Positions 1 to 44,387 of a DNA stretch of 44,387 bases are shown here, piece by piece. How positions within the stretch are numbered: position 1 is the stretch's first letter; the number at the start of each line of letters is the position of its first letter. The translations under genes were made by a program, and so were the position numbers. Below the pieces are notes generated by a model, which searched no databases, was not told the DNA's origin, and saw only the letters and a list, made by a program, of their open reading frames with translations. Origin of the DNA: Ascoidea asiatica JCM 7603 (taxonomy: Eukaryota; Fungi; Ascomycota); contig BCKQ01000003.1 in NCBI GenBank assembly GCA_001600695.1, positions 212,052 through 256,438 on the forward strand, read 5' to 3'.

Positions 1-94
<94 letters not shown>
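1..94. repeat. (ATT/AAT)n microsatellite encoding poly-Asn in KNS1
   Basis: Perfect trinucleotide run, in frame as AAT on the minus strand. Confidence 0.95.
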
Positions 95-97
<3 letters not shown>

Positions 98-2365
98 ACT
101 ATTAATATCATCACTATTGGGGGAAGCTAATTTATTATACTCATCATCATCAGATTCCGAATCAGAATTAAGCTCATCAATTTGATAATAATCTTTACCT
201 CTATCAGATAAAGCTTTTAACACTTCTTTATTAATAGATTGAATTGAAAATTCAATTGGATTTGAACCAAAACCAGAATCATCTCTTGAAATTAAATCAC
301 CAGATTCATCAATAAAATGTTGGCCATAATTACTATAAGGATATAATTTTTTTCTTTCCTTTCTTTTACTATAAGAAGAAGGTTTTGCACATCTTGAAAT
401 TAATTTTAAATCAATTCTTTTATTTAAAATTTTTTCCATCATTAATAAATGTTCAATATTATCATGAGTTTTGAATAAAGCTTCACCAATAACAAATTCA
501 ACTAATATGCAACCAACAGACCATAAATCACAATCATAAGACCACCCAATTCCAAAAATTATTTCTGGAGCTCTATAATGACGAGTTGAAATTATTGAAG
601 AATGATATTCATCATTAAAAATTGCAGAACCAAAATCAATAATTTGAATTGAAGTATCATCTAAAATATTTTGATTCATCCGATTTAAATTTTCAGGGGT
701 TTTGAAAAAATTTGAACTATCATCATTACTGAGGATTTTCTGTTTATCAAAAAAAACAAGAAAATTATTAAGATATTTACTATAGATTGAATCTCCATTA
801 AAATCTTTTGGAATTGGAGATAAATTAATTAATTTCTTAGAAAAATTACCATTATTTAAAAGGATATTTTCAGGTTTTAAATCAGTATGAATAATATTTA
901 AATCATGTAAGAAACAAATTGATTTTAAAATTTGTTTTGAAAAAGATTGTATATGGGAACCAGGGAATGATTTAAATTTGTTTTTTGAGAAAAAATCAAA
1001 TAAAGATAAAGATAATAAATCAGTTAATAAACAAATATGATTTTTATAATCAAAAACTTCATTTAATTGAATACAATTATTTGAATTTAATTTATCAAAA
1101 AGTTTTAAAGTTTTTAAAATTCTAACTTCAATTTTTGAAGCATCTCTATATTTGTGAATTGATTTGATGATTTTGATTGCAACAATCTTATTAAATTTTG
1201 AATCAATTGCAGCAACAACTTTACCATAAGTACCTTTACCTAATAATTTTAATAATTTAAATCTATTATTTCCAAAAGGTTCATTTATATCAATTTTAAA
1301 ATGTCCATCAGATTCATCAAAATTAGAGTCCGAATTTGAGACTGAATTACTGTTATTATTATTATTATCATTATCATTAGATAATTTTGGAATTGATTGA
1401 TCATCTAATTTTTTTAATAATTTAAAAATTGGATTATAATTAATATTATTAATAATTTTTAATTGTTTTAATTTTGGATTTTGGAATTTATTATAATTAT
1501 TATAGATATAAAATTGATTTGAATTATTATTAATTTCAAAATTAATTGGATTATAATAATCAGTTTGATTACCTAGTTTATTATTATCAATTTGACGTTC
1601 TTCAATGATAATAATTGAGTCATCAGAATTATAATTTTCCGCTGTATTTAAAGAATTCATACTATTACTATTATTACTATTATTACTATTATTACTATTA
1701 TTACTATTATTACTAGTATTACTATTATTACTATTATTACTAGTATTATTACTATTATTAGTAGTAATATTAATATTATTATTTAAAATTGTTGAATTCA
1801 TAGTATTGTAATTCGAATAATGAATATTATAATTATCATCATCAGAATCTAGAGAAATGATTTGATTATTTAAAATAGTATTTGTATAATTATTTGATAA
1901 ACTATTTGAAAGATTATTTGATAAATTTGAGGAATTTCTTAAAAAAGAAGACCAATTTGATTGTTTTTGACGATTGTTTGAGCCTAATAATTGATTTGAA
2001 TTAATATTTATATCATTTGTTGTATTATTAACGATATTAATGTTATTTGAATTGATTAAATGTTTAGCGCCGATAGAATTAATATCTATATTATTATTGT
2101 TAATATTATTGTTAATATTATTGTTAATATTATTGTTAATATTATTATTACTAATGTTATTATTAATGTTATTTGAAGAAGAGATTGGAGTTAAAGAAGA
2201 GATTAAAGTATTCAAATTATTTAAGTTATTTATGTTTGAATTATTTGATAAATTTGATAAATTTGAATTTGAATTTGAATTTTGAGAAGAATTTAAAGGT
2301 AAATTCAAGGTAATATTTGAATTTTTATTTGATTGTAAAGGCAACTGAGATAAATTTGGTAACAT
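1..2365 (-). CDS. KNS1: LAMMER/CLK-family protein kinase, 3' end beyond the window edge
   Basis: Absent from the ORF track because there is no stop in the window. Manual translation from the ATG at 2365 gives MLPNLSQLPL..., LGKGTYGKV, HTDLKPENIL (in frame at 889), IDFGSAIF, STRHYRAPEII, DLWSVGCILVE and the LAMMER-like EHLLMMEKIL (454-425). Confidence 0.9.
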
Positions 2366-3336
2366 TTTGTCTAGTATTATATTTTATATATATTGATATT
2401 TTTAGTTATTTAGTTATTTAGTTATTTAGTTATTTAATTATTTAATTATTTAATTATTTAATTATTGATAAAGAGTATTTAAAGACATTTATCTTGGAGA
2501 TTAAATTGATATTACTTTTGACAGATTTTGTAATACGATATGATCTAAAGAGATAAAGAAGGATACAAAATCCAAAAGATATATATTTATATATATTTAT
2601 ATATTTTATATATATATAATATATATATAAATATATATCTATATTATTATATATATAAATACTGAATGGAAATAATTAATAATTGATGATTAAAAGAAGT
2701 AATATAGTTCAATAATTCAATAATTCAATAATTCATTTACAGTGCAAAAGAGATAGCTTTGAAATATTTACGCGAGATGCGTTAAGCACTGAGTTTGTAT
2801 TTGTAGTAATAAATCTGTTATTTATCAGTATCTATCTAATATCTACTGGTATCTAATGGTATTTAGTAGTATTTAAGCATACTCAACCAGTATATTCGAT
2901 ATATCACTTAATATATTCAATGGACTAGAATATGTCTAAATAGTATTATATTATTATATCCAGTAGTTTTGCATCTATCGCCACCAATACCAATACCAAT
3001 ACCAATACCACTGCCATTATCATTATCATTATCACCATCTTCTTAAATCACTTCATTATCGCCACAATCAACAAATCAATGCTGCTTTGTATGGGATTGA
3101 AACAGACAGCGCTCTGGAGCAATTCTCCCAGCTGCCGCAAAGACAAAGACAAAGACAAAGACAGCTGCCACTGCCACTGCCACTGAACTTCTTCCTTCTT
3201 AACAGTCGAGCTTCGAGCCTCGACCACCGCCCGCAGTGGGATTCAAATCTCAAATCTCCAATCTCAAATTTCTCTTGCCCCTGAACGAAATCCAAATCAA
3301 AAGATCACAAAAAACACTCTTACAAAATCAAACGCC

Positions 3337-3345
3337 GGTGGCAAA
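3337..3345 (+). promoter_or_regulatory. PACE (Rpn4-type) element GGTGGCAAA
   Basis: Exact match to the yeast PACE nonamer in the GC-rich divergent promoter between KNS1 and the C2H2 gene. Confidence 0.45.
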
Positions 3346-3843
3346 TTACCGCACTGCATCCACAACAAACAAATAAAAAAATAAATAAACAAATAATCCC
3401 TGCAGACACGTGGATGTGGCAGATTTTCAAGCATGTGACTTCATTGAGCACATGACTTTGTGTTTCACGTGCCACTCTGAGCCTCTTTTGCCACGCCCTT
3501 GTTGCAACCACGCCACGCCTACGCCTTGAAGATTCTGAATCTGCTGTTTTTGCTGTTATTTCTTTTGGGGCTTGTTCTGAAGGTTCTTTTGGTGCTTCTT
3601 CTTCTTCATTGTCCTTATAATTGTTTTTATCTTTTTTCTGCTGCTGCTGCTCAATCTTAATCTAAACAATCTCCTGCTTTTAGTATATCAATCAGTTTAT
3701 CCACCAGAACTACATTTCTTCATTTTTCTGATTTCATTCCATTTTAAAGGCTCCTTTGCATATAAATAAACAATTTCATTTTCTCATTTGTTTATTTTCT
3801 TAAATATTTACACCCCAAGATAATCATCATACTATAAACAGAA

Positions 3844-5481
3844 ATGTCTGGAAATAATCTACAAATGCAAGATACTGATCTTTCTGCCATTGATCAAGTT
3901 CTCAGAGATGTTTCCTCCAAGCCTTCCGATCATCTCCAACCTCATCTTCATCCTCATCTCCATCCTCAAAATCAGCCTCAAGATTCTCAATCTCAAGCCT
4001 CAGATCCCATAACTGTAAGCTTATCTGATTCTGCAATCTCAAACAATAACAACAACAGCAATAATAACAATAATAATAATAATAACAACAATACTTCAAC
4101 TAATCCAATTTCAGCTTCAAATTCAAATGCAGGTTCCAATGCTAATTCAAATTCAACTCCTTCAAATAATGATCAATTTCATATCGAGAAACAAATCCAA
4201 GATCAAATTAAGAATATAAGTCAACAACAACAACAACAACAACAAAATATTCAATCTTCTAATATCAAAAATGATTCATCAAATTCAAATAATATCAAGT
4301 TAACTAACGCCACCAATAATCAAATTGATAATAATAACAATATTGACAATATTGATAACAATGATAGCGCTGATACAAACAATAATGATCAAGACCAAGA
4401 TCATAATATGAATCAAGATCATGATGATGAAAATGAAAATAATAACGAAAATGAAAACGACAACGATAACGAAAATGACAATGATAATGATAATGATACT
4501 GAAAATGATACCGAAAATAGTGGTGATAAAAAATTTAAATGTCCAAATTGTAATCATTCTTTCACTAGAAAACATAATTTAAAATCTCATCTTTTAATTC
4601 ATTCAAAAATAAAACCATTTATTTGTAAAATTTGTAATTCATCTTTTAGAAGATCTCATGATTTAAAAAGACATCAAAAATTACATACTGGTGAAAAACC
4701 ATTTAAATGTTTAAAATGTGGTAAAAATTTTGCAAGATGTGATGCTTTAATTAGACATAATAATTCTCAATCTGGTTGTTCAAATAAAATTTTAATTTCA
4801 AATTTATCAAATATTTCTGATAATTTAATTGAATCAAATTTTAATAATTTAAATAATTTAAATAATTTAAACAATTTCAATAACCTTAACAACTTAACTA
4901 ATTTATCAAATTTAAATAATATTAATGATACTAATTTCAAAATTTCAAAAAAAAAAAATTATGAAACTGGTTCTTTTAAATTAAATCCAATACCTTTATC
5001 AATTTCAAATAATAATAATAATAATAATAACAATCAATTATCAAATGTTAATATTTTACCAAAAGTTAGTACTTTTAGTAACAATAATAATAACAATATC
5101 AAATCAATAAATGAAAATGATAATACAAATTTATTAGCCGCTGTTGCAATTAATCATCAACAACTTCTTCAACAATCCAATAATACTAATACTGGTACTG
5201 GTAATAATAATAACAATATCAATAATGGAATTGATAAGCTTTCAAATTATCATATGACTGATGATAATTCTTTACCAAAATTAACTATAGATGTTGAAAC
5301 TTTAACTCAAAATGAATTAATTTTATATTCTCATATTAGATTATTAGAAAATAAAGTTTATACTTTATCTAAAAAATTAAATAATAATGAAATTCAATTA
5401 AATCAATTACTCAATCAAAAATTATTAAATGAAAATAATAATAATAATAATAATATCAGTAATAATAATAATAATAACTGA
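3844..5481 (+). CDS. C2H2 zinc-finger transcription factor (3 fingers), N/Q-rich
   Basis: CPNC..FTRKHNLKSHLLIH, CKIC..FRRSHDLKRHQKLH, TGEKP linker, CLKC..FARCDALIRH..C. Confidence 0.9.
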   Translation: MSGNNLQMQDTDLSAIDQVLRDVSSKPSDHLQPHLHPHLHPQNQPQDSQSQASDPITVSLSDSAISNNNNNSNNNNNNNNNNNTSTNPISASNSNAGSNANSNSTPSNNDQFHIEKQIQDQIKNISQQQQQQQQNIQSSNIKNDSSNSNNIKLTNATNNQIDNNNNIDNIDNNDSADTNNNDQDQDHNMNQDHDDENENNNENENDNDNENDNDNDNDTENDTENSGDKKFKCPNCNHSFTRKHNLKSHLLIHSKIKPFICKICNSSFRRSHDLKRHQKLHTGEKPFKCLKCGKNFARCDALIRHNNSQSGCSNKILISNLSNISDNLIESNFNNLNNLNNLNNFNNLNNLTNLSNLNNINDTNFKISKKKNYETGSFKLNPIPLSISNNNNNNNNNQLSNVNILPKVSTFSNNNNNNIKSINENDNTNLLAAVAINHQQLLQQSNNTNTGTGNNNNNINNGIDKLSNYHMTDDNSLPKLTIDVETLTQNELILYSHIRLLENKVYTLSKKLNNNEIQLNQLLNQKLLNENNNNNNNISNNNNNN

Positions 5482-5765
5482 TTATTTATTTAATAATCAT
5501 CTTATAAATATTTGTTTTTGTTATTCTCTATTTCTGTTTTTATCAATATTTCATTTTTATTTTTATTTCTATTTCTATTTCTATTTCTGTTTTTGTTTTT
5601 GTTTTTGTTTTTGTTTTTGTTTTTTTTTTTGTCTGTTTTTGTTTCTGTTTTTATTTTTATTTTATAATTATTTATTGTATTTTATAATGTATGTATATTT
5701 TCTTAAAATATTTGTATATTAATATTAATAATAATAATATATAAAAAAAGAGCTAATAAAGTAAG

Positions 5766-7004
5766 TTAAAAAGATAATTGAAAAGTATTTTCATTTGAGG
5801 AATCATGAATAATATTTGAAATTTTTAATGCATCTGCATTATAATTTTTTAAATAATTTACACCTCCAGCACATTCAGCAACAGTTAATTGATCAGAACC
5901 AATAATATTTTCAGCAATTTCAACAGCAACATTGACAGTTGAAATATGACCATCATGTTCTAAGATTAAACCTCTTGGAGGAGTTTCTTTTGAAACCCAT
6001 TCTTTAACAGAAGTATAAATTTGATCTTCAGTTCTTTGATTTGACATTAATTGCCAATCAAAAGTATCAAAATCCCAAAGTACAGATTGTAAACCAAATT
6101 GTCTTAAAATACTTCTAACTCTATTATCAATACCACCATATGGAGGTCTAAACCATTTTGGTATATGATTTGAAGTTGCATTCATTGCCCAAATTGACCA
6201 TTGAACTTGAGCAATAATTTCTTCATTTGATAAAGAAGGTAAAAAGGGATGTGACCAACTATGAGAACCAATTAAATGACCATTTTCATTAATTGATCTA
6301 TAAATTTCAGGAAATCTAATAATATTAATACCTAAAGTGAAAAAAGTTGTTTTATGATTTAAATGATTTAATAATTTTGGAGTTGCAGGAGATGGACCAT
6401 CATCAAAAGTTTGAGATAATTTTGGACAAGTAAAAACATCATCTTGAGCAACACATTTATAACAATCAAAAGAACATGAATTTCTATCAGGTGGACAAAT
6501 TCCCATACCATGAGGTTGAATATCATTTGGAATTTTACTAAAATCAATAAAATCCAATGGAATATATGGTGGATTCATACTTGGCCAAGCATTTAAACCA
6601 GTTAAATCAGCTAACCAATTTGGAAATTCTAATTGAGCTTGAATATGAGGATCAAAACCAACAGGAGCAGGAATTTCAGTTTTAAAATGATTTGGAATTT
6701 CATTAATTTTATTTAAAGTTGAAGAAGATAATTTTTTTCTTGTTCTTGAATGTTTTAAATCTAAAGATTTTTTTGAAGTTTCTGCATTTGAAACTACCTG
6801 ATTTGAATTTGAAGATTGAATAATATTTGAATCAAAATAAGCAGGAAATGGAGATGGTAATGAATTAACAAAAATATTTGATGTTATTGAATTTAAAATG
6901 ATTAATACAAATATTAAATTAAACGCCGAATGAATAAATATATTTTGATATCTATTATTGCTATTGTTATGGATACGGATTTGGTTATTGTTATTTAGAT
7001 ACAT
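5766..7004 (-). CDS. CDA2: Chitin deacetylase (CE4/NodB), spore-wall Cda1/Cda2 type
   Basis: TFDDGP, HSWSHP, FRPPYG, WDFDTFDW and LEHD motifs; Cys-rich CSFDCYKC segment; N-terminal hydrophobic stretch. CDA1 and CDA2 cannot be distinguished. Confidence 0.92.
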   Translation of the reverse strand: MYLNNNNQIRIHNNSNNRYQNIFIHSAFNLIFVLIILNSITSNIFVNSLPSPFPAYFDSNIIQSSNSNQVVSNAETSKKSLDLKHSRTRKKLSSSTLNKINEIPNHFKTEIPAPVGFDPHIQAQLEFPNWLADLTGLNAWPSMNPPYIPLDFIDFSKIPNDIQPHGMGICPPDRNSCSFDCYKCVAQDDVFTCPKLSQTFDDGPSPATPKLLNHLNHKTTFFTLGINIIRFPEIYRSINENGHLIGSHSWSHPFLPSLSNEEIIAQVQWSIWAMNATSNHIPKWFRPPYGGIDNRVRSILRQFGLQSVLWDFDTFDWQLMSNQRTEDQIYTSVKEWVSKETPPRGLILEHDGHISTVNVAVEIAENIIGSDQLTVAECAGGVNYLKNYNADALKISNIIHDSSNENTFQLSF

Positions 7005-7303
7005 TTTTTTTTTTTTTCATAATTTATTTTAAATAAATCAATATAATAAGTTATGATTGTTGTTGAAATAATTAATATATGAACAGTAAAAAATAAATAA
7101 GTAAGTATATTTTATAAATAAATGAATCTATGGTTATAAAGAGTATAAAGAGTATAAATAATAGTATTGATAGTAATAAAGATAATAAATAGTAAAAGGT
7201 ATGAATGATAAATGAATTGTTTGAAATTGCCATCATTTTCTTGGTTATTTTCTTGGAAATGCAGAGAACACGAGAATTCTGAGGTTTTTGGAGACGAGCA
7301 GAA

Positions 7304-7311
7304 CACAAAAA
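7304..7311 (+). promoter_or_regulatory. Possible Ndt80 middle-sporulation element (CACAAAAA)
   Basis: CRCAAAW match about 300 bp upstream of the chitin deacetylase. The motif is short and could be chance. Confidence 0.3.
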
Positions 7312-7639
7312 GAAATCAGAGGAAAGAAGCAGAAGAACCAAAAACAGCTGTGACAACATTCAGCAGCAATGCAGTAAGAAAATACCAGAAAATACCAGGA
7401 GAATTGAATAATAAATGAATATGATTGAATATGATTGAAAATGATTGATTATAATTGAAGATGATTTGATATGAGTATGAGTAAATAAATGTTTTTATGT
7501 TTAAGTTTTATATGTTTATAGTGTTTTATAATGATTAGAAGTAATAAAAGTAACGGCGGTTAATAAAAAAATGATAAAAAATGATAAAAAGTGATAAAAA
7601 GAAATATATAATTACTTAAATTACAATTAATATACTTAT

Positions 7640-8653
7640 TTAAATTGTATTTGAGATTGTATTTGAATTTGAATTGACTGAATTTAGTTTAATTTTAGAT
7701 AAATTTAATTCATTTGATAATTGATTTATTTTATTTTTAAGATATTGATTTTCAATTTCAATTAAATTATTATCATCATTTTCTTTTATTGAAGAATCTA
7801 ATCTTTTAGGTAATGAGAATGAATCAATTGAACTAATTTTTCTTTTTTGAGAGGAGTTAAGAGAATCTAAAGTATCTGAAGTATTTATAGTATTCAAAGT
7901 ATTTGAAGTATTTAAAGTATTTAAAGTATTTAAAGTATTAATTGAAGAATCATTATTTGATTTAGATGAATTAATATTATAATCAAATTTAAAATCATTG
8001 AATAAATCATTATCATTTGTATTATCATTTGAATTATCATTTGAATTATCATTTGAATTATCATTTGAATTTATAATGTTATTATTATCATTTTTTTTTA
8101 AAGAATTTTTATTTAAAGATTGAATAGTATTTTTAAGATAAAGATTTTGATTTTTTAAGAATTTAATTTGTTTAATTAATTTTAAAACAATTGCATCTTG
8201 TTCTTGTTCCATAATATTAATAATTTCTTCATTTGATAATTTTTTATTTAAAGAATTGACTGAATGAGAACGAGAATCTATTGAATTATTAATTGAATTA
8301 TTGATTGAATTTATTGAATTGAGAGAATTATTATTTGAATTTGTTAATGAATTGGTTAATGAATTTGATAATGAATTACTATTTGAATGATTGATTGGAG
8401 TATTACTATTATTATTTGAGATTGAATTTGAAAATGAAAATCTTCTATTTCTATCAACAGTGTATGAATAATTTGAGGAACTACTTGGAAATCTTAATAG
8501 ATTATCATTATTAAAAGAGTTTTTAATATTATTACTATTATTATTTAGATTATTATTGATAGTTTTATTGGTGTTATTATTAGTATTATTATTAGTATTA
8601 GTAGTAGTATTACTGGAAGTATTATCAGAATTTTTAAATTTAATATCCATCAT
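7640..8653 (-). CDS. RTS3: Rts3-like PP2A-family phosphatase-associated protein
   Basis: KKLSNEEIINIMEQEQDAIVLKLIKQIKFLKNQN matches the conserved Rts3 helix (EEIINEMEKEQDAIVVRLLREI, recalled); the rest is low-complexity. Confidence 0.75.
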   Translation of the reverse strand: MMDIKFKNSDNTSSNTTTNTNNNTNNNTNKTINNNLNNNSNNIKNSFNNDNLLRFPSSSSNYSYTVDRNRRFSFSNSISNNNSNTPINHSNSNSLSNSLTNSLTNSNNNSLNSINSINNSINNSIDSRSHSVNSLNKKLSNEEIINIMEQEQDAIVLKLIKQIKFLKNQNLYLKNTIQSLNKNSLKKNDNNNIINSNDNSNDNSNDNSNDNTNDNDLFNDFKFDYNINSSKSNNDSSINTLNTLNTLNTSNTLNTINTSDTLDSLNSSQKRKISSIDSFSLPKRLDSSIKENDDNNLIEIENQYLKNKINQLSNELNLSKIKLNSVNSNSNTISNTI

Positions 8654-9809
8654 TTTGAAGTATTAAGCAAGATAATTGAATTGAGCAAAATATGAAAGAG
8701 GAAATTTAAAATAGAATTGAATATAAAATAGAGAATATGATTATAATTTATATAAATTGATTAAATTATATATTTATTTAGCAATATAATATTATTAGTA
8801 TTAGAAATGGTATATTTATTATTTTATTATGAAAATTATGTCAAATGAATAATTGAATATTAAATGTTGAATGTTGAATAGTGATAATGATACGACAATA
8901 GAAATATACTTTTATCTTCTTTTAGTTTCTAGTTCAATTGAATTTAGTTTAGTTTAGTTTAGTTTTAGTTTTAGTTTAGTTTAGTCTTGTCAGGTCTTGT
9001 CAGGTCTAGCCTTGTCTAATCTTGATCTTGGTTCTCGTATTGGTCTTTTATTCTTTTATTACTTGTTCTTTTATTCTTTTATTTTGAAATTGATCTATAT
9101 TATATTCATTTGATATTTATTGTATATTTATTTGATATTGGATTCTTTCCACAGTGATACTCAGAGCTTACTCTTTTATCTTCCTTTCTTCTTTTTCTTC
9201 TTTATCTTCTTTATCTTTCTCTTTTATCTTGTGTCTGGGCGCTGAGAAGTGCAGACTGTGCAATTATTTCTTATCGATCCAGCCAGGCGTGCACGTGCTC
9301 ACTCGAGATTGCTCTTTTTCTTCTTTTTCTTCTTTTTCTTCTTCTCTTTTCTTTTCTTTTCTTTTTCTTTTCTTGGAGACAGTTTCAACTACGAGCAATC
9401 AAAGTACTGACCCACAGGTATGGTTTTGAATAGGTTAAAAAGATTAATAAATTAAAATACTGAGATCACCAATGATGCAATTCGAACATACAATTCATTC
9501 ACCGAACAATAACCAGTTCCTAAAATGTACCTAAATTGATTCTAAATTCAATTCAAAATAGAATTTTACATTTTTACAATTGATAATAGCTTTACATAGC
9601 AACCTTATTTGATTCTATTATATTTTAAAACCATTACTATTATAATACTAATACTACCAATAACACTCTTGAAATATTATATATAAAGATCAATTCGCAT
9701 TCTGTAATTCAAATTATTTAATATTTATTCTTTATTCATTGAAATAGTTACTTAATCAATTACTTAAATACTTAAATACTTAAATACTTAAATACTTTAT
9801 TAACTGAAA

Positions 9810-11093
9810 ATGTCAAACTATGTGTATACTTTTGATCAAATATTAGATTATCTTAATGAGTTGAATTCATTAGTCTATAATACTATTACTAATGATAATA
9901 CTAATGATAATAATATTGATGATATTAATAAATTACCTGATATTTATATAATTTTCAAAACAAAAAATTCATTAACCTCATTAAATAATGATTTAGGTAC
10001 TAATAAAATTATAAATTGTCATGAGAATTGTAAATGTAAGAAAAAGAAAAAAAATAATTTATCAACTAACAATGAAAATAATAATAATAATAATAATAAT
10101 TTATATAAATTTAACTCAAATGATTTAAATTTAATCAATCATTATAATTTGAATTCAAAAAATTTATTATATAAATCAAAATCTATTATACATATCTTAC
10201 CAAATTCAAATAATATCAATACAATTAATAATATTAATAGTAAAGTTACTAATAAAATTTCAATTATTTTTTATCCTTTAAGAATTAATTTAAATCAATC
10301 TCATTTAATTAATAATAATAAAAATAATAATAATATTACAAAAATTAAAAAAAATGATTTAAAATCTCTGAAAAAATTATTAAATTCAATTAAATTTAAT
10401 TTCAATTCAAATTTTAATATCAATAATAATATTAATAATGAATTAATCAAAAATATTCCAATTTCAGATTTTGAAACTTTTAATAACTTAAGTTTTATTG
10501 ACCTTATTGACAATATTAATGATAATATTAATGATAATAATAATGAAAAAGATAATGATAATGATATAAAGATTATAAAATTATTCAATAATAATATCAA
10601 AAATAATATCAAAAACAGTATTTATAATAATATTAATAACCATATAAATAATAGTAATTATGATTATATTAATAATGAAATTCATGATAAATTCGATAAT
10701 TCAAGTAGTGTTTATACTTCAAATTCTAATTATTCTTCATCTAATTCTTCATCTGATTCTGATTCAATTAAATCAATAAATATGAAAAAAAATAATAGTA
10801 TTGATCATTATAAAATTTATGATCATTTTAATGAAAATTATTATAAAACTGATCAACATAATGATAAATATGAATCTAAAAATGAACCTAAAATTGAACA
10901 TGATAATGAATATGATAATGAAATTGACGATAATGAATCTGATGAAGATGATGATCCAATAAGTTCTATATTTGATGATTATTCTAAATTTGATTCAAGT
11001 GATATTGATACTAATAATCTTAGTGAAATTATGAATTATCCTTCCAAAAATCATTCTCACAATACTTCTTTCAACACTTCTCTCAATTCATAA
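9810..11093 (+). CDS. Hypothetical Asn-rich protein
   Basis: 427-codon ATG-started ORF with host-like codon usage and an acidic/Ser-rich C-terminus; no domain recognised. Confidence 0.65.
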   Translation: MSNYVYTFDQILDYLNELNSLVYNTITNDNTNDNNIDDINKLPDIYIIFKTKNSLTSLNNDLGTNKIINCHENCKCKKKKKNNLSTNNENNNNNNNNLYKFNSNDLNLINHYNLNSKNLLYKSKSIIHILPNSNNINTINNINSKVTNKISIIFYPLRINLNQSHLINNNKNNNNITKIKKNDLKSLKKLLNSIKFNFNSNFNINNNINNELIKNIPISDFETFNNLSFIDLIDNINDNINDNNNEKDNDNDIKIIKLFNNNIKNNIKNSIYNNINNHINNSNYDYINNEIHDKFDNSSSVYTSNSNYSSSNSSSDSDSIKSINMKKNNSIDHYKIYDHFNENYYKTDQHNDKYESKNEPKIEHDNEYDNEIDDNESDEDDDPISSIFDDYSKFDSSDIDTNNLSEIMNYPSKNHSHNTSFNTSLNS

Positions 11094-11620
11094 AAAAAGC
11101 ATAAATTTCCTATTACTCAGATACTGTACATTTCACCTTTATCATATTCTTTATCATATTCTTTATTATCTTCTTTATCATCTTTTCTATCTTCTTCTTT
11201 GTTGTTGTTGTTGTTGTTGTTGTTTTTTTGTTGGGCATGCGGATCTAAGCCGTCCGTGTCATACTCTTATCACCCGGATCCCGGTTTCCGTTTCCATTTC
11301 CGCTTCTTTCTCATTTTCTTATCGTCTTTGTTTATAAATGTCTTTTATCTCTTGTTCTCTTTTTCTCTCTTTCTCTTTCTTTCTTCTTTTCTTTCTTTTA
11401 TACCAAATATATAATAATTAATAATTAATAATCAATAATCAATAATCAATAATCAATAAATAATCAATAATCATCTCTGAAATACATTCTTTTCAATCAA
11501 TCCCCCATTGATTCATCAATCCATAGTCCATAACCAAAAGACTCCATCCATTTGTTCTTTTATTCATTTCCTAATTCATTCATTTCCCAATTTTATAATA
11601 ACAGATATGAAAAGATAAAT

Positions 11621-13051
11621 ATGAATAAAATAATAGAAAAAGATATCAAGAAAGATATTAAAAAAGAAGAAATTGAAAATGAAAAAGAAATTGATATACA
11701 TTTATTATTACCTGATCCCTCTTTAAAGGCTTCAAGTTCTGCTTCTTTATTTTCAAACTCAGAAAAAAATGATAAAAATTCTTCATCAATAAAATTTAAA
11801 ACTCAAAAAGAAATTGATAAAGAAATTGAAATTGAAAAAGAGAAAGAAAAGGAAAAGGACAAAGAAAATCAGAAAGAAAAAGAAAAGGATAAACATCATA
11901 TCCATTTACCTCTGATTCATAAAGATAAACAGAAAGAAAAAGATAAAGATAAAGATAAAGAAAAAGAAAAAGAAATAAGCAAAGAAGATAAAACGAAAGA
12001 CAAACAGAAGGAAAAAGATGAAGAATTGTTCAAAACAAAAAAAATCAAATGGTTCAATCCAATATTCATCAATTCTCTAAATTCAAAAATTTTAATTCAA
12101 AATAATAATGGCCCATGTGCTTTAATTTCAATTATAAATACTTTAATATTAAATTATCAATTATATTATAATTTAAATTTTAATTATAACTCTGAATTTA
12201 ATGGTGGTTTATTCACTATTCTAATCAATGACAATAGAAATCATTCAATTGAAAGATTAATTAAATTCATTTATTTAAATGAATTAATAAATTTAAAAGA
12301 TTTAAAAAATTATTTAGCAGAAATTTTATTCTCAAATAAAGATAATTTAATCTCTGAAATTAATTCAAAAAATAAATTACAAAGAATAAATACTGATATT
12401 GATATTCTAGAAAAATCTTTTGGTAAAAGAAAAGAATCTATTCAATATAATTTTAATTCAAATGATGATATTAATGATATTAATATTAGTAATAATAATA
12501 ATAACGTCAATGAAAAATTTAATGAAGATGATATAAATTTAGTTTTAAATTTATTACCAACTTTAAATAAAGGTTTAAATATTAATCCAAATTTTTTAAA
12601 TAATTCTTTTGATAAAACAAATTTAATTATAAATTTTAATTTTAATGAATTAAATTTAAATAATTTTTTTAATTCAAATTTAAATTTTAATAATTTACCA
12701 AAATTATTAATTAATAATTCAAACCAAAATAAATTTAATCCAGAATTATCTTTATTTAGAACTTATAATTTAAACTTATTACATGGTTGGACAATTAATT
12801 ATAAATTATTATTACCTTCTAATAATGAAACTATTAACAATAATGAAATTAATAAAAAAATTGAAATTGAAGAATTAATTTTAATTAAATTGATTTTTTA
12901 TCTTAAAAATTTTGAAAATTTACAAAATTTTTTAATTCAAATTCAAATATATTTTCAAAATTTTACTAAAAAAAATAAAAATTTCAATTTAAATGATTAT
13001 ATTGATAACTTAAATAAAATGGATGAGATTAAACTAGATATCTTTAATGAA

Positions 13052-13109
<58 letters not shown>

Positions 13110-14368
13110 TTAATAATTTTAATAACTTTAATAAAATCAATGAAGAAATTTTTGATAAAAGTAATTCAAGTTTAATTGACAATAGTAATTCAAGTTTAAG
13201 TGAAAGTTTAAATTCTAATTCAATCTCAAATTCAAACTCAAATAGTAATATAAATAGTAATATAAATAGTAATTCAAATAGTAATTCAACTTTAAATAAA
13301 TTTAAAGAGAATATAAAAAATGAAATTAATGAAAATCATAAATTTTTAAACAAAATTAAACAACATAAACATAAAGTTGAATTAAATTTAAAAGATAAAC
13401 AATTAATTTATATAAATTTTATAATAAATAATTGGTTAAGAAAAACTTCAACACAATTAACAGAAATTGGTTTAAAAAATTTAAAATTAAATAAAATTGA
13501 TGATAGTTCATTTATAATTTTTTTTAGAAATGATCATTTTAATACATTATTTAAATATAAAGATGAAAAAGATATTAATAATGATAATTGTAAATTATTT
13601 TTATTAGTTACAGATGAAGGTTTCATTAAAAATAAAGATATTGTTTGGATTGAATTAAATTCAATAAATGGATTAAATGATAAATTTTATAATGGAAATT
13701 TTAAAGAATATGAATTTAAAAAAGAAAATAATAATAATGTTGAAAAAATTAAAAGGGAAGAAATAAATGGTAATAATAAAAATAATATAAAGATTAAATC
13801 AGATTTTGCAAAAGATTTATATGATAGTGGAGATATTTTAAAATATGAAAATGAAAATGAATTTGATAATATTAATAATAAAGATTTTTTATTAGCAAAA
13901 CAAATTCAACAAGATGAAGACGAATTAGTTGCAAAAAAATTACAAGATATGTATAATAAAAGAACTAAACCTAAAGTTAAAATTGTTAATGAAGATAATA
14001 AAAAGGACAAAATTATAGATAAGGATATAGAAAAGGTTGTAGATAAAGATAAAGATAAAGAAACAGGTGAAAAATTTGAAAATCATTCAAAGATGGGAAA
14101 TGAAATTAAAAGAAATAAAAGTATTGGTAGAAGTAAAAGTATTTTGAAAAGTAAAACTTTCAATATACATAAAAATAAAAGCAAAATGGAAGTTATAAAT
14201 GAAAATGTAAATAAAGATAATAGTATAAATGTAAATAAAAATGAGATTGTGAATGTGAAAGAGAAAACAAAAGAGAATATTAATGAAAATGAAAATAATA
14301 GTGAAATTAAAGAAGAAGGTAGAGAAATGAAAAGTAAGAAAAAGAAAAAAGACTGTATTATTATGTGA
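11621..14368 (+). CDS. MIY1: MINDY-family K48 deubiquitinase (Miy1/YGL082W-like) with C-terminal CaaX
   Basis: QNNNGPCAL (catalytic Cys), FFRNDHF (His), LVTDEGF, VWIEL, MIU-like DFLLAKQIQQDED, and C-terminal KKKKKDCIIM. The first ATG is 11621; the track began at a TTG at 11552. Confidence 0.88.
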
Positions 14369-14506
14369 AAATGATATTTATTAGTAGTATGTTAAATCAT
14401 TCATTAAATCATCTATAAAATATTTTTATGTAATTGAAATTTATATTAAAAATTATATTAAACTTTAAATGAAATCTAGATATGTAAGTTATATGATTTT
14501 TTTGAA

Positions 14507-15051
14507 TCATTTTGCAATACTTTCTTTAATTGTATCTTTACCACTAAAATAATGATAATTAATGTATCTATAAGCTTGACCTAATTGAGCAGTTTCATTA
14601 ACAATATGACAACCTAAAAGAAGAGGATTCCAAGGAGTAATTGAAACAGAATATTTCATAAATACAGCAGAATAAACAACTAAAGCACCAGTCATTGGAC
14701 CAGAAATAAAATCAGGATCTTTTTTTAAATCCATTATTGCAGCTACTGGTATACCAAAATTAGAAACTGGACCCCAAAAATGTGTACTACAAACATCTTT
14801 ATATTTGAATTCAAAATTAAAAAGAAAAAAGAGAAAAAGTTAGTTATTTTGATTATATTTTTTACTTTGATTGTAATAGGTTATAAATATAAATAAAGTG
14901 CTTACATCTATAATTGAAATTGTTAGTATTTCTTTGAATAATGAATTGAATAATGAGTTAGATAATAAATTAGATAAATAACTTACCTTATTGCTTCTTT
15001 ACTGAAGACAGTTGATCTGACTTTAGCCATAATACTACCGGATTGAGACAT
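14507..15051 (-). CDS. MPC1: Mitochondrial pyruvate carrier subunit 1; exons 15051-14987, 14907-14906, 14796-14507
   Basis: STHFWGPVSNFGIPVAAIMDLKKDP..ISGPMT..L..YS.VFM is the Mpc1 signature. The spliced model is 65+2+290=357 nt (118 aa). Confidence 0.92.
14797..14905 (-). other. MPC1 intron 2 (109 nt)
   Basis: GTAAGC donor at 14905, AACTAAC branch at 14845-14839, pyrimidine tract, AAG acceptor at 14799-14797. Confidence 0.75.
14908..14986 (-). other. MPC1 intron 1 (79 nt)
   Basis: GTAAGT donor at 14986, TACTAAC branch at 14928-14922, TAG acceptor at 14910-14908. Confidence 0.85.
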
Positions 15052-15710
15052 GATTATTATATTTATTTCAATTACTAGTTAGTTCTTTGGTCTATATTAC
15101 AATTACCTATATGAATGAGATATGATTATGATATCTTGTGATGCAAATTTGTATATGTTGAATGAATATAATTTTTTGATTAAACAACTTTGACTAAATT
15201 GAATATATTTGATTATTTGATTATATTTGAGATTTCGAATTGAGTGGTGGTTTGTATGCGGCTAAGCACCAGAAAGAGGAGCACCGCAGAGAAACCCCGG
15301 AGAGGTCTGGAGTAGACCTCCTGTTGGGGGTCTGCCACTCGGGTTAAAGACAGAAAAAAAGGAGGAAATATCCGGAAACAACACGGAAAAATGCGGGTTT
15401 AAAGGATGGATGTTTCGGATATAAAACGTGACGTTGGTGAAAATATCACCCTCGTAATTGAAGTATCCAGAATGGAAGAGTACCAAATTATTGGTCTTGG
15501 AGATTCTTTCGGAAATATTAAAAAAATTATTGAAAATTACTGAAAATTATTGAAGATATTTTGAGGGAAGTAAATAAATATACAAGAACAAAGGAATACA
15601 AAGATAGAACAACAGAATAAAAGAAGAGCTAGCCACAATTACCATTATAGTTTTGAGATTGAATTGTTGCTTTACTCAAAGGACATATTATCTTATCAAA
15701 ATCATTATCA

Positions 15711-15764
15711 ATGGAATACATTTACGCTCCTCCCCCTCCACCTCCAAACAACAACAATAACAAC

Positions 15765-15847
<83 letters not shown>

Positions 15848-17210
15848 TAATAATAATGGAAATAATAATAAAAGACAGAATAATATGAATTATCGAAACA
15901 ATAATAAGAGAAAAAAGTTCAATAATTCTCTCAATAATACTCTCAATAATAACAATAACTATAATACTTTTAACACCAATCAAAACTTCAATCAAAACTC
16001 TAACCAAAATTTTAATCAGAACTTCAATCAAAATTTCAATCAGAGCTTCAATCAGAATTTTAGTCAGAACTTTAATCAGAATTACAATCAAAATCAACCT
16101 ACACAATACACCAATTTCAATGTTCAAAGAAATCATCAAGATAATAATAACAGTCAAAATAATCAGAAAAATAAACCATATAATTTCCTTCAAAGAATAC
16201 CAAACAAGTCAAAAACTAAACCTACAAAGAAAAATAATAATAAATCAAAGAATCAATCAAATAATCAATCAAAGAATCAAAATACAATAAGTTTATTGAA
16301 TAATCTACCCACTCATTTACCAAATAAACCACAGATTATTGCAAAAAGCAATAATAGTGATATTAATAACAGAGATAATAATCAAGATAATGAAATACAA
16401 AATGATAATAATAATAATAATAATAATAATGATTATGATAACGAAGTTTTAGATGAGGAAGCTTTATATCTCAATAATCAAAGCCTCAAAGAAAAACCTT
16501 CAATTCCAATTCCTGGAACTAATATTATTTTAGATTCTGAGAAAGATATTAAAGAATGGATTAATCAAAGAAAAAAAAATTGGCCAACAAATAAAAGAAT
16601 TCAGGAAAAACATGAAAAGGTTAATCAAAATGATGTTCGAAATGATAGTCAAAGTAATAGTCAAAGCCAAAACGATAATCAAAACAGTAATCAAAACAAT
16701 AATTCAAACAATCATAAAAATAATAATCAAAATAATAATAGTAAAAAGTTATGTTTAGGCTTAATCAAATATAATAATTGTAAAAAAAAAAATTGTTCAT
16801 TTGATCATAATTTGAATTCATTGAAAGAATATAAAGCTTTAGAAATTGAGAAGAAAAAAAAAAATTTAATACCAAATGATTTATTACCTTTAATTAAAAA
16901 TAAAAAATTAATCAAAAACATAAATGGTTATAGATTCTATATTCCTGATAAATTAGAACCAATAAAAAACTCTTTAAGATTTCAACAAAATTCATTATCA
17001 AATAGTAATAATAATTATAGAAATAAAAGGAATAATGATAATAGAAATAGTAATAAAAACAATTCTAATAAATTGATTAATAATAATGATTTCTATTCAA
17101 TGTTGGTTCAAAAAGATAATGAAAAGGATAATTTAAATATTCTTGAATTCATTAATGAAATAATCAAAAATGGTTTAATTCCGAATAACTTCAAAGATTT
17201 GAAATTCTAA
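15711..17210 (+). CDS. RSA1: Rsa1/NUFIP1-like box C/D snoRNP assembly factor with CCCH zinc finger
   Basis: IPGTNIILDSEKDIKEWINQRKKNWPT is the NUFIP1/Rsa1 PEP motif; C-x8-C-x4-C-x3-H at 16752-16808; C-terminal ENxxILEFI-like helix. Confidence 0.8.
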
Positions 17211-17481
17211 ATTCTAAATATTGTTTATTTTATTTTCTAAATTCTAAATCCTAAATTCTAAAACTTTAATTTTTTCCGCGCCAGGCTCTATCCACCACGC
17301 AATTACATAATCAGACTTGAAAAAGGCCTGGTTTCGAGGAATTTAAATTTTATATTTATTTTATTTTGTATGTTTATTTTTTTATATAATTATATTTATG
17401 ATATTATAAATGAATAAATAAATGATATGATTCGAAATAATTTAGTATAATTTAGTATAATTTAGTTAATTTTTATTCAAA

Positions 17482-18918
17482 TTACATTATTTCACCAAAT
17501 CCAGTTGGAATATTTTTACCAAAACCACCTTCTTTCATTGCTAATTCATAATATCCATAAATTGTAGTTACAGCTAATAACATTGAAGTACCACTACCTA
17601 AAGTACCTAATAAATCACTTGCAACAGATAATGCACCAATAGTTGCACCACCAAAAGCAGCTGCAGTTGGAATTATTTTTTTTAATTCTTTATAAACACT
17701 TGTTTCTCTTGTACCTGCAATAATTAAACCTTGATCTTTAAATTTTTTTGCAACATCTCTTGCAGAATTACCAGAAATTTCAATCCAAGTTTTTGAAAAA
17801 ATTGCACATGTTGATAAAACAAATATAATATAAATTGAAGTTTTAATTGGATCAATCATTGCTTCTGCTAATGAAAATGGTGGTTGCATATAATAAGCAA
17901 TACCATTACTTGCAAATAATTGTGCAGAACCTGGTTTTGATTCCCATGTACCTAAAATTTTAATAAAAATATTATTTGGAAATTTTTGAAATAACATTTG
18001 AGAAATAATAAAAACATTTGAAGTTAAAGCACTTTGTAACATGATTGGTAAATTTGATGTATAAAATAATTTAATTGGATATAAACCATATGGTCCTCTT
18101 GTTCTTGTTGATTTAACAGGAATTTCTAATCTAAAACCTTGTAAATAAACAACTAAGAAAAATACAATAATTGTTGAAATTAATTGAAACATATTTGGTA
18201 AATTTGATCTATAAAAAGATTGAACTAAAGCTCTTTTTTTATCTTTTTTTGTAAATAATAAATGTACCATTGAAACAATTGCACCTTCAAATTCTTCACC
18301 TCTACCAGTATTTAAAGTTGTTGGAGCAAAAGCTTTCCAAACAATTTGTTCACAAATATTTGTTGCTGTAAATAAAGATATACCAGATCCTAAACCATAA
18401 CCTTTTTGTAAAAGTTCATCTAATAAAATTACCATAATACCTGCAAAAACTAATTGTAAAACTAATAAAAGACAAACTCCAAGACCTAATTCAGAAGCTG
18501 GACCATACATTCCAGTCCAAACATAAACAACAGCTTGACCAAAAGATAATAAAATTGCAAAAATTTTTTGAGCAGTTTGAAAATTTTCTCTATCAGATTT
18601 ATCTTCCATATTTACATCTAAAAGTTGAGTACCTTGTAACATTTGAAAAACCATTCCAGAAGAAACAATTGGAGAAATACCTAATTCCATTAAAGTACCT
18701 CTATTTGAAGCTAACATCATACGTAACCAATATAAAGGATCAGAAGATTCAGAAGATACAATACCATATAAAGGTATTTCACTCATTACTAAAAAAATCA
18801 TTAATGTTACTCCTGTCCACATTAATTTTTGATTAAATGGAATTTTTCTTTGTGGAGCAATAACTTCAGGTAAAAAAGGTGAAAATGGTTTCACAAGATC
18901 CAATACACGGAAACTCAT
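17482..18918 (-). CDS. SEC61: Protein translocon subunit Sec61 alpha
   Basis: [36 protein letters not shown] and [10 protein letters not shown] motifs; 478 aa, multi-TM. Confidence 0.98.
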
Positions 18919-19048
18919 TATTATATATATTTAAATTATTATTTTTATATTTGATTATATTTGATTATATTTGATATATTATTTATAAAAATCTTTGAGA
19001 TTGAGTTTATTTATCAATTGAAATTTGAAATTTGAGATTGAAAATTTG

Positions 19049-19079
<31 letters not shown>

Positions 19080-19975
19080 GTATTTTAACTATTGTTTTGA
19101 TTTTGAAATTGATTCAATAATTTTACTGAGATATTTTATGAATTGAAAGATGAAATGAAAGTAATATGAAAATGAAGATGAATAATTATATAACAAGTGC
19201 TACAATACAATAAATACAATACAATACAATAGAGATTAAAAATTCTAATTGAACCCTTTTTAAATTAATTTCAGAAGAATTGAAGAGGAAGTAAAATAGA
19301 AATTGAATGGAGATTAAATAGGAACTAAACAAAAAAGTTGGAAGTGGAATTAAAAGAACCTTTAAAATAGATTCGAACAAGATTTCATAATTTTTCAGTG
19401 ATTCGCAAATAGTTTCAAACTTTTACTTCAGAGCTGAGTTGTGAGTGAAGTGTCAACTAGAACAGAGAACGTGAGATGTACGAGACCAGTTCTGTGGATG
19501 TCCTTTTGTGGGTCCAGTTTTTGTTTGTGGCTTTTCTTCTGGTTTCAAGCTGGAAATGAATTTATTCTCAGCTTTTTAAAGCTATTCCAATTATTATCAG
19601 CACTTCGATATTCATGACATTTCATTTTGTAGTTCTTGTTTCTTGTTTCTTGTTTTTTTGCTACAATGTCGTCAATTGGTATCAATAAAAGTTTTCGACT
19701 GGTGGTTTTCCATCCCCAGAAAATTTATTTGAGTTTTAAAGGGAAATTTTACCACGGAAAAATCCCCGCTAAAAATAGACAGCTCAGTAGAAAAGTACGG
19801 GTTACCTTGTAGCGCATAATGTATTTTAGCGGGAAAAAACCCGAAAAATATTTTGTTCTTTGAAGAAGTTGAAGAAGTTGAAGAAATAAATTTCTAATTT
19901 TACAGTAATGAAAGTTAGTTATTTATTGTATATTCATAAGTTTTTTTCTTTTTTTTTTTATAAATTGAGAGTATT

Positions 19976-21070
19976 TTACATATCAAACAAATGTAAGAGG
20001 TAATAAGGGTATCCTCCACTCTTTTTATGGAAAATAATTACCAATCCACTAAAGAATATCCAAATTAAAGACATTAGAAATAATACAGTTAAGAAATTAA
20101 CTTTAATATGTTTAATATGAGGAGCAGTTTTAATTAATAAAATAACTGCAATTGATAAAATTGCATAAACCATTGAAATTATTTGAGTTTCAATACCTAT
20201 TTGTTGTTGTTGTCCACTAATGAAATATTCTATTCTACCATTTTGATCTGGTTTAATATATGGTACATTTCTAATAATATTAAACATATAACCTGAAATA
20301 AATAATAATATTGTTAAAACTGTAATTGTAGCCCAGATTTTTTTATTAATAAAAAAATTTAAAATATATGAACTGAATTTATTAATTATAATTGATGTTA
20401 ATATAATTAGTACAATTGATAAAACTAAATTATCATATCTTACAGGTTTATGAATAATTATATCTTGATTTGTTAAATCTGAGATCCAATGAGCTAAATT
20501 ATTTAAATTTTCACCATTTACAAAAGAATATTCTTCATTTATTGAACCTTTTAAATCATTTAAAACTTTTGAACTTGGTGAATAATAAAATAATTTTGGT
20601 ACTGAATTTAATTGAAATTTTTGAAAAATTTCTTTTTGTTGTGGACCAGAATGTAAATCAGCTATTGCAAAATAAATTTTTTTTTCATTTTTTGGATTTT
20701 CTTTTAAATATGAATTTGCTAAAGTTTTAAAATCTGGTAAAAATTGATGACATAAAATACAATTTATTTGTGGGTTGGTTGCAGTTAAATGAACAAAAAT
20801 ATGATAATCTCTTGGTCCTGAAATAATTTGTTTATAATTTTTAATATTTAAATTTATAATTGAATTTTTATTTTTACCTTTTGATAAAATTTTATCAAGA
20901 TCCTTAGATGTTGAAGAAATTGAAGAAGAATCTAAAGGTTTTGCAATTGAACATTGAATTAAATTTAAGAAAACTAAAATAAAAATGAATATTGAACTAA
21001 TTGAATTGAATGAATTACCAAATAAATTGGATTTTGAATTTGAATTGGAATTTGAATTTACAAATCTCAT
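19976..21070 (-). CDS. OST3: Oligosaccharyltransferase gamma subunit (Ost3/Ost6 family)
   Basis: Signal peptide, thioredoxin-like domain with CILC, SGYMFNIIRNVPY, QIGIETQI, four TMs, and C-terminal K..GYPY. Confidence 0.9.
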   Translation of the reverse strand: MRFVNSNSNSNSKSNLFGNSFNSISSIFIFILVFLNLIQCSIAKPLDSSSISSTSKDLDKILSKGKNKNSIINLNIKNYKQIISGPRDYHIFVHLTATNPQINCILCHQFLPDFKTLANSYLKENPKNEKKIYFAIADLHSGPQQKEIFQKFQLNSVPKLFYYSPSSKVLNDLKGSINEEYSFVNGENLNNLAHWISDLTNQDIIIHKPVRYDNLVLSIVLIILTSIIINKFSSYILNFFINKKIWATITVLTILLFISGYMFNIIRNVPYIKPDQNGRIEYFISGQQQQIGIETQIISMVYAILSIAVILLIKTAPHIKHIKVNFLTVLFLMSLIWIFFSGLVIIFHKKSGGYPYYLLHLFDM

Positions 21071-21502
21071 GACTTTCTAGAAAAAAATTTTAAATATAAA
21101 TTAAGTAAACATAAAATAAAATAATTGTAATAATAAATAATAAATAATATATAATATATAATAAAGGAAGTAAATCTAATTAACACTGTTCAATTATTGT
21201 TTAAATTATACTCCATATAAAAATATATTTTCTATTATTTCGTTAAATTATTACTTCAATCAACATCTAAATTTCACTTTACTTTAACATGCTGTCACTT
21301 CACAATAATAATTGAATATATAAGTATTACGTAATAAACAGGTAAGCAACAAAAACTAAGCCTCTTGACCAGCCACGTTAGTTAAGCCGCATTTACTACG
21401 CCACTACAAACCACAACGCCACAACTTTATTTTTTCAAAGTTTAAACAGATAAAATTAAAGGAAAAGAAAATAACAAATAAAAAAAAGGGTTCAAAGAGA
21501 AT

Positions 21503-21616
21503 GAAGAAGAGAAGAAGAGAAGAAAGAGAAGAAAGAGAAGAAGAGAAGAAAGAGAAGAAAGAGAAGAAGAGAAGAAAGAGAAGAAGAGAAGAAGAGAAGA
21601 AGAGAAGAAGAGAAGA
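21503..21616 (+). repeat. 114-bp pure homopurine (GAAGA/GAAGAAAGA)n tract
   Basis: Only A and G on the plus strand; directly abuts the kinase stop codon. Confidence 0.9.
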
Positions 21617-23218
21617 TTAAAGATTGTTTGGAACAGGAAAATTCAAGTCTTTGAACTCGGTAATGAACCAAGAATGTTTTGAAATTCCAATCAAATCAAT
21701 TCTTTTGTATTGATCGACAATTAGGAGTCTTTTAATTAAATCTATAACTTGAAAAGAATAATTATGATCAATTATTAAATCATTAGGAAAATTTAATTCA
21801 AAATTAGATAATAGATTTGTGTTCAGATTGGATAAAGATATATCATCAAAAGGAAACCTTTTGAATAAAGTGAAATATAATAAAACTCCAGAAGACCAAA
21901 TATCAATTCTATTTGAGATTTCAAGTAATTTATTATTTTCTATATCATTAAAATTATAATTCAATGATCTGATTATATTTGAATTATAAAAAGTTTCTGG
22001 AGCCATATAAAAATAAGTACCACAAATTGTTTGAGTTAAATTATTAATATTATTTAAATCATAATCATAATCTAAAAATTTTGCAAAACCAAAATCTGCA
22101 ATTTTTACATCAAAATTTTTTTTTAATAAAATATTCTCAGCTTTAATATCTCTATGAATAATATTTTTATTATGATGTAAATAATATAAACCATTAAATA
22201 TTTGAGAAAAGATATATTTGATTTTTAATTCATTTAAATTTAATTTCGAATCAAGTATCAAATCATATAAAGTAAAATCAATTTTTTCAAAAACCAATAA
22301 ACAAAAATAATTATTAATTGGAAATGAATAATCAATTAATTTTATAATATTTTTATGATCACAATTTTTAAGAGTTGATATTTCTCTTTTTATATTCTTC
22401 AAGTTTAATTCTTTATTATTATTATTATTGTTCTTATTCTTATTAAAGTTATTTGAATAAATTAAAGGACTTGATTTTTTCTTGAAATAAATTTTAATAG
22501 CATAAGTTTTATTTGTAGATTTATCAATAACTTCATTAACTTGACAAAATGTTCCGGAACCTAAAATCTTTGAATGATTAATTTCATATTTTTTAAAGAA
22601 TGGATCATTATTATCATCATCATTATTGCTATAATAGTCAATATTATTAGAATATAATTTTGGTTTAAAATTAAGATTTGTATTTTTATTTGAAATAGTA
22701 TTTGAAATTGATTTAAGTTTTGAAAAATATTTGAATTTAAAAGATAAAAAATCATTTAAAATAATTATATCATTATGATTTAAGAAATAAATATGATTTT
22801 TTCTAATTTTAGTTAAATTTAAATTGTTTTTTTGAAAATTATTAATGGAGCTAATTTTAATTATATTTGAGGATAAATTATATAGGTAAGTTTCATTATT
22901 TGAACAATTTTCAAATCTAAAATTAAATTGATTTTCGGTATGATTTTTATTATGATTTTCATTATGATTTTCATTATTATTTTGTTGATTTTTATTTATA
23001 TCCAATAATATGTTTTCAAAATTATTTTGATTATTTGTGTAATTTGAATTATAAGTTTCTTTATTTGATGATATATAAATATATTGTTTGGTTGGAATTT
23101 GAATTTTATTTTGACCTACAATATCATTATTACTATTATTATTATGATTATTATTACTATTATTATTATTTATTTGTGATTGTTTAACTGGATAAAGAAT
23201 AGCTTGTATTTTGTACAT
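21617..23218 (-). CDS. CAMK-group Ser/Thr kinase of the Chk2/Dun1/Mek1 type with degenerate N-terminal FHA-like domain
   Basis: LGSGTFCQV, YAIK, HRDIKAENILL, IADFGFAK, TICGTYFYMAPE and DIWSSG. The N-terminal YNLSSN...IYFLNHNDIIIL..FKF resembles the C-terminal strands of an FHA domain. Confidence 0.8.
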   Translation of the reverse strand: MYKIQAILYPVKQSQINNNNSNNNHNNNSNNDIVGQNKIQIPTKQYIYISSNKETYNSNYTNNQNNFENILLDINKNQQNNNENHNENHNKNHTENQFNFRFENCSNNETYLYNLSSNIIKISSINNFQKNNLNLTKIRKNHIYFLNHNDIIILNDFLSFKFKYFSKLKSISNTISNKNTNLNFKPKLYSNNIDYYSNNDDDNNDPFFKKYEINHSKILGSGTFCQVNEVIDKSTNKTYAIKIYFKKKSSPLIYSNNFNKNKNNNNNNKELNLKNIKREISTLKNCDHKNIIKLIDYSFPINNYFCLLVFEKIDFTLYDLILDSKLNLNELKIKYIFSQIFNGLYYLHHNKNIIHRDIKAENILLKKNFDVKIADFGFAKFLDYDYDLNNINNLTQTICGTYFYMAPETFYNSNIIRSLNYNFNDIENNKLLEISNRIDIWSSGVLLYFTLFKRFPFDDISLSNLNTNLLSNFELNFPNDLIIDHNYSFQVIDLIKRLLIVDQYKRIDLIGISKHSWFITEFKDLNFPVPNNL

Positions 23219-23727
23219 AATTTCTATGATGGTGAAGATAACTTTTGCTTTACTTTTATTTTATATTTGATCTTAAATGAAAATAAGAATAAAGAAGTTA
23301 ATTAAAAGATAGAATTGAATTAGTTCATTATTGAAAAACCTTTTCATAAAAAAGTGAATAGTTTCTGAAAAATGAATTGAAGTGAATAACCAAAAAAAAC
23401 AAACCTGAAAGAAAACTAAATAAAACAATACAAAATAAAAAGAATAGAGAAATAAATATGGATCTAAATAAATTCAATGAAGATGAGAAGCTTAAAGATA
23501 AAGATGCTGATTCCAGAGAAGGAGCGATATTTGTTGAGTCTGTTTCTTCTTGCGGGTCAAGGCTGGCAAAAGTGAATCTCATACGCAGTAACATAGCAGA
23601 ACTATGCATAGAGTCAACAAAACCCTTCCTAACACGGACAGCTGGGCATGTTGGTGCCCCGCTGAGGGTAAAAAATCCTGGTCAGGAAGGAACATGTGGC
23701 GAGTGAGCGGGCCAAGGATGTGGTCTC

Positions 23728-23775
23728 ACGCGTAGAGGTCCATCAAATAATAAAACCTTAGATTTGGTCACGTGA
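23728..23775. promoter_or_regulatory. MCB (ACGCGT, 23728-23733) and Cbf1-type E-box (GTCACGTG, 23767-23774)
   Basis: Exact consensus matches in the GC-rich region upstream of the FHA-like kinase. Confidence 0.35.
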
Positions 23776-23856
23776 AAGTTACCAGAAAAAGTAACCTCGG
23801 AATAGAACTGACACAGTTTTTACCCAATACTTTATTTGAAATTCTTACATGAAACA

Positions 23857-23927
23857 GCGTAAGTGGTTTAGTGGTAAAATTCAACGTTGCCATCGTTGGG
23901 CCCCCGGTTCAATTCCGGGCTTACGCA
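23857..23927 (+). tRNA. tRNA-Gly(GCC), copy 1
   Basis: 71 nt, GCGTAAG/CTTACGC acceptor stem, TTGCCAT anticodon loop, GGTTCAATTCC B box, followed by a poly-T terminator. Confidence 0.97.
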
Positions 23928-24307
23928 GCTTTTTTTTTTTTCGGCTCTTTTGTTGCTTTCTTTTTTCTATTGTTCTTTCTTTGCTTTTCGGTTTTGTTTC
24001 CAGGTGTTGGTGTTTAATCTATAATATCAGTCAAATTACAATAAACTAAGTTATCATTTGAGATAAAATGTTTACATTCAATCAATAAGTTTTTTGAATC
24101 AATCTACTGAATCTATAATAGCAAGTTTCTAGTATTGCTATCTGTTTTACAAAGAGAACCGAGTTTCAATAAGAATTTAAACGATTTATTAGAAGTTTAG
24201 ACACATATCAAAAAAAAAAAAAAAAAAAAAGTAAAAGGAATTTAAAAATTTTTGAAATAAGATGCAATTAAGTATCAAACCATTTATTTAAACTGAAGAA
24301 AACTAAT

Positions 24308-25309
24308 TTAAAATGATAAATTAGCACCTGCATTACTTGAAACATAAGCTGCAACAGCTGAAGAAGATTTCAAAGTATATGAATAAGACATGCTGACACT
24401 AGCTGAGTCAATATCAGCAGAAGCATCACCGAAATCATTACCTGAAGAAGAAGCTGATCCAGTACCATCAACTGAGTATAATGGTTTATCAGCATCAACA
24501 AAAACGTTACTTTCAACTAAAGCAGTTGCACTTTCTCTGACATTAATACAATCGCTCATACTATTATAATAGTTATTGTAAATATGTGCAGTACCGAATC
24601 TTAAACTTGGACCTCTTGAATTTAAGTTTTTGAAATAATTATAAGCATAGGTAACAGTTAAATGTCCAGTATCTTCAGAGCTGTTACTGTCTGAATGTCC
24701 AACTAAAGAGGCCTTGTAATGATCATGTAAGTAACAATTGGAAATAGTAACATAATCTGAAGCATGAGTAACATCCATTAAACCATCATAGTAATCTTTA
24801 CCATGACTAGTATCAGAAGACATTTCACAATGATCAATCCAAACATTAGTTGATTTTTGAACTGCAATTGCATCAACGGGAGCTAAACATTTGGCAATTG
24901 CTAAATTTCTGATAATAACATTTGATGCACCTTTAACTCTTAAACCAACACCAGTTAAAGTAATACCTGAAGATTTACCTAAAATGGTTTTATCTGAAGT
25001 AACCGGAACTGCTTCATCACCAGAAATTGATTTAGTAATATAAATAATATAACTACCTGATTTTTTGGCATAAGTTTTTAAATCAGCTAAAGTACTAACA
25101 GAAACAGTAGTTCCACCAGAACCACCAGTAGTACCACCATTTAATGAGGCATATCCAAAAGCAGTGTCATCACTTCTTTTTTCTAATAATTCTTGTTGAT
25201 ATCTTTTAGCTAATTCAGCTTCTTCACCATCAATTGGAATTGCACTTGTCATAACACTTGAAGTGATAATTGTTGCAAATAATGCTTTTGCAATTGTTGT
25301 AAAAATCAT
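24308..25309 (-). CDS. plyA: Secreted pectate lyase, polysaccharide lyase family 1 (fungal PlyA-like)
   Basis: Signal peptide, propeptide with KR sites, GYASLNGGTTGG, NVIIRNL, VWIDH, DGLMD and SRGPSLRFG (RxPxxR) motifs. Confidence 0.93.
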   Translation of the reverse strand: MIFTTIAKALFATIITSSVMTSAIPIDGEEAELAKRYQQELLEKRSDDTAFGYASLNGGTTGGSGGTTVSVSTLADLKTYAKKSGSYIIYITKSISGDEAVPVTSDKTILGKSSGITLTGVGLRVKGASNVIIRNLAIAKCLAPVDAIAVQKSTNVWIDHCEMSSDTSHGKDYYDGLMDVTHASDYVTISNCYLHDHYKASLVGHSDSNSSEDTGHLTVTYAYNYFKNLNSRGPSLRFGTAHIYNNYYNSMSDCINVRESATALVESNVFVDADKPLYSVDGTGSASSSGNDFGDASADIDSASVSMSYSYTLKSSSAVAAYVSSNAGANLSF

Positions 25310-26645
25310 TTTGGATTTTTTTGTTTGGATTTTAATTTAATTTTCTTTAAGAAAAGATGAGAGAAATAAAGTTGTTTAGTTTGAAGGAATGACTAGAAAA
25401 TAGAATAAATATAAATTTATTTCTATTTATTTTGAATAATTTATAATTTATTCAAATTTATTATTACAACAGATAATTATTATAATTAAAATATATGGAA
25501 TAATAATGATTTTTTGATAATAAAAAATAAAAGAAAGAATATAATTCATAAAGGAAATTTCAGTCTATTTGTACTGTTTTTTTCATCATCATTTTATTTA
25601 TTATTTTCATCAATATTTGGACTAAAAAAAAATGTCAGTAAAGAAAGTGAAAAACTAATACTTTGAGTTATTAATAATTAATAAAAAGTGTATTGATTGA
25701 ATATGTGTTGATCTTTAAAAAGATGAACTAATAAGTTATTGTTGGCTTCAATTTGTTCATTGAGTATGTTATTTATCCATTCTTTCATTCATTCATTTAT
25801 TCAATAACTCATTCACTTTGGTTATTTTGTTTGCTCTCTTTTTGTTTTTTTTTCTTGAATGTATGCTGGTCTAGAACGATAAATAAATAAACCATGAAAA
25901 ACTACTCAGACTTATTTTTGCTTTGCACTATTTTAAAAAAAAAAGTTGAACTGCCTTTAGATATAAAACTCTTGGCAGTGGTAAATCTGTAACACATGTT
26001 CTAGTAACGTTAAGAAATCAATTTAAATGAAATTAAATATAAATCCAAGCAAAGTTGAACAGAAGAAACACATTTCCTTTTCAATTGAAAATTGTTAAAG
26101 CATATTTTTCTTTTATTTTTACATATTTTCAAAGGGTTTATTTTAAGTGAAAAGCAAAGTAATTGAGAAAGTTTAAGTATATTTTAAAACTATTACCGGT
26201 ATTATTTTAAAGGGTTTAACCTTGAATAGCTGAATAGCTTTCAGGGAATCCCGAAAAAAATTATTTTTTGGAGTAAATTTAGATTTCCGGCAAATGGAAT
26301 TTTTTTGTACGTAAGAAAAAAAGATTGACGATATTTAAATAAAATAAATAAACCAAAGAATATGAAGAAGCAGAATTTACGGAACTTTATAAATTCTCCA
26401 CTGCTTGACCGAATTGCAAATACAAAATGTTATTCACATTTTCCAAATACAGGGTCGACTTGAAAATTTAGCCCAGTTTTGTTGTACAAATTGTTACTTG
26501 AAACAAAAGACAAAAAAAGGGAAGATTCAATGACTGAACAATCTTCATCAGTTGAAAAATGTCCATGAAAAAGCAAATTTCTTTTTATATTTTCTTTACG
26601 AGCAAAACCAAAAAGCAAAGAAAGAACAATAGAAAAAAGAAAAGA

Positions 26646-26716
26646 TGCGTAAGCCCGGAATTGAACCGGGGGCCCAACGATGGCAACGTTGAATTTTACC
26701 ACTAAACCACTTACGC
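26646..26716 (-). tRNA. tRNA-Gly(GCC), copy 2
   Basis: Exact reverse complement of copy 1. Confidence 0.97.
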
Positions 26717-27228
26717 TGTTTCATGTCGGAAGCTAAATTAAAAAATAATAACAATAAGAAATTCTACAGCGGCCGAGCATGGAATACAAACAAAGTAAGG
26801 AGACCTACACTGTTAACTTGGTAACTATGAGCAATACCTAACAAGGAAGTAAACACAGCAAGTAACAATACAATTGATACGTTACTGTTAGCTTTTCCTT
26901 ATTATTGGAGAAAAAAAAATTAAAGAAAAAAAAGAAAGAGAGAGATTTTATTAGTCTATCAACGAGTCTTATGCTTAATGAATTGTAAAAAGTAGAGAAA
27001 ATTTGAAGAAAAGATAGGTCGAGAGAAGCTCTGATACTTTTATTTCTTATTGAATTGTTAATTGAAGAAGAAACAAAGCTGTCAATGAAATATATACTGA
27101 AAGTTTACCTTCTTTATAGCCCTTTTACAAATCACATTACTCAAATCACATTACTCAAATTGTCATAATAATAAGCATATTACTTGCCATTCCTTTTATT
27201 AAAAACTAATTCCAATTTAAAAAATTTT

Positions 27229-27617
27229 TTACTCATAATTATTAAAATTATAAATTATATTATCAATTTCATTTTCAATACATTTATCATATGACTTTCT
27301 TGAAAATTCTTCAATTTCACTAACTAACTTAATTTTTGTATTTGAAATTGTATTTCTTTCAATATTATTTGATTCTAATTTTTTATTTCTATATTTTATT
27401 AAATCATATTGAATATCTTTATCTGAATATTCATCAAATAATTTTTTAAAAAATTTATTTTCACACAATGGAATATTTTCAATCATTATATTAGAATTTA
27501 GTCTTTATTTTTATTATTTAAGATAATTGGATGATTAATTGATTGAAATAATTATAATTATTTAAACTGATTTTATATTTAATTTGATTTAATCTTCTTT
27601 AATATATCAGTGTACAT
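27229..27617 (-). pseudogene. Frameshifted gene relic or small ORF (85-aa open part 27486-27229)
   Basis: Coding-like 85-aa ORF, preceded by coding-like fragments in shifting frames from an ATG at 27617 (MYTDIL../RLNQIKYKISL../INHPIILNNK). No family recognised. Confidence 0.35.
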
Positions 27618-28379
27618 TGTAAATAAAGATAAAATGTAAGCCAAAACTCTTATTTATATGTGATTTCCAAGGTTTCTTGGACCTGTCTTTTATTTTCAAT
27701 ATCATTGTATATAATTGTGTTTACTCAATGTATTCTTATTCTTTCAATCATATTTTATATTTCTTTGAACTTTTCTTTATTCTATTTCATATATTCTATT
27801 TCATTTTGCTTATTTTGGAAATTAACTTTTTCAAGTCGCCAACTTTGTGGTAACATGTCTGGTCCAAGGATTATTTCGCTTACTCTGCAAACTTTCCTAT
27901 TTTGTTTTGTTTATTGGAGAAATACCAAAAAGTTTGTTAAAAAAACCCTTGTAAAATTAAAATAAAATTCAATTTGAACGTCAAACATTTCTCCAGTTTT
28001 CATTACCATTATTAGCAATAGCAATATCGATAATTATATTTGATATCAACTAAATAATATCAAAAAGTTAAGAAAATAAATTAGATTCAACATATTCAAA
28101 TCTTCAAAATCTTTTAGCGCTCAAAGCTCCAAAAATTTATTTACATTGAGAATTTGTATGAATATCTATTTCAAAATCTTATTCTTGAAATCTTGTAATG
28201 ATCAAAAAAGTAATAATCTATTTAGCAACCTATTGAGAAACTATAATAAAGAAAAAAAATTGAGGAAGTTAAAGTTGCAATAGAAACAAACTCATTAAAT
28301 TCTTTTATTTTCTAACCTTTTGTTTCCAGTTAAATATTCTTTCTCGGTTTCTTCAATTGAGATATCTGAATACATGATT

Positions 28380-28800
28380 TATAATATCATTTGCTTGTTG
28401 ATTTCAAATTAAGAAAACGCTTTATACTTTTTAATAAGTAATGATCGATTTGAAGTTTCTTTTTAGTAATTTCTCACAATTTATATTAAACTGTAAAATG
28501 TCAAATTCCATATACTCTGGACTTGAACTACCAATATCTATATTTAAAATTTTTGGCAAAACATTTATTAAAAGTCGATAATAGATCTTTGATATAATTT
28601 AGCTTTTCCTTCTTGTTTGAATGATATTTTGATATAGAACTTTTTGAAGTTTAAACTTACTCCATTTTCATAATCTTCATTACCTAAATTATCTTTCAAG
28701 TTAATCAAAAACATTCTTTTAGATTGATTTGATTTGGTTGCTTTTGATACATTTACAATCTGATTTATTGATGAGCAAAATAATGTTTAACATCTTTTCC
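28380..28800 (-). pseudogene. Possible decayed coding sequence
   Basis: Overlapping 40-65 codon open stretches in different frames (..MFLINLKDNLGNEDYENGVSLNF..; LPKILNIDIGSSSPEYMEFDIL..). Boundaries are approximate. Confidence 0.25.
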
Positions 28801-29665
28801 TTTAGCTTAGCGCTTAAATCGTAATTCTGAAAGAATATATTCTATTAAATTGCAAATGTTTTTAGACCAACAAAAATTGAAGAATTTACAGATTTTGCAA
28901 ATAGCAAAAAATAAAAATGAAAACCTTCAAAGCAGATAGTTTATAGTTTATTCATGATAATAAGTCATTATATGAGTTCAACGAAACCTTTAAATAGTTA
29001 TATTTTTGAAATAAGTTTAAACTTTTGAATAATTGTTTTAATTTTTTATGGTAAATTAGTTACTAAAAACATTTTCTTGGTTAGAACTGTAATAATATTT
29101 CGCAAAAGATCAAAATATTCAATTGTTCTGTTTCTATTAGTTAAATAAAAAAAGAACTTAAAATATTATATTTGAATTTTAATAATACTGATGTTTAGAA
29201 AATCAAAATTTCCTTCAATTTTCAATAGATACCCTACTTTTATTTTCCTTTTTCAATGAAAAATCGCGATAAAAATAATTTTTTTTTTATCTTTGAACAA
29301 TAGAATTATGATTCAACTATGTAATTATAAAAAATTTCTGCAATACATTTCAAAAAACAAAAACATAACTATTTGAAAGGAATTTGTATACATTTCATTA
29401 ACAAAGCAAAATAACTTAAAATAATAAATAAAATACTAAAGGGTTAAAAAAATAAATAAAACTAATAAATATCAAGAAAAAAATGTCATAAATATCTAGT
29501 TAATACTAGAGAACAATGAGAATGAAGTACCATTACTAATTTATACCAAAATGGTGTAGCAAAATAATATTAGATATTACCAATTCATACCAGAAAGCAA
29601 AGAGAAAAATAAAAATTAAGAGGTTATGAGAATTGAAAATTACAAGATTATCAAAAGATTGAACT

Positions 29666-30715
29666 TTATGGGATCAAAACAGCTCTATCTGAAAATCTTT
29701 TGTTTGCTAAATCATCCATAACTTTGAATAAATCATCAAATAAACTATAAGTGGTATATTGAGGTTTAACTTTACCTTGTGAAATTAATTCAAGACATTC
29801 GATTTGGTCTTGTTTACTACCCCAAAAAGAATATTGAAAACAAATTTCTTTGAATAATAAATTATTAGTTGTTTCAAGAGTCATTTGAAGTCCAGTAGAT
29901 GTTAATCCAACCATAATAATCTGTCCTTGAGGTCTAACATTGAAAGCACTAGCAGCAAGTGTTGCATTACATCCAGCAAGATCTAATACTGAATCAACAT
30001 CTAAAGGTTTATCTGTTGGTAAACTATCAATAACTTCATCTGCTCCAAATTCTCTTGCTTGTTGTCTTTGAGATTCTCTACGTGCATAACAAATAACATA
30101 AACTCCTGCAGCTTTTGCTATTTGTAAAGCATTTAATCCTAAACCTCCTAATCCAATAATTAATAATTTATGAAATCCATTAAAATCTTTAATTTTTTTT
30201 AAAGCATGATATGGTGTTAAAACAGCATCAGTTGCAATTGCACATACTTCTGGTTGATCTCTTAAGTTGTCTGGAACTCTAACTAAATCAATAATATCTA
30301 CAACAATATATTCAGCATAGCCACCATCTCTACCCATTCCATAAAATGGTGTAACTCTTGTTTGACAACTAGTTTCCATATTTGTTCTACAAAAATGGCA
30401 ATCATGACATGGTGAAACTCCATGAACTGTAAATAAAGTTCCTATTTTAAATTCATCTTTTGCTTTTATTTCAATTGTTGAATCAATTTCTATTAGTTCT
30501 CCACAAATCTCATGACCCATAACAAAATTTCCTGAAAATGGCATTTCTAATTCAGTTAAGTCTAAATCTGAATGGCATAACCCAACTGCTCTTATTTTTA
30601 ATAAAGCTTGATTGAATTTTAATTCTGAAATTGGAAAGTTTGGAACAAACTCCATTTTCTTGTTTTTCATATTCATAATGAATGCCTTTTGTGTTTTGGG
30701 TTTATTGATGGTCAT
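29666..30715 (-). CDS. Zn-dependent medium-chain alcohol dehydrogenase, secondary-ADH/carbonyl reductase (CPCR2/SADH-like)
   Basis: GLCHSD, GHE, structural Zn C-x2-C-x2-C-x7-C, TDAVLTPYHA (Asp ligand), GLGGLG and SFWG. Confidence 0.92.
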   Translation of the reverse strand: MTINKPKTQKAFIMNMKNKKMEFVPNFPISELKFNQALLKIRAVGLCHSDLDLTELEMPFSGNFVMGHEICGELIEIDSTIEIKAKDEFKIGTLFTVHGVSPCHDCHFCRTNMETSCQTRVTPFYGMGRDGGYAEYIVVDIIDLVRVPDNLRDQPEVCAIATDAVLTPYHALKKIKDFNGFHKLLIIGLGGLGLNALQIAKAAGVYVICYARRESQRQQAREFGADEVIDSLPTDKPLDVDSVLDLAGCNATLAASAFNVRPQGQIIMVGLTSTGLQMTLETTNNLLFKEICFQYSFWGSKQDQIECLELISQGKVKPQYTTYSLFDDLFKVMDDLANKRFSDRAVLIP

Positions 30716-31315
30716 TGTTATTCGTTTTTATGTTCTTTTTTTCTTGTTGAAAGTATATATTAGTTTATTGATATCTTTGAGATATTTTATTAAAAATTGA
30801 GTAAATCTAATCTAGTGAAATTTTCTTTTTTTGAACTTCGAATATTAATTCTATATTAAAGAAGAAAGAAAAAAAAAAAAAAAAGCTGGATTGAATGGTT
30901 CAAGAAGTATCCTTTTATATTATTATTTTTTTTTGAGAAGCAATCCTTTTTATTCGCTCGTAAATCCAATAAATGAAGGAAGTTATTCATTCAATCCGGA
31001 TACTTTAATAAAAGAAAAAAAATCATAAACTATCACACATCATAACTAATTTGACAATCGAGTAATTATTAGTGAACATGCCAATAATTTGATACTTTTA
31101 TTTAATATTTACTTTTTCAATAACATCAATAACTGCTATTCATTTGATCTATTTTTTTTTGAGTTCTACTGTACCTATTGTAATTATTACAATTAATTCA
31201 GTTATTGTAATTATTGTAATTATTGTAATTATTGTAATTACTGTGACTATTGGAAGTATTGTAACAATCGCTTCATTGTAACATTTGCACTACTGTAACA
31301 ACATTGGGGCAACAG

Positions 31316-31339
31316 AACAATCTTAGGCCTAAGATTGTT
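31316..31339. repeat. Perfect 24-bp palindrome AACAATCTTAGGCCTAAGATTGTT
   Basis: Self-reverse-complementary, checked base by base. Confidence 0.9.
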
Positions 31340-32040
31340 ACAATCACTTCTTTAGATAATCATCTTGAGCCTGGTTTGATTTAACTTGTTATGCTACTGG
31401 TTTTTCCATTGTTACAATATTCTCATATGTGCTCTTGATTGTATTCTTGATTGTATTCTTATATGACACTAAAAATGCCTTGAGGTTGAAACTAGCTTGA
31501 ATACCACTACAATACAGTCCGAAATAGCTGCCGATGTTCTGTCGCTATTTTACTACCTCAATCAAAATTTTCAAAACTTTAAGGTCAACTGAACTTTTGT
31601 GAAAAAATTATTTCTTATCAACAAAAGAATAATTAATATAAAATTAGCGATAGCTTCCTAAATAATAATTAATACATGGGGAATTATGTGAAAGGAATCG
31701 ATAGATAATTATTTGTTTGGTCCAGCCCCTCAATTTTCTCAGGCTTTTATATATAAATTAAAAATGAAAATTAATGAGAAAAGTTTAAAAATAAAAAGGT
31801 TATAAAGGAAATATGAATTGAAAAGTTAGAAGATACTAGTAATCATTTAACAGTTTATTATTTAGTATTTAGAGATTTGAATACAAATATAAAAAAAAAG
31901 AGAACAAGAAAATTAAAGTAATCTATACAAATTACAATAAGTAGCACTAAAGGAAAAAAAAAAACAGAGAGAAAGCTCTTGCTCAAATGCTGTTAAAACT
32001 TTTAATTACTTTTAAATTCACGAAATATGAACAATTTTTT

Positions 32041-33417
32041 TCATAGAGAAACATTTGCTAATAGATATTCTGCGTTATCAATAAAGATTCTTATAAATAA
32101 TTTTTGTAAATGATAACTTTCTTCATAATTCATGTTACATTTGTTTGAAGCATTATTCGAAACCATCGAATTTTCCTTTTCATTAAAATTATTTGATCTT
32201 GATTTATTGGAATGTTTTGTCAATCTTAAAAAATCCAAGATCTTTGAACTTCTTAATGATAAGATATTTGAATTGATTTGATTTTCATTTTTAGGATTCA
32301 TTACAGGTTCATTACTATTAATAGCATCATTTAAACAAAAACAAGGATGAAAAAACCTAGATAAATCATGAGAATTAGTTTTAGAGAAATTATAAACTTG
32401 ATTTATATTATATTTGTTACCTGTTTTAATTAAAGAATTTGAAAAATATGAAAAGAAATCTATTAAATATATTAAAAGATATAAATTTTCTAAATTCATT
32501 ATAATATGGTTTGATAATAAAATTATTGAATAATCTAATAAAGATTTAATTTCTTGCTTTAAATAAATATTTAAAGAATAATTTTTAATAAAATTCAAAG
32601 GAATTGAATTATTTGAAAATACTTTTGATAAATAAACTAATCCTGAACAATTTTCTTTTAAAAAAACAGAAATTTTTTGTGAAATTATTAAAGGTATAAT
32701 TGAATTTGGTAAGTTAATTAAAAATTTATGTAATAAATTAGTTATATCATAAATTGTAATATCTTTATTTAAATTTTTATTGATAATTGAATCAATTGAA
32801 ATATAAGTATTTATACTTGATGAAGTAAATTTATATTTAAGAAATTCAATATTTGCATTATTTCCCATTTTATTTAAAATTGAATTTTGTAAATAAAATT
32901 CGTTTTGAATTAAATAATCTATACAAGACTTAACAATATAAGGTACCTTAATAGGATATTGAACTTTATTAGTAGTTTTGATAATATTAATAGAAATATT
33001 AGTGGTATATGGAGGAGGAGGAGGAGGAGGAGGAGGAGAAGAAGAAGAATAAGGAGGATAAAAAATAGATGAATCGAGTGAAGATTTAGAATGATCAGTA
33101 TATAAAGAATCAATAACCATGATTTCATTATTTGAAATAGGTAAAGTATGTTTCAATGGTACATTGAAAAAAAGTATATTATTTGTATCTTTTGATTGAT
33201 TATTAAAACTTGAAGTTAGGGAAGAATGACTACTAATAGGATTACAAATATCACCATTACAACTATCATAAAAGTTATCTAAAGTATTTGAACCTGTTGA
33301 TTTAATAGTTGAACTTGAAATAGATGTTAAACAAGAAGAATTATCTGAGCAGTAATTCAATTTTTCATCATAAAAGCTGTTCTCAGGTTGAGTAAATCGC
33401 ATTTCATGTTGGTTCAT
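32041..33417 (-). CDS. Divergent RhoGAP-domain protein (Sac7/Bag7-like), arginine finger apparently missing
   Basis: VPYIVKSCIDYL, IYDITNLLHKFLINLPNSIIP, NLYLLIYLIDFF and DLSRFFHPCF follow the RhoGAP block order; poly-Pro tract upstream of the domain. Confidence 0.72.
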   Translation of the reverse strand: MNQHEMRFTQPENSFYDEKLNYCSDNSSCLTSISSSTIKSTGSNTLDNFYDSCNGDICNPISSHSSLTSSFNNQSKDTNNILFFNVPLKHTLPISNNEIMVIDSLYTDHSKSSLDSSIFYPPYSSSSPPPPPPPPPYTTNISINIIKTTNKVQYPIKVPYIVKSCIDYLIQNEFYLQNSILNKMGNNANIEFLKYKFTSSSINTYISIDSIINKNLNKDITIYDITNLLHKFLINLPNSIIPLIISQKISVFLKENCSGLVYLSKVFSNNSIPLNFIKNYSLNIYLKQEIKSLLDYSIILLSNHIIMNLENLYLLIYLIDFFSYFSNSLIKTGNKYNINQVYNFSKTNSHDLSRFFHPCFCLNDAINSNEPVMNPKNENQINSNILSLRSSKILDFLRLTKHSNKSRSNNFNEKENSMVSNNASNKCNMNYEESYHLQKLFIRIFIDNAEYLLANVSL

Positions 33418-34858
33418 GTTTTTTTTGTTTTTTAATTATTATTGAATATATTTCTAATATTTTGAAGTTATTGAACTGATTGACAATATTTGAAAAATTA
33501 ATATATTTAAATTATAAAGAAATTACAATGCTTTAAATGCTTTTTTTCAGGATCAGATATGAATTTATCCAATCTTATTTAAAAAAAATAAAAATCAACA
33601 AATAATAAACAAAATCTAATAAAATAAATGATTGATTTAAAATAATTTTCTACTTTTTCCTGTTCTAAAACTTTAACTACCCGTAAGTAAGGTTCAATAT
33701 TATTACAACAAAATCAATCCAATTCAAAAGGTCTCTTTGTTTTTTAGTGTAAGCATTGAACATGTTATGAAATGAATGAATAATTTCCTTAGTTTTGGTC
33801 ATTTTAAAATAAATTTGTTTGGTAAACTAGTGTTAAGTATGGATCTGAGCTTATCAAATATTGAGAAACGTAATAATATTATATTGTTATGAGTAAAAGC
33901 ATTTTAGCTCGCATATCATCAGCATTTTATCTATAAAATTTCAACCAGAAAAACAGATATTTTTGATGAATTAATAAAAAGAATTACCCTACCCAAACAA
34001 CTCAGAATCACAAAGCAAGTTGAAGCCACGTGCCCGTTTGGGCTAGAAGCTGTTCACAAGCCTCACTTTCCATTTGAAAGGTCTTTTAAGGAGGGGGCTG
34101 AGCAGTGTCATCTGCAGTATCCTAAATTATGCAACTTTCTGCTTGAAAATTTGAATGAGTATCATATAAAAAGGACCCTTTAAATGGATACGCAAATAAG
34201 ATTTAAAATTAGAAATTAAGACACTCAAAATCCAATTTTAACTAATCAATAATACTCCTAGTTGAAATCATAGAGGCAGTAAATAGTAAATGAATTTTCA
34301 TTTATAATCTCAATGTTTTTTTGAGATTTTTTTTAATCTATGGTTATATTTCAATATTTAACTTATTGACAGTTTTTTTTTATTGAATTTACCATATATA
34401 AATAAACTTATCTCAAGCTAACTTTTAATATTATTGATTTTACACTGGCTTGATTTGAAAGCAGTTTTCTTAATATGTATTTATTTCAGAAAGTGAATCC
34501 AAGTTTTCTTTATTTAAAATATATGTCGATATTATACAGTCCTTTAAAATCAAAAAAAGGTTTCAATTTTTTTTTTTCATAAAAAAAACAAGTATTAAAA
34601 GTTTCGATTAATGAAATTCTCAATTTTGCACTTTTGAATATAAAAGCTTTTGCTCCACTTTTATTGAAACTTTTTTTTTTAATTTTCAAAATGGTTTTCT
34701 CATTTTTTAAATATAGTTTAAATAGTTTTCTTTTTTTACTTTTTTTATAAACAATCGTTAAATTAGTATCACTGAAGTTTTAACAAGTTCACAATATTAG
34801 AAATCTTAGGTTTTATGGGTAAAAAAGAAAAGAAACCAAAGAGCAAAAAAAGAAAAGA

Positions 34859-34929
34859 TGCGTAAGCCCGGAATTGAACCGGGGGCCCAACGATGGCAAC
34901 GTTGAATTTTACCACTAAACCACTTACGC
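34859..34929 (-). tRNA. tRNA-Gly(GCC), copy 3
   Basis: Identical to copy 2. Confidence 0.97.
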
Positions 34930-36629
34930 TGCTTCATGTTTTACTAACAGTAGCATCGCAATATGTTTTTCACATAAATTAAAAACAAAACTAAATCCTG
35001 AAAAGAAGGGTGTTTGCACTTTATGCTGTCATTGCATCCTACTGTTTGATAAGCTGCAGGCAAATGGCATTTAGGAAAATATTGGGAAATGTTCAGCCTC
35101 AAGAACAGTGATAAGTTCATAACGTCGCAGAAAGAATTTGAGATCTGTAACCTTTTGAAGGTTTCTCTGATAATCTTTGTGTAGACTTAACTTTGACAAT
35201 TAATTTACCCGGCTACCTTCAATAAGTTTCAATCAAAACTAAATCTCTCATTTAAGTTGAATAAGAAGATTTACCCATTTCAATGGAACTAATTGGATTA
35301 GATTATTCCTATTGATGGATAGTAATTATTGTTTTCCTCACTTAAATCAAGAAATTGAATTGTCTGCAATTTCAACTACGGAATAAAGGAGTTCTTTCAT
35401 ATGAACAGAAGTATTTTTTATTGAAATTTCCTGTATCCTGGAAAGTGAACTAATCTTTTTTTATTTGCTTTAGTTTCCATGAAACTCCCATAACTCCAGA
35501 AAAAACTTTTCACAAAAATTACTCTTTATAATTATCAATTTATTTCCATTTTTCCCAAGGAATTTTACAGCAAAAGATATAGAAAAAAATATTTGTTTCC
35601 TAATTAAAACAGGTATTTTATTTACTTAATATTTATTTCTGTTTAAATTATCCCATACAAACAGTTCTCAGGACATTTTCTCGGAGGATTGTTCTTTCGT
35701 TGACGGAAAAGCAGTCATTTCTTCCTTTTCAAGATTTTTTTAGACAAACAATTGCAATTTTATGATATTATTATTGTAACGTGAGAGATCCTTTCAATTC
35801 CAGTTTATTGTCTGTAAACTTCATTATTATCATAATCAGTTAACTGATATAGTTAATGGCTCATTTTTTTTATTCTTCTAACCGGTTTTGTTTACAATGA
35901 ATTAATATTTCTGCGATACCGGATCGTGATGAAACATAATTGAGCTTTTGTATATTGAAATTAAAGTATAATATTACTCGGGTAATATTTTTTTTTTGTT
36001 TTCACATAAATGTTATTCTTTTGTATTTATCATACCAGAAAGTTTACTCTTTTAGAGTTTCACCCTTTTCAGGCTATTAAACTGCTTAAAAAATCGGAAA
36101 AAGGTGTGGTAAAATAATGTAAATATTGAAAAAAAGAATCGAAGGTTAAATCTTCTAAGCGAATATTTTAGCTGGTGATGAAGAAACTAACCCTCATGAG
36201 GGTGCCACTCTTTTACAGTAAATTCATAAACTTCATTTGACTGCTCGTGCTGATTCTTCTTTTTTACTTCTTTTTATTTTTTTAATCGAAGAAATTCTCA
36301 AAAAAAATATCGATTACATATAATATACATTAACCATTATTGAAAAAATAAAAAATAAAATTAATCCCAATAGAATTTCAACAAGTAAATTCTAGAACTG
36401 TATTGCACGATCATACCCACGTAAAAAAACGAATACAAATATATCCTTTAATAAAGAAAAGAAAAAACGAGACGAAATAAAATTAAACAAACAAAAGAAG
36501 AGATAAAAAATTATAGATAGAATATGTTGATGGACTTTTGAAAAAACATAATATAGATTAATTCCATTGATTATGAGTTAAAAAGAAAAAAAGGAAAAAG
36601 AAAAAGAATTTAAAAAATGCAAAATATAA

Positions 36630-39600
36630 TTATTTGCTCTTAGGATATAAACTTGAACTACTTGTAATAATCCCACTATTTGATGCTGAAGATATTGGTG
36701 GAGGTAACTGACGAGGCGAATTTGAATTTAAATGATTATGAAAAGGTGAATCATACACATTTTCTATGATTATATTAGATTGAGGAACATAATTTTGTGG
36801 TCTTGGTAAAATAGGTGGTAAAAATATTCTTTGCTTATTCATTTCAATTGGAATACGATTGAAAGAAGGCTGTGGAAGTTGTAAAGATTGGGTAAACAGT
36901 TGTTGTTGTTGTTGTTGTTGTTGTTCATGTTGCTGATTTTGGTAATATCCAATTCTATTTAGTGAACTATTGCTACTACTATGATCAGTAATATCAAAAT
37001 TATTTCCAAACTTATTATTATTTTCACTCCATTGATTATATTTAGAAAATCTATCAAAAGGAAGAAATGAATGAGATGTAGTTTTAATACCTGAAAATGA
37101 TACTTCCCTATTTTTTGAAGACAAAGGCCCATTATCAATATTTGAAGAATAATAATCTTGCCTTTGACCTTGAATTTGATCTTCCATAGATTGTTGAAAT
37201 TGATTTTGGAGATTATTTTGATTTCCTTCTTGATAATCAAATTCTGATGCTGGTTTAAATTCTGGTTTATTGAACATTGGAAATACTTTATTTTTATTAT
37301 CATTATAAAACTCGGATTTATTTAATATATCAGGAATATTTGGTCTTGAGGAAGATAAAACAGAAGTTAATCCTATAGATGAAGGAGATTCGGATTTTGT
37401 ACGACTAATTATAGATGAATCTATATTTTCTTCATTATATTCAGAATTCATGTTTCCTTTCAATCCATTTATTTCTTGACCAAATCCTAAATAAATATTG
37501 TCCATTGTTATTCTAAAGAATTTTATAAAAGAATCAATTGAATTGGAAATTGAATTTGGAGCTGATGGTTCAATTGAAATTATACAAGAAGATGGATTTG
37601 AAGGTGTTGGTGAACTAGCACCAAATTTCACAAAATATAACCAATTTATAAAAAGCTCATCTATTGTTTTCAAATATTTAAATAACATACTATTATTAAT
37701 ATAGTTTTCATCATCAGCATTATGTTTTTTGTTTTTACTCTTGGAATCTTTAATATTATCTAAACTCTCATTTAAATCATCTTCATCAGAATTTTCACTG
37801 AAAAAATCTAAGTTTGATTCATTTAATTTCATTTCTTTGATTAAATAAATAATTGATTGAAGAATTGGAGAATCCATTAATCCTTTGATTTTTGTTTTAC
37901 TATTTGGATCCTTTGGATCATGTTTCAATTTGAGAAAAAGTTTAATTAATATTAAAAAATTTTCAATTAGAAATTTCTCAAAATGTATAGGCAATTTAAG
38001 AAAATATTTTAGAAAAATTAAATGATTATTATTATTCATGAATAATGAAGAAGGAAAATCTGAATTTAAGCTATCATTCACTGGACTCAATGAATTAATT
38101 AAATAGCCAATAAATAACAAAGGTAAAGAAGTAAGACCTAAATTATTATTTATTACTGTCTTAGCATTGAAATTAATATCATTATTATTTTTATTTAATA
38201 TTGAATATTTGAAAACATTACTTTTAGAATCTTCAAAAGATGAACCAAAAAAAGCTAAGAGAGATTTGATTTTAAAATCATTTGAATTATTTTCATTAAT
38301 TGAAACTTCAACAAAATTTGATAAAGAAATTGGATATAATGAATTATTAATATTTTTATTTTTTATTAAAGTTTGATCAATAAAATTATCATTATCATAA
38401 GTAAATTCACGAATAGTCAAATACAAAAGATCCCAATGAATTTCATTATTTGGAATAATTAGATAATTTATTAATAAGTCTTGTATTAATTTATTATTAC
38501 AATTAATTAAAAACTTTTTCTTAAATATTATAACCAAATTATAAATATTTATTAGATCTTGATTAATATTGTTATTTATTAACATATCACTAAAGTTATT
38601 CATATTCAATAAAGGATTTGAAGAATTTATAACAATATTATCAACAAAATTACTATTATCACTTGAATTATTTATTGAGTTATTTTTGATATTAATTGTA
38701 TTATTGAGATTAGTGTTATTATGATTCATTCTTGAGTTAGTATTAAAGTGTTGATAATTTGAGTTACTATTTAAAGATTTATTTGCCATTATTATTGAAT
38801 TATGAATATTATTTTTTGAATTATTGAATAAATTATTATTTAAAATTGAATATTTTAAACTTTGTAATTCATTTGATAAACTCATAATTATACAATTTTC
38901 TCTTAAAGATAGATTTTTGAAGAAAAATTGATTTGTTGAAATTGTTGAGTTTAATTCATTTTCATTAGTTTTACTAATAATATTTTTTAGCAAAGAATCT
39001 GAATTTTTTGTTAAACTAGTTAAAATTGAGTGAAGATTTTCATTATTATTATTTGAATTTGAATTTGATTTTTTAGAATTATCAGTATTATTATATGGAG
39101 AAGATAAATTTTTTAATAGAAACATCTGATGAACCTTTGGTGGTTTTCTATTATAATATAAAGCATATTTTGATAATATGTTATATATATACCAATAATT
39201 AAAAATTTCAGTTATTTGATTAATATCATTTTGTAATAAATTATTTGTACTTGTGACTAAAGTAAATAAAGCATCATCAAGATAATTAAAGATTGTATGA
39301 ATTGAAATAATTTTATTATCATTTTCATTATCAATATTATTAATATTATTATTATCTATAGATGAATTTGAATTTGAATTGAATTGAGTTTTAAAATAAT
39401 TTAAAGATATATAAGCTAAAATAGTTAAAGGTTGAATAATTTCAATTGGTTTATTGATATTCTTTAGTAATAAATTACAAGATTTATTAAAAAATTGTAT
39501 ACAATGATTAAATTTTGAAAATTCAGCAGATCCAAAAGCTAAAATTGCAAAAAATAAAGAGGAATTATTAATTGAATGTAAATCATAAATTGAGTTACTA

Positions 39601-40382
39601 TTATTATTATTATTATTATTGCTGTTATTATTATTGAAATTATTGAAAGGAATTGTTAAAGAAGTTAATTTATTTAAATTACTAATTACAGGTAATTTAA
39701 TATTTGAAATAGTACCCCAAATTAAAAAATAATTTGAAATTAAGTTGAAATTTAAAATATTTTTTGAATTTTTTTTAATAATATTTATATTTATATTATT
39801 TTTAATGAAAAATTGTTTATTATATGGAATTAATTGATTATTTATGAAAAATAAATTTGAAAATTTTCTACTTAAAGTTAATAACAAAATTAAATTTCTC
39901 TCAGATAATGAATAAAAATTTGAAGTTATTATTGTTGAAGATTGATTATTTGAATCTAAATTTAAATTATTTATTAGACTTAAATTCAAATCTTTTTTAT
40001 TGTTATTATTAATAGAAGATTGTTTTCTTTTATTTGATTTTGAGATTTTATTTTTATTTAAAATTACTGATTTATTATTATTATTATCTTCAATTGATTT
40101 TTCAATTTCATTATCTATAGATATTATAGGTTTAGATTTTGAACTTGAAGTTACATTTGAATTAGAAGTTGAAGTAATGGAAGTATAAGTTGTTGAATTT
40201 AATTCATTATGAACAGTTCTTAAATGTCTTTGTAATAAATCTCTTCTAACGAATTTTGATAAACATATTGTACAATTATATGGTTTTTCATTTGTATGAG
40301 ATCTTTCATGTCTTGATTTATGTTCAGATCTTGAAAAAGTTTTTGAACAAAATGAACATATATATCTTCTTGTTGAAGGCAT
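36630..40382 (-). CDS. Adr1-family two-finger C2H2 transcription factor (YGR067C-like)
   Basis: N-terminal YICSFCSKTFSRSEHKSRHERSH..KPY.C..C...FVRRDLLQRHLRTVH; long helical middle region; C-terminal LPP motifs. Confidence 0.88.
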   Translation of the reverse strand: MPSTRRYICSFCSKTFSRSEHKSRHERSHTNEKPYNCTICLSKFVRRDLLQRHLRTVHNELNSTTYTSITSTSNSNVTSSSKSKPIISIDNEIEKSIEDNNNNKSVILNKNKISKSNKRKQSSINNNNKKDLNLSLINNLNLDSNNQSSTIITSNFYSLSERNLILLLTLSRKFSNLFFINNQLIPYNKQFFIKNNININIIKKNSKNILNFNLISNYFLIWGTISNIKLPVISNLNKLTSLTIPFNNFNNNNSNNNNNNNSNSIYDLHSINNSSLFFAILAFGSAEFSKFNHCIQFFNKSCNLLLKNINKPIEIIQPLTILAYISLNYFKTQFNSNSNSSIDNNNINNIDNENDNKIISIHTIFNYLDDALFTLVTSTNNLLQNDINQITEIFNYWYIYNILSKYALYYNRKPPKVHQMFLLKNLSSPYNNTDNSKKSNSNSNNNNENLHSILTSLTKNSDSLLKNIISKTNENELNSTISTNQFFFKNLSLRENCIIMSLSNELQSLKYSILNNNLFNNSKNNIHNSIIMANKSLNSNSNYQHFNTNSRMNHNNTNLNNTINIKNNSINNSSDNSNFVDNIVINSSNPLLNMNNFSDMLINNNINQDLINIYNLVIIFKKKFLINCNNKLIQDLLINYLIIPNNEIHWDLLYLTIREFTYDNDNFIDQTLIKNKNINNSLYPISLSNFVEVSINENNSNDFKIKSLLAFFGSSFEDSKSNVFKYSILNKNNNDINFNAKTVINNNLGLTSLPLLFIGYLINSLSPVNDSLNSDFPSSLFMNNNNHLIFLKYFLKLPIHFEKFLIENFLILIKLFLKLKHDPKDPNSKTKIKGLMDSPILQSIIYLIKEMKLNESNLDFFSENSDEDDLNESLDNIKDSKSKNKKHNADDENYINNSMLFKYLKTIDELFINWLYFVKFGASSPTPSNPSSCIISIEPSAPNSISNSIDSFIKFFRITMDNIYLGFGQEINGLKGNMNSEYNEENIDSSIISRTKSESPSSIGLTSVLSSSRPNIPDILNKSEFYNDNKNKVFPMFNKPEFKPASEFDYQEGNQNNLQNQFQQSMEDQIQGQRQDYYSSNIDNGPLSSKNREVSFSGIKTTSHSFLPFDRFSKYNQWSENNNKFGNNFDITDHSSSNSSLNRIGYYQNQQHEQQQQQQQQLFTQSLQLPQPSFNRIPIEMNKQRIFLPPILPRPQNYVPQSNIIIENVYDSPFHNHLNSNSPRQLPPPISSASNSGIITSSSSLYPKSK

Positions 40383-41099
40383 AATGATAAGATTTAGAAT
40401 GATTAAGAATAATTTAATATGATTTGATAAGATTTAGTATAATTATGAAATATGATAATGAATTGAACTAATTGTATATAATTGGATATATTTTTGAATA
40501 TATATATATGAATAGTTTATAGTTTATGAAAATGGATATAAAATATATAGATTAAAATGACTATTAATATTAAAATGAGTATCAAAAAAGATAACTGGAG
40601 ATTGATATAATCTAGAAATAGGTAAAAAGTATGTGGAGGATAATCAAAATTTAAAAAGATTATTGTATGATGTCAAATATATATTATATTATATATATAT
40701 GATTTAAAATGAATAAACAAATCTTAATAAATGTTAAATATATTTTATTAAGTTTAGTGATATTGAGATATTAAATATGAATAAGCTTAAAATTATGTTC
40801 TTAAGAAACTAAGTATTAAAGATGGACAAATGGATTAAAAATATTATTTAGATTTTATAAGATTTATTTAAAAGGTTATATATATCATTCATTCATTCTT
40901 TTGTAGATTTAGAATGAAAAGTTGATTTACATTTACATATAAATAATGACAGTAATAGATATATATATATATATATAATTTTGAAATGGAATTTTTGAAG
41001 GATATCTTCTTTTATATATTGATTTTATTCTTCCTGGACTCTGTAATTTAATTTGTAACTAAGATTTATATTTATATTTATATTTATATTTATATTTAT

Positions 41100-43200
41100 T
41101 TATATTTATTTGGTATCTTGTTTTGGATACCCTTTGTAACAGGAATTCAAATACCTGGAAAAGCACACAGAAATGCGCAGGATACAGGGGATGTTCGCGT
41201 ATCGAAATCTGAAGAGGATGAAAAGAAACCCCTCTTTTCCCGATTTCAGGCATCGCATAAGCAGGAAACCCGGTCGGAATTGAAATCCATCGCCACCCAT
41301 GCTCTCCTCCATATTGGACCAAATTGACGGAATCCCGTTAGTAAGCTGTGGATTTCATTCGCTGTGCACCCCCTTGTAAGCAAAAAAACGGGAGAAAGGT
41401 GTCCCACTTGGCTACCCCGCGCAGTTTTTCCGGATTCTGAGTTGAAGACGCGGTTGCCGACCACTTTGATTAATTAATTAATCACACGCACAAAAACTAT
41501 CAAAGAAATAATGTTATCACCGGCAGTAGAGAAGTAAAAAAAAAATGAAATTCAATCACCAGAATGATATGAAATCCATCACCAGAATCTTGAAAAAAAC
41601 TCTAGACTCTAGGATATAACAACAAAAATCTAGTGATCAAAGGTTTGTTATTCCTATTCGGATTCGCAAATGCTAAATCGACTAATATTCGGTAATTTTA
41701 CCAGCAGGGTAGTCTTGTGGCTCCTCTTAAACCCCACCAGTAAAGAATCAAACACACCAAAACCCCCTCCTCCGGCACCAGATAACCTGGGAAGAGCTAG
41801 TGAGTTCTTACTAGGGACCTTGTTATGGCTCTTTCAACACAGCATAACCACCAAAAACACCAAACCCACGCTTATGCAGTCTGTTCTATCATCAAAGTGA
41901 AGTTCTTTCAAAGAACAGAAAGGCACCTGGTGATACCCAGGGCCAATCAGAAATTTACTTGGGAAATGCCACTGAAGCACTGCAAAGAGTGAAGCACCCC
42001 CATTCTCCACCCCAGGTCATGCCGCGATTCACCCCCAATCCGCGACTCTGAGAAAGATTGTGAGTCAAGAAAAAGAACAGCAGAAATTATGAATAAACAC
42101 ACAAACCCACAAAAGAAGCTGAAGACGCAAAAGACTCAGTTCTTCTTTTGTTCTTTCACCCTGTACCCTTGGTTTCTTTTCTATGATCCAGGGCGTAATT
42201 CGCCATGGAGTAGATTTTATTCCCTAAGAAAATACAAAATACTTAAAAAGCAAAATTTATCAGAATATACTCGTCTTTTTAATAGCATATACTATTAGAT
42301 ATACTTATTGAAGTATCAGATGGCTTACATTTATTCTACTCTATTTTATTCCAGACATACTCTACAAAAAGAATATTAATTAACATTGTCTACAGTAATA
42401 TTATTTATCAGTAAACAATCAATTCAAAAACACCCCAATTCCTATCATTATTTCAACTAAATGTTAGCGGGGCAATGGAAACTTCTCCCAAAGTTAAGTT
42501 GTGCCAGTTTTGAATATTTGAATTATTACTGATTAAGAACAGCACCTAGTAATACTAGAGTTTCAGTGTTATTTCCTCGGACTTTTCATTATTTTTTTTG
42601 CGACTCGTGATACCGCATTTTAATGCACACCACCAGATGGTGCGCTGATACGCATTTTGAAGAATCCGGATATTCTCGGCCTATGTTTAAAGTCACATGA
42701 GCAAGCCCTCGTAACTCAGAAAGCTGTTTTTTTTTCGGGCAGCACGCGTATTTACCCGATTTACTTGTTTCGGTTAATTTCAGCGGCTTTCCACAGCGCC
42801 ACAACATCAGCATCATATTTCTATTTTTGTCAAACTCCGGAGTTTCACGATCCTCTCGTTTTAATGAAACCAAATGTCTATTTGTGGCATTCGAATAGCT
42901 CTTCAGCCACTCCGACAACAATTAAAGGTAATTAAGGCCCCCTCTATAAACTGAACAAGGGAATGTGCGCTAGCACCAAACGCAAGTGCTCACTTCGTAT
43001 TTACTTCACCATTTCCGGGGAAACGATAAATTGCTTATTTTTTTGCGGTACTCCTTTTTTTTGTCGGGAAATCCTAAAAATCAACATTGGGAAATTTCAT
43101 TAAACCCGTGGCCCACTAATATTATTGGAACTTTCCCGAGTATCTTTAAAAACAATCAAAATCCCATTTTGCAAACCAGTGCTTGGAAATTAATTTTACT
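41100..43200. promoter_or_regulatory. Extended GC-richer upstream control region of the C2H2 factor with Mig1/CreA-type boxes
   Basis: No credible ORF. SYGGGG boxes occur at 41415, 41732 and 42010 (minus strand) and at 42467 and 43015 (plus strand). Confidence 0.45.
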
Positions 43201-43289
43201 CGTAATTCTAAAATATCAAAATATGTTAGGTTTTTAAATAAACTTTTGCTATCATAAAAATAATAATAATTATATTAATATCCTTAACA

Positions 43290-43955
43290 ATGAACTATGA
43301 TGAAAATTTTTAACAAAATCTAATTAATGATTATATTAGTTTAAAACATCAATTTGTAGTACAAAAATTTATTGATTAAATCTGTCCATTGAAAATAAAT
43401 TCTTAAATGCTTAAAGTGCAACAGAACCTGTTAAAATGTTTATAATTGGTGAAGAAAAATTCAATAATACTAACTATTTTTCAAAAGATTGATACAGGCA
43501 TCAAAAAGATTCAAGTCATTTTTTAATAAAAACAAATCAAACAAGTCTCCTTAGATCAACAAATTTACTCCATTTTCAAATGCACAAATATTTCGAACTA
43601 CAAAGTTTACGATTTCTCATTTATATAAAATCTTTGGATGAAGATTTAGCTTCTTTAATAACTTAAGTTTTATTCTAAAAGATGATTCTGAAAATTTGTT
43701 TATATTATCAAAATCAAAAGATTCTAATTCAAGTCATATAAAATCTTTTATTAATGGAAAATTTACAAAATTATTACCAAATAACAATATTACCATATAG
43801 TCAGTTCAATATTTTAATAATGATCCATTTTTAAATTTGATTCTGTTTTTAATGATTTAAAACATGATAACCACACTGATTCAGAAACTGATTTAGATAA
43901 TGATTCAGATGCTCAGTTAAAGATTGATTCACAAGCTCATTTGTATTATCAATAG
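43290..43955 (+). pseudogene. Decayed ORF
   Basis: MNYDENF*QNLINDYISLKHQFVVQKFID*..., then coding-like frames broken by stops and frameshifts, ending ..HTDSETDLDNDSDAQLKIDSQAHLYYQ*. Confidence 0.35.
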
Positions 43956-44324
43956 TTTAATTTTAATTTTATTTAATATTTTGCTGATTATTATTACATT
44001 ACATTAATAATATATCTTATTATTTTGTAATTTATGGAACTTTAAGGTCAAAAAGATGAAAATGATCCTCGAAATCACAATTACAAATACCCCCCCCCCC
44101 CCTAGTTTTTCAAGATGATTCTTCAGACAACAATAATAAGACACTTATAAATGAAACTTCTGAACAATTTCATGAAAGAATAAAAAGATTTATAACTTTT
44201 GAAGAATTTGAAAAAAAGTTATAGGCTAAATCATTATCAAACAGATTCTTATATCCATATAAACTGTGATTTAAGAATCATTGAAAATAGCCTGTCATCG
44301 TAGTTTTTTTGTAGAAAAAGGAGA

Positions 44325-44358
44325 ACTAACTCCCTTGTTTATATATAAGGGAGTTAGT
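44325..44358. repeat. 12-bp perfect inverted repeat with a 10-nt loop
   Basis: ACTAACTCCCTT-gtttatatat-AAGGGAGTTAGT. Confidence 0.85.
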
Positions 44359-44387
44359 AAGGAACAAAAGAATATGAAATTGATGTC

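Follow-up and report, generated by a model that had tools for sequence, protein, structure and literature searches.

A 2-nt microexon predicted in MPC1 of Ascoidea asiatica and shared with four other budding-yeast lineages

How the coding sequence of MPC1 in Ascoidea asiatica JCM 7603 is joined across two sets of splice signals that lie only two nucleotides apart, and whether those two nucleotides form a real exon, is the question raised by this locus. Herein, we analyzed a window of 44,387 nucleotides (contig BCKQ01000003.1, forward-strand positions 212,052 to 256,438) with a GC content of 23.8%; the coordinates below are positions in this window. MPC1 is located on the minus strand. Exon 1 (14987–15051) starts with the ATG at 15051–15049 and contains 21 codons (MSQSGSIMAKVRSTVFSKEAI) followed by AG, in phase 2, with the AG ending at 14987. 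Intron 1 (14908–14986, 79 nt) carries the donor GTAAGT (14986–14981), the branch site TACTAAC (14928–14922), and the acceptor TAG (14910–14908). The next two nucleotides, AT (14906–14907), provide the third base of an Arg codon, AGA, and the first base of a Tyr codon, TAT. Intron 2 (14797–14905, 109 nt) follows with the donor GTAAGC (14905–14900), the branch site AACTAAC (14845–14839), and the acceptor AAG (14799–14797). Exon 3 (14507–14796) begins with AT GTT TGT AGT ACA CAT TTT TGG and ends with the stop codon TGA (14509–14507). An acceptor-like TAG (14787–14789) also occurs within the Cys-Ser codons TGT AGT of exon 3, and it is in frame only with the microexon skipped. The initial annotation had described two full signal sets around the AT, and every coordinate and motif was verified: a complete donor, branch site, and acceptor are present on either side. 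The script used for this re-check of all coordinates revealed that no AG intervenes between the branch site and the acceptor in either intron. The acceptor AAG of intron 2 is weak, and its donor GTAAGC departs from the GTAAGT/GTATGT consensus by a single base.

To establish the identity of the gene, homology searches were run per exon, and the joined frames were computed by local scripts from the window sequence. Exon 3 encodes the MPC domain, with a Pfam PF03650 match at E 1.2e-32 and a score of 112.7 bits, above the cut-off of 27. In the homologue search, exon 3 was closest to Mpc1 of Ascoidea rubescens, with 84% identity; Mpc1 proteins from many budding yeasts came next, and the best relatives were named MPC1, not Mpc2/3. 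For exon 1, 13 of the 21 residues matched the N-terminus of A. rubescens Mpc1 without gaps. Over the A. asiatica genome of 20.3 Mb in 71 contigs, there was one MPC1-type locus and one MPC2-type locus; the latter lies on another contig, C8, and bears the Mpc2-type signature HFWAPTLKWG. The divergent neighbour of MPC1 is a NUFIP1/Rsa1 gene (15711–17210, plus strand; Pfam NUFIP1, E 4.5e-13), which also adjoins MPC1 in A. rubescens (L001), Saccharomycopsis crataegensis (L006), Nadsonia fulvescens (L008), and the Logan contig L005; it was not called at the fetched MPC1 loci of Geotrichum candidum and Lipomyces starkeyi. The dN/dS ratio against A. rubescens was 0.20 for exons 1 and 3 together. Judged from its sequence, the gene is a functional, syntenic, and single MPC1 orthologue, which we take to be the counterpart of MPC1/YGL080W in Saccharomyces cerevisiae.

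The MPC2-like gene (C8:356017-356450; L002/L004) was observed to contain one intron directly after ...IHFW, with the signals GTAAGT, TACTAAT, and an AAG acceptor, and the interior of this intron is an AT-rich tandem repeat. As in intron 2 of MPC1, no AG occurs between the branch site and this AAG. Between MPC1 and NUFIP1/Rsa1, a GC-rich island (15240–15345) stands out in this genome of 24% GC. Its minus strand folds with −46.1 kcal/mol (z −3.05), and it is single copy in the genome. The island had no Rfam match and no clear similarity to the intergenic region of A. rubescens, while TTCCGGA-like motifs were present in the intergenic regions of both species. The island may act as a shared promoter element, or it may encode an RNA that is not annotated.

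Splice signals of this type can also arise by chance, and we compared the window with Markov-shuffled sequence. Full donor-branch-AG sets were found five times on the two strands of the window, versus 1.15 ± 1.1 expected. Two sets no more than 5 nt apart occurred once, at MPC1, and in none of 300 shuffles. Among the other three sets, at least one was a false positive over a tRNA-Gly gene; since signal sets also arise falsely in this way, one set alone is little evidence. There are three tRNA-Gly(GCC) genes in the window, at 23857–23927 (plus strand), 26646–26716 (minus strand), and 34859–34929 (minus strand), and it is the opposite strand of the last one that gives the false GTAAGC...TACTAAC...AG intron-like match.

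We then listed all GT-AG paths of one or two introns in which the MPC frame was preserved. This yielded 24 in-frame paths, only two of which had consensus donor and branch signals. The first includes the 2-nt exon, with the inclusion junction exon 1-AT-ATGTTTGT, where ATGTTTGT is the start of exon 3; its product reads ...SKEAIRYVCSTHFWG, which contains the fully conserved ...AIRYVCSTHFWG. The second removes a single 200-nt intron from 14986 to the TAG at 14787 and gives ...SKEAISTHFWG, without RYVC, confirming that this TAG would permit an in-frame bypass lacking four residues, as had been pointed out. Other combinations broke the frame. Joining exon 1 straight to the AAG acceptor, with the microexon skipped, led to a stop after three codons, so the frameshift predicted for skipping was borne out, and such a transcript would probably be a target of nonsense-mediated decay (NMD). 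Inclusion of the microexon together with use of the distal TAG likewise produced a frameshift.

The conservation of the protein distinguishes the two consensus paths. The Tyr at position −4 of THFW was kept in 109 of the 114 homologues having an N-terminus; of the five exceptions, at least four were evident mis-predictions at the microexon site (P0004, P0026, P0047, and P0061). The path with the 2-nt exon is the only consensus path that gives the Arg-Tyr found in these 109 homologues, in agreement with the claim of the initial annotation that the conserved protein requires the microexon. Its product aligned without gaps to other yeast Mpc1 proteins, as had been expected, and also to a solved Mpc1 structure chain at this site. 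By contrast, a deletion of the four residues Arg-Tyr-Val-Cys was seen in 0 of the 120 homologues retrieved.

These data bear on the possibility that the single 200-nt intron (14986–14787) is what the cell removes, with the internal acceptor/donor pair as a decaying relic and a protein lacking Arg-Tyr-Val-Cys as the product. The path is in frame and has a consensus donor, the AACTAAC branch site, and a strong TAG acceptor. However, the splicing machinery would have to ignore a perfect TACTAAC-TAG located 58–79 nt from the donor and to skip the first AG after the second branch site, and the product would lack residues present in essentially all homologues. Moreover, the internal signals are intact in this genome of 24% GC, and A. 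rubescens has coding sequence matching the 10 nt that this path would remove, ATGTTTGTAG. We therefore regard removal of a single intron as improbable.

Public Mpc1 proteins were threaded on their own genomic DNA, allowing exons of 1 nt or more and GT/GC-AG introns. A 2-nt exon was recovered in N. fulvescens (L008; GTC AA/GTATGT...TAG/AT/GTATGT...TAG/AT GTC, slashes marking splice sites), L. starkeyi (L010; ATT CG/GTGGGT...TAG/AT/GTACGT...CAG/AT GTT), and G. candidum (L014/L015; GTC AA/GTATGT...TAG/AT/GTAAGA...TAG/AC ATT), and in these three species it was the sole GT/GC-AG solution that reproduced the annotated protein. The Logan contig L005, from a GC-rich yeast that is Dipodascales-like by similarity, showed ATC AA/GTATGT...CAG/GT/GTAAGT...CAG/AC GTG. 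In all five cases, A. asiatica included, the two nucleotides are the third base of a Lys/Arg codon and the first base of a Tyr codon, and intron 1 has the identical phase-2 position in the Lys/Arg codon in Lipomyces, Nadsonia, Geotrichum, and L005. The comparison of MPC1 intron positions across fungi that had been proposed thus revealed a shared 2-nt exon at the positions seen in A. asiatica. The microexon had been viewed as an oddity of this genome, and this view did not hold, for four other budding-yeast lineages share the orthologous exon, which is ancient.

Other species had fewer introns at the site. A. rubescens (L001) has one intron, AGA T/GTATGT...AAG/AT GTT, which corresponds to intron 2 of A. 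asiatica and has an AAG acceptor too. Yarrowia (L009) has one intron at the intron-2 position, and Saccharomycopsis, Candida dubliniensis, and Babjeviella are intronless at the site. For Babjeviella inositovora (L017 1129–1506), the public model takes an internal Met as its start (MCTTHFWG...); a complete N-terminus without an intron, MSQASGAASQSLASKLFSKATLKY, can be read from an in-frame ATG located 72 nt further upstream. In Orbilia (L012) and Fusarium (L013), no intron was found at the yeast microexon positions; their intron is elsewhere and interrupts the His codon of THFWG, which lies four codons 3′ of the microexon in yeasts. These two genera therefore do not carry the age of the microexon beyond the budding yeasts. 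A metagenome scan classified 80 MPC1 loci, among which no additional microexon case was found: 13 were intronless at the site, 29 were continuous or interrupted differently just upstream of the motif, and 38 (L043, L047, etc.) were without an intact STHFWG motif, which is consistent with a Pezizomycotina-type intron. A few of the 80 loci looked metazoan-like.

Transcript-level support came from G. candidum. An ENA assembly contig of 629 nt (L016) contained the exact G. candidum Mpc1 as an unbroken ORF with UTRs. When L016 was compared with the G. candidum genomic locus, bases 1–117 corresponded to exon 1 and bases 120–144 to exon 3, with exactly two bases, AT, between these blocks, and the later blocks corresponded to exons 4 and 5. 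The simplest reading is that L016 is an assembled mRNA that includes the 2-nt exon. The genome annotation of G. candidum was manual, using an RNA-seq library (PMC4479816). For Nadsonia and Lipomyces, the JGI models may have been built from homology and not from transcripts.

Taken together, these results suggest that A. asiatica MPC1 very probably has a genuine, constitutively included 2-nt exon between two canonical introns, an ancestral feature of budding yeasts that would have been retained here. Lipomyces belongs to the earliest-branching budding-yeast order, Nadsonia and Geotrichum are Dipodascales, and the A. asiatica locus stands for an Ascoidea-like lineage. That two introns were gained at identical positions three separate times is very unlikely, which argues for an ancestral microexon; most probably, the common ancestor of the budding yeasts already had it. 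The gene would then have lost its introns stepwise, with intron 1 alone gone in A. rubescens and Yarrowia and both gone in many yeasts, and in A. rubescens a precise loss of intron 1 would have fused the AT to exon 1. The comparison with A. rubescens had also raised a recent intron gain 2 nt upstream of an older intron, and this was ruled out by Lipomyces, Nadsonia, Geotrichum, and L005.

In yeast, splicing proceeds by intron definition rather than exon definition. In A. asiatica, each intron would be recognized via its own donor and branch site, so that an exon of 2 nt would be no obstacle. The two introns would not be removed simultaneously, because U1, when paired with the intron-2 donor at positions −3 to +6, would mask the acceptor AG of intron 1, and because the intron-1 branch adenosine lies merely 18 nt upstream of the intron-2 donor; splicing is thus expected to be sequential. 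The order of removal should be immaterial, with the same mRNA formed both ways. When intron 1 is removed first, exon 1 plus AT would serve as the 5′ exon for GTAAGC; when intron 2 is removed first, TAG/AT-ATGTT would still be a normal acceptor.

The initial annotation had also proposed a splicing switch on pyruvate import, in which inclusion, skipping (leading to a stop and NMD), and in-frame bypass would be balanced to tune Mpc1 output or to produce a short isoform. All three outcomes are possible by sequence, a TAG follows the weak AAG acceptor at a distance of 10 nt, and an exon of 2 nt makes skipping conceivable. Nevertheless, the AG at +10 is not conserved: it is absent in Nadsonia, Lipomyces, Geotrichum, and L005, whose Ser codon is TCx, and the equivalent CAG in A. 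rubescens is out of frame. The in-frame bypass also takes two disfavoured choices, the skipping of the microexon and the passing of the first AG, and none of the 120 homologues retrieved lacks the four residues. The TAG at 14789–14787 can be explained as a by-product of the Cys-Ser codons TGT-AGT; it is possibly a minor acceptor. Nothing supports a regulatory switch, which we consider unlikely to the same degree as removal of a single intron. That the gene is decaying, inefficiently spliced, or non-functional has next to no probability, as nothing beyond its odd architecture and the weak AAG acceptor points that way; against this stand the sole MPC1 locus with its intact frame and low dN/dS, the conserved synteny, and the presence of the MPC2-like partner gene.

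The initial annotation had suspected mis-annotation at this site. The models of several related yeasts were indeed wrong here, although some public models already contain the 2-nt exon. Spurious insertions were found in the models of Lipomyces orientalis (P0030), L. kononenkoae (P0045 and P0061), and Kockiozyma suomiensis (P0047). The protein of L. arxii (P0009) is a 'partial' one that starts at exon 3, and the models P0003 and P0004, from two further yeasts, open with residues translated from the 3′-terminal part of intron 2. The Mpc1 model of the A. asiatica genome may be wrong at this site as well; neither the truncated ORF nor the exon-3 peptide was found by exact look-up in the protein collection searched.

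The closest parallels are the MPC1 models of G. candidum CLIB 918, N. fulvescens, and L. starkeyi, which concern the same gene and codon position, with AT between YAG and GTAxGx. A. asiatica differs from these yeasts in belonging to a different order (Ascoideales-like), in its GC content of 23.8%, and in the AAG acceptor of intron 2. The literature searched, with subscription journals outside its scope, contained no description of an MPC1 microexon. Microexons of 1 nt have been described in plant APC11 and VPS55 (PMC4674806, PMC8831610), and a 1-nt exon in Fusarium CYP621A (PMC12940212). The MPC1 exon resembles them as an ultra-short internal exon in a conserved motif between two canonical introns, with deep conservation, lineage losses via precise intron loss, and routine omission by annotation. 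Unlike them, it measures 2 nt and occurs in an intron-poor budding yeast with rigid TACTAAC-type signals, and its RNA proof is from an orthologue only. The MPC1 2-nt exon thus adds to the known ultra-short microexons, and it is already present, unremarked, in a few public gene models.

Two other systems of stepwise splicing were compared. Spliceosomal twin introns (stwintrons) occur in fungi, including Lipomyces (PMC7138796), and also involve two obligatorily consecutive reactions on nested or abutting signals. In a stwintron, however, the internal intron interrupts a splice signal, the donor hexamer, and nothing is left in the mRNA, whereas intron 1 of MPC1 ends 2 nt before an intact GTAAGC and those 2 coding nucleotides are kept. 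Ratchet-point recursive splicing of the Drosophila Ubx type involves a zero-length exon in very long introns. It shares with MPC1 an acceptor directly followed by a donor and stepwise removal, but the introns of MPC1 are only 79 and 109 nt. Readings of the locus as a stwintron or as recursive splicing were ruled out, as the 2 coding nucleotides are retained.

A more far-reaching idea is that intron-poor yeasts have preserved the microexon over hundreds of millions of years for its role as a gate that controls pyruvate import through splicing; we give this only a slim chance. If it were true, failure of the two-step reaction would produce an early-stop transcript subject to NMD or, in A. asiatica, an in-frame protein four residues shorter, and Mpc1 output would track the state of the splicing machinery or carbon metabolism.

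The wrong Mpc1 models that this site gives in several public yeast genomes mean that annotation pipelines merit checking. A conserved 2-nt exon in yeasts with near-invariant splice signals is a simple setting in which to examine how a spliceosome deals with an acceptor and a donor 2 nt apart and in which order the two reactions proceed, and Geotrichum and Lipomyces, which are growable and engineerable, are usable systems for studying the splicing of such an exon. The species pattern itself represents a clean case of stepwise intron loss in the budding yeasts, from both introns kept, through the loss of intron 1, to the loss of both.
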